This document shows positions 1-64,000 of a DNA stretch of 64,000 nt, one piece after another. The stretch is from Eledone cirrhosa. Its lineage: Eukaryota. The DNA lies in NCBI GenBank assembly GCA_964016885.1, contig OZ024743.1, positions 9,796,001 to 9,860,000 of the forward strand. The letters are read 5' to 3'. Within the stretch, counting starts at the first letter, position 1; every line of letters starts with the position of its first letter. The notes below the pieces were generated by a model. The model was not told the origin of the DNA. It searched no databases and was given only the letters and a program-made list of their open reading frames with translations. Made by a program: the position numbers and the translations under genes.

Positions 1-33
1 GGTGGCGCTAGTCGCTACAAGGCTCCCCTCCAG
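1..33 (-). mobile_element. Polypurine tract and first 19 bp of the 3' LTR of a Gypsy element
   Basis: Minus strand reads ctGGAGGGGAGcct-TGTAGCGACTAGCGCCACC: purine tract then a TGT start, downstream of the integrase; the LTR runs off the window. Confidence 0.7.
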
Positions 34-307
34 ACGATAGTTGATAATAACCGTAAGGTTATTGTAGCGAGGAGCCGTAGAATAAGGAGCAAGCAAAACA
101 AAAGGTACATAAATTACAATGGTTTGTAACAGAAGCAAAGTATGAAAATAAACATGCATAAAAATGTAACTGGAACAATACAATTCAAAACAGTACAAGG
201 GAGCAAGGACAATAGTGCTCAAAATAAGTTCAAAATGTTTCAAAGTCAAATAGTTAATGCTACTAGGTGTTATACGAATATTGTTTTTGAGAGTTTCCGT
301 GGCCATA

Positions 308-1875
308 TTACTGTCCTGCCACTTCGTGTGACATATGGTTGTGTGGTATGTGGTGTTTGCGGTGGAGGTGAAGGTGTTGTGTGGGAGTGTATGTGCGAGG
401 TATGTCAGGCAATGATGTGAGACTTTCAGAGAAAGCCTTCTTTGCTCTGTCAACGGATGTTACGTCTTTTCGACCATTGACAGCCACTGTAAAGTGTTTT
501 GGTGTGTGCAAAAGCACATGAAAAGGTCCATTATAAGGTGACGTAAGAGGTCTCTTGACGGAATCATTCCGTATGAAAATGTGTGTCCACGTAGAGGTGT
601 CCCATGGGACAGCAGAAGAAATAGATTGGTCACGAGGGTTCATTGGTGGAATATCCGAGAAATACGAACGAATCCTGGTGACATATGATGCTGGGTCAAG
701 ATGTGATGAATCCACTAGTGCTAACATTTGTCCAGGAAGAGACAATGTGGTACCATAAAGAAGTTCAGCAGAAGAAAAACCTAAATCTGTCTTAATGGCA
801 GAACGACAACCAAGAAGCACGATTGGCAAAAATTCGGTCCAACGTTGCGGATCAGGAGTAGCGCGAAGTGCAGCTTTCAACTGTCAATGAAACCTCTCGT
901 CCATTCCATTGGAGGCTGGATGATAGCTGGTCGTATGAATGTGATGAGCACCCAAGAGTCGTGATATTTCACGAAATAAGGAAGCTTCAAACTGGCGTCC
1001 ACGATCCGTAGTTATTTTAGTAGGAACACCGAAACGAGCAATCCAATTGGAAATGAAAGCTCGTGCAACGGACTCTGCGGTTATGTCCACGAGAGGTATG
1101 GCTTCAGGCCACCGCGAGAATACGATTGATACAAGTCAATATGTATGTGAACCCACGATTAACGGGCCATGGGCCAACAATATCCATGTGAATATGACGG
1201 AAACGTGCGTCTGGCGGGCTGAATTTCCCAAGAGGAGCGCGGACATGCCGTAAATCTTAGAGCGCTGACACTTCAAACAAGAACGTGCCCAACCGGTGAT
1301 TAAACGACGCATATTAGGCCAAAGAAATCGAGCCGTAATAAGCTTCACCGTGGTAGCTATGCCGGGATACGACAAGGATCGGGGGCAATCTGGAACAAGT
1401 GGTCTGGGTGAGCCAGTAGAAATATCGCAAAGAATTTTTCCTTCAGCAGACGGATGAGGTAAATATTCAAATTTACAGCAGGAAAACTGGGTAGAAGAAA
1501 TGTCCAACGAATTCAGAGTAGGTTGGTCAGTTGCAATGGCAACTAAATTGATATGTGCAGGAGACGCAAGAGAACACACAGAAAGTCGAGATAATGCGTC
1601 CGCTGGTATGTTGGCAGCTCCAGCTATATGACGAATGTCACTGGTGTACTGGGAGATGAAATCCAAATGTCCAGTGAAGCTGTACCAAACACACATTTAG
1701 CTGGGTTGATTCTGACCTGGTACGATTGAAGACGTTGAAATAACTGAGATAGATGTTGCTGATGATGTTCAGTTGTGTCACTGATAAACAGGAGACCATC
1801 CACGTAAGCAAACACGAAATCCAATCCACGCGTGACTTCATCGATAACACGCTGGAACGTGCTAGAGGCATTCTG
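308..1875 (-). pseudogene. Ty3/Gypsy pol remnant: RT fragment, RNase H tail, integrase; frameshifted and internally deleted
   Basis: RT NASSTFQRVIDEVTRGLDFVFAYVDG (YxDD mutated); HLDFISQYTSDIRHIAG..N..ADALSR; zinc-finger part WPNMRR..CLKCQRSK; integrase core FGVPTKITTDRGRQF, YHPASNGMDERFH; GPY/F-type PYNGPFHV. Confidence 0.93.
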
Positions 1876-2012
1876 CTCCACTAGCGATTACAGTAAAAGA
1901 CATAATCATGAACCCTCCCCAAGGCGTCTCCTACGAGTCTCTGAAGACAGAGGTACTGCGTGGGAAACGCCTTGGAGAGGGTTCGTGATTATGTCTTTTA
2001 CTGTAGTCGCTA
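1872..2012. mobile_element. Gypsy gag fragment present as an inverted duplication
   Basis: Plus strand reads SAPLAITVKDIIMNPPQGVSYESLKTEVLR; minus strand from ~2013 reads IATTVKDIITNPLQGVS; arms 1882-1931 and 1963-2012. Confidence 0.65.
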
Positions 2013-2179
2013 TATGTTCTTGAGTGACATTTATTTAAATGATCACGGAAGGATGGATATAACCAAATATTGAAAGTTTTTTTTTTGTCCGCTGTTCCAA
2101 CTATTTGAGAAGGCACCAAATACTGCCTTTCCACCAGCAGAAATTATTGATACAGTATTGATATTTAGTATTGATATTT

Positions 2180-2394
2180 AGGGCGTTGGGTTGGCAGTAT
2201 CGGTAAAGCATCGGAAAACATGCTTAGGGGAATATAGTCTGCATTCTGTGTTCAAATTGTGCCGAGGTTAGCTTTGCATTTCATCCTTACGGAGTCGATA
2301 AAATAAAGTACCAGTAATACACTGGGGTGAATTTAATCGACTTTCCACTCCAAACAAAGTTGTCGGTCTTGTGCAGAATTAAGAAACCATTATT
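2180..2394 (+). mobile_element. tRNA-derived SINE, octopod-like family
   Basis: A box TGGCAGTATCGG, B box GTTCAAAT, conserved body TTTCATCCTTACGGAGTCGATAAAATAAAGTACCAG. Confidence 0.85.
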
Positions 2395-2406
2395 TATCCA
2401 TTCAAA

Positions 2407-2622
2407 AGGGCGGTGCATTGACAAAGTCGGTGAAGAGTCGGACAACATGGTTTGTAGAATATAATTACGTCTCTTTACGTTCTGAGTTCAAATCGTGTCG
2501 GAGTTAGTTTTGCATTTTATTCTTACGGTGTCAATAAAATGTCATTAAGGCACAAGTGTCGATTTAATCGAATTACTCCTTCCCTTAAAATTGCTGGATT
2601 TGTTCCCAAAGTAGAAACAATC
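2407..2622 (+). mobile_element. Diverged SINE copy in tandem with the previous one
   Basis: GGGCGGTG head, GAGTTCAAATC B box, degenerate body, GTAGAAACAAT tail. Confidence 0.75.
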
Positions 2623-2984
2623 ATACATACGTACACATATTACATATAATCCTTACAATAATTGAAAAGAAAACATAGCATCTAAGGTACACAAATATTG
2701 AAATCTACAAGTGACAACATAAATTTATAATAACCTAAATGTTTCTTTAAATATTTCTTTAAAACGATGGAATGGTGTGGAACACGAAACAACGATTTCA
2801 TTTTCATTAATTTTTATATTGGAACATTTAAAAGATTTAACAAGCGGTGTTAAACGAAGGTATCCCCGGATGTATACAATAAGTAGGAAAGTAGAGTAAA
2901 GGGTAACTGTTGCCGGATCTAGTTAAGAGTATGGAAATAATATTTAGAATGTCAATAAAATTAGTTATAATCATAATGCTTTCT

Positions 2985-3197
2985 GATATAAGCAAAAGGC
3001 CAAGTAACTTTGGGGAAAGGGAAAGTTGATTAAATCGACTCCTCAGTACATTACTGGTACTTGATTTTATCAACCCCATAAGGATGAAAGGCAAAGCTAA
3101 CCTCGGCGGGATTTGAACTCAGAATTTAAAGGGCCATAACTCTATGCCACTAAGTATGTTGTTCGACTCTCTACCGATTTTTCCAATCCACCGCCCT
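2985..3197 (-). mobile_element. SINE, same family
   Basis: Reverse-complement body GGATGAAAGGCAAAG..GGATTTGAACTCAG..CCAATCCACCGCCCT. Confidence 0.85.
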
Positions 3198-5614
3198 GAT
3201 AGTAATAATAACAACTATAAAAATGATTACTTCTTTAATTTTCACAAAGATAGTGAATGTGAGACACTTGACAGAAACGCACAAAACATTAGGTTAATGC
3301 TTTAACATTGTGAGAAAATTAGTGTTGGAAAAGAAATAATTGTGTATTAGAAATAGGTTATTTTTAGTTCCAAATAGATCTTCTCGAGGAACCACGATAT
3401 ATCCAGGTTGCAAAAACTCTCGCAGTCTATTAGCTATATTCACATATTGAGACAGGTTTCATCCAATAAAGCTATAACTGTCATTCTCACCAGCATTTCA
3501 GTATATTTATTGGAGAATATAACTCTCGCTCTCCAATGTTTGTGGGAAGAATTAATCAATCGCCCTATTGATATTAATAAAACACCTAGCAGAGTCATAT
3601 TTGTTACGAGAATTCAGCTCACGTAACAAGGCTGTGGTTAACCTTCCCCTTTCGCCTACCATCTTTTCTGTTCTGTTGACGTAGGGCTAAACACATTTGG
3701 ACATGCTGTAGTTGAGAAAGAATTTTCTGAAGGTGTCTCTACTGTGTTTGTGCATTGGGAAAGCTTTATCCGGGGAATTACTGCTTAAAACACTATACTC
3801 GTTATGGGAGTGGGCAGTAGGATATTTCCGAAAAGTGGCAAAGATTCTCTTAAGAAAAGAACACGCCGACCGGCTGCTATTTAGTGGCGGTGAAGATTGC
3901 AATATATGTGTAATATACGAAAATATATATTGTTAAATCTACCAAATTGGGAGAAGGTAATTAATCCTTTTACAGATTTAAGAATAATCTTTGCCTGTCC
4001 TGTTGCATTGTAACTGGGTATAAATCACTTGAAACATTTCGAGTTATGATCTTTAATTATTAAAATATGAAATCTCATGCCTAAGTGTATGGTTTTGGTT
4101 ATCTGTTTATTTGCAAAGGAATTGGTAAATCTTGCAAATATGAAATTCTAGAGATATGATCAGGTGTGAAGACCGGCCTTTATTAATTTATTTTTAATCA
4201 ATTAATATAAACTGTTTCAATGATCATCTCTGATGAGATAAGGAAGAATGTCGGTTATCTTATGACGCTTGACTAGAAAAACAACAACTATAGTTCTTTC
4301 TGGTTTGTATCTTCATTAAATTCATTCTACAGTATGATAACGAAATTTGGTTGACATCTGCAAACATGATTTTCATCCTGGTATAGCGATATTTCATTTC
4401 TTTGACAAGCTTTTTTTTTTTTTTGTCTAAAAGTAAAAGTTAAAAATAAATCACACTAGTGTGATTGTGAGATTTCAATGTTGAAACTTTTATAATTTTA
4501 TGCATGAAAAAGATTCCTTTTACAGACCAAGTATTGTGAGACTCTGACAAACTGGTTGACTTGAATGTAAACATAGTTTAGTCAATCTTTGAAAATGAAA
4601 ACCAAATTTCTTTTCTCCATCAGTTAGGGCTTCGTAGATATAAACGTAACTTATTCTATGTTTTTATTTTCATGGGATTTGAAAGAGTATAATTGATACT
4701 GATATAGATACCTATTTAATCATAGCTGTTTCTGAATCCACTTCGATTTTTATAAGTTGATGTTATTTTTGTTTTTAATTTGCCTGTTTCATGTTAGATC
4801 TTCAATATTTCCATAGAACGCTTATTATGATAAGATTACAGATAGATTTGCGTGATCTAGAATTGACTCTATTGATATTGACACAGCCTGTTTATTTATT
4901 GATCTAAAATCACTGTTCATCTCAAATCATCGAAACCTACTTTCATTACAAAATATTACGAATTATTTGTTTCTCATATAAACCAGATGTTCTAAAGAGC
5001 GATTCGAATTACAGGAAATTTTTTCAGTTTAGACTACAGTTTATAGCAAATGGGAATATCAATGTCAAGAAACGATAAAATGTCAATCAATCTTCGATAA
5101 AAGAAAGGATGTAATTCAAGACTGATTATTCTAGAAATACAAAATATTACTTTAAAAAGAAATGTTCTCTTCATTTATATTTTAGAAATCCAGGCGGGCT
5201 ACGAAATTCATATTTTTATTTGGATTATTTTTAGGGAGGTGGTGGAATATAAATTACCGGAGGTGAATTCAACGAAATAGATCATTTGTGTATTAAATGA
5301 AAATGGTTTCGAAATAAATCTATTCTATTTTTGGCAGCAATATATTTTCTGAAAATTTATAAAACATTCAAATTTATACATACTTGAGAAGTGTTTTCAA
5401 AGGGAGTATCGTTTCTCCTTGTGGGGATTTAATTGTTTAAAGGAATAATAAGTAATTATCAATCAATAATTTACAACTTAGCTGACATTCATTTTCATGG
5501 CAATACGCTAAGCAATAATGATATATGGAATTCAGATCGTTTGACAAATTTGTTACTTGTTATAGTTGTTGTGCTTATATCTAGGTTAGCCATGATTGGG
5601 CATGCTTATAATTA

Positions 5615-5783
5615 ATTGTTTCTACTTTTGGCACAAGGCCAGCAATTACCCAGTGCGTTACTGGTGCTTTATTTTATAGACCCGTAAGGATGAAAGGCAA
5701 AGTTAACCTCGGCGGGATTTGAACTCAGAATGGAAAGGGCTGCAAAGCATGGCGTCCGACCTTCTACTGATACTGCCAATCCA
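5615..5783 (-). mobile_element. SINE, same family
   Basis: TTGTTTCTACTTTTGGCACAAGGCCAGC..GGATGAAAGGCAAAG..GATTTGAACTC..TGCCAATCCAC. Confidence 0.85.
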
Positions 5784-6261
5784 CATTCGTAGTCTTCTCA
5801 TAGTTTTTCAGTACAAAATATAATCGGTAGGATGGGATTTTAGAGAAATGTACACTTACTAACAGGTCACATGTACATTTATTTGGTATATTGAAGTTGT
5901 ATTTATTGGTTGGCTGCGCTACTCAAGAGAGATTGTAAAATACTTAAAGATGAATGAATGAAAATTCATTGTTTTATTCTGTTGTTTTTCTTGCAGGCAC
6001 GCCAAGTACAGTTTGTGTTCATGTAGATACAGAAATCATATATGTTGTACTAATTACGAAACTACCTCATGAACAATTTCGAATTGAATATATATTTTAT
6101 TCTGACCGAGTCATATTAATAGATTTCTACTGATCTCAATCTATATCAGCATATATGCAACTTATCATATAAGTTGATTTTCATGAACGGATAGAAATAT
6201 TCATATTGCATACGTTTGTCTGTTATTTATAGATAAGATATCATTTTTAGTTTGTAATCAC

Positions 6262-6305
6262 ATATTTTACGTTTCAACCCGATTGCCCGGTATCTTCAGC
6301 ATTTT
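6262..6305 (-). ncRNA. Degenerate minimal hammerhead motif
   Basis: Minus strand CTGAAGA-taCCGggcaatCGGgtt-GAAACGTA; stem I does not pair well. Confidence 0.4.
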
Positions 6306-6413
6306 CAAATGCAGAGTTGAGCTGACCAACGCCTTATGCATGAAACTTGGTAGATGCATACTCAAAAGAAAACCGTCGTGTACATTATATATATTATTAA
6401 ATTAAATACTATA

Positions 6414-6602
6414 AGGGCGGTGGATTGGCAGTATCGGTAGAGGGTCGGACGCCATGCTTTCCAGCATAGTTACGTCCCTTTACGATCTGAATTCAAATCC
6501 CGCTGAGGTTGACTTTGCCTTTCATCCTTACGGGGTCGATAAAATAAAGTACCAGTAATGCACTGGGTAATTGCTGGCCTTGTGCCTAAAATAGAAACAA
6601 TT
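6414..6602 (+). mobile_element. SINE, near full length and well conserved
   Basis: Very similar to copies at 32337, 36282 and 41497; A/B boxes and conserved body. Confidence 0.9.
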
Positions 6603-7197
6603 AAATTAAATACTATAACAAACACATAACACGTAGAAACGCTAAGACGCGCTTGAGTGAACTCCTTATTCAACTTGCAGTGCTTCAAAGATAAAGAAAA
6701 CTATCGGTATGAAAACACAGGGGAGTTCTGGGCTTAAAAGGAAGTAATTTACAGAGACAGTATTAATATAATGGCTGAATCTCGAATTCGAGAATTACCA
6801 TCCATTAACGTTTTTCTCATATATGCGTAGCTCGAACACGAACGTTTAGCCTTGTCAAGCACTTTCATTCCTTTTTGCATATGCTTCAACAAAATAAGAA
6901 GTAAAAACTAATCTCCCGCAACCCACGTGAAAGTGGTTTAGATCAATAGATCCCTGTTCTTAAAACTTTTTAAAGTGAATAAAGGCCTTGCACTGAACCA
7001 ATCCAACTCTCCGAACAACAGTGACAGGTATCAAAAAAGAAGAACAGCTCACCATCATTGGCCGCCATCCAGTCGTAGGATTTACATCAGGGTTTTTGTT
7101 CTCCTAGAATGATGTTACAAGAATTAGGAGTCTCTAACACCCGATGTTCTAAACGTGCATTCGGGCATCAAACCGAGTATGCATACAAACATGTATT

Positions 7198-7288
7198 TAT
7201 GTATGTATGTATGTATGTATGTATGTATGTATGTATGTATGTATGTATGTATGTATGTATGTATGTATGTATCTGTGTGTGTGTGTGT
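7198..7288. repeat. (TATG)n then (TG)n microsatellite
   Basis: Directly visible. Confidence 0.95.
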
Positions 7289-8426
7289 TTATATGTATCG
7301 GTGTAAGCTCGGGTGTCGATTTGCATCCGCATATATAATACGTATCGTAACTATTCGATACATGGAAATCGATAAAATAAATGCGAGACTGAAATATGCT
7401 TTTGAATCGATCTGATCGATTAAAACTTCAGAAAGCTGTGTTCCAGTATGGCCGTAGTCCAATGATTGAAAATGTAGGATACACAATGAAATGTATTTAG
7501 AAATGTCAATACGTAGCTTCGCTGCAGAAAATTACAGTTATATGTGTACTACTCTATATACATCTATGCGTCTCTGCAGTCTGCATATGTTTGTGATGTA
7601 GTTTATTACGCATGAATCTTTATGTAACATGTAAATAGACGGAGAGTTTCTCTGTGTGTATTACTCTGTGTACGTATCTTGTGGCATGGGCTTGTGTACT
7701 TTTCAGTTGTGGCTATGTGTATCTTACACAATTTTCAATTTCTCCGACTAAGTAATCATTGTCTTCATAAAAATCAATTTCTTCTGTCTATCTCTGCAAC
7801 GCAGCATATAGTTTCTCCCTTCTGACATCATTCCCAAAACAGAATACCATGTCTTGTTTCTTTCTTGTTTTCTATTTTCTCCCTTTCCTCCTTTCATTCA
7901 TTATTTTCTTCTTTTCTTTCTTTTTATCTATATATTTTCTTATCTTCCTCTCTACCATTATCCCGTCTTTTTTTTATTTCTATTTTCTCAATTTTCCTAC
8001 TTTTCTTATTTCCCCGACCCAAAATTATTTATTGCCTACTCTACTTGAAAGATCTTAAACCAAACCGCTATAATACTGCACCAGACCGTCTCCTCCTCTT
8101 AACAGGACGAGGCTGGACTATTTCCATCAATTAGATATCAAGCCTATAGTCTATGCGTTATATCTTTAAAATGAGTGTTAGAACCTCAAGTAAAATATAA
8201 ATACTGTGGTATGAATCTATTCAGTAAAATATTCATTCACTTTAATAGATAATAGTAAACGGATACACAAAGCGGGAAACTCGGTTTAGAAACAGTGTGA
8301 ATCATAAAATCTGAATTATAAATAATCTCTGTCTCTCTCTTTCCCATTGCCCATCTATCTATATTCATATATATATAAGTATGTGTGTATTTATGTATAA
8401 TATATATATATATATTCATATATATA

Positions 8427-8589
8427 TTAAATGTAAGTATGTATGTATACGTACATACATATATGTATACAGACGTACAGTACCTGTATGCATATGTGTA
8501 TATATATGTATATATATATATATATATGCATGCTACTGTACGTCTGTATACATATATGTATGTACGTATACATACATACTTACATTTAA
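8427..8589. repeat. Perfect 56-bp inverted repeat around a TA-rich spacer
   Basis: 8427-8482 is the reverse complement of 8534-8589. Confidence 0.9.
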
Positions 8590-8651
8590 GTAAGTGCCAT
8601 ACTAAGAGTGAGAAATGAAATTTCGTTTTCATTTTTTTCAACATATATATA

Positions 8652-8720
<69 letters not shown>

Positions 8721-8959
8721 TACACATAGATACACACATACGCGCACACACACACACATATATATATATGTGTGCGGGTGTATAGTTGGTAAATACACTT
8801 GATGCCGAGGTGAAGATGTAACTCCGCGGGTGTTTCGGCGCCTTCCACCACGACACCAGAGCTACACCGGACAACCCACCGATGTTACTGACGAGAACCT
8901 TGCGCAGAAGCACAATCTTTAGATGAATCTGACGTTGTGTGTTTGGTTTACGATCTTAA

Positions 8960-9210
8960 TGTCGTGCGCTCAAGTTCCGGTGGTGCATTATGTTTTTGAG
9001 AATGTTGTTGCAGTCTACACAGCTGGCAGAAATGAGTTTCAATTGTAAATATGACATCGTTACACAAGGTAACATGATGAAACTCAGTGAGAAGTACGTT
9101 GAATGTATACGTGTCTGTGGAATGCTCAGCGACAACCCTCTCGTTCTTTTCATGAATAGGATGTTCCGTTGTTAGTGAAATTCGTCGTCGGTTCCGACGG
9201 ATGACCCCCA
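8960..9210 (+). mobile_element. 3' part of another SINE-like repeat
   Basis: Tail GTGGAATGCTCAGC..GTTCCGTTG..TCGTCGTCGGTTCCGACGGA resembles a common octopod SINE tail (from memory); lies between microsatellites. Confidence 0.45.
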
Positions 9211-10913
9211 ATATATATATATAATTATAAATATACATACACACACACACACACATACACACATGTGTGTGTGCGTGTGGATGTATATATGTATATATAA
9301 TACATAAAGAGGTCGAAATATAAGGATAAGGAATCTTAATGCCCAATATTATTTTACAGTCTACAACAAGATCAGTAATAAAGAGCCCAATGTTTAATCC
9401 AATGGGGAAAATTCTAATCATAGTAGCGTTATATTTTCACTGAACATATTCTTACTTAGTGTGTTCGTAGAAGATTCAGAGCATAGATGCAGCCAAATAG
9501 CTATAAGTGTTTATATTCCTATACTCTCCCATATGCACTATCACATTTAATCTGAGATTATAGGATGTTATCTGCCGAGTATAATTGTGAACGTTCGTAT
9601 ACCATCAATGTATATTGACTAGATAATCTAGTGTTCAGTCCCTCTGCGAGGGATTTTAATGGAATAAATCTCTACAAGAACGCAACAAAAAACAACAGCA
9701 TACACCAACAAGAATCACACACATCCATTTGTATGATATGAGCCAACAATGGAGCGTTAATGATTTCGTACTATCTGCTGAATATATACAAATTTCTCTC
9801 ATATCCGTCTATTAATGCCACGTTAGAAAATATAGTTTTAAAAAGGTGTTATGCTTTCTTCCCGAATGCTTTAATATATATCTGTCACATCGATGAAGTA
9901 TAACAGTGATAAACAATAAATATATATACCTTTGATTATAATTAAGTATTAGTTTCTGCTACTTATATACATTTAGAAATATCTAATTCATTTCAGATAT
10001 GGGATAGCCTTTGGATAGATATGGGATTCTTTGATAAAATAGAAGATGAAATAAATGTCCACTGCTTTTCGAAAAAGCCACATTTGTATCTGGAACTGTT
10101 ACCATAAATGTTTTAACTATATATGTACATTTCTATAAGTAAGTGTATATGACATACTGTATATTTGAATATATGTCACTGTATGAATATTACATGCATA
10201 TATGTATAATTATTCATCATGAAGTAGTATTAAGCTAAACGTGTGCTATGCCATTGATATGTTTAAAATAAGCTGATAGAATCTCCGTCCGGTTGGTAAT
10301 AGTACTTAAAATCGTACTTAACAGAGGATATAATTTAGAATTGAACTTGTGAATGTACACCTAAAAACGATATAACTAACTGTGCAAGTACATACAAACC
10401 AAGAAAATATTCAATAATGGATCAATACACATATTCAGTTTCAATTATATGGTTGATTGAATAAGCGATGCCGCTGATAGTCAGTTTGAACATCTGTAGC
10501 TCGGTGTCTCTAAGATCAAAGATGGGTGGGAAGGGAATTACATTTGGTTCCATATCCATGGTCAACGTTTCTGGGAAGTAAGATATAATGAGAGTAACGT
10601 TAAGTGAAGAAATGTTTGGGAAGCGCAAGACTGAAAGAAGAGGCGTGTTTAATACAAGATTATAATGACCATGTATAGAGTAAGATGAATAGATGACTGC
10701 AATTAAACTAAAAGCAATTATGACCGTTGTTGCCTGAGCAAAACATCGCTTGTACACGATATTTACATTTTGGTTTGTAATCTAAGTTACTGCACATTTC
10801 CATCATCAGCAGGTGATTTACATGTCATTTTATTTTCAATTAGCGGTTGAGTATGAAAATTGTGTCAATTATGCGTTTTAATTTCTACTCGTACTACATT
10901 ATAGCTGTGTGTT

Positions 10914-10988
<75 letters not shown>

Positions 10989-13219
10989 TCATATATAAAT
11001 ATATACATATATATATGTATATATGTATATATTTATGTACATATAATATATATATATATATTATTATATATATATATATGAGTGTGTGTGTGTGTGTGTA
11101 TGTGTGCGTGTGGGTGGGTTTGCGTGGTTTATCTGTGTGTATATGTAAGAAGTGTCATTTTAAGTGTCAAACGAGGCGCAGTGAAGAGGGACCTTCTCAA
11201 ACTCATACACTCAACTTTATTGATTTAAAGCTTGGGTTCTAAAGCAAGTTTCTCCGAGATGAATTGATGTTAATTTATGCTAAAAACTGCTATTGCAACC
11301 ACAAAGTAAGAGTTACAGATGACAAAACAAAACAAACTATTTAATCGATGGAAATTGAGATCAATCTTTTTCTTTGATATCCTGAAAGAAATATCGAAGT
11401 TTAAGCATGCAAAACAAATGAATCTAAGAAATGAACTAGAAAATATATTTTTCTAAATTGAATGGACATGGAATATATTTATATTACAAACTTCAAATAC
11501 CACATATATCGAACGGAAATTTAGTGATAATTTTATTAATGATATCAATAAATCTATTGATATCCACAATATCATTATCCAGGCGGTTTTATGTATCTAG
11601 CTATTCAAAATGCAAAGGATGTATTTGAAGAGCAAATCATGTTTTATTTAGGCAAAGGGAGTCAATTGAAATGACTGCAATATTTTTCTGACTATTAATT
11701 TATATAACATAAAAAGACAAATACATGTGTGTCTTGAACGCAAAACTGAATAAGTCAAAAGTAAATGTTGCAATGATTTTCATTTACATATATTTCTATA
11801 TTATTGAAAACATATTGCAGTACCAGTGTTTCGAAATTTTCTTGTTTACTTTTACCTTTTTCGTGCATTTGCCATATAATGACTTTCTTGTTAATATTTC
11901 AAAAACAAATTTGATTGAGTGTATTCTAATTTCAGTCTCTTTGTGTCTCGTTTTCCCCCTGGTTTTATTAATTCTTTTAACGTCCAGTTAAGAATATTGT
12001 AAGTATAATTATTACTGAGATAGCTACAGCATTTATGTTTTGCATGATACATTTTTTGTTGCATTTAGCTCTGGTTTTAAATATTTATCTAATCTTTTTT
12101 TTTTCGTATGTGTCTATTTCATTGATTCCTATATTATTGTATGTTTGCGTTTGGACTATTCTTCATATCTCATTTTTTTAATCTACAATGCTATTAATAT
12201 TTTTAATCTAAACAAAAAGATTTATTTCTTCAAATACGAATATCATTATTTCTTTTAGTAAATCCATTCCGTGTCTTCACCAAACGCTCTCGCTATTTAT
12301 CTACTTGGTCCATAGCAAAAGAGAGGATTAATTGTCTTATCCAAGTTCAGTCATTTTTAACACGTTGGTTAAAGGTGTGAGCACCTGACGGAAATGGAAT
12401 GGAGATAACTTCCTGGGAATTGTCCTCTATTTATAGTAATACTAATATCTTATTGTTATTCCTGCCAACACAAGCCGTATTGCAATGAGATGTGTGGATT
12501 TGAAAATAATTGGCGTTTGTTTGCCTTTAATGTTTGTTATGATGAAATTCTTTTGAGTATTTTGTAGTGGATTGGACCGTCAATATAGGAGGCTAGGCGT
12601 TTCATTTTGCATTTCCCAAATGAGCCTGAAACCAAGTAAAATTAATTAGTTATTTTTCATAATTACAATTCTACAGATGGGGAGTGTGACGAAAACGATA
12701 AGTTGCCGAGAGATGGACAGATTGGGCTGGAGCTACGGGAAGGAAGATTTCACTTCATGTTAACTAATGACAGCTTTCTTCCTCTATTTAAATTTTAAAA
12801 TGAGAAAACCAAGTGATCCTTAACAAGGCTATTGCTGTGATAAAAGGAGTGGTAGTAGCTGTAATATCAACAACAGTACCATGAGCAACGTTTCCAATAA
12901 TAACTGCAGTATTAGTTGAACCTTATCTACCAATTCCCCATGTTTGCCATTTCTTACAAAGTAATGATCTTGGTCAAGAGTACTTTGGAAACCAAAATTA
13001 ATTAGCAGAATAAATGCCATTATATCCAGCAACACTAAAGACGTTCACTGCCTCAATCAGAACAACAATAGAAACATAAAAATAGTGCAAAACTGAACCT
13101 GCAACTTTAATTAAACAGCTATCTCAAGAAATATAGTAATACACCTAATGAATGCAAAACAACTCACATAAAGAAAAGGCATGGGAGCCGCATTATCAGT
13201 ATATCAATAGATAGGGGAA

Positions 13220-13420
13220 TTGTGATGTATAGGCGTGTGGTGTTTAGTGGTCACAAGATGGAAGGGACTACACCTATCCAGGTTGTGAAGTGCCTATGAA
13301 GCACGAGGAACGATGCAGGCGTAATAACTTATGAAGACCTAAATATGTGGAAATGGAATACATGTCAGAAGCTATTAGATAGAAGGGGTTCAGTGTCTCG
13401 TGGAGTTGTGTGGAATCCAT
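13220..13420 (+). mobile_element. Heavily degraded RTE-like LINE 3' end
   Basis: Faint remnants of the WxGHxxRM..RGR..W..DL C-terminal pattern. Confidence 0.3.
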
Positions 13421-13815
13421 CCTTATTCGGATATGTGTGGATCTATCAGCGATGAGATGAAGTTGTTGAATATACCAACAACATTGAAGATCTAATAGCT
13501 GTTAGCAAGTATCTTCAATAGTGAAAAGGATTGGCATTTTGAATTATGGTGAAGGAAACCGGCACAGAATTCACGTGGAAGTCTTAATCCATTTAGAATC
13601 AAGAAAACTGAATAAGTTGTTCGGTCAGGCAGATATTCCAAACAACACTCAATTATATAAAGTATCTGTGTCCTTCCCGAATCTGTGCAAGCATTTTATG
13701 CTTTCTATTTTTATATTTAATCTAAAAATTTTGGATATTATTATTTTTCTGACCTTCCAGTAACCTGATTTTAAGCGTCTGGTCTACTTCATGTGCTGTG
13801 CTGGTTGGCCTTAGA

Positions 13816-13926
13816 CAATTGTTCATGTGCTGTAATTTTGAAATTGATGTTCACGACCCCCCACCATGACAATTGTTCATGTGCTGTGTTCATAATTTTG
13901 CATTCGATGTTCATGACCTCCCCCAG
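13816..13926. repeat. Two-copy tandem repeat, ~53-59 bp unit
   Basis: GACAATTGTTCATGTGCTGT..GATGTTCA(C/T)GACC occurs twice. Confidence 0.8.
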
Positions 13927-13949
13927 AAAATTTCTACCTCTAGTAAGGC

Positions 13950-15900
13950 ATTGATTGCTATTTTGATTTTATCTCGTTCTTGATAAACTCATTTTGGGAG
14001 AGTGTCAACTTCTTTGTTTCTTTCAAGTAATCGTTGTCGCTTCTGATACCAACAGCTAATTTACGACGTAGAAAGGATCTCATATTTCAGGCTTTATTTC
14101 GAATACTTCATTTTCTGCTTTGTTATATTTCTGTATTGTTTTCACTATTGATATTTTGGTGAGTTCTACGTTGGCGATGCATGCTGTGCTGTTATATATT
14201 CCATAACGCATTTTTATTGTTTTGAATATTTTGTTCAACATTCTCGTTCAGTATACTTATATTTTTTATGATGACGATATATATTCCCGTGTTATATTTT
14301 TCTCACTGTCCCTGTAGAATACTTTTGATATTTGATTCAAATACCTATTTCCTGGAGGAACCATTCATATTGATTATACTGTTTTATCTTACATGGTTTT
14401 GCTTATGTGGTCGATTTAAACTTTTCATTTGCTTCTAAAGTGTCTTCTATGTTTTATTGATATTATATAATTCTGTTATTTCTTTCGTTGGCTTACATTT
14501 TTTATATTAGAACTCGCTCTTTTAAAGGCGGATAGATGCTTTTCCTTCAATTTATGAAGTATATTTTCTCTATTTTAGATTCTTTAATGTTAGAAAGGTC
14601 TTGTTTAGAGCTATCCATCTATAGAATTTTGTGGGAAGGATTATTTTCTTTTCGTTGTGGTATTTTGAATAGTCATCTGTTGTGGGGGAGGAAAACCCTG
14701 AATACCCCCTCGTAGCTAAAAGTGGACTAGGCGAAAAGCCTATAAATAAGAACTGAAGTGAACAGTCAGGTAGGCAGTGTGTACGGAGTCTCGTTGTAGC
14801 CCCTCATTGGTAGTTCGGAATTACGCCTGGTGAATACCTTGGGTGTTACCCTCGTTTCGTACAGATATACAAAACAGGTGTGTCATACCATTATAACACA
14901 TCATAGTAGTCTGTTAATGTTGTTCACTATTTGTGAGTGTAAGACGCACCGAAATGTTGGATTTTCTCTCCTACAGGGATTCATTTATATTTTCCATGTA
15001 ACGCCTTCTCATTCTTTTCATTTTTCGTGATTTACATTTTTTTATTATATAGATTCAGTCATTTATTTCAATAAATTTGTGTTTCAGATATTTTCCTCCA
15101 AATTGTTACTATTTTTCTCCAAGAAGTTCTCAGCTACATAGCTCTGTTATTTAATCCTTTATAAAGACTTTGTGTACTTTCTCGAAACCTTTTGTTTTGT
15201 TTGAATTTTCTTTTATTCTTTCCACAAATCCTTGTATTCTCCACGCTTTATCTTTCACTTTTTGAATTAAAGTATATTTTTTATGATTTTAATACCATGT
15301 TTGTCCTGAATGTTACCTCACTCTGCATTTTTAGTGGATGACTATATATTTTATCTTGCAATTTGTCTATTGATGGTATTTTTGTTTCCAAACAGGATCT
15401 GTTTTAGGTTTTTGAATTCTCACTTTTTATGTTAACTTCCAGCTCTAGTTGCCACACGCGCCGTGGCGTATATAATTTGGTTTAACGCCGTCATATCTGT
15501 TTCATTTATTTGTTCTGTAACTATTTGCAATGCCTGGTTAGCTTGTTTGATCCATGTTGTTTTTTTTGTTATGAGATATTTTGTAGCTTTGTAGTCTATT
15601 GTCAATTTTAGTGAATTTTATCTCTTCAAACCTTTGTTAAATTTCTTCTATAATGTTTCTAAGACACTACATTTATTGATTTGTGTTAGCACTAATCGTT
15701 TTCCTCTATTATGTTTACTTGCTGGTGTTAGTATTATAGTTTCTCCTTCCAAGTTTACAGATATTTTATCTCTGCTATATCATGTGCTGCGCTTTGGTCT
15801 GTGTTTGCAATGTAATTGAGAGGGATATTCATGCATTCCAAATGTATTTTCATTGATATCAAAGAAAGGTTTTTCTTTTCAATTTGAACCTGTTGCTGAT
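13950..15900 (-). mobile_element. Very degraded R4/Dong-like LINE
   Basis: Minus strand near 15450-15520 reads EQINETDMTALNQIIYATARVAT and nearby TDPVWKQ, like the Dong/R4 N-terminal TxxNxLIYA and PxWK motifs; strongly T-rich plus strand. Confidence 0.4.
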
Positions 15901-17332
15901 ACGCCATCCTCGAACAATTCGTTTTATCTATTCAGAGTTATGTGTCAATATTTCAATCCAACTCGGATTACAAAGGATGATAAATAAAAAAACATGTCTT
16001 CTTTTTGTAGAAATAGGTGCATCAGGCAAACTGATATACTCTTATTGAATATCTTGTGTCCTTCCGACTATTTGGATTGATTGAACTCCTATAACAATCA
16101 TTTTCATTTCTAAGTATTTATTGTACATTATTATAGTTGAAAATCGATGAGTTCATAAAACTAAGATGTGATCCGATTTGGTGTTAACAACTCTAGCGAA
16201 TAAATTTGACCACTCTAGAGAAATGTTTCAACGTTACAATCTCATTTCCTGTATACATAAGTCAGAAATTCATTTTTCTGATCTAACATTTCCGGCTGTA
16301 TAGAATTTAAAAGCTATTCCGTATAAGTGTGATAACTATCGACTTCTGTTTTATTAAGCGCTTTATAACTTATTGTTTCTATTTATTTTTAGCACCAACT
16401 CCGGAAGTTATATTGATCACTAACAAGAATTTCGCTCTTTCATAACAAACAACATTTATCTTCTTTTTTTTAGAACTGAAGATTAAAATACTTGCAATAT
16501 AACAAAAGAAATCTTGTAATTTAGGTTGAAGGTGAAGTTAATTCTAAATTCCGTATTAGAAAAGCAAAACAAAATGTTTTAACTCTTTAATAATATTGAC
16601 AATAAATAAATTGACATGTATTTATTTGAATTTTCTATGAGAATAAGCTAATCTATATGATTTATGAATATACTTATTTCTTTTAATTTATATTTATTTG
16701 TTACTTACTACGTATAGTTCTTCTCTTGATATATTTCTATAAATTGTGTCTTCCGATTAATTTTAATTCCATCGGTTTAAGACTCATATTTTATTTGGAT
16801 ATATTTTAGAATTAACTGAGAAAAATTATTGTTTCAGAAGAGAAAGAGAAAATAAGAAGGAAAAATAGTGTTAATAATGATGCATAACCGGAAAAAGTTG
16901 AAGAGAAAATGAATGTTTGTTATAAAGGAAGGAGTGGAATAAAAGAATGTAAAGAAAAGAAGGAAGCAGAAATCAAATTTGAAAACATAATATTGTTTGT
17001 AATAATATAATATTATCTTTAGCATGTATATTTGTAATGCTGCTAAGTGGTGATCAGAATAGCCTAGAGGTAAATTCAATGTGAGCAAAATTCATGATTA
17101 AATAATTTTAACATCTAATTCTCTTATAACAAATATAGAGTCTCGATTCTATGATATTTACATAATAGATTTGTTGCTGTGCACATAATCAATAGGAAAT
17201 GATATTTATTTTACATTGTGTCGGATAGATGTAGCTTCAACCCAATGCATAACACGATAGTAAAGTGCTTAATATACCTTCTGTTTGGCCAATATTTGGA
17301 AGTATAATTTAGCAGACGAAAGCAATGAACCC

Positions 17333-17378
<46 letters not shown>

Positions 17379-17494
17379 GAGAGAGAGAGATTATACCTAA
17401 AGTGGTGAGACCATAATTCAGCAAAGTACTCTGGGATTTTGTGTCTAAACAGCAAGCTCAGCCGTCGAGCACTGAATATGTACTATATATATAT

Positions 17495-17537
<43 letters not shown>

Positions 17538-17574
17538 AAACTTTCGCTCTACATGGCTGAATACAATAAATGTA

Positions 17575-18067
17575 ATGAGTTTTTCGACTATTAATAATAA
17601 CATTCAATTAATTTGCAATTATGCAAACAAGCCTCAATTTTATAGCTATGTCAGTAGAATGAACCCTTCATTCTTGCTCTTGTGTTGGCATGTGAACTGC
17701 AGACAGTAATCTTTCTGGGTATCACCCTTCATCAGTACAGCTCACTGTTCACCTGCCAAACTGTCAGAGCTAGTGAAAATATATGCTATTTTCAAAAATA
17801 CACAGTGACTGATCGGCCTGATTTGCATATTAACAGACTGGCTGATCAGTCAGATCTGCATATTAGAAGATCCACTGATAATCCAGATTTGCATATCAGC
17901 AGACTGTCTAGTTAGTTTCCTGTATACGAGCGATAAATGGCCGTTCACATGCCAACACAAGAGCAAGAATTAAGGGCTCATTCTATACTGACATGGGTAT
18001 AAAATTGAGGCTTGTTTGCATAATTGCAAACGAATCGAAGGTTATTATTAATATTCGAAAAGCTCAT
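17575..18067. mobile_element. Foldback element with ~123-bp inverted arms, an internal hammerhead motif and three 33-bp repeats
   Basis: Arms 17575-17697 and 17943-18067; minus strand CTGTA-CTGATGA-AGGGTGATACCCA-GAAAG..GTC-TGCAG at 17740-17697; close to (TA)n on both sides. Confidence 0.75.
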
Positions 18068-21000
18068 ATAGATATATATATATATATAAATGTAATCTGT
18101 GTGTGTATGCAATTGTGTGTGTGCGTGCGTATGCGTATATATGTATATACTAACATACCACCCGTAAAACATGACGGAGTTTATAGTAAGAAATATATAA
18201 TTTAATAATTCTTTGATTATAACATTCTATGTAAATAAGTTAGAATCCTCTTTTGTCTTTGACCTTCGCCTTCTTATCGGCCATCATCGTATTTAATTTT
18301 GAATTTATTTAAATCAATTACAATAATTGTTCCCTATTTTCTTGAATATTATCTTTTATTTGGATCGATATTATTTTCAAATATTTTATTGGACGCCACT
18401 GCTATTTGAGACACTGTACATGTAAATATTCCATTTTGTCGAAAAATTGTATCCAAGGATGTATTATCCATCCTGCCCATTTTAAAAACGGATGTGTATT
18501 ATTAGCGAAAAATCCTGTTAGGTTTAGCAGATGAAGTAACCATTATTGTACGTTTTACCGAAATCATTGTCACAAATGACTACAAACGTGAATGAAAATA
18601 AAAACATTTAGATTTTTAAAACCATGTGTGATGAAAATAACTTTGCCACATTACTTTGTGTGCTATAAAACAGACACATAATCTGTCTATGCAGTAAATC
18701 TATTAAATTCAGCAAGGGATAATCGTTTCACAGTTAAGTAGGTGCTGAACTAAATAACGTCTATTCTAACAGGGAGACGATCAGACCAATGAACTCGTAA
18801 AAAGCAGCAGTTGCCATATTTATTCTTGCAAGCATCTTAATGCAGCGCCTGATACTGACATTAATTCTGTACTTGAACTTTGATAAGAACCAGTGATCAG
18901 CAGAAATCAATAATCGACAAGAAGAAATAAACTAAAGAAGATTAAAATGTCATTAGATGCCCGTGTACTTTGAAATAAAGTATTCAAAATACCACTTAAG
19001 TTTCAAGTCTAGTTACTAGTGTTGAACTGCATGGATGTCTTTTCGGAAAGCTCGGACAGGATAAATGAGCGTGTTGTGTGTCATTATTGAAAGGTAAATC
19101 GTTCTTAAGAGATCTTATTGATGATAAAGATTGAACAAAGTAACTTTACTTTCAACACATTCCCTTCAAATTTTCAGAAGTTACAGTCACATTCATTTAT
19201 TAATACTTTACAAAAAGGTGTATATTTAATTATCATTTGTTCAAAGTAATCAAAGATCATAATAACCCTTTCAATCAAAGTAGAATTGATTTTTACCTGT
19301 TATCCTTTTCCTTACAAGAACGTGTTTTTTCATATTTGTTTGTTTTTACAACGAGGCGTATAAACTGTAGTCATACCTACATTAAATGTATCTTTCATGA
19401 TCTAATGTAACTTCGGTTGTGCATAATTATCATTTAATTCATTTTGCCATTGGCAAATAGGCATCTTAAAATTGAACTATTTATTTCAGTAGCGTTCGAC
19501 TATTGGCCAAATATCCATGAAACCTCTCAATCAATCGTTTTGTCTGTAAATCTATATGGAAAAGAAATAACAAAATATTTTTTTATCGTTTGGTTAAGTT
19601 TACACAACGAAGTTTCGAAAATGTAAATCTACATACACTAGATTTAGCTTTATCTTAATCTAAATACAAGGAAAATAATAATATATTCGCCAGGATTGAT
19701 TACATTTTCACAGCAAGGCTTATCAAATATAATTACACATGCATTAAATATATCCTAGAATTTCTAATATATGCTGTGTCGAGCAGAAATAATTATTTTT
19801 GTAAGGTCTATATATTAAGAAAACAGTGTTCTAAGCGGAACAGACACTGGAGATTGTCTAGTTACTCAATTTGTATATTACATAGAGGATGTGTAGGGAT
19901 ATTGTCAATTTTAGTCTACTTGAATAATTCCTATGATTAATTAACAAATATATACACGTGAATGCAAAGTATCTGGAAAGTTTCAGTAATCACAACATTT
20001 TTAGTGATTATTATATATCGCCATACTCGATAATGCCACTGGTAGCATAATCCAGTGAAGTCTATTACATTGTTTGGATAAGCCAAGCTCAGAGTCCACG
20101 GTTATTTATCATTATCGTGATGGTATATATGATACTTGAGTTGATGACCGTGGCTGCAGTAAATGATGGGCGCATAGTTCTAATCAGACCATTTTTCTAG
20201 GAAATTATAAACTCCAAATTCAAAACTACGGTATCTTGTGCTGTAGAGGACGATAGCATTTACAAACGCTAAATTGTCTTGCTGCTCTATGATGGCCATG
20301 GATAGCAGAACGTCCTTGGAAATAAACCAGACAAAAGTATTAGAGTGGTGATATTGTTCCTAGTCAAATCCTGCCAAATCTCCGACAACTCCTATATCGA
20401 GATGCTCAAGATGGAGGTGGAGGTTAGGCTGCCTAGGTATACCTCGTTTAAAATGAGATCATTCACAACCCATGGGTGTGTACTTCACTGATATTAACCT
20501 CTTGGAATCGCGTACAGACGCCATACGTTTGCAGTGGAAGTAACACGGACCTATGCGTAAATGAAATACTACTACTTCTTTTTTCATTTGTAAGGGAGCA
20601 TAGAATGCGTAGTAATAGGTATGAACAGCTGTGATTTACTGGTCTCCCACACAGCTGTATGTTTGACTAAACTACCACGTAGTCGAAGTCGCGCACTACA
20701 TGTATCAACGCTGTATGAACATGGTACGACATAAAGCCTTCACCAAATACGTATCTTTAATATGTATCTTTAATACAACAATATAAACAGACTAAATGCA
20801 ATATTGTAATCTAGTAACACTCTCAATAGTATGCATTGTATATTGACTGCAGATTCAGTCGGATAATGAATTCACGTAAGATTTAATCCTGACTTAAACT
20901 TAAGAAAAATAATAATTATTAATTTAATTTTTAAACATACTCTACATTAACTAATGAATGAGACAATACTGATATGATTACAAAGGAGAGAAGAGAGTTA

Positions 21001-22027
21001 ATTATTATTGATATCTACCTTATCAATTTCTTCAATTGAGAACATTTTCGTATGTATTAAGTTCTGTAATATCTGTGCCAGGTTTACAAAGTCGTATATA
21101 AAACACTTCTAGCTATATTTGCATCCATCTAATTATATATTAAATTCTAAACGTCAATTTCCTTAGTGGGGATTCAGGACTACCAATGGCCGTGCTTCTC
21201 CTTATCAAATTATTGATTCAGGTAACAGTTTTCGTGAGATAAAAGTAATTTAAATAAGGTAAAAGCAATTTCGTAAAGCTGAATACATATGCTAGGAATT
21301 TATATTCCTTTATTTCATGAGATTGCGGCAAAATGTAATAACAATTATATGAAGGTTCCTTTACTAGATTTCCCATGTGTTTTAATGTAGCATGGAATGT
21401 CAATGTGACTGAATAAATGCCAAGGAGTGGTGTTACAGCAATCATCCAGAGCATCTTACCAAGACGAACAATTTTAATGGAACTCTAGTCTTATTACTGA
21501 CAATCAAACCAACTGATATTGCATCGAGGAAATTCTTTTTAACATCTGTCAGGATTTACTTTTAGACTTTTCTTTAGAATAATACTTTTCTGTAGTCCAG
21601 CATCCTTCTTCTGTCTTTACTTTAATCCATCTAATGGGTAATAATTCATAAATGTAGCAGGTATTTTAGTAAGATTCCAATCATATTTCGAAAATGGTCT
21701 GATCCACTTTGAATTACTCTTATATATTACTTCCACAGAACGATTATGTAGCTACTCCAATGTAGTATGGTATTGATTGCTAATGAACCACCACTCTCCA
21801 GATAATATTTAACGCTTCCTTGTCCCGAACAACACTCCCACCTAATAATATATCACTTAGTATATGACTTCCCAAATTACATTAAAATATATAGGTGTAA
21901 TTCTAAAATGATGCATAGTGCTGTATAAACACAAACACATATATGCATGTATCTATCTATCTATCTATCTTCTGTATACATTTACACACACTCAAACATA
22001 CACACACACGCATATATATATATATAT

Positions 22028-23787
22028 TACGTCGGACAGACTGGACGTCGCCTGGCGGACCGTTTCACCGAACACCTCCGGGATATTCGTCTTGGCGGGA
22101 GTTCCCCCATCGCCCGCCACTTTGGCTCCCCTGGACATTTCACGAACCACCTCACAGTCTGGCCTACTCCAATGCCACGGAACACCTGCCACCCTCCTCA
22201 GGGTCGAACAACACACCATGTTCACCCTACATACCCACACTCCCCCCGGCCTGAACTCCCCAACCCTATTCCTTTAGCCTTCGACTGTCCTGTTACCCCC
22301 CACCCCCACACACACATATCCCCCACTAACACACTCCTCCTGTTCACCCACAACTAACAATACTAACACCCCCACCTCACTCCGACCACCCTCCCCCAAC
22401 TAACAATACTAACAGACTTTCCCCCCTCCCCTATCACGCACACACACCGGTACATATATACACGCACTCACACTATTCACACACCCTACTACCACCACTA
22501 ACCCTCACCCACACATCCACTCGCACCACCCCACAACTAATACCACTAACATCCCCGACCCCACGCACACGAACACACACACCCATCCACACCCACTTAC
22601 ACCACTCTACACACCCTACCACCACTGACCCCCACTAACACACCCACATTCAACCCTTTCCCCACCACCAGTATACTAACACCCACTAACACCCTCTTCA
22701 CCCAAACACACTCATCCAAACACGCACGCACACACCAGTACACTACACTCCCTCCACGTCCCCCACACCTTTCTCTCCCTCTCCCCGCTCCACCCACACC
22801 CCTTCACACACACACACATATCCCACTAACACCTCTACTAATACACACCCTCCCCCCGCAAGACCCTCCCCACTCCACCTTTCACAACTACCCATCCTCT
22901 CCCCTGTCCACCGCACCTCCGCACACACTGACACACTGACTTCTCCACCTGCCATTCTCCTCTACTGCTGCTATGCCTTGACCCTCTGACCACCTCTCCG
23001 CACACACAGACACACAGCCCTCTCCACCTGTCGTTCTCCTCTACCCTCCTCCTGCCTTGACCCTCTGACCACTTCCTGTTGCACACGCACCCCCACATCT
23101 CCCCTTTTCCGACCAACCCAACCACGGATTACACACATTGGACATCGCTCCCACCAATCAACTCCATCTCAAGGAAAATATCCGGCAGCTCACCACATCC
23201 TCAACGGAACTACCTTAGGAACTTACCCACGGACATACACTCACAAAATTTTTTTTCCCACACGCCACCTACATCCACAATACGTATAAACACCACACAC
23301 ACGTGCGTACCCCCACATATTTACACACTCAGTCTCCGGAAACCTCTCCCCCCCCTGACCCCTCCCTATCCACATGCGCACACACACACCCATTTACACC
23401 CCACCCCACACACACACGTACATCTACACACACACACCACCTTCAGCCCTCCCCGCTCGGACACCCTGCCTCCCTCCCTCCACTCCACCCGCCACCACCC
23501 CTACACGCCCACATTCTTCCACCACTTGTTTATCTTCATGTTTATTTTTATTTTTATTATTTTTTAATATTTATTTTCATTTGTTCCACCGTTTCCTTCC
23601 TCCCTTTTTTTCTAAATGTCTCTCCCCCACTCCCCTACATACCATTGGAACTCTCTTCCCACACACTTTTCGCCTGAAGAAGGGCTAATGCCCGAACCCC
23701 CCCCCCCCCCCACACTCTCAAGAGCGTGAAACGAATAAACCTTTATTCGTACTGCCTCTCTGTTTATTTCCCGTTCCATTTTTCACT
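22028..23787 (+). mobile_element. 5'-truncated Penelope-like element: GIY-YIG tail, long C/A-rich 3' region, pLTR
   Basis: YVGQTGRRLADRFTEHLRDIRLGGSSPIARHF..H; after a frameshift EQHTMFTLHTHTPPGLN; CTGAAGAAGGGCTAATGCCCGAA at 23674; AATAAA; bounded by (TA)n. Confidence 0.85.
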
Positions 23788-23877
23788 ATATATATATATA
23801 TATATAGTATATATGTCCAAAGGCTCTGATACCATCAACACTATACACACAGAGCTGGCATATCTAAGAACTGACTA

Positions 23878-23933
23878 ACTGCCTGATGAGGTCATAGCCA
23901 TTCAACGGGTATCATCGAAATATATATAGCAGT
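23878..23933 (+). ncRNA. Type I hammerhead ribozyme in a solo pLTR-like module (~23815-23980)
   Basis: ACTGC-CTGATGA-(stem II)-GAAA-TATATATA-GCAGT; stem I pairs perfectly; AATAAA follows. Confidence 0.75.
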
Positions 23934-24082
23934 AAATAAAGGATTATGAGTTCATGCAATTGACTTATGTTTCGTCACTATATATATATATATAGTAATA
24001 ATAATAAATTTGAAGACTAAAATCCAAAGAGGGCTCGATAAGGATAAATATATATCAAATATATAAGAACCGTAGAGCAAAT

Positions 24083-24729
24083 ATTTATTAAAATGACAGA
24101 TTAAAGTTTAAGCAAAGAATCGCTGCTTTCACCCTTAACGGGATCTTCTGAAACTAACAAAGTCAATCTGTAAACGCAGAAGTGGATATTTCAAAAAACG
24201 TTGCAACTGGAGGAAGACAGGAAGACGATACTTTGGTTCGTGGAAACGTTCCCTGGCAAAGAACGGGAAAAAACGAATATAATACGCCATTAACAGGAGC
24301 GGTGAAAAACAATTACACGCAAAGACAGAACCACGTTTATGGTATAAAAGAAGTCGTAGACTAATGTTCTCTTAGGTGGTTCGTAGAGACGTTCTCTGGC
24401 AATGAACGGGAAAAAACGAAGATAATACGTCATATGTGGAGCGTGGAGAACAATTGCACGCGAAGACAAAACCACGTAAATGGTATAGCAGAAGTTGTAG
24501 ACTAAAATTCTAACTAAGAAACCGAATGATTCTCCGCTTCAGAGTTAAGAATAAAGTAAATAAAATACAATACAGAGGTAATTGAAATTAAATAAATACA
24601 TACACGCATCCAAATACGTACATACACAAGCATACGCGAAAACACTCGCCATAGGTATACAAAACTACGCAAGATCCCGGTAAGGGTGAAAGCAGCGATT
24701 CTTTGCTTAAACTTTATTCTGTTATTCTA

Positions 24730-24735
<6 letters not shown>
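24083..24735. mobile_element. Non-autonomous element with ~65-bp terminal inverted repeats overlapping a hammerhead motif, plus an internal ~143-bp-period duplication
   Basis: 24083-24147 vs 24671-24735 inverted; units 24253-24364 and 24396-24505; related pieces at 54144-54200 and 60650-60943. Confidence 0.8.
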
Positions 24736-24788
<53 letters not shown>

Positions 24789-26259
24789 GAGACACTAGAT
24801 TCAAAGTTCCACAACAAATTCTAAATAGTAAATAACATTTCACAAACAGTTACTACTACTTGACAACTTCTACTTCTGGTGTAACTGTTTAATTAGCTAT
24901 AGGGTTAACAAGAAGAAGGACAATGGGCAAAGACTGCGTGATCTTTTCATGTTCCACGTATTGTGTATCACCAGCACACATGTCCAGATTAAAGCTCAAC
25001 TCAAACTGTCGTGAAGACATCTCTACGCCAAACTTCAGCACAAACTAAAATTGATAGTTACAAAATATTAACACACAACGCGCGCTTTTTATACTGTCGA
25101 CTACGGCTCAAATAAAGTTCGTGTTTGCTCCAAGATTGTCTTTCCGTTAAGAAATACGCACTACGCCAATCCTTACGGCAAACAGATCATTTTCGCCAAT
25201 AATGCCTAACACACAAACGAAATATGAGAATTCAAATCGTAGAAAACAGCTACACACAAACCGGCAAATACATACACATATACACACGCATACATACATA
25301 ATTGTACTGGTGTACAAAGAAAGAAAAGGAAACTCAATATGATTCACTTTCAATATGTTTATGAAACATTGAGTAATTAACTACTATACGTATATATATG
25401 TGTATGCGTTTATGTGTGCATGTGGGTGGGTGTATGTGTCTGTATGTAAGCGCGTGTGTTTGTGTGTGCGTGTGTATTTGTGTATGTTTGTGTGTGTGGT
25501 GTATGTGTGTGTGTGTGTGTGTGTGTATAAACGTGTGTGTATGTGTTTGTGTGCGTGAGTGAAATCTATGGAAAGTTTCTTATACAGTTGGGTAACATAC
25601 TGAATTGAATTCTTCAATATCACAACAATGAACTCAATTAAGTGGGGTTTTCTAAGAACAAAGATGTATTGCATTATTTTAGTCACTTCCTCGAGGAAGT
25701 AGTAGATTCTACGATAAAAAAATAATATTCAGATACTATATTGATTTAATGACATAATTTCATGCAATTCGATAACAAAAATCTTTTATTTATTGTGAAT
25801 TATAAATTTATATGATATGTTTATTTTCTTAACGTAAAAACTAAATCAGACTGTTAAAAAGTCACTGTTCCTTTGTTGAGTAATACAATGTACATAATTT
25901 GCTTTGTTTAACATTTTATATGTGCGTCTCTGAATGCAATATAATCACTTTAAAGTGAAATTCCGTCACGTTTTGATTTTATATCTTGTTACTATAAAGC
26001 CCTTGTGAATAATTTATGATTTTCATAATGGATTATCTATTATTAATCTATTTTACTGGTAATTTGAGCATGTTATATATTGGGGGAATTTTGTTAACAA
26101 TTTCATGTGTTTAATTGAAACTTTCTATAAAGCTATGTTGACTTTTAAATGACGTGTATGACAACCGAAGATGTTCGTTTCAACCTACTACCATCTGAAA
26201 TATCTTTAATGTAGCATAAGCTCCACATTACAAAATTTTAATTATTCGTCAACGAGAAT

Positions 26260-26345
<86 letters not shown>

Positions 26346-26399
26346 CGATTGACTTTCGTAAAATCAGACCGAGGAAATAATGTTTCCATTGGTCTTTCC

Positions 26400-26548
26400 A
26401 ATTGCTAATACTATCTATCGGTTGCAACTTCAGGTAGAAGGAGCAACGTGAAATAAAGTGTCTTGCCCAAGGACATAACGCATCACTCGGTCCAGGAATC
26501 GAATGCACAACCTCACTATTGCGAATCCAATTCTCTAACTACTCAGCC
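26400..26548 (-). mobile_element. CORE-type SINE
   Basis: AAGTGTCTTGCCCAAGGACA CORE motif; reverse B box GGAATCGAA; reverse A-box region. Confidence 0.75.
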
Positions 26549-27022
26549 ACACACACATATATATATATACACACGCGCACACACACATATATATAAGAAA
26601 TAAGATTTCGCTCCAAGCATAGCTTTATGCAATATATATAGAAATTTCGTATTTCTAAAGAAATTCGGTTTTAGGAAGCCGTAGCTATGCAAACACCGAG
26701 GCATATATATATATATATAATCATAATACAAAATATTGTTGCTGATATAGGCCATAGCTTTAGTATGTGCGTATAAGATAACATATGATATACGGTATTG
26801 GTCAAGCGGTATTCTTCGGATTCGGTACATTATTTTAAAACAATGCCAAACATATATATTAAGTAGACCTCCATTATTTTGTCCGTTATAATTAACGGAG
26901 AAACAATAAAGCAATAATCGTACAAACTGTAATATGAAATATATAAACTAGTTTAAGAACATCCAAATAGGTCTGAGTTTTGATGGAAATACTGATAATG
27001 TATGATAGATAGATAAGAAGTC

Positions 27023-27105
27023 CGATTATAGATTTGAAATTAAATAAGTACGTTTATAAATTTGAAGTTAAATAAGTACGATTATAGATTTGAATTTAAA
27101 TAAAC
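27023..27105. repeat. 28-bp tandem repeat, three copies
   Basis: GATTATAGATTTGAAATTAAATAAGTAC-like units. Confidence 0.8.
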
Positions 27106-27699
27106 ATTAAGACTTGAGTATAAAATTATAATTCCTAGCCATTTCTATTTCATTGAGAGTAAACATTACTCATAAGTATAATTATTCTTTATTTAACAAA
27201 TATAATTTGAAATTAGCAAATGCTTGTATTTTGCAAGAATGATAATATTCAGACACCAACGAAATATCATGTTATTGCATCGAGCGAGACATTTCATCGA
27301 ATGTTTCATGCGTCACCTAGATGCAAACAATCTCCACTTACTTGAACTCCACTTTTCTTTCAGTGTTCTAATTAACGTTGCGCATATCTATGATACATTG
27401 GAAAGTTATAAAATATATAATCTTTTGTTTCCCTTATGTTACGATTTTACTCCCCATGTTTATATAAATATAACGTTGATTGCTCTGTTTTTAAACATTG
27501 ATTTGATTGTTATACCATTATTGATTAAATTATTGAGTACATCAACAATGCTTATATTTATATTCTTAACATTAACTTATTGCAAATTACGTTACAAACT
27601 TGACCAGTCTATAAAATCAATGTTTGCTATTCATAAGATGCATAATGCAATGAAGACTACCAATGATTTTGTATGATATACTCTGCACTAAATGTGGTA

Positions 27700-30600
27700 G
27701 GCAGTAAGGTACCTTAAGGCACTGATATAACAACTAATGAAAATGTATCATGGAATGGTCAGAAATTCCGTTTTTTCACAGCTCAAAACTATACCCCAAT
27801 CTTTGTTGTATACAAAATTGCATTGCTGCCACAGATGAGTGCAAGCTGACCATAATCGTTGTTCTTATATTTGATCGTTCATTAAATTGTATATTTTCTT
27901 CTATTCCCCTCAAAAAGTATTTCGCATAATTTGTTTTGGGCCAGTCATCTGAAAGAGACTGCATATATGACCTTTGCATATTGGTAAAATTTCCAGTGTA
28001 CGTCTTTAAGTCTTTGGAGTCCTGGTAGTTAAACACTGTAGAGGTGGTGAGAGGAGGTAAATACCAAAGTTTGTGGTAGGATTGAAGAAGCAGAGATGAG
28101 CAGAGAATACTGAGTACATAGAACAAAGTGAGTGTATGCATGTGTAAAGTACAGGGATCATTGTTTTCAGTCAGTCGGATTAGTTAATTCTAAAAGATGT
28201 CTCGGAAGTGTGTGAACATAGATTTAGCCCCCAGATGTGGGAGTACAATTTCATTGCAAGTCATAGTGAACGTCGTAGAGAATCAGCAACAGATCAGTGT
28301 CGCAGTCAAGTTGTTACATCTATATGACTGGAATATTTTGGGAGCAATATTAAGATTCTTCATTGCAAAACCAACTCAAAATATACAAACATTTAATCGA
28401 TATATAATAGAATATCAAATTTAATATATATTTGTTTTTTTATCATAAATATTTCGAAGCACCAAATTTACGAAGCTTTAAATCACGATTTAACATAAAT
28501 TGTCTCCTGTTAATTTGCTTCCAAATTTATATTCAATCTTAAGACGAAACTTGCACAGGCACACACATACAAATTGACACACACACAAACAAACAAATAC
28601 ACACACACACACACACATATAATATATATATTACTTATGGCCTCAATACAACTTTGTGTTTGATGTGACAAGTGTTGTATATATATGTAAATTTAAGAAA
28701 GATAAAATTACATACATAATTAAACCATGCCAAAGCTCCTCTATACCCTTAGCAGCGCTCCGTGCTACACTCACACATCTCTCGTCGCTGACCTCGATAA
28801 TTGTATCCGAGAAGCAGCCGAGGAGATATGCAACGTCATGTTTGGCGTCATTGAATGGCAACAGGCCACTTTACCTGTCAGGTATGGCAGCCTGGGCCTC
28901 CGGTCCCCGATCTCACTGGCTTTGCCGGCGTATCTTTCATCGGTAACCTCGTGCCGCGTCCTCGTCAGCAGGGTTCTCCAAAACACAATAGAACCCTCTG
29001 TGTTCAGAGAACGTGAGACGCCTGTGAGACGTGGGACCGACTGGGACTCAGCCCAGTAGACGTCCCTCCTTCTTCTCCTCTTGTTGATGCCAAGTGCCCC
29101 CAAAGCACTTGGGATGCCATCCAGTGCAGCCTGGCCTCAGAGAGGTTCACGCGCCAGCTCGACCAGCACCGCCTTGCCTGTTTTCGTGCAGCCTCCAAAC
29201 CCCACAGTGGTGCCTGGCTCCATGCCCTGCCCTCCTTCTCCACTGGAATGCAGCTAGACAATAATAGCCTGCGCATTGGCGTTTCCTTCAGGCTCGGTCT
29301 CCGGATCTGCGAGCCACACCAATGTCGCTGCGGTTCCATCGTGGACCATTTCGGCCTCCAACCGCTTTCCTGTCGCCACAGTTCCGGCTGCCTTCCACGC
29401 CATGCTGCCCTCAACGAGGTCATAAAGCATGGCTTGGACGCTGCAGGCTTCCCTTCCCAGCTCGAGCCGGTGGGGCTGGACCGAGGGGAGAGCAAAAGGC
29501 CAGATGGCATGACCATCTTCCCGTTCCGTGGTGGTAAACCTCTCGTCTGGGATGCCACCTGCACCTTAACTTCCTGCAGCCGCAACCTTGTGTAGTCTGT
29601 GATTAACCCGGGTTCTGTCGTACGTCGGGCTGAGGAGGCTAAACTCCTCAAATACCGGTCGCTCTCCGACAGGTTTGCGGTTGTACTCTTGGCAGTGGAG
29701 ACTTCTGGTGTCCTTGGCCCTAGGGCTACCTCCCTACTCACCACCATAGGCGCTGAGCTGGCCAGCCGCAGGTGTGAGCCCCGCGAGTCGGAGTGGCTTT
29801 TCCAGCGCGTCTCCCTTGCTGTCCTCCGGGGAAACGCCTTCTCCATTCTGACCACCGGGGCTGTGGCGGGGCCCCATCACGTATCATCCCATATTTAGTT
29901 GTGGTCGGCGTGTGTGTGTTTGTATATATTGCTTTTGTTTTCATTCAGCATCATGTTATTCTTCATTGCTTTTCTCTACTAATGAATTATATTTGGAAAA
30001 AGAAAATAAACCTCATATTAAACCATAGTTTTGACGTTAGGCAGCGAAAGTGGTGTAAGTCGACGCTTGACTTCTGTTCTGATTCAGGGGAAAGTAGTTC
30101 TATAGAACCTCAAGAAAAAATATGAGCTTGTGGCGGCAATCCGTAACTGATTCGTTGCTTTATTCGATATTGGGGTACAATGACAGGTGAGATAATGCAT
30201 CTGTACTTTATATAACAGAGCATATATGAGGCTAGTGTTCTACTCTTAATCTATTGATTATAGAATGAGCTTAGAGCATGCTGTGACGATGATGAAACAA
30301 GCTGTTGTCCTGCGGGGATTCTGAAATACTAATAAAAGAAAAGTTACCTGGTACAACCCACTATATAATATTTGTGTAAAACTAAAATAGCGCAAAACTC
30401 CCTCGAACATCTAAGAAAAGAGCTTTTTATCAGAGTAGCAGGTAAAAAAACGAATATGTTTAATGCCATCCATATACATAATTCCTATATAACGATACCA
30501 TACTTTGATCCAACAAGCAACAGTTTCCTCGTCATATGTGTTCCTTTAGACAATATTTTATTTTCATCTAAAGTAATGCAGGTGGAAATAAGCTCATCAG

Positions 30601-31600
30601 CTTCGAACATATACTGAAGTCTATTAAATATTTTGAGTTCTAATTCTCTCGTTTTTACACACAAACAAATGGCTTTATAGATACTATCGACTGCCATATT
30701 ATATGTATTGTATTTACCCCAAAATTGAATTAGCTGTTAATATTGGAATACATTCTGAGAATCCAGATATGAAAATGAAGTCCATAAATATAGTTTATGT
30801 AGAAAGAAAACAAAATGAATTATCTGCATAGAACACGGTTAATGGACGTTTCAGATATCTGTTGTCGGTAATGTCTTACCTGGAAATGGCATAAACTCAA
30901 TAAATACTCTGTTTGTCTGTTACAGTTCTGGCACGGATCTCGTCTGTGTACAGATTGCTGTCCATTATTAAACAAATACGTCATAGCATGAGACAACAAT
31001 AGAAGACGTAAATTTGAGCGTCTTCCAAATCCATCTCCAAAACTATATCTCATAGAAATTATGTATTAATAAAAATATTATTGATAATAAAATATACAGA
31101 TAATTTTCATCATATATACATTAAATAAGAATCGGAAAATATCAAGGGATTTATACGATTAATTGGACATTATCAAGACAACTCAAGATATTTCCAAGCA
31201 AACATCCATAAGTGTACGACAAAATGCAAAGTACTTGCGGGAAATGGTGCTACTAAGCTAGTACATGCAAAGACATTCCTCATACAACAAATAAATATAT
31301 GAAGTCGCATTAATACAAATTGAAATTCCAATAATCAACATTTCCAAACCCTACCAACTCACCCTGTCTTAGTGTTCGTTTTAGCTCAGCGCTTATCCCT
31401 TAGGTTTTTTTCCTTGTACAAGATTACCATAAAATATTTCATTGAGAGGCCTTGCGTCAAGATACCCTATTCAGCGCATTTGACACTTAATGACAATATA
31501 ACTGCTTGTAGAGTCCCCATCCGATCTCTGTAAAACCTCTGCATTAGATGTTTGGTGAGCCCCATGCTTTAGTTTATCATGCTGGTAGAGCAATAATGGA
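27700..31600 (-). mobile_element. Ancient CR1/L2-like LINE RT remnant, interrupted by a CRE element
   Basis: Degraded motifs in the expected order on the minus strand: YLxxN..RxxC (~30950), VDxIY..LL..YGI (~30490-30690), GIPQG..LFII-like (~30300), TLF..LW..MQxL C-terminal pattern (27800-28140). Confidence 0.5.
28720..29900 (+). mobile_element. CRE-clade non-LTR retrotransposon, 5'-truncated: RT tail, zinc knuckle, restriction-like endonuclease
   Basis: QATLPVRYGSLGLRS, SGAWLHALP, CRCG..C..RHAALN, RPDG, WDATC, EEAKLLKY, AVETSG, QRVSLAVLRGNA; frameshift and an in-frame stop (~29593). Confidence 0.9.
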
Positions 31601-31654
31601 TTTTTCTCGGCCTTGAGTTATCACTAGCGCTCTTCCACCATTTCTCCTATAATG

Positions 31655-31869
31655 ATTTCTAGTATAGGCACAAGGCCAGTAATTTAGGGGAGTGGAAAGT
31701 CGATTAAATCGACCCCAGTACGTTACTGGTGTTTTATTTTATCGACCCCGTAAGGATGAAAGGCAAAGTTAGCCTGGGCGAGATTTGAACTCAGACCATA
31801 AAGGACCGTAACTCTATGCTGCAAAGCATGGTGTCCGACTCTCTACCGATACTGCCAATCCACCGCCCT
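31655..31869 (-). mobile_element. SINE, tRNA-headed family
   Basis: Full reverse-complement match to the other copies. Confidence 0.88.
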
Positions 31870-32336
31870 CAATGGCTTGAATTTCACCTATGATGCAAAC
31901 CATCTCTTCTATGTATTTTGTAGACGTGTTTTTACATTTTCCCTTTGTGCACCTTAAGACATATTCGACATTTCTTGTTTTACGCTTTGTTAATGGTGTT
32001 GGCATCTATATAATTTCTATCCTGATAAGGGCCTTTATGGGAAATCCTGGCTTTTCTACTATCTAAACTTTTAATTTTAATTTATTTAAAACACTAGTTC
32101 GGTTCTGGGGGTAGCACCAACAAACATCAACCTCAGAAACAAATAGTTCAGAAAATGTTTAGTGGAAAGATACAAACAGCACAGGTTAAAGGAAACAGGA
32201 ACATATATGGAGTTGCATAACTGCTGTCGATTAGCCAACATATCGATAAAATCTTAATCTACATTGCCCATTGAAACGATCGTAGAACGATGGAGTAATT
32301 AAGTACTAAATCTTCTTGTCTTATTTGTTTTCATTC

Positions 32337-32534
32337 GGTGGATTGGCAGTATCGGTAGAGGGTTGGACGCCATGCTTTCCAGCATAGTTACGTCCCTTTA
32401 CGATCTGAGTTCAAATCCCGCCGAGGTTGACTTTGCCTTTCATCCTTACGGGGTCGATAAAATAAAGTACCAGTAATGCACTGGGTATTTGCTGGCCTTG
32501 TGCCTAAAGTAGAAACAATTATTGAAATATATAT
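32337..32534 (+). mobile_element. SINE, tRNA-headed family
   Basis: Near-identical to the 6414 copy. Confidence 0.9.
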
Positions 32535-33593
32535 ACCAGATAGAAAAATGCGTACAGCAAAAAAAAGTAATATTGTTGGAATATAAACCTTTAAAAATAC
32601 AGGACAAGAAACTAAAATAAAACTTTAAAAGAATAGGACAAGAAACTAAGATAAAACTTTAAAAGAATAGGACAAGAAATAAAAAATTTTACAATAATAT
32701 TAGTGGCAAAATTGTTATTGGTAAAAAATCGAGTTCCACATTCATAGGCTCTGGGTTCCACATTCAGAGGTCGTCGTCAGACCGGGGGATCATTTGATCC
32801 TGGTTTGAACACCAATTGGGCCATAACCATACCCCTATTTCATCATTCGGCGACACGCCTCATGTGTCATGCATAATGTGAATGGACCCATGGGCCCATG
32901 AGCACAGATCTTGAGCAGCAGCGGACGGTCTTGTCGTCCCGCTCATCCTTGATCTTGACCAACCCGTCCATCTTCTCCTTGCATCTTGTCCTTGAGTTCA
33001 AGTCCGGCAATCCAGATGAATGCGTGCCACAGCTTTCTGGTACAGGAAGGGGGAGCAGGAGGACTGGAGGGATGACGGGACAGAGGGAGGGAGGACCGGT
33101 GATTGAGTGAGGTGCCGTAGTCGGTGGTCAGAGTCGACATCTTGTCCCGGTCGTCTTCTCCATCTTCGTCTGGTGTTGCGGGACCAGAAGTGCATTCTTG
33201 GAGGACACCTGCAGCTGCATCGGCCAATTCTTCTTGCAATGGTCATTCTGACGGAGCAGAACTGCTCAGCCAACCAACCCCAACCAGAACCAACCGCTCA
33301 GGGGCAACGCACAATTAGAGCATGACAATTATTATGCACTAATCAAGAAGATACTGGGGCATAGCACAGGAAACGAATAAAAAAATTTTGCCACTAATAT
33401 TATTGTAAAATTTTTTATTTCTTGTCCAATTCTTTAAAGTTTTATCTTAGTTTCTTGTCCTATTCTTTTAAAGTTTTATCTTAGTTTCTTGTCCTATTCT
33501 TTTAAAGTTTTATTTTAGTTTCTTGTCCTGTATTTTTAAAGGTTTATATTCCAACAATATTACTTTTTTTCTGTACGCATTTTTCTATCTGGT
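32535..33593. repeat. Long inverted repeat (arms ~180 and ~210 bp with 33-bp subrepeats) around a GC-rich insert
   Basis: 32535-32713 vs 33385-33593; subunit AGGACAAGAAACTAAGATAAAACTTTAAAAGAAT, one more copy in the right arm. Confidence 0.9.
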
Positions 33594-33866
33594 CTACTAT
33601 TTTTTAAGGCAATGCAAGCAACAACTATCTAATAATTAAATGATCATAGTGAATTACTGACAAGTGATTGACATTTTAAAGTTCTTTTGAGTATAATTGC
33701 AATCTAGTTGAGGCAACTGGCTTAATGACAAAGCTAGTAAATCATGAATGCATTTGAGATGATTAGTGCATAATAGTGAATTGGTGAAACTTGTGCATTT
33801 CAATGGTGTTACAACAATAGATGTAAGTTATATAGTAGTAATACTTTATCATTTTAACTTTTTAGA

Positions 33867-34226
33867 ATGGACAAAAGCCCATGCAAAGAAATGACTTTGA
33901 CTGCAGTGATTCTCTCCAATTTACTTACAAAGCAAAACGTGGTCAAATACCTTATCATCTCTGATAAAATGCCCATTGAATCACTGAAAATCGGATGCAT
34001 GGAATTCCTCATAAAATGCACCTATGAATCGGAAGCCATCCCATATATCAATGGATATAGGGAGTCGTTCACACTGGAAGACCATCGCTTCATTTGTGAC
34101 TTCATCAGTTATCTCCACGATTATCTCAGACACCCAATGCCATTGATGAGAGGTGATCCAATGTGTGAGCATGTAACTAATCTTATAGAAGTTGTTACCG
34201 ACCACCTGGCTTTTAGTGACATTTGA
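33867..34226 (+). CDS. 119-aa protein with a BACK/SPOP C-terminal-like motif
   Basis: Intact ORF; LxxxNVxxYLIISDxxxxxxLKxxCMEFL resembles the post-BTB BACK helices; preceded by a possible 43-nt intron (GTAAGT at 33823, TTTTAG ending 33865). Confidence 0.5.
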   Translation: MDKSPCKEMTLTAVILSNLLTKQNVVKYLIISDKMPIESLKIGCMEFLIKCTYESEAIPYINGYRESFTLEDHRFICDFISYLHDYLRHPMPLMRGDPMCEHVTNLIEVVTDHLAFSDI

Positions 34227-34406
34227 CTGATTTGACTGATAATGATGTATTTTTAAAAAGTATGTGTACATTCTTGTTACTATTTTAAGGCAATGCAAGC
34301 AACACCTATTTAATAAAATTTAAATTTAAAAATGACCATTGTGCATTACTAGTATGATGACATTTTATTAAGTCACAAAATTAGTCAGTCAGCCATAGAG
34401 CAAGGA

Positions 34407-35062
34407 TCATGTGGCAAAAATTTGTGTCAATTTAAGATTTCCAACATTGTTCAAATGAATCATATCTGGGTTGAAGTCAGATTTGTCAAATTTTGACCAA
34501 TTTTCAATGTTGTGAAGATTGGGCAAGTTCAATTTCTGAATCATTTCTTTCATGCAGTAATTAAACTTTTCCAAACGAGAATTTCTCTTGCCCAAGTCAT
34601 TTTTATCTTCAATTACACTTTGTGGACGTGGAATGACACCACTGTAGAAAATGGGTGTACAGTGGTGCTTTTCTGCTATTTTCGCCTTGCAAAGAAACTC
34701 TTCCCCTGTTTTTCCGGTTTTGTGCCTCGAATGGGCACTTTGTCCTTAATTTACAAATAAATGATTAATAAAAAATACTTGGGCAAAAAGTATTGTATTA
34801 CTTTGCACAGCTTTGTAGTGCCAACGGTGCGACGAGGATTCAGATCATTAGAGCCGACATGAACCACCAATACTTTCACAAAAGGACAACAGATAACAAT
34901 ATTGGCGATTAACATTACCTGGCCCTGACGGGCCCCAGGTATACAAAATATCTAAGTATTTTTGTTGGTATGATAAGTAAATACATTTGAATTAATATTT
35001 TTATACCTTCTGGTCATTCGATTTCGCCACATTTCTAATTATGGATTTGTAAAAACTTGCAT
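34407..35062 (-). pseudogene. Three-exon SGNH/GDSL esterase gene, with one clear and one probable 1-nt frameshift
   Basis: Exon 1 35062-35007 (..SIIRNV); intron 35006-34952; exon 2 34951-34802 (IPGA, VVHVGSND); intron 34801-34745; exon 3 34744-34407 (FYSGVIPR, DMIHLNNVG). All four SGNH blocks in order, GT-AG phase-0 introns. Confidence 0.8.
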
Positions 35063-35233
35063 GAATGTGAATTTGATCAGTCCAATTGCCCGATTTTAGT
35101 GAAAAGTTTTGATTCGAAATGGAAATACTCCATTTCCGTGCCATGGAAAAAATGAATAAGCCGATCAAAAAGCCGCGAAACATCATTTTTAATTAAGCGA
35201 AATTAGTGGATGCAAATCTCAGAAAATATTGTA

Positions 35234-35305
35234 CACTATTCGCACCTATCGCACTATTCGCACCTATCGGTACAAAAATATAGCGCACTATTCGCACCTA
35301 TCGGT
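35234..35305. repeat. CACTATTCGCACCTATCG, three copies
   Basis: Directly visible. Confidence 0.85.
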
Positions 35306-35758
35306 ACAAAAAATCGCACGACTGTTAATAATACTAGAAGTGCAAACTATCTGTTGAATACCTGGTATATGAAGAGCAACCGATATGATCGGTCGGCGAT
35401 CGGTCTTGAAGAAGAATGAAGAATGAAGTGAAATTTTGGTCTGGTTTTTGTCATCGGTGTTTCGCAGAGATGCCGGCACGAACAAAGGTGTCAGTGCCAC
35501 AAAGTTGTCCGCTTGAACAAAGGTGTCGGTCCGACAAAGGTGTCAGTCAGACAGACAGTCAGACAGTGTCACAGTCGGTGCGACAAAGCGATCGATGCGA
35601 TTAAAAAAAATTTAACTCACATGTTTACCTATATTTTCGCAAACTATTGATAGATTGGTACAAAAAATAGCTTTGATAATAAACATAAATTTTTAACGAA
35701 GTATTTAAAAAGCATTTTAGCAGTGAAAAGTGAAGTAATATTTCACACTGACGCAAGT

Positions 35759-35888
35759 AGGGCCGTTCAGAAATGACGTAGTCAATTAGGAGGAGGGGAT
35801 TCGGCGATTTGACTACATTTGACTAACGTAATCACAATCACAAGAGTTCCGCCGAAAAAAATTCGTCATTTCTGGATTACCTCCCCTA
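35759..35888. mobile_element. Short MITE, possibly PIF/Harbinger-like
   Basis: Imperfect TIRs AGGGCCGTTCAGAAATGACG and CGTCATTTCTGGATTACCT. Confidence 0.5.
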
Positions 35889-36141
35889 GCGTCACGCTTA
35901 GTACTCACTCACTTGAACACAAGATTTATCAGCAAACTTTGATTATAAACTTTTTCCCGCTGGACCAAATTTCTAGATTTTTAAGCCAAAAGATGCGTAA
36001 TGATCTACTGTTCATGCTCATATAAGTTTTATCTCAGTTAAATAAAGTAGAGCCGCGCTGTACTGTCGTAAACAGACGATTGCCAACGAAAACATGACCA
36101 CAACAATATTACTAAACGGACTACCGTCCGTTTAGTATATA

Positions 36142-36480
36142 CTGGCCTTGTGCCTAACGTAGAAACCATTATTGAAATATATATATAATAAAAAGTTTTT
36201 TTATATTTTATAAATAAAATAAAGTACCAGTAATACACTGGGTAATTTGCTGGCCTTGTGCCAAAAGTAGAAACAATTATTAGGGCGGTGAATTGGCAGT
36301 ATCGATAGATGGTTGGATGCTATGCTTTCCAGCACAGTTACGTCCCTTTACGGCCTGAGTTCAAATCCCGTCGAAGTTAACTTTGCCTTTCATCCTTACG
36401 GGGTCGATAAAATAAAGTACCAGTAATGTACTGGGTAATTGCTGGCCTTGTGCCAAAAGTAGAAACAATTATTGAAATAT
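36142..36480 (+). mobile_element. Two SINE 3' tails followed by a full SINE (36282-36480)
   Basis: CTGGCCTTGTGCC..TAGAAAC occurs three times. Confidence 0.85.
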
Positions 36481-36494
36481 ATATATATGCTATG

Positions 36495-37394
36495 CCCTTC
36501 CGACCACCTCTCAGCACCAACTGACCACAGCACTCCCACTGCTGACCACTTCCTGTTGCGCGCGCACCCCACATCTCTCCTCTTCCGACCACCGCTTCTT
36601 GGATTACCCACACGCGAAATAGACTTCTAACCAAAATCCCCAAACATCCGTGGAACTTACCAACTTTTCAACCATCCTCTTACACCATCACCTATATAAC
36701 TCACCCACACACACACCACAACAAAAAAAATTTGTTATCCACACGCCACCCACACCCACAACACGCTTAAACCACACACACGTGCTTCCCACCACATATT
36801 TACACCCTCAGCCTCCTGATTTCTCTCCCCCCCACCCCCTATCCACACACGCACAGACACTCCGACCCACAAAAACACCCCCCACACACACTTTCCTGAA
36901 CATGCAACCCCGTTCTTCCCCCAACCCTCACTTTCACATACACACACACACACACACACGCACACCTAACCACACACACCACGTTCAGCGCTCCCCGCTC
37001 GGACACCCCGTCTCCCTCTCCCCACTCCACCTGCCACCACCCCTACACCCCCCACACCCTTCCACCACCTGTTTACCCCCCTTTTAATTTCAGTTTATTT
37101 TGATCATGCCTTTATTTTTAAATTTTCTCATTCCTTGTATTTTGATCATGCTTTATTTTTATTTATTATATTTTTTGTCTTTATTTGTTAATCTTTCATT
37201 TGCACCGTTTCCTTTCGCTATATGTCTCTCCACCACTCCCCTACACACCTTTTGAACTCTGTTCCCACACACTTCTCTCCTGAAGAAGGGCTTATGCCCG
37301 AAACGTCGTCCCCCACCTACCCCCCACTCTCCTGAGCGTGAATTTAATAAACATTTATCGTACTGCCTCTCTGTTCTGTCCCTGTTCAATTTTC

Positions 37395-37398
<4 letters not shown>
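36495..37398 (+). mobile_element. Non-coding 3' portion of the same PLE family as 22028-23787, with hammerhead core
   Basis: Shared CTGACCACTTCCTGTTGC, CCCCGCTCGGACACCC and CGTACTGCCTCTCTG; CTGAAGAAGGGCTTATGCCCGAAACGTC at 37280-37307; flanked by TA repeats. Confidence 0.85.
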
Positions 37399-37466
<68 letters not shown>

Positions 37467-37484
37467 AACATACATACATATATA

Positions 37485-37522
<38 letters not shown>

Positions 37523-40500
37523 ATCTGTAGGTTACTGCAAACAAGATGACAATGAGCCCAATACCAAATATATAATTATATATTTATCATATTACGGAAA
37601 TCACTTTCTGTTCCTACTTTCTTTGATTCCTGCTGATCACGTGACTGGCAATAATGTTTTACATAACACAGTTTTACATGGAAAATATATGTATATGTGT
37701 AGAATATTTAAAGTTTAGTTTGCTAAAACAAACTGTCAATTCTACCTAATTAATTATCTAACATATATTATCCGGCCACATATTTTCCATATATACAGTC
37801 AGGTAAATTATTTCCAGTTAAGTAATCAATGGATGTACCTAACTCTTAGAAATAATAAAGAATAGTCTCAGCAATATAATAGATAAATGAATTTATCAAG
37901 CACTACCCATATTTGGGGTCATCCTAGTCCTCCCGCCATTCCTATTACAGCGAACTCCTGCTGATCACGTGGTGTACTAACATTACCTAATTTTCTGCAC
38001 ATGGTTGTTCATCTAGGAACACTGTATATTTGAAACAGCATTTTATTTTATTACCTTTTATTTAAAATGTGGTATACATTTATGTTGATGTCTTGCTGGA
38101 GCTGACGTATTAGGTTAAGCAGAAATTAATATCATTTTGTATTTTGATGGCAATGCTGTTGGCAACACTGGTGCCAAATTGTATTGAGTTTTGGCTTTTT
38201 TCCATTTGGCACAGGAGTGTATGGAGAGGCAACAACTGAATACATATCCAACTACATCTATTCTATGATCTCGTGATACAAATGGTGGCTCCAGATCTGG
38301 GTTTATCCATAGGATTTCCAGGCAATCTAAATTTTTTAGTAAGCATCCAAAATATTTGATGATTTCAAGGTGTAAAATTAAGGAGATATACTATATAATC
38401 AAAGAATATCCAGCTATTATCAACTTTTCTTTTTATTCAGTTGTAAGTTGCTTCAAGGTTTAGTACAATCCAATGAGTTTACAAATCATATATAAATGCC
38501 GAGTGAGATATGTTTTGAAGATTTCGCTATTTTCTCTAACATAAAATGACTACATAGAAACTAATTCGCTTTGGTTAGATTGTTTTGCTTATGCGGGTAA
38601 ATTAATATTCTTTTACTTATATTTTGGTCTGCTTACTTGAACATTTTAGTCTGGTAGGTTGCGATTGGTCTTCCGGGGCATCACTTCTGGTTATATTTCT
38701 TTTGATAGATTTTTAAGATATTGATGAATATTTTGTTCCTTTATACTTTTTTGTTTCACATCAGTATTTTGAACTGTTTAAACAGGACATTCTATCGATG
38801 AGTTCTTTCAACAATTACTTTGAATCATATATCTCTAGCTTCAACATTTAATTTCTTTAAAATGTAACGTACTTATATTAAAGTATCTTCATCATGATGC
38901 CTATGCTTATAAATTAAAAAATAGAAAAAGAAAATTTTGTTCAGGTATACATTTTGGATGATAGAGCGATGAATCTAAACAATGATAGTTAAAAATCAAA
39001 TTAGTTGGAGAACTGAATACCTGTTTTGAATTATTGAATAGCCGAATTTCATAAATTTTCAATTATATCATCCCATGTTTCTACAATGTTACAGTCTATT
39101 GTCTATTGTTAAATGTGACGTTTTGTCAATGTACCATGTAATGTATAATTTGCAAGCAGTTTGCAGTAGCCCATTTAAACTTATATTACTTTAAGGGAAG
39201 GTGCTTTTATTTCTGCATTTATAATACATTAGGAAAGAATTTCATCATATCATGTATATGAAAAATATTTTCTTTACCTTAACTATTTTCTTAAATGGAC
39301 TTTATTGTTTATGATTTCATTTTAGATTTCAATTTATTTTATTCTTTGTCTCCCCGTTGGTAGTTATATTTTTGCAATGAAGTATTTATTTTTATGTTTA
39401 ATGCATCTATCAGCTAGTGAGAGATGACCTTTGCTGTAAGGAAGATTTAATTCTTATTTATATGTGCTTTATACCTGAGGTTATTTGAAACTTTTAATAT
39501 AGTGTTGTAATAACATGCCATTCTTCTCGTTTCTATAGTAAAATAGCTTTGTTATCTAAATATATTATACTATCAGGGTTGTTATCAATATTCATAACAA
39601 AGTTAGATTTAACCCAATTCCCAAATCCAGTAGTTCATATTTTGAATTTCTTACATAAAACTAGTAGCAATAAGTATCATGTGATTACACACTACCTTAT
39701 TGCAAAATTTCTTTTACAATAAACGTGGTGATCAACATTAATGTGTAAAAGTGTAGCGTGAAAGAGTAAGTCAAGATCAGTGGAGAACCAAGATAAACGA
39801 TTACAAGTCTTCAATTCCATGTTTTGAGTTCAAAGCTAGGCGAGATCAACTTCACCCTTCATCTTCTGGAGCCGATAGTAACACGGAGAGTACGATTTAG
39901 TTGAATGTGATACCCTACAAAATGCAATCAAATAAAAGTCGTAATATCTAGTAAATAATATTTATTACGAATACTTTCATGCGAGCACAGAAACAAGTAA
40001 AATTTCAAACAAAAAGTATTAAATTCAATTTGCATAAATAGGTTATTCTTTCATCCTAAATAATTTATATAACCTTTTTGCTTCTGCTTCAGATGTGCAT
40101 CGTTAGAGCTTAAAGATTATATAATGTTGCCTGATTATTCTGTTGACATCATAAATAAGCTATTTGTATAGGGCATTCCAACTCGCGTCAATTACTTTCA
40201 GCTATATTTGAAAATAACTACAAAGTTGCCTTATAAACCTAATATTTACGTTACATATTTGATGTTACTGTAATAATAAATTCAATCGATTTCAAAGTAT
40301 CTATATAAAACATGCTTAGCTTCCATAAACGGCTATATCTTAAGGGTGTAACGGACTTCTTTTATTCTAGATCAACAATATTCAGTCATTACATAATACA
40401 TTAAAAAATTAGTTTAATGTACGCATTTATACATGACAGCCTATAGGTGTATTTACTAGATTATATATATCCTAACATCACTATCATTAGTTACAAGTGA

Positions 40501-41496
40501 CAATTTAATATAGCTGTTACCATAATTAAACAGTGCTCTTTACTTAACTATCAAACTGTGAAGGCTTCTGGCAACACACTCCCATTGATATATACGTACA
40601 CAACAAGATTTATTATTGAACATATTATATGTAAACCCCTTTGTTTGTAAAGTCGGTGAGAATATTATAAATGAATTTAACACAAAAATCTAGAATGGCG
40701 ATTGAACTAATATGGTAATAAAAGCATCAGAGAATATTATAAGCGAACTATGTGTCAAAATATAGTTAGTTATTGTAATGATTCTCATTTAGTATATATG
40801 ACGGATATGATATTTACAAGACAAATAAAGAGATTAGGAAAATTCCATTAATTGTGTTACTGTTCACATCCATTTCTACATACAATTTAAAAGAATATGT
40901 TATGTTTAATCAACAACTTACATTTGTGTATGTTGCATATATTTATATTTATGATAAAGAGCAGGAATCTTTCATTTCATTCATATAATAATTTTCATTT
41001 CATATAATTCAAATGAAAGGAAAATGGTTTCAGAAAGCAGTGGAAATGTGAGAAATACTGTTTAAAGTGAGAGGTATCGTTATATTTGAGATCTGAAATG
41101 GTGCACTAATTATCAGGCAAAACTGTCAGATCGATAATATCTGAATACTTCGAATTGACATTGTTCTATAGAGTGAATTGCTTGTTGCAAGATATTGAAA
41201 ATATTGATTAACATTCACTATTTCTGACATGACTTTCTCAGCTATAAGGGATAATATCTAATATGACTAAGCTTAATTCTAACTTTGCTGAGATGAATGG
41301 GATCTTGTATCCTCTGCTTCAATTCAAGCTGACAGAGAGATACCCAAGTAAAAATTTAGCTTCCTTGTATTACCGAAATCTATTATTGTGAAATTCATAC
41401 GACTTTTTGAAATTGTATTATTTTGTAAATTTTAACACTTTTGATTCGACACAGAACATATGTATAAATATTAAATTTCCTGGAATTATTAAGGTT

Positions 41497-41687
41497 CGGT
41501 GGATTGGCAGTATCGGTAGAGGGTCGGACGCCATGCTTTGACGCATTGAGTTACGGCCCTTGCCATTCTGAGTTCAAATCCCGCCGAGGTTAACTTTGCC
41601 TTTCATCCTTACGGGGTCGATAAAATAAAGTACCAGTAATACACTGGGTAATTGCTGGCCTTGTGCCAAAAGTAGAAACAATTATTA
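41497..41687 (+). mobile_element. SINE, tRNA-headed family
   Basis: Matches the other copies. Confidence 0.9.
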
Positions 41688-42364
41688 AATATAACCAATT
41701 AAATTTCTCTGATTTTAACAACTACTGCGGGTATACTATCAATGAAGCCCCCATGCATATAATATATACTGTACGTTTTGCAAATACAGATATTTCAGTC
41801 AAATGAGTTATATGGGATTACATTACGAAAGACTTATTTTATAAAATCACAGGTCTTTCAAATAAGTAGCTTTTTCGATTCGTCACCCTTAACATATAAT
41901 ATATTACTTTTGCTAGTGTTGTTATAAAGTTATCTTTCATCCAACTATTGAATGTTCGGAGACACTAGAGCACATTTTCTTCTTTTCGAATATTTAGAAA
42001 TTTAGTAAGAGACTTCCAACGTTCAGACACGTTGATATTAAATATAAGAAAAACATTTCATCTAGTAAAAGTTTAATAAAACTTTTGATTGTACGTTCCA
42101 AGACGCTATCATGTGTCGTCTCGGTGGAATTTATATGTCAATATAACCAAATACGTTTGATAGAAAGCACAGAAATGAAAGCGACGTATAGATTTCTACC
42201 TTTACATAAATCTATTTCATTTAAATGAATCAATTACGTTTTTTTTCTATATAATATATTTCTTTATTTGTTTGTTTGAATGTTTTCACTTTCTTACTAA
42301 TCATGCTTATGGAAGTAAATCTAACCCACATGCCACCATCATAAATGAAAGTTAAGATTCAGTC

Positions 42365-43320
42365 AACACCGTAGTCCCGGCTTACAGATTGGAGAAGATA
42401 TTGCCCTGGAAAATGGTGACGGAGACGTGCTGGAACAGCCAATGCCCCTCGCGGGGCTCGCACTTGCGGTCAGTCAACTCCGTTCCGGTCTCAGTGAGTA
42501 GGGATGTGATCCGGAGGCAAAGAACGCAGAAAGTCTCAACTACAAACCTATTATAGTACGGCCGATAATTTGACAGTTTACCCTCTTCGCCCTGGCGGGC
42601 AGCAAAACCTCAGCTGGTTGCTGAACGCACCAGATTTCTGCTAGAGAAATCGGCACAACCTGTAGCATCCCAGATGAGAGACCTAACACCTCAAAACGGG
42701 AAGATTGAGATGCCATTAGTCCTTATGCCGTCCCCTCGGTTCAACTCCGCTGGCTTGAGCTGGGAAAGGAGGCTTGTACCGTCCAAACCATGCTTTATGA
42801 TCTCGTCGAGAGCAGCATGACATGGGAGGTGGCGATTTTGAAGGTCACGGTTTCTGATTCCAGTTGAAAGGAATGGTTCTGCGTTGAGCCAGCTACCACT
42901 GTGGGATTGGGAGTCCCAGCGAAAATATGCCAGACAGTACTCGTCACGCGTCCAAGGTGGTGGCTGCAAAGCTCTCTCCATCGTGATGAACGTTTACGAA
43001 CTTAGACTTGGATGAGTTAATATCAAGGCCGATCTTGACATCATGACGGACAGTCTCTGTGGGCCCACCTATCGTTGCATCGTCCAGGCACTAGATGTTA
43101 AGAGGCGTGGTGATGCTGCGAGCAAAGTTTTCTACCCCGAGTGCGAAGTTGAGGGGAATTAACGCACCGCCCTGTGTGACGCCGGGTGAATATTGTATGA
43201 CTTTATCGGCAGTGAGGAGCATACTTTGAGATCAGCATGATAGGTAGGCCAAATAGTAGGCACATGGGACACTACTGGCAACTGGAAACCTTGAGGGGAA
43301 ACTTCCGAAGTTTTCTGAAC
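42365..43320 (-). mobile_element. Degraded CRE-clade LINE, second copy with RT remnant
   Basis: Minus strand CLDDATIGGP (YLDD region, ~43060-43090), SGSWLNA, HAALDEIIKHGLD, LIWDATG; homologous to 28720-29900. Confidence 0.8.
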
Positions 43321-43698
43321 CGATCAACATTCACCAGCATACATTGCAACATGTTCCTATTGTGCTCTCTTGCTCTTTCTTCTGAACGCACGTGATTGTC
43401 GTGGCTGCTTTTGGTTTTCCTATTTTCTTTTTCCCGTCGCTGTTTTGGGGGGCGGGGCAGATATTTTAATTTTCTGCTTCTTTCAGGTATCCAATGTTTG
43501 ATTGGTAGATAAGAATTCAGGATAGATTCTAACTCCGAAAGTGAAATAACTTAAGCCAGAGATGCACCAACTGCAACTTTTGTTGTATGGTGTAGCAGTG
43601 AATTTACTGGTCGATAATACTGAAGTGTTATTGAGAATACATATAAATTCATACGTACACACACGAAAGACATACACACACAAACAAACACACATTCA

Positions 43699-43890
<192 letters not shown>

Positions 43891-44699
43891 TTTCTTTGAA
43901 ACGTTTGTTCTCTTGGATTTCGACGATATGTTACAATTCCTAATTTAGAGGAAACTTTATGTCTCGTTGATGGATGACTGCTTCAGAGTTGGGTGTAAAT
44001 TTAGTTGATTGTTATCTTTAGCATTGTTTGTCTCATGTCAGTGTAAATTCTTTTTCTGCTTGTAACTGTAAATATTAAATGGGTGATACGAGGGGGTGGC
44101 TTCAATCCGTTTTTTTGGGGTTGTGGTCAAAATATTTCGCGTTGTTTATTTTTTCATTTGTTGTTGTAATAAAGTTAAATCTGTCATTGTAGTAGAGAAC
44201 ATTATTTTAAATGAAATATTGCTATAATGTAAAGAAGAATTGATGTTACTGTCTCTGTTTCTCCAAAATACTGCGTTGTCTTAAATTTGTAACACCCTGA
44301 TGTCTTCTTTTCATACAGAAAGGTTTCCATTACAGTGGTGTTTTATAAGTTGGCAGCTTGATGTTTCATTCTAATAATGCAAGTTTTCGCTGTCGCTAGT
44401 TAAGGCATTGTAGTTTTCAGTTTCAGCCTTCGTTGTTTAACGATATCTGCGGGATAAAACAAAATTTGATTTGTGTGATGTGATGTATCAGCTTCTTTTA
44501 TTCCTTCCTAGATGGAAGTAAATGGAAGTCAATATCGAGATCCGAGATAAAATATGGATATTGTAATCGTGTTGCAGTTATGGCAAAAGCGTAACTCTAT
44601 GCTCATTGGGTTAACGTTTAAGTACTTGAGCATTCTATTGTTACATACACCATTAATGGAGTCTCAGGGAAATTTAATGTGACACAGTGTATGAAAATA

Positions 44700-44863
44700 A
44701 TGACACTTTCAATTACAGATACAACTCATTTCTGTTAGCTGACTGGACTGGAGCAATATGAAACAAGGTGTCTTATTCAAGGCCCCAATAAATCACGCGG
44801 AATCGAACTCACAGCCGTATAGTCACAAGTTGTACACCCTAACCTCTATGGCACGCGCCTTCA
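44700..44863 (-). mobile_element. CORE-type SINE, diverged
   Basis: GACTGGAGCAATATGAAACAAGGTGTCTTATTCAAGG..GGAATCGAACTCAC; similar to the 26400 copy. Confidence 0.65.
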
Positions 44864-45059
44864 CGGTGTTTACTTATTCATATATATGACACGAGCATTC
44901 GCATATATGGCATGGGTGACAATTTACTGAATTGATTATGAATGTTATTTCCAACACCGTCTGAAACTTAGAATTAGCATGCAAAGATTTACTACAAACA
45001 ATATAACGAACATCGGCAGGTAAACAGAAACATTTTAGTTGTAGATCTAGAGGAAAGCG

Positions 45060-45580
45060 ACATTAAAACGATTCAAAGATGTCTTCATCGTACTATATGA
45101 CTATGAGGCAAGATGTAGTGACCAAAATGCTATATAATCCAATCCATAGAAGGGATTGTTCTAACGATAAACATAACACATTTCCAGCAATGTGACTCAA
45201 TGCTATATGAAAGTATACTGGTGAAATATATCTGTCAAAACACCAGTACAATGTTACCATAACAGACTAGCTATAAAGACATGAGACAGAGAAAAAGACG
45301 TATGCACAGTAGCGGAAATCAGCTGCCCAGAATATATTAAATAATGTTAAAGATTAGGAAAAATACATCTCTGACGGACTAATCTGCAAATATGCCAGCA
45401 TGACTAAAGCGCTAGATTTGTACCTGTGACAATCGAAGCACATGGATAGTTACTAAATACCTCATTACAAATCTTGACAAATCGGGGTTCACAAAACCAG
45501 ATAGAACATGGCTAAGTAGTAATTTACAAGTATAAGCCATTAATGGGACTGTAAACATATGTACAACATATCAGACATTT
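45060..45580 (+). mobile_element. R4/Dong-like LINE C-terminal endonuclease remnant
   Basis: YW*NISVKTPVQCYHNRL, CTVAEISCP and VPVTIEAHG resemble the WNxxI..HNRPD..EISCP..VPxxIGALG pattern. Confidence 0.6.
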
Positions 45581-46239
45581 ACCACTCAATTACATCACTG
45601 TACGTGTAGATTTAGAAACGCATGTGTATGTGTAGATATATAATTCAAAACATAGAGTCACAAACATCAAATGACATATATGACCGCATACGTAATGCAG
45701 GCAGACAAATATGTATACTTACCTCGTTCCGGCCTCTCTATTGGTGAGAAATTGAAATAAAGTATTACCGGAAGAGTATGCATACATACATACATACATA
45801 CATACATACATACATACATACATACATACATTTCCCTGCTATGAACCTGCCTATTTCCAGAAATACCATGCATCGCAAAAAATGTACATACATACATATA
45901 TAGATACATACAGACATGCATAAATACATACATATATACATACTTACAAATATATGCGTTCTTGATACGTTGTTTTCTCCTACCTTTATATTGCTCCTCT
46001 AAACAAATCATAATTATTTTACTATATTCTTCTCTTCGTTTCTTATTTCATAAGATTTTATTTTTTGTTGGAAAGTGTTGTGTGGCATGACAGTTTTCAG
46101 GACACTTGATACTGGTTGAAGGAGGGAGGAGGATATTCTTAAATCAGTGGTATTTCCCGAATACTTGCAACAGTATGGACCCAACATCCAGGTTATGGGT
46201 TTAATCCAGGCGATGATTTATAACTTCTAAAAACTATGA

Positions 46240-46410
46240 ACCAATTACTGCAAAGCATTTCGTCCGACACTTTAAAAATTCCATCAATCTATGGGTATCA
46301 ACCCCAGGAGGATGAAAGGATTTGAACTTGGCGGAATATAAACTCAGACCGCCAAGAGCTAACACAAATATCGCAAAACATTTTGTCCTATGCTTTAACG
46401 ATTCTGCCAG
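46240..46410 (-). mobile_element. Degraded SINE pieces
   Basis: GGATGAAAGG, AACTCAG and CGATTCTGCCAG remnants. Confidence 0.55.
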
Positions 46411-47149
46411 TTTTAATATTATCTGTAAATATTTAGAATATTTACTTTTATCCGTACAATAATATCCAAGATGACTTTAGTAATGATATATTTCACTGCA
46501 ACAAATTAAATTTAGATTGTAACGTGATATAAATATAACTTCTATTTCTATAATACATAGATTGATGATACCTCTTCTTGATTGATTACCTTTAAAAAGA
46601 AATTCTATACACTTACATTAGATTTGAATACAAACAATATATCACAATTAACAATTTTATTCAATCCTCAATCTAATAAAATACCCACAAATGAGCAGCT
46701 TTTTCCTTTTTTTTTAAACACAGATTGAGCAAAATTAGAACTGGATAAAATCTCTGGGGTGTATAACTAATATTGTACTTTAGTTACGACTAGCTCATCT
46801 TTAAGCAATTTAAAATCAATAATTGGTTTTACAATTTATTTATATATTCCAAACAGTATGAATAAAAACTTATTTCAGTTTTCTTCAAAAAATTATATGA
46901 CTGACTGAATATTTTCCATCAATATATATTTCCCCAAACGAAAGGTTGTAACATTTTCAAACATTTCTGAAGATATTATTTCGTCGTATAATATACTCGT
47001 CAAATCACTCTTCATTAGAATGTTTGTTATACAGAAATGAAATAGATAAAAGTGAAAAATATATGTTTATATACATATATATAAATAATAATAATAAAAT
47101 TATTGTGTACAGTGCTCAGGTGCACTACAATATATATATATATATATAT

Positions 47150-47155
47150 ATGTGT

Positions 47156-47237
<82 letters not shown>

Positions 47238-47260
47238 GCGTGTGCGTGCGTGTGTGTGTG
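47150..47260. repeat. (TG)n microsatellite
   Basis: Directly visible. Confidence 0.95.
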
Positions 47261-47786
47261 AGTTTGTGTATATATGTGTGTGTTGGTTGTATGTTTCAGT
47301 TATTTATGAAGTGTCTTGAGTATGTTGGAAGGAATCATACTCATATCAGATCTCGCCGGACTTATTATGCCAAAGTAGTTGAATGTGTATATTAGATAGA
47401 TGACATATTAAAGAATATTCAAACGCAAATGTAATTCTCTCGACTAAGATTGAAACATGCAGCTAATTAAATATTCTCTTGAATACATTTGTGATTGTCT
47501 TTCTATGCTCTCTATCGTAAATCGAGTAAAAGGGAATTGAATAGTTGTAATTATCAAACATTATGCATCTATCACTATATTATCCAAATTGTCTCCACTG
47601 CTGAAAAATGTAGCTTGAGTTTTATTCGTGATTTGGATGATATCTTTGGTAGATCAAGCCATCGCATGAAAGAATCTTCTTGATTCTTCATAAAACAGTT
47701 TTCTAGTATCTAAGAATTAGTTATTCTATTCAGGGTATAATTCAATGATAGATTATTCGAATGATATGATATTACTAATAAATAAT

Positions 47787-47953
47787 TACAAGTGTCGCCT
47801 GAAAGGTTCATAGGCTGACCAAGATACTATCATAGAATGAACATAGTTTCTAGAAAAAAACAATGCAGTTATTAATAAGACGAGTTGAAGTTATTATAGT
47901 TCTAGCATTAGTCCTTCATAGTCAGTATATGAAACTTTTAGCCAACCCTCGTA
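47787..47953. mobile_element. Tc1/mariner-type MITE
   Basis: Right end read inward TACGAGGGTTGGCTAAAAGTTTCATA vs left TACAAGTGTCGCCTGAAAGGTTCATA; TA at both ends. Confidence 0.65.
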
Positions 47954-48189
47954 TATTGGTGAAGAAGTATTTTGTTGAGATGAAATTAGTTTGAGTGTTT
48001 ATTCTGCTTATGTATTATTGTTAATTTGAAGTAAATCAGAAATAGAGTGGAGAAAGTAAAGTGATGAGTTCTTAATCTTTTTTATATCAAACAGTCTGAA
48101 ACCTCTTCCGGTTCTATTACAGACAATTGGATATTTTAACGTGTTCACATTCATCTAAAAACCCCCATCATAATTTTATGTAAGAACGA

Positions 48190-48480
48190 TCTCTCAATTC
48201 TCTGAATTGAGAGATCACAGCTCCGATATTATGGGCATGTGGTTAAAATGTCTAAGGAAAGAATCGCTGGACAGATTTCACGGGCAAAACCAACCGACAG
48301 TAGACACAAAGGTGCACCTCGAGCAAGATGGTTGTATAACATCCATGAGCTTGGCTGGTTTCGTTTGAGGATCCAGCTTGGTCAGTTAGATACAGTTGCT
48401 TCTGTCAGGACCCGCTGGAAAACGTGTCTGAGGACTCTGCCCCAGGAAACTCTCAGGAATAAAAATAAGAAGAATAAGTA
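48190..48480 (+). mobile_element. RTE-clade LINE 3' end
   Basis: IERSQLRYYGHVVKMSKERI..KGAPRARW; A-rich AAGAAG tail. Confidence 0.8.
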
Positions 48481-49554
48481 CCAAATCTCAGCTTAATAAC
48501 GTGAAAGTGATATTACTTAGTCACTCTAAATTCTTCATAATTTGAAATCCATAGGCAATATCGTTTATTAGAGATACGGTAACGAATGGGTTAAAGTAAA
48601 TATAATAAATGGATCTGTAGAAAGGAGAAAGCGAATAACTTGCAATAATATAATGTTTGAACAGTTTTGGTAATTTTCCAGTTCATAAGATGAATGTTTG
48701 CTGTTTTATAACATGTACATGTCTGCTTATGGAAGAGGAGCATACTTTCGACGTCTCCGAAGTATATATAGCATTCTCAACTAGTGTGTCTTCCCTTGGA
48801 GAATATAATATAGATGGGATTAGAAGATAAGGGAATTTCGATAAATTACTGTGTGATCTGCTTCATCATTACATGTAGATGAATGCATTCTTCTTTGAGA
48901 GATTCCTACTTCAAAGACAATAATTCTCATCTTTTTTAAAGAAGCTATCATTAAAAATCGTTAGTATACAACAAAAGGATGTTTGACATGGCGTCTATTC
49001 AACAAATATAACTGAGAAGCTTCTACTTAGGCCCTCAGTCTTCTAATGCTAGCAGCGAAATCCCCCCCCCCCCCCCAAAAAAAAAAATCATACGTCCACC
49101 GACTTAAAAAGAAGGGATATATTAGATATTTTGGATGGAGTGGTTAGGCCCGAAGGCATTTAAAATTTTTCGTGGATCAGGTTCGAAATTGTATTAAACA
49201 ACAACAGCTAATCTCGCCAATGAGCCAGCATTGTTTATAATCAGTGAACCTCAGGAGAGTGAACGTATTTTTCTTGACAGTTATAACATGGAATGATATT
49301 TAGTTTTCATTTTTATACAAAGTGCAATATACTCTCACATAAACCTATACTAATACAATACGTACCTATATGACTTATTCACAACATACTACTCACACAC
49401 GAATGAACAACTCGTATGCACACATCACATACACAAATGTACACAAACATATGAATCGCTCATACATTACGTCCATGTAATACCATACTCTTCGCTGAAA
49501 ACCTCTTTTCATTTCTTAACCCACTGTTTCATTTACTAACATAATTACCCTCTT

Positions 49555-49930
49555 CCTTTTCGAAGAAGGGAAATCCTTCATCTGTGACGTGTCATGCTGT
49601 GACACGTTCCCCGCCTCCAGCTTAGTCACCTCGGCCCCAAATCCTGATACCGCAACTCGCAATGCAGAGGACAGGAAGCTAAATAAATACCGGAAATCGT
49701 CCGGTCGCTTCTCTTTGCACCAGTCACCGTCTTGACCTCAGATTTCCTCGGACCTCGGACAGCTGACCTCCTCCGTAAAATTGGATCGATAGCAGCCCGT
49801 CTGAGGAAGGACCCCCGTGAGGTGGGGTGGCTGTTGCCGCATGTGCAGCTGGCCATTGTCAGCGGAAATGCCCTTGCCATTTTGCACACGGGGCGCAGTA
49901 GAAACACCGCCCTGATGTATGTGTAGAGTC
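49555..49930 (+). mobile_element. CRE-clade LINE 3' fragment, third copy
   Basis: LGPRTADLLRKIG..DPREVGWL..LAIVSGNALAIL, homologous to the 28720 copy C-terminus. Confidence 0.8.
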
Positions 49931-52259
49931 TGTCACCCTCCCCATTCCTCTTTCTTTCTTTCTTTGTTTAGTAGTCCTTGTTCTATTCCTCATTTTCCTT
50001 TCATTCATGGCGTTTATAGCCCTTTCAAATACAATTTACTAACTAATATTTCGGCCACAACAAATTTTCTTTCGTTTCGTTTCTTTTCTTCTTTTCTTTG
50101 GAGCAGGATAAACAATCAAAAAAGTAATATTTATAGGTTTACTACATTCGAGCGTGAAATTAATATCAATATTATATTTCTCTTATTTGTTTGCTGTCCT
50201 TAAGATAGTTATTTATATATATTTGCGTGCGAATGTATTATTATGATTAATTCATATTTAATTAAATAATTAAGACTTCATGACCGTTGCTGTAGTTTCC
50301 GAGACCAAGACGTCACGTTAAGGTATAAATAAACATACCATTATTATACGCCATATATAATCACGTTTGTTGCATCCAATTGTGTACAGTAAGTGTGATT
50401 AATATTCACATTTTAAAAACTAAAGAGAAATGGATATAATAGTTCCCGAGGGATACATTATCCGTAAAAAGGGTTCACTATTTTTAAAGTCGAAGCATGA
50501 TATTCACAAAAACAAAAATATTGTGATAGAAATTGAGAAGTCATAGAGAAATGAATACAGGATGATTCATGACATATTAGTGGCTGTAAAATATGAATCA
50601 ATTTGTCTGAAGAAACTTGTGAACTCACAATGTTATAATTAAAGAAACAACACATTTAACACGTGTATTGGAAGTGTGTGCGCGCGCGTTTATTTATGTT
50701 TGTATACTCGTGCGTGATCACGAAATTAGATATTTGATATTTAAACTCAAATTTTTTAAACTCAATGACATTTGATTCACGGCATTTTTCAACTAAAATG
50801 TTACATTCCAGTACAGTAAGTAATCTATTTATTGAAACAAGGGGATTAAATGTATATATATTAACCGTAATACCGTTGAAAAACGTGTCAGTCAACCAGC
50901 CCCAAGCTACGGTTCATTCTTTCTTCATTGAAAGACGACACGAAACAGAAGGTGACCGTCGGGTATAAACGAACGAAAATAGAACTATTTTCTTATTGGC
51001 TTTTGGCAAGAATTTAGTTGAACAGAATCCAATTTCTATTGTAATTCGAACGCTAGATGAAAGTATAATCAATTTTAAGACACGTTCTTCTGGGGTAAGA
51101 AGAAACAACAAACAACGGAAATAAATATATACCATTAGAATTGATAACTGCTTCAGTGTGACATGTAGTGGTGATGACAGCGTCAATGTAGTTAGGAGAG
51201 TTGTTTATTGGGACCGTTTGCATGGTGATGTCTATGGTTATAGTCATAGTTTAAAAAGCTGCATAGTTTGGAGAATGAAGTTTCTATTAGAAATAGAGAG
51301 CATTCACTACCAAATTTCCCTGCTTTTGATTTGATTACATTGATTTGCCAAATCCCATTCAGATTTTTTCCTTATTAATTAAAATTATCAGAACTACTGA
51401 GAATATTTTTCGATGAATCTACTTTCCACAAAATTCTTTATGACCTCAATCATCTAATCTATTTTCGATTTTTTTTCATCAGGACAGAAATCAATCAGAA
51501 CAGGCAAAGAAAACGAAAACTAACAAATGCTGTAAATCTTTCAGAAAATGGATGCATATCACATTTCTTCTATTGAAGATTCTTCAAAAAATTAAAAAGA
51601 AAACAAAAAAAGGAAATATTTCATTTATTCTTTTCTCTGGAGTCAGATGAAAGCGATGGAAAAAGCATTCATCTAAACGAACAATTTTCATCTTTTGTCG
51701 AGTAATTTTAGCCCAAGAGATTAGAAGAAAATTCGCAGTTCTGAAAAATTAAACAAGTTATCCAATATCGAAACAAGCGCAGACGTAATAAAACTCCTTC
51801 ATAACAATGAAACTAAGCAATTTAGAAGGTAATTTAATTTCTATCTTTCCTCATTTCGTAAATCTAGGATGTTATAGTAACTGCTGTAAGTATTTCCGTG
51901 GTAATTTGAACAATGATGTTTCAGTCGCCTGACATAATCTTCTTAATATAGTTAATCAGTTGTCGTTGATGTTGTTGATAACGTTGCATTAATAACGTAA
52001 GTGTTTGTAAATCTGATTTTACACACATTGATAATGTTAGTGTTTGTTGATCAGATATTATATATGCAAACGTGAAGACATGTGACTTAGTGGCTTAGAT
52101 GTTCGATTCACGATTGTATTCTTTAAGATATTTGGATTTTTTTAATTAGATACTCTGTTTCCATCTCCTGAAATAAGGCTACGCTTTCCATTTTCTTCAG
52201 TTTCTACAACTTTTTTCAATCTTTTGTTGGGCGAAAGGGGTATACGAGGGTCTGATAAA

Positions 52260-52427
52260 TCGGCTGGCAGTATCACTAGAGCGTCTGACGTCATGCTTTG
52301 CAGCAAAGAGTTACGGCCCTTTATGGTCTGAGTTCAAATCCCGCCAAGGTTAACTTTGCCTTTCATCCTTACAGGTTCAACATTGGGATAATTGCTGGCC
52401 TTGTGCCAAAAGTAGAAACAATTATTG
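52260..52427 (+). mobile_element. SINE with an internal deletion
   Basis: Head, B box and tail present; part of the central body missing. Confidence 0.8.
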
Positions 52428-53216
52428 TTAATGCATTCAATCTGTTGATATCCGAATAATATTTGTTTTATGGACAGGGTTTCTTACAAGGCCCTGTTGT
52501 ACTTTTCTACATCTACTTATTTGTGTTTAAGTTGGGAAGGTTTTTACTGGCATCTATTTTCGTTTTGGCTTCTGTCAGATTGCCTAATTTTTCCAATAAA
52601 CAGATCTTTAAATAGCTGTGATATACTGAGATTTCCTTTGAATCTATAATTCCTTCCTCTCAGCTATTTCCTATATAAGAAATACAATGCTTGTGTTATT
52701 ACTATCAGTATTATTTCTAACATATTTTCTCCAGTTATCTTAACAAACACATATTTTTAAACAATTAACTTACCAGAATATTTCCATTAATTAAATTATA
52801 GGAATATCAAATTGTCTCAGAATTATAGTCTTTAGATAATTCAATGCTGAAATATTTTATAGATTATTAATTTACTAGATATGAATAAAGCATAATAAAT
52901 CATCTACGCATAATATATCTATATTAACACTTCATACTATGTATTTTGAATAAGTCAACTAAGAGGAACATGTCCCTCTTTAAACAGTATACCACTGCTA
53001 TAGTGTATACATACATACTTGCATGAACACACACACCCTCCACATATATATATATATTAATTTATCGATAAGATTTTGTAAACCACGTGGACTCAACTAC
53101 CTTTCCCAATTTCATTAATCTTGTATACATCCGCTCACGTTGTCCTCTATACCCCCAGCCAATGTCACACAAGCACACGCACAGCCTCTAGGTTCCTATG
53201 CTTCTGTTACGGTCAG

Positions 53217-53294
<78 letters not shown>

Positions 53295-54090
53295 GCGCGC
53301 GCGCGCGCGCACCCCCCCCCCCCCCCCCCCCCCACACACACACACAGCTTGTACAAACCAACAACAAACACGCACACACCTCTACACTTACTCCCACAGC
53401 TTTGTACGAACCATTGACTAATTCGTAAACGTATACACACATATCTTCACAGCTTCGTACTTATATCAAAGCACGCATGCGCACGTGCACACAGACACTT
53501 TTAAATTTATATGTACACACACATATTCGCTTAGCTTTGTACGGACAAATAACAAACATGCACACACGCATAGACTCACACGTACACGTACACGATCTAT
53601 ATACAGAACGGTTTTTTTTCTTTTGAAAAAAGACCAACTTATTTTCTCATACAACAACGCCAGAATCAGTTTTCCAAGAGATGGTCACTTGAATAGACCT
53701 GTTTCTTCTCACAGAAATCTTTTTCGTTTCTGTAACTGCGCACGCTCGTTTGTCTTTCTATGTCTTCTTTAATTTCTCATTCTATTTTCTGCTGAAAGAC
53801 TAGCGTCCGAAATTTAAGGCTCTCTTCCTACTATAACAAGAGTAAAACTAATGTATTTCTTCATTGTACTGTGTCGTTTGTGTGTGTGTGTATTTTTCAT
53901 TAAAACTAAAATTCAGCTTTGTTACAGTAGAGTTTCATAGGAGTTATTCAATGGCCCTGTTAATATACAAGTGAAGCTAGAGTAACAAGCCTGAAGCTCG
54001 GTTTCAATAAAGAATATATCAATCTCTGTTATGCTTTTGAGCACTCATTCTTGCTACCGTCAATAGAAATCTCTCTGTATATATATATAA

Positions 54091-54149
<59 letters not shown>

Positions 54150-54347
54150 TAACAGATTAAAGTTTAAGCAAAGAATCGCTGCTTTCACCCTTAACGGGAT
54201 ATTATATATATATACGTATGTGTGTGTGCGCAAGCACACAAACACACCCCTCCCTATATATAAATAAACATGTACATGCGCACACATGTGTACACAAGCA
54301 TGTATATGTAAATACACACACGCACACATATATATGCATTCACAGAT

Positions 54348-54384
<37 letters not shown>

Positions 54385-54392
<8 letters not shown>

Positions 54393-54772
54393 TAAGAGGA
54401 ATTCCAACTTTACTGATTTACTCGTTTTATTTACAATCCTTTAAAATTTATAATGGTATTATAATGAAATAGTATGATAGAATATTAAATTCTAAGTGTT
54501 AATTGAACAAGTACTTTCATGCTTTCGCAATCTTCAGGTTCATAATATGTGGTGACAGTCAAGTTTGCAATTTTCACTGTTGAAAATTGCAAACTTGACT
54601 GTCACCACATATTATGAACCTGAAGATTGCGAAAGCATGAAAGTACTTGTTCAATTAACACTTAGAATTTAATATTCTATCATACTATTTCATTATAATA
54701 CCATTATAAATTTTAAAGGATTGTAAATAAAACGAGTAAATCAGACAAAGTTGGAATTCCTCTTATTAATAT
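54385..54772. mobile_element. Near-perfect ~390-bp palindrome with a hammerhead in each arm
   Basis: Arms ~190 bp, 4-nt loop CTGT at 54577-54580; TGAAC-CTGAAGA-TTGCGAAAGCAT-GAAAGTACTT-GTTCA at 54615-54653 and its mirror. Confidence 0.9.
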
Positions 54773-54819
54773 AATCTTCTATACACAATCATACACACCC
54801 GTGTATATTTATCTATCTA

Positions 54820-54907
<88 letters not shown>

Positions 54908-55849
54908 ATATTGCGTTGCGTGCATATAGGAAAGCATTAAATGTTGCTGTCAAAAAGTTACATGCAGCTAATTTTAATCTATGTCATATGTTTACATTAA
55001 ATCAAACAGAAAACTTTTATTACAATTTTCGTCGAGCTAAATTCCCATTTGACAGAAACAATAAATCAGTAGTGATCTCTAGTCTAATCTTTAGATGTTT
55101 TTATATGTGTCTGCCGGTTTCGTTGTCCTCTCGCTGAATCTCTTTCACTCTCGCTTTAGCCGTACACTCGAAATAATACTAGATTTATATGTAAAAAAAT
55201 CGAAACAGAGAAAGAAATTGAGAATGAAAGAGAAAACAATACACATTCCGGAATAAATACACCTCTGTGTATTAAACAAATTATCGATTGTTCTAATTCA
55301 CCAAGTTGATGCACAAGACTACCATTTTCTTCCGTTTCCGCATAAGATGGATTTAAGATCAAATGATAGCAGACAGGCGAGACTATTGGATAAAATAGAA
55401 ACAAAAGAAAAAAAAAAAATACGGCTCACCATACTGTATGATTATACGAAAGTATTGTATAAAAGGCAGTATGTACAAGACGAAATATGTGTGGACAGTT
55501 TACGCTATGAAAGTGAGGTCAGTGTTAGAAGTTCACTAACGGATTCATAGAACACTAAAGTAAATCGAGAGCCGTATGTGAGTAACAAATGAGTTATGCA
55601 TTTTATTGTCTCAGACGAATATAGAAATATTTTTGAGAATATTATCAGCATTATTCGTCTGAAACACTTAAACACTTAAACACTTTTGGGACAAGCTACT
55701 GTCTATTTGGAGAAATTCAAACAAAAATATAATAGTAATATGATTTTAAAGAATATATAGTTCTGTTGAGTTGGTTCATTTTGTACAAATGGACTTTTAT
55801 TTGATGCCATTCATAACCTAACCTATGTCTATATGGACGACTAAAAGTT

Positions 55850-55896
<47 letters not shown>

Positions 55897-56283
55897 GTAG
55901 AACGAAGTAAGTGTGGTAAGGAACCAGGTGGACCATAACGCACCAGAGTACTCGATACTTAAGGTAGTAAAGTGGGTAATAGCAAAAGAGTCAGCGCCCC
56001 GATGGCTGAGCTCCGGCCGTTTCGACAGCTAGATAGAATTCTAGTAATTAGTCTGATTATTACTAGAATTCTATAAGAATCAAACATTCATGATTTTCAG
56101 CAAACAGGTGGAGTAGTTAGAGATCTGTCAGCTTTATCTCCCCTGTTTGCTGAACATTTAAAGTAAATGAGACTGTCACTTCTCTAAAACAATAGCGTAA
56201 AGTCTTCGAAATGCTTTTAATTAAGCATACAGTGTATTGCAAAATACACTATATATACATTCATATATATATATAAATATATC

Positions 56284-56353
<70 letters not shown>

Positions 56354-56536
56354 TAAACGGAATAGAAAATGCTGACAAATTGTTCACAGTTGAAAAATGG
56401 TTTAATTAGGAATAAAAGAGTACCCAGGACCTTAGACACCCTAAAGTAAATCAACCGAAACTAAACGCTCTTCCATACATCTCCACACAACCCCCTCAAC
56501 AATGACGCCGTTGACACCATCCTCCAGAACATCCCT

Positions 56537-57079
56537 GTGTTGAAAAAGGACCATAGAATGAACCAAATCCTACGAACACACGATATCATAAAGAGCAAAA
56601 GACAATCTAAGTCAATGAAAAACATCCTAACACATGCCAAAGTACTGCCAACCACAACAACGAAACCCACAGTAAAAAAATGCGATAGACCCAACTGTGG
56701 CATTTGCATCAACCTAATAGAGGGTTCGGAATTCTATTTCAAAGAAGGACAACGTTTTATAGTAAAACACAATTTCACATGTGCATCGGAAAATCTAATA
56801 TATGTATTAACTTGCTCAGGTTGTCGAGAACAATACATAGGCCAGACCAAAAACAGCCTCCGCCAACGCATGACTGTCCATAGATCCCACATTAAAATAC
56901 GTGAATACAGGAAAATACCACTGAGTGAACACACTGATACCTGTGCCGCCCAAAATCATCCCAGCTTCAGAATCTTTCCCCTCTACAAATTTAAAGATAA
57001 TGCCACCCACACCCAGCGCATCAGCAAGGAATCTTACTTCATTAACAAATACGGACCCCGTCTAAACACTTCTCCCTAA
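56537..57079 (+). CDS. GIY-YIG endonuclease domain (C-terminus of a truncated PLE ORF)
   Basis: Cys linker CDRPNCGIC; NLIYVLTCSGCREQYIGQT..LRQRMTVH..H..R..KESYFI..PRLN. Confidence 0.9.
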   Translation: MLKKDHRMNQILRTHDIIKSKRQSKSMKNILTHAKVLPTTTTKPTVKKCDRPNCGICINLIEGSEFYFKEGQRFIVKHNFTCASENLIYVLTCSGCREQYIGQTKNSLRQRMTVHRSHIKIREYRKIPLSEHTDTCAAQNHPSFRIFPLYKFKDNATHTQRISKESYFINKYGPRLNTSP

Positions 57080-57443
57080 GACGAACCCACAACATACACA
57101 CGTCAACATACATACCTACATCAGCACACATCTCTACCCACATATAAACACAATGACATACGTAAACACACATGCTCTATGGTGCAACACAAAAAAATAT
57201 ATGTGTATATATATATATATATATAGTGAATATATGTATGTGTATATATATATAGTGAATATCATTTCACACCTTTTATTGTTAAGATTTTTGATGTTCT
57301 ATTAAGAGAACCGATTTTACTGAAAAAATCGAATAATGTACACCATTTTACCAGGGGGAAAAAAATACTGGTCCACCCACACACACACACACATATATAT
57401 ACACACACACATACACACGCGTATATTAACATACAAAGAGACT

Positions 57444-57488
<45 letters not shown>

Positions 57489-57597
57489 TTCTCCGTATAA
57501 GACAAAAGCTGAAAAATATCTTTTGACATGCTAAAATACCCCCCATTGCTTTCAGACACATTCTTACTGACCATCCCTGCTACCACGAATTACTCTG

Positions 57598-57653
<56 letters not shown>

Positions 57654-58070
57654 ATCTTAATAGCCATTTGACACACATCCCTGCTAACCATTATCACAAC
57701 ATCGAACACCTTACTACTACTACACACACACACATATTTGTTGTGAAAGAGTCATTTCTCAATCTTGGCGCAAAACCAATTTTTTATTCACATGACCTCT
57801 ACCGACCAATCAAAATTGTTTTGACCACAAGAATTTTTGCAAACACCAAGTAGCGCTGGAGCCACTTTTTTTAACATAAAAACAGTCCTGGCGCAAAATC
57901 AATTTTTTACATTCACATGACCTCTACCGACCAATCAAAATTGTTTTGACCACAAGAATTTTTGCAACACCAAAGTAACACTGGAGCCACTTTTTTAACA
58001 TAAAAACAGCTAGAATTCCCAAAACTAATCAGATCAGAGCAAACAACACGGACATTCTATCTCAAAATTA

Positions 58071-58108
58071 TTTTTGAAAAGCATTTAGAAATGCGCAACC
58101 GGTAAAAA
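58071..58108 (+). ncRNA. Hammerhead motif with U3-A8 core and an A13C substitution
   Basis: TTT-TTGAAAA-GCATTTAGAAATGC-GCAACCGGTA-AAA in the PLE pLTR. Confidence 0.55.
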
Positions 58109-58263
58109 CTTAAAAACTTAAAACCACAACTGAATACTAACCCATACAATACTAATACTCTTTTATTCCTAATTAAACCATTTTTCAACTGTGAACAATT
58201 TGTCAGCATTTTCTATTCCGTTTACCAATATATAATAACTTGTGTGTTACACCTCTATTCTTT

Positions 58264-58341
<78 letters not shown>

Positions 58342-59519
58342 ACAGAGAAATATGGGAAACCAAAGCACAAGATTAACTGTAACAACAGAAGATCGCAAAA
58401 AGGAATACCTTTAAAAAATGGCTAAGATACACCTAGACAGTATACCGCTCAAACTCTGGCCGAATACAGTAACAATTAAGCTATGTAGCAGCTGACCACA
58501 GTTTCCATCAAAATTATATAGCTATACTGAACAACTCTTGTACTAACCTATATTCGAAATTAGGTTAGTATATATGCATCACTATTTTCCTTACTGTGTC
58601 TTTTCACTCTCTTTCTTTTAATCTTTTTGTCATTAATATTACACAACGAGGGAAGGTGAGGTTTTATATTCCACAACACTGTGACATTAGTAACAGAAAA
58701 ACAATGGTATGACCGAACCGAATCTGGAACATATGAATATATTGCTTCCAATGTTCTACTGGAGTTCACTTGTTTCTTCATCAAATTCAGTAATATATGT
58801 AGTAACAATATTTAGCAAATGTGTCAGTGGATTTCTGAAGCTCTACAACTGATGGAAAAATTAGTTGGAAGAGAAATTTCAAAGCGCTGCATTTTCTGGC
58901 GTAATTGTTTAAGTAATATCTTTAGTTTTATTGTTTGTATTTCGAAAGTAATTAGTAGCCATAATATTAATTCATTCTTGAAGACTTTTTATTATCAAAA
59001 ACAGTTTTGGAATGTTTCATCAATTCAACGATTTTTATTTCTTTCTAGCGATGATTGCTTCTTTTTTTTATATTGATCTGTCACGTTAGCAAAAGGTCAC
59101 ATATTTTTATCAGTGGTAGGTGAGTGTACGTACGTAATTGAATCAATTCGATATCAAGAGTAATATTTATTATATTGACCCCTATAAATTCAACGTCAAC
59201 AACATTTCTACTTATAACGTAAACTACGTATTTAGCGCAATATTTGCTGGATTCTAATAACAATTCTAATTTAAGTACAAGTTTGAAGGAGAGGAGAGTC
59301 AATGAAGCAGACCTACTAACCTCTAAAACCATAAACGAGGAGACCATTAAAATCAAAGTGCCCCCAAACGAGTAGAAATGAGGCAAAATGTGGAGATTTT
59401 ATATAATGAAATCCTTACCTAATTTTCACTAGAGAATTCATCTCTACCCTACCTCAAATGGGTGGGAGATCTCCCCGTCCGACGGGGAGAGTTGACAGTT
59501 CTGATGATGTCGATGTAAG

Positions 59520-59640
59520 CTTGACTTTAGAAGGATGAAAGGCAAATATAACTTCGATCGGATCGGAACTCATAATATAGAGAGCTGTAACTAAATGACG
59601 TAATGAATTTTGTCCGACGCATTAACGATTCTGCCAATCC
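59520..59640 (-). mobile_element. SINE 5' half, diverged
   Basis: GGATGAAAGGCAAA..GAACTC..CGATTCTGCCAATCC. Confidence 0.65.
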
Positions 59641-60196
59641 AAGGTCATTTTGTTGATTTTAATAAACATCAAAGAGAGTGACTAATGTTTGAAAGGATAG
59701 AGCGTCGAACTAAATTAAGCGACGAATGAAAACAGTAAAAGGTTTACGTCTTCTGATCTCTTCATTGTTGATTCTAACTTTCATCGTTGGGTCAATAGAA
59801 TGAATACCAGCTAGGTACGGTGATTTATTAAATTGATTAATCAATAATTTATTCAATTGCCTACATCTCTCACCTGATTAAAATATGTGACCTGATTTGA
59901 AAATGTGTCGATCTTAGATCAATAATAACGTACTAATAAACGATAATTTCAATTAACTTTTATATATTTTAAAAAGAAAAATCATGTATCTACAAATCTT
60001 CTATTTCCTTTCGTTCTCGCAGTATACACACACATGCACACACACACATACACACACACATACACACACACATACACACGCACACACACATACATGCACA
60101 CACACACGCACATATATATAAATATTTATGTATATATATAACTATACATATATATATGTATATCCATATATAAATATATATATGTATATACATACA

Positions 60197-60283
<87 letters not shown>

Positions 60284-60296
60284 TTATATATATATA

Positions 60297-60415
60297 TAGT
60301 AATAATAATAAATTTGAAGACTAAAATCCAAAGAGGGCTTGATAAGGATAAATATATACCCAATATATAAGACCCGTAGAGCAAATATATATATATATAT
60401 ATATATAAAAATATA

Positions 60416-60484
<69 letters not shown>

Positions 60485-60936
60485 AGATATGTACATATAT
60501 ATATATATATATATATATTGTTATATTTGGGGAGGGTCATATTTGTGTAATATTGCCAGAATTAATAACAGAACACACTCATATATGTATATATATATAC
60601 ATATATATACATATATATACATATATATTTATATATATATATATACACAGAGAACGTCTCTATGAACCACCTAAGAGAACATTAGTCTACGACTTGTGTT
60701 ATACCATAAACGTGTAATTGTTTTTCACCGCTCCCATTAATGACGTATTATTTTCTTTTTTTCCCGTTCTTTGCCAGCGAACGTTACCACGAACCAAAGT
60801 ATCGTCTTCCTGTCTTCCTCCGGTTGCAACGTTTTTTGAAATATCTACTTCTGCGTTTACAGATTGACTTTGTTAGTTTCAGAAGATCCTGTTAAGGGGG
60901 AAAGCAGCGATTCTTTGCTTAAACTTTAATCTGTTA

Positions 60937-60943
<7 letters not shown>
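60297..60943. mobile_element. Pieces of the same families as 23993-24400, separated by (TA)n
   Basis: 60297-60385 matches 23993-24085 directly; 60650-60943 is the reverse complement of ~24085-24395; CAGAAGA hammerhead at 60875-60925. Confidence 0.85.
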
Positions 60944-60970
<27 letters not shown>

Positions 60971-61003
60971 TGAGAAAAACCACAGATCCTCCATCTCAAC
61001 TCA

Positions 61004-61041
61004 CCTTTTGAAAAGCAGAAGAACTGCGAAACCGGTAAAGG
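61004..61041 (+). ncRNA. Minimal type I hammerhead with U3-A8 covariant core
   Basis: CCTT-TTGAAAA-GCAGaagaaCTGC-GAAACCGGTA-AAGG, then AATAAA; solo module between (TA)n tracts. Confidence 0.7.
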
Positions 61042-61110
61042 AACCAAATAAATATATATATTTTTTTAAAAAATAAGACTCCAGTTGCATTTTCGATTTC
61101 ATCTCTTTTT

Positions 61111-61191
<81 letters not shown>

Positions 61192-61216
61192 GTATACTAA
61201 ACAATACAATATAATT

Positions 61217-61286
61217 ACCTCATTACCAGAGGTTTCCCGAATAAGAGGAATACGAAAAACGTCCTCATTCGTTCGTCGGACAAGGC
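61217..61286 (-). ncRNA. Type I hammerhead with CCGACGA core at the 3' end of the PLE
   Basis: GCCTTGT-CCGACGA-(long stem II: CGAAT.GAGGA..TCCTC..ATTCG)-GAAACC-TCT-GGTA-ATGAGGT. Confidence 0.65.
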
Positions 61287-62499
61287 AATTTAAAACATAG
61301 TGAAATATTTGAAAAGTTTCCTCAAGAAAGGCAAGAGTTTAACGGGCAAAAGATATATAAATAAAAGTAATGCAAGAGAAATATAAAAAAATAAGGAAAT
61401 ATAGTTAGGGTATGTGTATATGTAAGTATATACACTCACAAATATACATATGTATGTATGTACAAATGCATGTGTATGGTGAAAATATGTGCGTAAGTAC
61501 ATACATGAGGGCAAGTATATTTGACACCACATACGTATATAATATGTGTTGAAAAAGAAATTGTAAGATAATATAGTTAACACGCATCCAGATACAGGTA
61601 TTAAATATACATACGAGTATGAAAGCACGCGTATAAACACACATACACACGCGTGGTCACTTATATGCGGAAGATAAAGAGGGAAGGGAGTGTAATATTA
61701 AAAAGATTTGTCATTCTCGATATATGTATAAAAATAAAACAATATATGAGAATGAAAAAAAATTTTAAATAAAAGAGAAAGTAATCAATTAACACTAGAA
61801 AACAAACTTAGGTACGCACGTACACACATATATATATAACAATATTTATACACACAAATACGTACAGACTAAATCGCATGCATGCGTACATACATTCACA
61901 CGAGGCACGTATATATATATATCGCCACATGTATATCTAATCACACGCACGTACGCGACTATATATATATATACATATATACATACACACCCATACATAC
62001 ATATACATATACACACATATACATACACATACATTCGCCCGCATACACACGCACGTATAAATAAGTATGTAAAAAACATAGATATAAAAAAACATAGATA
62101 TAAAAACACACATACACACACATATATATACGTACGCACGCACACATACGGAGGCGTTCGTATACATATACAGAACGTATACGCACATATGCACACTCAC
62201 GCATAGATACAGATTATAAACCAGCCGTATGAATAAATGAGTACAAATATATAATCGGCTGCGAAACAACAGAATATATCTGGTGTGGAAAACGCAAGTG
62301 ATAAGTGATATCAGGGAGTGAAAGAAAATGGGGAAGTAAAATGTGGAAAGTGAAAATATTAGGTAAGTGAATCGAAAAGTGTGTGTGTGGGGGGGGGGGG
62401 GTTTACTGGTGGATGTGAAGTAAAAATAAAAATAAAATTAAAAATAAAGTTAAAAATGAAATTAAATCAGAAAGAGAAGTCTGTAAAGAGGATAATTTT

Positions 62500-63099
62500 T
62501 TAAGGAAAGTGAAGAATAAGAATTGATGGAGGATAAGTATCTGAAAGTGAGTTAAGTTTATATGAGCTGGAAAGCAAGTGTGATTTCATGTGTGGGCAAC
62601 TGGTGAAAATTTCTGTTTTTGTATTTAGGCAGGTTTTTGGTGATTTAAGGTTCTGTAAAATCCAATATTTTTCACTTATGCAGAGTGTGCATCTTCTTGT
62701 TCCTCTTGCATATTCTTTAGATTGGTTCAAAATTGACCAATCCAATTTATATTGGATACCTTGGTCTTTCAAATCCCATATTCTGCTAGCCAGAGCTGTT
62801 GTGAATTTCTTTTCCGGGTGCCGGAAAGATGCGACATGTGAGTAATAACGCGTTTTGAATTTGTCTTGTGTCATACCCACATATCGTTCGCTGGGAGCTG
62901 GTTGGTTCTTGCTGCTGGTTGTCACTTTAGCCACATTTACAATGGCTTTGGTGTTGCATTTACCTTGTAATGGGCATTCACTTTTGACTCTACAGGAGCA
63001 ATTTTGATGTTCTCTGGGTGATTTCTTATTGATGATATAAGATTTAATAGGGGGACCGCAGGAGTAGCTAATTTTGACACAGTTTCTATTGAAGATCAT
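62500..63099 (-). CDS. PLE linker and GIY-YIG-type endonuclease, open part of a disrupted ORF
   Basis: 199-aa ORF with CSCRVKSECPLQGKC, YVGMT, CTLC..EK and LN..TEI..CPH. Confidence 0.8.
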   Translation of the reverse strand: MIFNRNCVKISYSCGPPIKSYIINKKSPREHQNCSCRVKSECPLQGKCNTKAIVNVAKVTTSSKNQPAPSERYVGMTQDKFKTRYYSHVASFRHPEKKFTTALASRIWDLKDQGIQYKLDWSILNQSKEYARGTRRCTLCISEKYWILQNLKSPKTCLNTKTEIFTSCPHMKSHLLSSSYKLNSLSDTYPPSILILHFP

Positions 63100-64000
63100 A
63101 TAGTATCTATGTGTTCTAGGGAAATGTTTATCTAAGAGCTCTAGGAATTTTTTTGCCTACATTAGTTTTATCTGCTAGAAAGTAGGGGGGGTGAACCAGA
63201 TTATTTTTCTTTTCCTATTATTATGTTTAAAAGAGTTAGTATTGTTGGGTATGTACTTAATCGGTTAGCTAAATCCGCTATTTTGAAGGGCTTTATTATA
63301 GTAGGGGGATGCCTTATTGAAAATAGCTTATGAGGAAGAGAGGGTGTAGATCCTACGGCTAATATTAGGGATAAGGTTTTTAGAAACTATAGGAGGATGG
63401 CAAGAGCCTTTATTTATATATTTTAAATTTTCATTAGGTTTATGGTACGGTTTATAAGAAGCAGTAGGCAGATCTAGGTTTATATCTAGAAAATTAACAT
63501 TGGAAAGGTTAGTGTCAATAGTAAGTTTAAGATTAAAACTAGCGAAGTTTTTTTATTAAGTCTTTCCTTAATCTATCTAAGTTATGGCCTATGGTGGTAT
63601 TGGAATATAAAGCCCAAAAATATGGTTAGGGAATTTTTCTTTAAGTGTGTGTAGGAGGAATAGGCCGACTAAATCACAAACATCAGCACTGTCAAAAGAA
63701 CCCCTTGAGACATCGAATGGGTTCTCTGGGTTAGATATTTTTACCCAAGTGTCATTATCAGTAAAGAGTAGAGTGTTTCTAGCATGCAAGATGACATTCT
63801 CTTCAATATCAGAAATATTGGTAAACTTTCTAGCGAAATGTAAGGCTTTCGCTAAAAAAGTCTGAGTGATAGACGGGTAGAAATCTACAATGTCAAATTG
63901 GGTGAATCTAGAACTATTTTTATCTTTAATATTATTAAACCAATGTACTACGGAAGAGCTATTTATCCATTGGAGTAATGCAGACTTACTTCTAATCTGT

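Follow-up and report, generated by a model that had tools for sequence, protein, structure and literature searches.

The gene island in the 64,000-nucleotide stretch of DNA analysed here (the window) is the interior of a dispersed 3.6-kb repeat, a shortened copy of a Helitron, that occupies positions 32536..36137 on the minus strand. Very probably a 12.6-kb HLE2-group Helitron elsewhere in this genome is its parent, from which it arose by internal deletion; non-autonomous itself, it was likely copied in trans by the parent's Rep-helicase, and a 3′ foldback is the likely end signal. Comparison of copies demonstrates common ends, the parent's gene order, the deletion, an A^T target, lack of duplication and conservation of the foldback. 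The first-pass annotation, made from the sequence of the window, had taken the island not for a host locus but for accessory genes carried by a larger mobile element, and the finding of a parent with Rep/helicase bears this out; of the three element types that it offered, rolling-circle is the one that holds, neither large DNA transposon nor endogenous virus being supported. The gene island proper is ordinary transposable element debris, carried as passenger DNA by a non-autonomous Helitron. [quoted passage not shown]

Extent, copies and ends

The window copy, a class A derivative delimited by sequence comparison of copies, has a minus strand that runs TC...CTGG and is lodged, with A on one side and T on the other, in the (TA)n tail of a SINE-like repeat (32336..32535, plus strand), the tail resuming at 36138. 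This target repeat is the SINE reported earlier as left-hand neighbour; it has an octopus-like look, as have the microsatellites. The island had been bounded at 32535..35750; the element reaches 36137, and the part beyond 35750, seen at first as a MITE, is its own TC end. Elsewhere in the window, GC-rich (57%) frames at 28724-29895 resemble by eye a decayed non-LTR retrotransposon, with no Pfam match, and fragments that by eye are LTR integrase-like and Penelope GIY-YIG-like lie at 311-1696, 56465-57076 and 62503-63156.

A search of the genome itself with 33590-35750 (a 2161-nt query) gave 628 candidates, of which 40 were scored; among these, with the window included, 35 of 42 rows span the full query at 95-100%. 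The match runs over window 32536-36137 in 30 loci, whose mean pairwise identity is 98.2% and which begin at the identical base in 23 cases. Exact end motifs in the genome number 315 at the TC (right) end and 816 at the arm end, inner arms accounting for 390 of the 816, which points to several hundred copies, nearly all two-armed; a few single copies are one-armed (L130, C1a and C2c) and could have moved in this state or not. Among forty loci retrieved at the right end are deletion classes of ~3.65, 2.36, 2.0 and 1.5 kb with both ends kept, together with truncated copies and longer ones. Two contig runs of unspecified kind hold only class B and C deletion joints, among the joints listed, and none that bears on splicing, and an Rfam search returned microsatellite chance matches only. 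Nested or adjoining elements occur at L160-L161 (C28:136.46 Mb), L164 and L139, among them a family-1 parent with a derivative of family 2 (families are dealt with below) inside it.

Minus-strand copies read TC...CTGG with A before and T after, and the boundaries are sharp. A precedes TC at 52 of 55 ends in a set not selected for that A, one exception being a hairpin read from the wrong strand, and T follows CTRR at 75 of 75. The insertion flanks are strongly (TA)n; microsatellite sites are uninformative as to duplication, and at sites outside them target-site duplication is absent in 9 of 11. The copy count and definition of ends proposed in the first-pass annotation thus yield hundreds of dispersed copies, A-TC...CTRR-T ends and no duplication. 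Head-to-tail CTRR-TC junctions gave 0 matches in the genome assembly. Two copies of different class on different contigs (L017 and L111) share an identical 14-nt flank past the CTGG end, reflecting either a common repeat target or 3′ flank carried along.

The 5′ end (36112..36137, minus strand) comprises the terminal TC, its second base altered in the window copy, and a 10-bp hairpin with a GGTA loop (folding z -6.5). At the CTGG end no local hairpin was found (z -0.74, with 49 of 200 shuffles folding equally well). A 13-nt 5′ subterminal inverted repeat, or subTIR (36101..36113), recognized by sequence, has its partner at 32566-32578. Short iterated motifs at 35229-35312 and 35482-35599, as first described, lie upstream of the RepHel start, and from its position the region 35229..35599 is presumably the promoter region. 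The long inverted arms that had been assigned to the same end lie at the left; inverted pairing at the right end of the window copy is confined to a 27-nt 74% pair and the terminal hairpin. That transposition starts at the hairpin end is deduced from the direction of the ORFs and from TC/CTRR; under the Helentron convention this end would be 3′.

The parent, the deletion and the cargo

The 12.6-kb parent copy (C28:~42.936-42.949 Mb) has both ends in common with the island element, at 93-98%, and its order is hairpin, RepHel-UCH, a five-exon NADAR-SGNH gene, the antisense BACK-like ORF and the foldback. The stretch formerly called esterase exon 1 (35046..35186, minus strand) is instead the first ~49 codons of the RepHel transposase gene, as the frame in longer copies (L144 and L149) reveals by extending it into a long one with DUF6570, Helitron_like_N, PIF1, UvrD_C and UCH domains. 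Pfam E values in a family-2 copy are 1.5e-26 for Helitron_like_N, 3.2e-20 for PIF1, 9.2e-18 for DUF6570 and 2.2e-10 for UCH. A look in the longest copies for Rep/helicase, also proposed at the outset, is thereby answered by RepHel in L144, L149 and the C28 parent, and the original statement that the island has no transposase stands, those ~49 codons being what it keeps and transposase-bearing copies lying elsewhere. No uninterrupted RepHel frame was found in the copies whose frames were listed; the least broken is in a family-2 copy, where the frames run to 1904 and 507 aa. The 12.6-kb parent is now broken, and the foldback loop is inverted in the most complete of the parent copies.

UCH follows the helicase and an AP endonuclease domain is absent. 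Identity of the Rep region is 33-50% with DUF6570/UCH/OTU proteins, against 25-28% with endonuclease-bearing Helentrons. In a tree of 37 rows it groups with DUF6570/UCH-OTU proteins (94) apart from four RGLxH proteins (100), this being a quick version with long branches, the clade labels of which come from Pfam domains and the motif, not from curated references. The context of Rep motif 2 is YFWRLEYQQRG, i.e. F/Y-x-R before the motif, and the motif itself, like that of most close relatives, reads RGAPH and has no S separating G from P. As parent, the 30 best Helitron_like_N loci were rejected, the 4 examined being of RGLxH type. Metagenome relatives number 58 loci; the 15 examined are fragmentary without definable ends, and no comparable foldback was identified among them. 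HLE1-like Rep matches recur every 100-160 kb at C20:3.5-5.2 Mb, C27:13-15.5 Mb, C19 and C16 (L081-L108), most of them on one strand and most carrying the same 362-aa frame, an array that can be read as very large tandem units or segmental duplications. A further observation concerns the RepHel at L172:3350-9061 (P0001, residues about 120-133), where a 2A-like CVELNPGP is present near the N-terminus, after a hydrophobic stretch; NPGP is also present in 3 of 80 homologues, and with C in place of the usual motif's D, 2A activity is doubtful.

The derivative has lost about 9 kb of parental sequence, covering RepHel-UCH and the NADAR exons, at a junction (35031..35045, minus strand) where RepHel codon 49 runs on in frame into the esterase at the catalytic Ser. 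What is left of the NADAR-SGNH gene is its SGNH esterase part (34407..35045, minus strand; exons 35045-35007, 34951-34802 and 34744-34407), frameshifted in the window copy (4-nt loss at 34683, 12-nt loss at 34411). Two candidate GT-AG introns on the same strand, of 55 nt (34952..35006) and 57 nt (34745..34801), are supported by restoration of the frame on their removal. A 43-nt GT-AG stretch (33823..33865, plus strand), the remaining micro-intron initially proposed, is present as sequence and could be a 5′-UTR intron; its excision joins no upstream frame to the 119-aa ORF that follows, the ATG of which is one base past the AG. In the natural copy L151, removal of four GT-AG introns (55, 217, 54 and 57 nt) leaves an open 335-aa NADAR-SGNH frame, and in copy L174 the spliced frame has a break at residue 179. 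The Pfam NADAR profile is matched in order by three pieces, none of which reaches the cut-off on its own. SGNH blocks GDS, G, N and DxxH are all present in L151, and block I of the derivative is without its GD. The esterase matches Pfam GDSL_3 with an E of 0.0087, below cut-off, and Atlas GDSL clusters at 0.91-0.92; relatives of its exon 3 were found in 0 of 160 candidates among longer proteins and in none of 1.84 billion representatives. The 217-nt second intron (L151:2487-2704) contains, by eye, a short duplicated MITE-like stretch.

The 119-aa ORF (33867..34226, plus strand) is antisense to the element and convergent with the esterase-like gene on the minus strand, an arrangement correctly read from the start. 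Its assignment as BTB/BACK-like is a lead only: in Atlas it scores 0.90-0.92 against clusters in which 12-42% of members have BTB/BACK, Pfam, PDB and protein searches gave no match, and the single-sequence structure model (pLDDT 42) is unusable. The direct repeat described as flanking this ORF is present, with copy 1 at 33593..33682 and copy 2, from sequence comparison, at 34277..34373 (both plus strand); it amounts to 34 nt at 94% and a gapped alignment over about 90 nt, the first part of copy 1 being a motif beside the inner foldback arm. Among the class A loci the frame of the fused esterase is intact in 20 of 30 and that of the BACK-like ORF in 21 of 30, and changes in the derivative's ORFs (N 117, S 29, omega 1.26) are neutral. 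NADAR-SGNH and the BACK-like ORF are the parent's own cargo genes and passengers in the derivative; both are absent from family 2.

The 3′ foldback and its possible role

The outer arm (32536..32716, minus strand), without a local hairpin, contains the subTIR copy at 32566-32578 and the 3′ end ...CTGG, of which the inner arm (33381..33592, plus strand) is an inverted copy that carries the subTIR and 34-nt units; a 120-nt stretch of the window's arms is 100% complementary. Initially described as a foldback insert, this is a terminal structure of the element, found in nearly all copies. Its loop (32717..33380) is GC-rich, with 52% versus 23% in the arms. Of the three coding-like units first claimed, the 119-aa ORF and the esterase-like gene survive and the loop unit is not borne out, with no frame >99 aa, no Pfam match and frames broken alike in the 8 copies listed. 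As to the source of the loop, the best 40 of 509 candidates in a DNA search match at 98-100%, and the 20 examined are element copies.

Two further families have the layout of family 1, with A before TC, a GGTA-loop hairpin, their own subTIR and a 3′ foldback ending CTAG followed by T. Family 2 has two copies with a helicase 87% identical, and family 3 has ten loci with a helicase at about 67%. Hairpin pairing is kept by a compensatory swap in family 2 and by a different stem in family 3, the GGTA loop being constant; the subTIR is 13 nt in families 1-2 and 12 nt in family 3. The foldback is present in both family-2 loci and in 9 of 10 of family 3. With one copy taken per family, arm identity over 130 nt is 98-100% within families and 66-91% between them. 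The foldback loops, of 645, 730 and 846 nt, have nothing in common, that of the window being unrelated to those of families 2 and 3, and the motif adjoining the inner arm, which is the start of the window's direct repeat, is kept in all three. In 57 inserted copies private changes are rarely mirrored between the arms (2 shared among 24 outer and 18 inner), so arm matching is not ongoing after insertion. The family-2 loop (L173:3971-4585) has a 205-aa frame with, by eye, a Cys/His PHD-like stretch resembling the start of a LINE ORF1, without Pfam support.

On the known Helitron pathway, RepHel would bind the hairpin/subTIR end and nick at A^TC, one strand would be peeled away until a stop at CTRR, and the peeled strand would be joined into an AT step, which for this element lies mostly within (TA)n. 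On that strand the arms could pair as a panhandle of 130-220 bp with the terminal CTRR held in duplex. We lean towards the panhandle serving as the stop signal in place of the missing 3′ hairpin; that it also primes the second strand is a distinctly less probable suggestion. Matching of arms within a lineage while the loop is replaceable would, on this proposal, follow from the pairing of the arms in the panhandle. The fuller picture is put forward tentatively, with more doubt than conviction: a previously undescribed structural class of animal Helitrons with an HLE2-UCH transposase, HLE1-type TC/CTRR ends, a kilobase 3′ panhandle that ends peeling and self-primes the second strand, and a loop that acts as an exchangeable slot for captured DNA.

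The same Helitron derivative could have an inert foldback, the scar of a backward self-insertion, with the palindrome merely carried along. That the inner arm ends in CTRR and then T is as expected of inverted self-insertion, which has been proposed for Fusarium elements (PMC5148889, from the parts of it available), and the lack of arm homogenisation after insertion is also in its favor. One old event, however, predicts arms as diverged as the families, not the near-identity within each, and the three unrelated loops beside a conserved inner-arm motif would require three independent accidents in the same place, making an inert scar rather unlikely. A parvovirus-like hairpin terminus with rolling-hairpin replication, in which a nick opposite the hairpin would flip the loop each round, accords with the inverted loop of the most complete parent copy and with a 3′ end whose sequence forms a flush duplex with the inner arm, potentially capable of self-priming. 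Terminal resolution in rolling-hairpin replication would nevertheless invert about half of the loops, and with inversion in 1 of 110 locus rows, among which some places recur, this is very improbable.

Foldback elements have long inverted arms with tandem units, as seen here. A cut-and-paste foldback or TIR transposon, or a MITE composite with host gene pieces, would also be compatible with insertion into TA microsatellites, which a Mutator-like family is reported to target (PMC4486113). The arms are, however, confined to one end, with a TC hairpin at the other, informative sites are without duplication in 9 of 11 cases, and the long copies encode a Rep-helicase and not a DDE enzyme, so that this can be given hardly any credence. 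BTB/BACK-like ORFs are present in large DNA viruses, and the top Atlas cluster of the BACK-like ORF, which is unnamed, is half viral among 2 recorded members. An endogenous virus fragment, or a single-copy host locus, is nonetheless refuted as to the element by hundreds of dispersed copies with Helitron ends, by a NADAR exon found only in 5 element copies of 105 scored candidates, and by the Rep region having relatives in 0 of 57 stretches of viral contigs; its residual probability is negligible, the ultimate source of the cargo genes being a separate matter to which the refutation does not extend.

Classification and known systems

The preferred reading, a deletion derivative of an HLE2-group Helitron, has to be placed among described groups, here by comparison in part with the available portions of the sources cited. 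The element is a Helitron with an HLE2 protein and HLE1-like terminal bases that conforms to neither canonical structure. On the protein side it has the HLE2 features of DUF6570 in RepHel, F/Y-x-R before motif 2 and a Rep apart from HLE1, and does not have those of HLE1 (RGLPH, membership of the HLE1 clade, lack of DUF6570). From HLE1 structure it has 5′ TC, 3′ CTRR and the A^T target, and lacks the 3′ hairpin. Compared with canonical Helentron/Helitron2, subterminal inverted repeats in the 12-16-nt range are present, the motif-2 S and the AP endonuclease are absent, and the ends differ in that the stem-loop is 5′ and the target A^T. Closest among described layouts is that of proto-Helentron/HLE2-reverse (an HLE2 protein, with a stem-loop ahead of the left inverted repeat at the 5′ end and none at the 3′ end), which the element has, with TC...CTRR in place of the proto-Helentron 5′ TT and of TGCCT...CTCCTGT of FoHeli3-5. 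The element shows that TC/CTRR/A^T is not diagnostic of HLE1, so elements of this kind may be wrongly labelled in automated counts; for one octopus, a row in a table of HELIANO gives 5 HLE2 versus 55,718 HLE1 (PMC11417382).

The element bears on end recognition and stopping in HLE2-group Helitrons, the worked-out case being an HLE1 (as cited in PMC5148889 and PMC6431247). The three families vary hairpin stem, arms and loop under a fixed layout and so provide ready-made natural variants. Searches of the openly available literature brought up no paper on a Helitron that carries NADAR or has a long foldback at its 3′ end, nor is anything closer described in the available parts of PMC6431247, PMC13085455, PMC13282606 and PMC10294476. 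NADAR and Lipase_GDSL have no match in the part of the HELIANO supplement available (PMC11417382), and NADAR is already known in retrotransposons (PMC12477816). The texim SGNH hydrolase genes of fish Helitrons (PMC4021074) are likewise intron-bearing SGNH genes travelling with a Helitron; here SGNH is fused to NADAR, and the lack of a match between the element and the GDSL-bearing fish RepHel P0066 makes a separate capture probable.

Proto-Helentron-Pi of Phytophthora infestans (PMC4067079, PMC11417382) similarly has an HLE2-type RepHel without AP endonuclease, a length of about 14 kb, a 3′ CTAG-type end, A/T insertion without duplication, short inverted repeats, a 5′ stem-loop and extra cargo ORFs. 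It starts, however, with TT rather than TC, and its cargo is SET/TIR and not UCH, NADAR-SGNH and a BACK-like ORF; in the animal element the hairpin abuts the 5′ subTIR and there is a 1-kb 3′ foldback, and the likeness is one of description, not of tree. Nothing similar to proto-Helentron-Pi is reported from 404 species in the available text of PMC11417382, and the proto-Helentron/HLE2-reverse layout is now extended to an animal. FoHeli3-5 of Fusarium oxysporum, or ‘HLE2-reverse’ (PMC5148889, PMC11417382), also have a 5′ hairpin before the left inverted repeat and no 3′ hairpin, an asymmetric inverted repeat of 13-16 nt, a DUF6570 protein and a length of 9-11 kb. They differ in starting with TGCCT and ending with CTCCTGT, with no established target preference, and neither foldback nor cargo genes are described for them in the available parts of PMC5148889. 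The UCH-enriched HLE2 subgroups c/d of HELIANO (PMC11417382), compared by domain content and not by tree, share DUF6570 and UCH without endonuclease, whereas the canonical HLE2 ends given there (3′ stem-loop, T^T target) are absent here.

Non-autonomous Helentron/DINE-1/HINE elements (PMC4067079) have 13-nt subTIRs, a stem-loop at one end, an inverted subTIR repeat at the other, internal tandem units, many deletion derivatives and reversed-ORF cases, all with parallels here. Their target is T^T rather than A^T, and their inverted repeat lies 3-22 bp from the subTIR, where the present element has an arm of 130-220 bp about 0.65-0.85 kb away; by analogy, the foldback may be regarded as DINE-1's short inverted repeat on a much larger scale.

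What the first reader, a model, noticed from the sequence alone, without database searches (positions are those of the whole stretch)
34407..35062. Hidden spliced SGNH/GDSL esterase gene missed by the ORF track
Seen: removing two GT-AG phase-0 introns (55 and 57 nt) gives a ~180-aa protein with block I (..SIIRNV), block II (IPGA), block III (VVHVGSND), SGVIPR and block V (DMIHLN..G). Exon 3 needs one extra base, plausibly in the A run at ~34710. Exon 1 either needs one extra base (MQVFTxSII) or continues the 35186 ORF frame. Known: this esterase type occurs intronless in ORF1 of CR1/L2/RTEX LINEs. Inference: an intron-bearing stand-alone copy implies capture by a DNA-based element or domestication, and the indels could be assembly errors.
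Basis: partly seen in the sequence, partly recalled or inferred. Interest (0 to 1): 0.75.

Follow-up and report, generated by a model that had tools for sequence, protein, structure and literature searches.

The report
Truncated esterase gene inside Helitron copy
The spliced esterase-like reading frame is real, but it is a broken copy of the cut-off back half of a two-enzyme gene carried by a rolling-circle jumping gene (Helitron), present here in a shortened Helitron with at least 88 copies, so it is likely not a working host gene.

Summary
The three-exon frame with 55- and 57-nt GT-AG introns is at the stated coordinates. It lies in a 3.6-kb repeat (window 32536-36137, minus strand) with Helitron hallmarks: 5'-TC, 3'-CTGG, insertion between A and T, no target duplication. 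In 39 copies examined, 26 keep an open 227-codon spliced frame. The window copy is broken by a 4-bp and a 12-bp deletion.

The product resembles transposon-type SGNH esterases only below curated cut-offs. Pfam's two best hits are GDSL families (E 0.004-0.03). The only solved-structure hit for exon 2 is the zebrafish L2 ORF1 esterase.

The frame is not a whole gene. Rarer long copies (one of 12.6 kb) share both ends and encode Rep, helicase and a UCH protease domain, then a five-exon NADAR-SGNH gene of 335 codons with a canonical GDS motif. The 3.6-kb family arose by a single ~9-kb internal deletion joining the Helitron's 5' leader to the codon after GDS. The first 47 codons of "exon 1" are leader sequence.

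The junction occurs at 88 places in the genome, the parental GDS version at 6. No RNA data were available. A Helitron-carried SGNH gene is already known from fish (texim).

The parts
32536..36137 (-). One copy (3602 bp) of a non-autonomous Helitron family. It is a deletion derivative of a ~12.6-kb RepHel-bearing Helitron.
   Evidence: Both ends were found in 27 copies. The 5' flank ends in A in 26 of 27. The 3' flank begins with T in 26 of 27 (L024 reads CTGT|A). No target duplication was seen. The family starts with TC; this copy reads TA.
36112..36137 (-). 5' terminus with a hairpin of 10-bp stem, starting 2 nt from the end.
   Evidence: measured on copy L013: -7.0 kcal/mol, z -3.4, 1 of 200 shuffles folds as well. 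The same 26-nt motif stands at the 5' end of long copies C2, C28 and C4.
35042..36111 (-). Leader segment. It corresponds to the first ~1.1 kb of the long (RepHel-bearing) Helitron, upstream of its RepHel frame.
   Evidence: positions 1-1109 of the short reference match C2 and C28 at 93-98% identity.
35041..35042 (-). Junction of the ~9-kb internal deletion (leader ...ACAAATCCA | TAATTAGAAATG... esterase exon).
   Evidence: three-way comparison. The exact 31-mer across the junction is found at 88 places in the genome.
35007..35186 (-). 'Exon 1' of the chimeric frame. Codons 1-47 (35186-35046) are leader sequence. The Ser codon at 35045-35043 lies at the junction. The rest (IIRNVAKSNDQK) is the tail of the parental NADAR/SGNH exon.
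34952..35006 (-). Intron 1: 55 nt, GT..AG, phase 0.
34802..34951 (-). Exon 2, holding blocks II and III (FCIPGAR, VVHVGSND).
   Evidence: 4c1b_A is the only solved-structure hit; it aligns to G165, H191 and N195 of that chain.
34745..34801 (-). Intron 2: 57 nt, GT..AG, phase 0, with two in-frame TAA codons.
34407..34744 (-). Exon 3 (SGVIPR, DMIHLN, stop TGA). In this copy it is broken by a 4-bp deletion at 34684/34683 and shortened by a 12-bp deletion at 34421/34420.
   Evidence: PF14606 E 0.0038 on an intact sibling copy.
34364..34369 (-). AATAAA, about 40 nt after the stop codon. It could serve as a polyadenylation signal; this is inferred.
   Evidence: Read from the sequence. Not tested.
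33858..34226 (+). Antisense 122-codon open frame with BTB-like features. It is possibly a captured gene fragment; this is a lead only.
   Evidence: One search, run on the sibling frame in L013: best Atlas scores 0.91. Pfam finds nothing.
33381..33596 (.). Inner arm of a ~190-215-nt inverted repeat with 34-bp tandem sub-repeats.
   Evidence: (arms 98% complementary in L013).
32536..32716 (.). Terminal arm of the same inverted repeat. It ends in the 3' terminus ...GCTGTACGCATTTTTCTATCTGG.

Best explanation
Window 32536-36137 (minus strand) is a decayed copy of a non-autonomous Helitron whose spliced 227-codon frame is the 5'-truncated esterase half of a Helitron-borne NADAR-SGNH gene, and this copy likely makes no working enzyme.

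Shown:
- The long relatives have the same 5' end motif and the same 3' 2.6 kb.
- They encode Rep, PIF1 helicase and a UCH domain, followed on the same strand by a five-exon gene. In that gene a NADAR domain runs straight into an SGNH esterase with a canonical IVGDSIIRNV block I.
- The short family differs by a single ~9-kb internal deletion that joins the 5' leader to the codon after GDS.
- The identical junction is found at 88 places.

Inferred:
- The shortened element was copied in trans by a RepHel-bearing relative, by rolling-circle transposition as DNA. That would explain why the introns persist.
- The upstream ATG and 47 leader codons are in frame by accident.
- The truncated protein lacks the first strand and the Gly-Asp of block I.

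The window copy has in addition a frameshifting 4-bp deletion.
For: Repeat family:
- 40 of 40 scored matches have 96-100% identity, out of 352 first-look candidates.
- In the 1.7 kb around the gene, 38 of 39 copies differ from the majority by 0.2-1.5%.

Helitron ends, in 27 copies with both ends:
- They start with TC and end with CTGG.
- The 5' flank is A in 26 of 27 and the 3' flank is T in 26 of 27.
- No duplicated flank was seen.

Genome context: the Helitron Rep family PF14214 has 3704 first-look candidates, and all 150 scored have E between 1e-60 and 3e-54.

Long partner:
- The 5' motif and 3' end are found in C28, 12.6 kb apart.
- Short reference 1-1109 matches the long leader and 1095-3665 matches the long 3' part.
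- Pfam on the C12 copy gives Rep 4e-23, PIF1 4e-26 and UCH 8e-13.

Parent gene:
- The NADAR profile is covered colinearly by three exons: positions 4-67, 82-115 and 118-162, with E 0.0018, 0.017 and 0.13.
- Exon C ends in ...KYIVGDSIIRNVAKSNDQK.
- The spliced 335-codon frame is open in 1 of the 3 long copies in which all five exons were located (C2). In the fourth, C12, exon D was not found.

Junction. The short junction is at 88 places and the parental version at 6.

SGNH likeness:
- PF14606 E 0.0038.
- PF14606 E 0.0099 and PF13472 E 0.03 on the exon 2-3 read-through.
- 4c1b_A aligns G165, H191, N195, D279 and H282 (residue roles from passages of PMC3905857).
- BLASTP to an ORF1-like esterase of the same genome gives E 0.009 and 0.005.
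- The protein-atlas neighbours are GDSL clusters at 0.89-0.92.

Neutral decay of copies: 26 of 39 frames are open. Differences at codon positions 1, 2 and 3 are 0.51, 0.51 and 0.65%.
Against: - All SGNH matches are below Pfam's curated cut-offs (16.6-18 bits against 27; 15.3 against 32.9).
- phmmer of exon 3 against 1.84 billion representative proteins found 0 hits at E up to 0.001.
- The canonical Helitron 3' hairpin is not there. Only a 3-bp stem lies 13 nt from the end (z -1.0).
- The element instead has a 5' hairpin and subterminal inverted repeats, traits described for Helitron2 and Helentron-type elements (passages of PMC3627910 and PMC4067079).
- RepHel is frameshifted in all 3 long copies examined, so no intact mobilising copy was shown.
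- Three other RepHel loci share nothing with the element.
- No empty site was examined.
- The 39 copies are the best-scoring ones, not a random sample.
- The chimeric frame keeps a Ser codon at the block I position and a beta-prone stretch before it, so residual activity is not excluded.
Confidence: 0.85

Rival explanations
1. The region is a stand-alone, intron-bearing esterase gene: a host gene or a domesticated transposon gene that the ORF track missed and that only sequencing errors break.
For: The frame has an ATG, two clean GT-AG introns, a stop codon and an AATAAA. It is open in 26 of 39 copies.
Against: - The frame lies inside a repeat with defined Helitron ends.
- Its junction occurs at 88 places.
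- Its first 47 codons are the Helitron's leader.
- Copies decay without a codon-position bias.
Confidence: 0.03
2. The chimeric 227-codon frame of the short family is itself expressed, from the leader that normally precedes RepHel. It would give a shortened esterase-like protein with some function of its own, for the element or for the host.
For: - The frame is open in 26 of 39 copies.
- The Ser, Gly, Asn, Asp and His positions are all occupied.
- The leader may carry the promoter of RepHel (inferred from its position).
- The N-terminus is hydrophobic.
Against: - Openness is what a family with under 1.5% divergence would show anyway.
- The first strand and the Gly-Asp of block I are replaced by unrelated sequence.
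- The fold prediction was uninformative.
Confidence: 0.1
3. The region is a remnant of a LINE or Penelope-like retroelement ORF1 (coiled coil plus esterase) rather than part of a Helitron.
For: - The closest solved relative is a LINE ORF1 esterase.
- The His next to block III, described as transposon-specific in passages of PMC3905857, is present.
- Frames with motifs that I recall as GIY-YIG stand elsewhere in the window (not tested).
Against: - There is no reverse transcriptase or coiled coil next to it.
- Introns are kept in 39 of 39 copies.
- The ends and insertion sites are Helitron-like.
- The full-length relatives encode Rep and helicase.
Confidence: 0.02

Closest known systems
texim genes of fish: SGNH hydrolase genes associated with Helitrons (Tomaszkiewicz et al. 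2014, PMC4021074; abstract and part 1 of 2 of Results read)
   Same: - An intron-bearing SGNH esterase gene sits beside or inside a Helitron and is multiplied with it.
- The protein is related to CR1-type retrotransposon esterases.
- The open question is the same: helper of transposition or passenger.
   Different: - texim genes have up to 15 exons and a few copies per genome, and no NADAR domain is reported in the parts read.
- Here the esterase is fused to a NADAR domain in a 5-exon gene.
- Here the host is an invertebrate-like animal genome, possibly a cephalopod (a lead only).
- The abundant form here is a truncated remnant in a deletion derivative.
- No sequence comparison with texim proteins was made.
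Esterase domain of LINE ORF1 proteins (ZfL2-1 ORF1p, PDB 4c1b; Schneider et al. 2013, PMC3905857; passages read)
   Same: - Blocks II, III and V align to G165, N195, D279 and H282, and to the transposon-specific H191.
- The parental block I reads GDSII, like the S143-I144 of ZfL2-1.
   Different: - There is no coiled coil and no reverse transcriptase.
- It has introns.
- It is preceded by NADAR instead.
- Similarity is weak (E 0.35-0.44 against the solved-structure library).
Canonical Helitrons and their non-autonomous deletion derivatives (features as summarised in PMC4067079 and PMC3627910; passages read)
   Same: - 5'-TC and 3'-CTRR ends, insertion between A and T, no target duplication.
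- A RepHel-bearing long form and an internally deleted short form share both ends.
   Different: - No 16-20-nt 3' hairpin.
- A 10-bp-stem hairpin 2 nt from the 5' end and 13-nt subterminal inverted repeats, as described for Helitron2 and Helentron-type elements.
- A UCH domain follows the helicase.
NADAR domains in transposable elements (Gypsy of Ectocarpus, ORF1 of Tx1 LINEs of the Pacific oyster; PMC12477816, passages read)
   Same: A NADAR domain is carried as an accessory module by a mobile element, including in a mollusc.
   Different: Those are retrotransposons. Here NADAR is fused to an SGNH esterase in a separate gene of a Helitron.

Membership tests
SGNH/GDSL hydrolase superfamily | Block I: strand followed by G-D-S with the nucleophile Ser | tested here: not met
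   The short family and the window copy read ...HASFYKSIIRNV. The strand and Gly-Asp are leader sequence, and the Ser codon lies at the deletion junction. The parental long copies read KYIVGDSIIRNV.
SGNH/GDSL hydrolase superfamily | Block II Gly, block III GxND Asn and block V DxxH, in this order | tested here: met
   HMMER aligns them to G165, N195, D279 and H282 of 4c1b_A. BLASTP to P0001 gives the same colinear order.
SGNH/GDSL hydrolase superfamily | Score over the curated cut-off of a Pfam GDSL family | tested here: not met
   PF14606 scores 18 and 16.6 bits against a cut-off of 27. PF13472 scores 15.3 against 32.9. On the read-through these are the two best-ranked of 24736 models, but both are sub-threshold. 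Exon 1 could not be included.
SGNH/GDSL hydrolase superfamily | Flavodoxin-like three-layer fold | tested here: inconclusive
   AlphaFold2 on exon 2-(intron read as X)-exon 3 with 3 further rows gave mean pLDDT 39.6. No fold search was run on it.
Transposon-type esterases (Schneider et al. 2013) | His four residues before the block III Asn (H191), and the Ser of the later strand (S228) | tested here: inconclusive
   The H191 equivalent is present and aligned. The S228 equivalent is only suggested by SGVIPR aligning with SSILPR of P0001. It was not aligned to 4c1b.
Canonical Helitron (Helitron1) | 5'-TC and 3'-CTRR ends, insertion between A and T, no target-site duplication | tested here: met
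   From 27 copies with both ends. The window copy itself begins TA instead of TC. No empty site was examined.
Canonical Helitron (Helitron1) | 16-20-nt palindrome about 11 nt from the 3' end | tested here: not met
   Only a 3-bp stem lies 13 nt from the end (-2.7 kcal/mol, z -1.0).
Canonical Helitron (Helitron1) | A related element with the same ends that encodes Rep and helicase | tested here: met
   The C28 long copy has the same 5' motif and 3' end. Shared sequence is shown. Rep, PIF1 and UCH were found by Pfam on the C12 copy. The frames are broken in the 3 copies examined.
Helitron2 / Helentron | 5' hairpin at the terminus, short asymmetric terminal or subterminal inverted repeats, T-rich target, and (for Helentron) an endonuclease domain | tested here: inconclusive
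   - The 5' hairpin is met.
- The 13-nt inverted repeat is subterminal at both ends, 26-38 nt from the 5' end and 31-43 nt from the 3' end. This fits only partly.
- Flanks are A and T, not TT.
- Pfam found no endonuclease domain.
NADAR domain (PF08719), parent gene only | Match to the whole profile | tested here: met
   Three exons cover profile positions 4-67, 82-115 and 118-162, at 19, 15.8 and 13 bits. Each is below the 35.1-bit cut-off on its own. Only the rough sum exceeds it. This domain is absent from the window copy.
texim | Grouping with Texim proteins in a tree of SGNH domains | not tested
   No Texim sequence was fetched. The likeness is in arrangement only.

The most novel reading that the evidence does not exclude
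A Helitron lineage of this genome carries its own enzyme kit. A ubiquitin-hydrolase domain follows RepHel, and there is a separate spliced gene fusing a NADAR ADP-ribose-removing domain to a transposon-type SGNH esterase. The element would use this kit to undo host modifications during rolling-circle transposition. The truncated esterase frame that spread to at least 88 places with the shortened element could still be expressed from the RepHel leader and act on the same pathway.
Probability: 0.15. Interest if true: 0.7.

Novelty: new variant of a known kind. Interest (0 to 1): 0.4.

Why it matters
It shows how an apparently complete, intron-bearing small gene can be an artefact of transposon history. 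An internal deletion put a leader ATG in frame with the back part of a real gene, and rolling-circle copying then spread it widely. Gene finders and readers would be misled in the same way at every copy.

The parent arrangement (RepHel-UCH plus NADAR-SGNH) adds an invertebrate case to the fish texim-Helitron association. It sharpens an open question: do transposon-type esterases help transposition or merely ride along?

Tried and rejected
- **RNA evidence:** no RNA holder was listed. The four runs laid are contigs that keep both introns and show no joints, so splicing is untested.
- **Structure:** AlphaFold2 on the exon 2-intron 2(X)-exon 3 read-through with 3 further rows gave mean pLDDT 39.6. 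It was not used for a fold search.
- **Homologues of exon 3:** 0 of 49 word-sharing candidates among longer proteins scored. There were 0 hits among 1.84 billion representatives.
- **Pfam on the window's own three pieces:** nothing at E up to 10.
- **PF14606 over the whole genome:** no match. PF13472 found a single ORF1-like frame on C18, which is single-copy by the protein search.
- **Solved-structure search with exon 1:** no SGNH hit. This is now explained by its leader origin.
- **Three other RepHel loci and 20 Rep loci:** no similarity to the element. They belong to other Helitron families, one of which ends in ...CCGCTAG|TATATA.
- **Selection test on copies:** the gene region looks less variable than its flanks (0.55% against 1.1-1.2%). 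I reject this as evidence, because the copies were picked by their match to that very region.
- **TIR-transposon reading:** I considered and dropped the idea that the 3' 1.1 kb with 192-nt inverted arms is a nested TIR element. The inner arm has no matching flanks, and the arms are also present in the long copies.
- **No intron 1 of a length divisible by 3** was found in 39 copies, so no natural read-through of the whole frame could be made.

Full report
**1. The observation**

- An ATG stands at 35186.
- Exon 1 is 180 nt and ends at 35007.
- A 55-nt GT..AG intron follows (35006-34952).
- Exon 2 is 150 nt (34951-34802).
- A 57-nt GT..AG intron follows (34801-34745).
- The last exon runs to the TGA at 34409-34407.

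Both introns are phase 0 and are closed by in-frame stops.

The frame shift in the last exon is real. Aligned with nine other copies, the window lacks TACA between 34684 and 34683, and twelve bases at 34421/34420.

**2. It is a repeat**

A 901-base query gave 352 first-look candidates in the 3.0-Gb genome. All 40 scored matches had 96-100% identity. Similarity to other copies runs from about window 32527 to 36141.

I fetched 38 further copies.
- All 39 have the same exon and intron lengths, within 1 nt for exon 1 and with one 58-nt intron 1.
- 26 of 39 have an open spliced frame of 227 codons.
- 13 are broken or have a shifted stop.
- 6 have a mutated splice dinucleotide.

In the 1.7 kb around the gene, copies differ from the majority base by 0.2-1.5% (38 of 39; one by 7%). 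Differences fall evenly on codon positions: 0.51, 0.51 and 0.65%. This is neutral decay of a young family. The copies are the best-scoring ones, not a random sample.

**3. The carrier is a Helitron**

In 27 copies where both ends were found (5 of 32 searched lacked one end), the pattern is consistent.
- The element begins TCCTAAACGG and ends TCTATCTGG.
- The base before it is A in 26 of 27.
- The base after it is T in 26 of 27.
- The flanks show no duplication.

These are the ends and target of canonical Helitrons, as summarised in passages of PMC4067079.

Two features depart from the canon.
- The 3' end has only a 3-bp stem (z -1.0).
- A 10-bp-stem hairpin lies 2 nt from the 5' end (z -3.4). 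It is followed by a 13-nt motif that recurs inverted 31-43 nt from the 3' end.

Passages of PMC3627910 describe a 5' hairpin and asymmetric inverted repeats for Helitron2.

The genome is rich in Helitrons. PF14214 has 3704 candidates, and all 150 scored have E between 1e-60 and 3e-54.

**4. The esterase likeness**

- The window's own pieces hit nothing in Pfam.
- The intact last exon of a sibling gives PF14606 at E 0.0038, covering profile positions 78-176 of 178.
- Exon 2, intron 2 (stops as X) and exon 3 read in one frame give PF14606 at E 0.0099 and PF13472 at E 0.03.
- All of these are below the curated cut-offs.
- Among 177,635 solved-chain sequences, the only hit of exon 2 is 4c1b_A (E 0.35). 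This is the esterase of the zebrafish ZfL2-1 ORF1 protein (PMC3905857, passages).
- The alignment puts the Gly, His, Asn, Asp and His of the window family on G165, H191, N195, D279 and H282. H191 is one of two positions that the paper calls transposon-specific.
- BLASTP to a 466-codon ORF1-like frame of the same genome (PF13472 E 1.8e-8) gives E 0.009 and 0.005 in colinear order.
- The protein atlas places exon 3 next to GDSL clusters at 0.89-0.92.

Against this, phmmer of exon 3 over 1.84 billion representatives found nothing, and a fold prediction failed (pLDDT 39.6).

**5. The frame is a truncated remnant**

I tested this.
- The only genome match to PF08719 lies directly upstream of the same esterase exons.
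- There, the exon that ends in SIIRNVAKSNDQK begins with the end of a NADAR domain and reads ...KYIVGDSIIRNV, a canonical block I.
- Three exons cover the NADAR profile colinearly: 4-67, 82-115 and 118-162.
- The spliced five-exon frame has 335 codons. It is open in 1 of the 3 long copies in which all five exons were located (C2). In the fourth, C12, exon D was not found.

The long copies carry Rep, PIF1 helicase and a UCH domain upstream on the same strand. All are frameshifted in the three copies looked at.

The C28 copy has the same 26-nt 5' motif and the same 3' end as the short family, 12.6 kb apart. Positions 1-1109 of the short reference match the long element's leader at 93-98%. Positions 1095-3665 match its last 2.6 kb at 94-99%.

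The three-way comparison shows the junction ...ACAAATCCA|TAATTAGAAATG.... This is window 35042/35041. Three things follow.
- The first 47 codons of "exon 1" are leader.
- The Ser codon stands at the junction.
- The first strand and Gly-Asp of the esterase are gone.

The 31-mer across the junction occurs at 88 places, and the parental GDS 33-mer at 6. So one deletion event was followed by amplification.

**6. How it works**

Shown: the anatomy above.

Inferred:
- The short element has no transposase and was copied in trans by a RepHel-bearing relative.
- Copying as DNA explains why the introns persist.
- The open frame is an accident of the deletion, kept open only by youth.
- The window copy is dead twice over.

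**7. What is known**

A Helitron-associated SGNH gene is in print for fish (texim, PMC4021074). NADAR domains are reported in retrotransposons, including oyster LINEs (PMC12477816).

I found no paper joining NADAR, SGNH and Helitron. The searches were made, limited to the held library, and only the first of the ten listed papers was checked.

**8. Verdict**

The "hidden gene" is a truncated, multiplied remnant. It is of moderate interest, mainly for the parent gene.

Noticed in passing
L088:6068-7591 (long Helitron copy on C12): The helicase end of RepHel runs into a ubiquitin C-terminal hydrolase domain (PF00443, E 7.9e-13). One database relative of another RepHel also carries PF00443 (P0112).
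   Followed up: partly
window 33858-34226 (+); L013:2494-2955 (-): An antisense open frame inside the Helitron has BTB-like features in the protein atlas (best 0.91). It has no Pfam hit. It is possibly a captured gene fragment.
   Followed up: partly
window 32336-32523 and 36282-36473: The Helitron copy sits in an array of a ~190-bp repeat, next to a (TA)n run. The last 35 nt of the unit stand on both sides of the insertion. This mimics a long target duplication that other copies do not have.
   Followed up: partly
L019:1417-2814 (-), G000 C18: A 466-codon frame with a coiled-coil-like part and a GDSL_2 esterase (PF13472, E 1.8e-8) looks like a LINE ORF1. It is single-copy by the protein search. 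A 96%-identical short stretch is in a protein of Argonauta hians.
   Followed up: partly
G000 C4:29782660-29787650 (loci L092/L095): This is an intermediate derivative. It has the Helitron 5' end, about 0.75 kb of leader, then the whole NADAR-SGNH gene and the 3' end, but no RepHel. Its gene is frameshifted.
   Followed up: partly
L075:1875-2050: The third intron of the NADAR-SGNH gene holds a palindromic, MITE-like insert rich in AAAAACCG/CGGTTTTT repeats.
   Followed up: no
L075:1440-1530: The 91 nt around the start of the NADAR exon recur at 99-100% identity at 33 or more other places that lack the rest of the gene. This is probably another deletion derivative family.
   Followed up: no
L047, 5' flank: One copy has a 25-nt duplicate of the 5' hairpin region directly in front of its 5' end.
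   Followed up: no
window 308-1696, 21929-22357, 56465-57079, 62500-63156: These are open frames that look like a retroelement integrase and like GIY-YIG endonucleases of Penelope-like elements. I judged this by motifs I recall. They were not searched.
   Followed up: no
run X5 (organism B): Contigs of a second organism label hold parts of the gene region at 95-99% likeness. So the element, or a close relative, is not confined to one species label.
   Followed up: no
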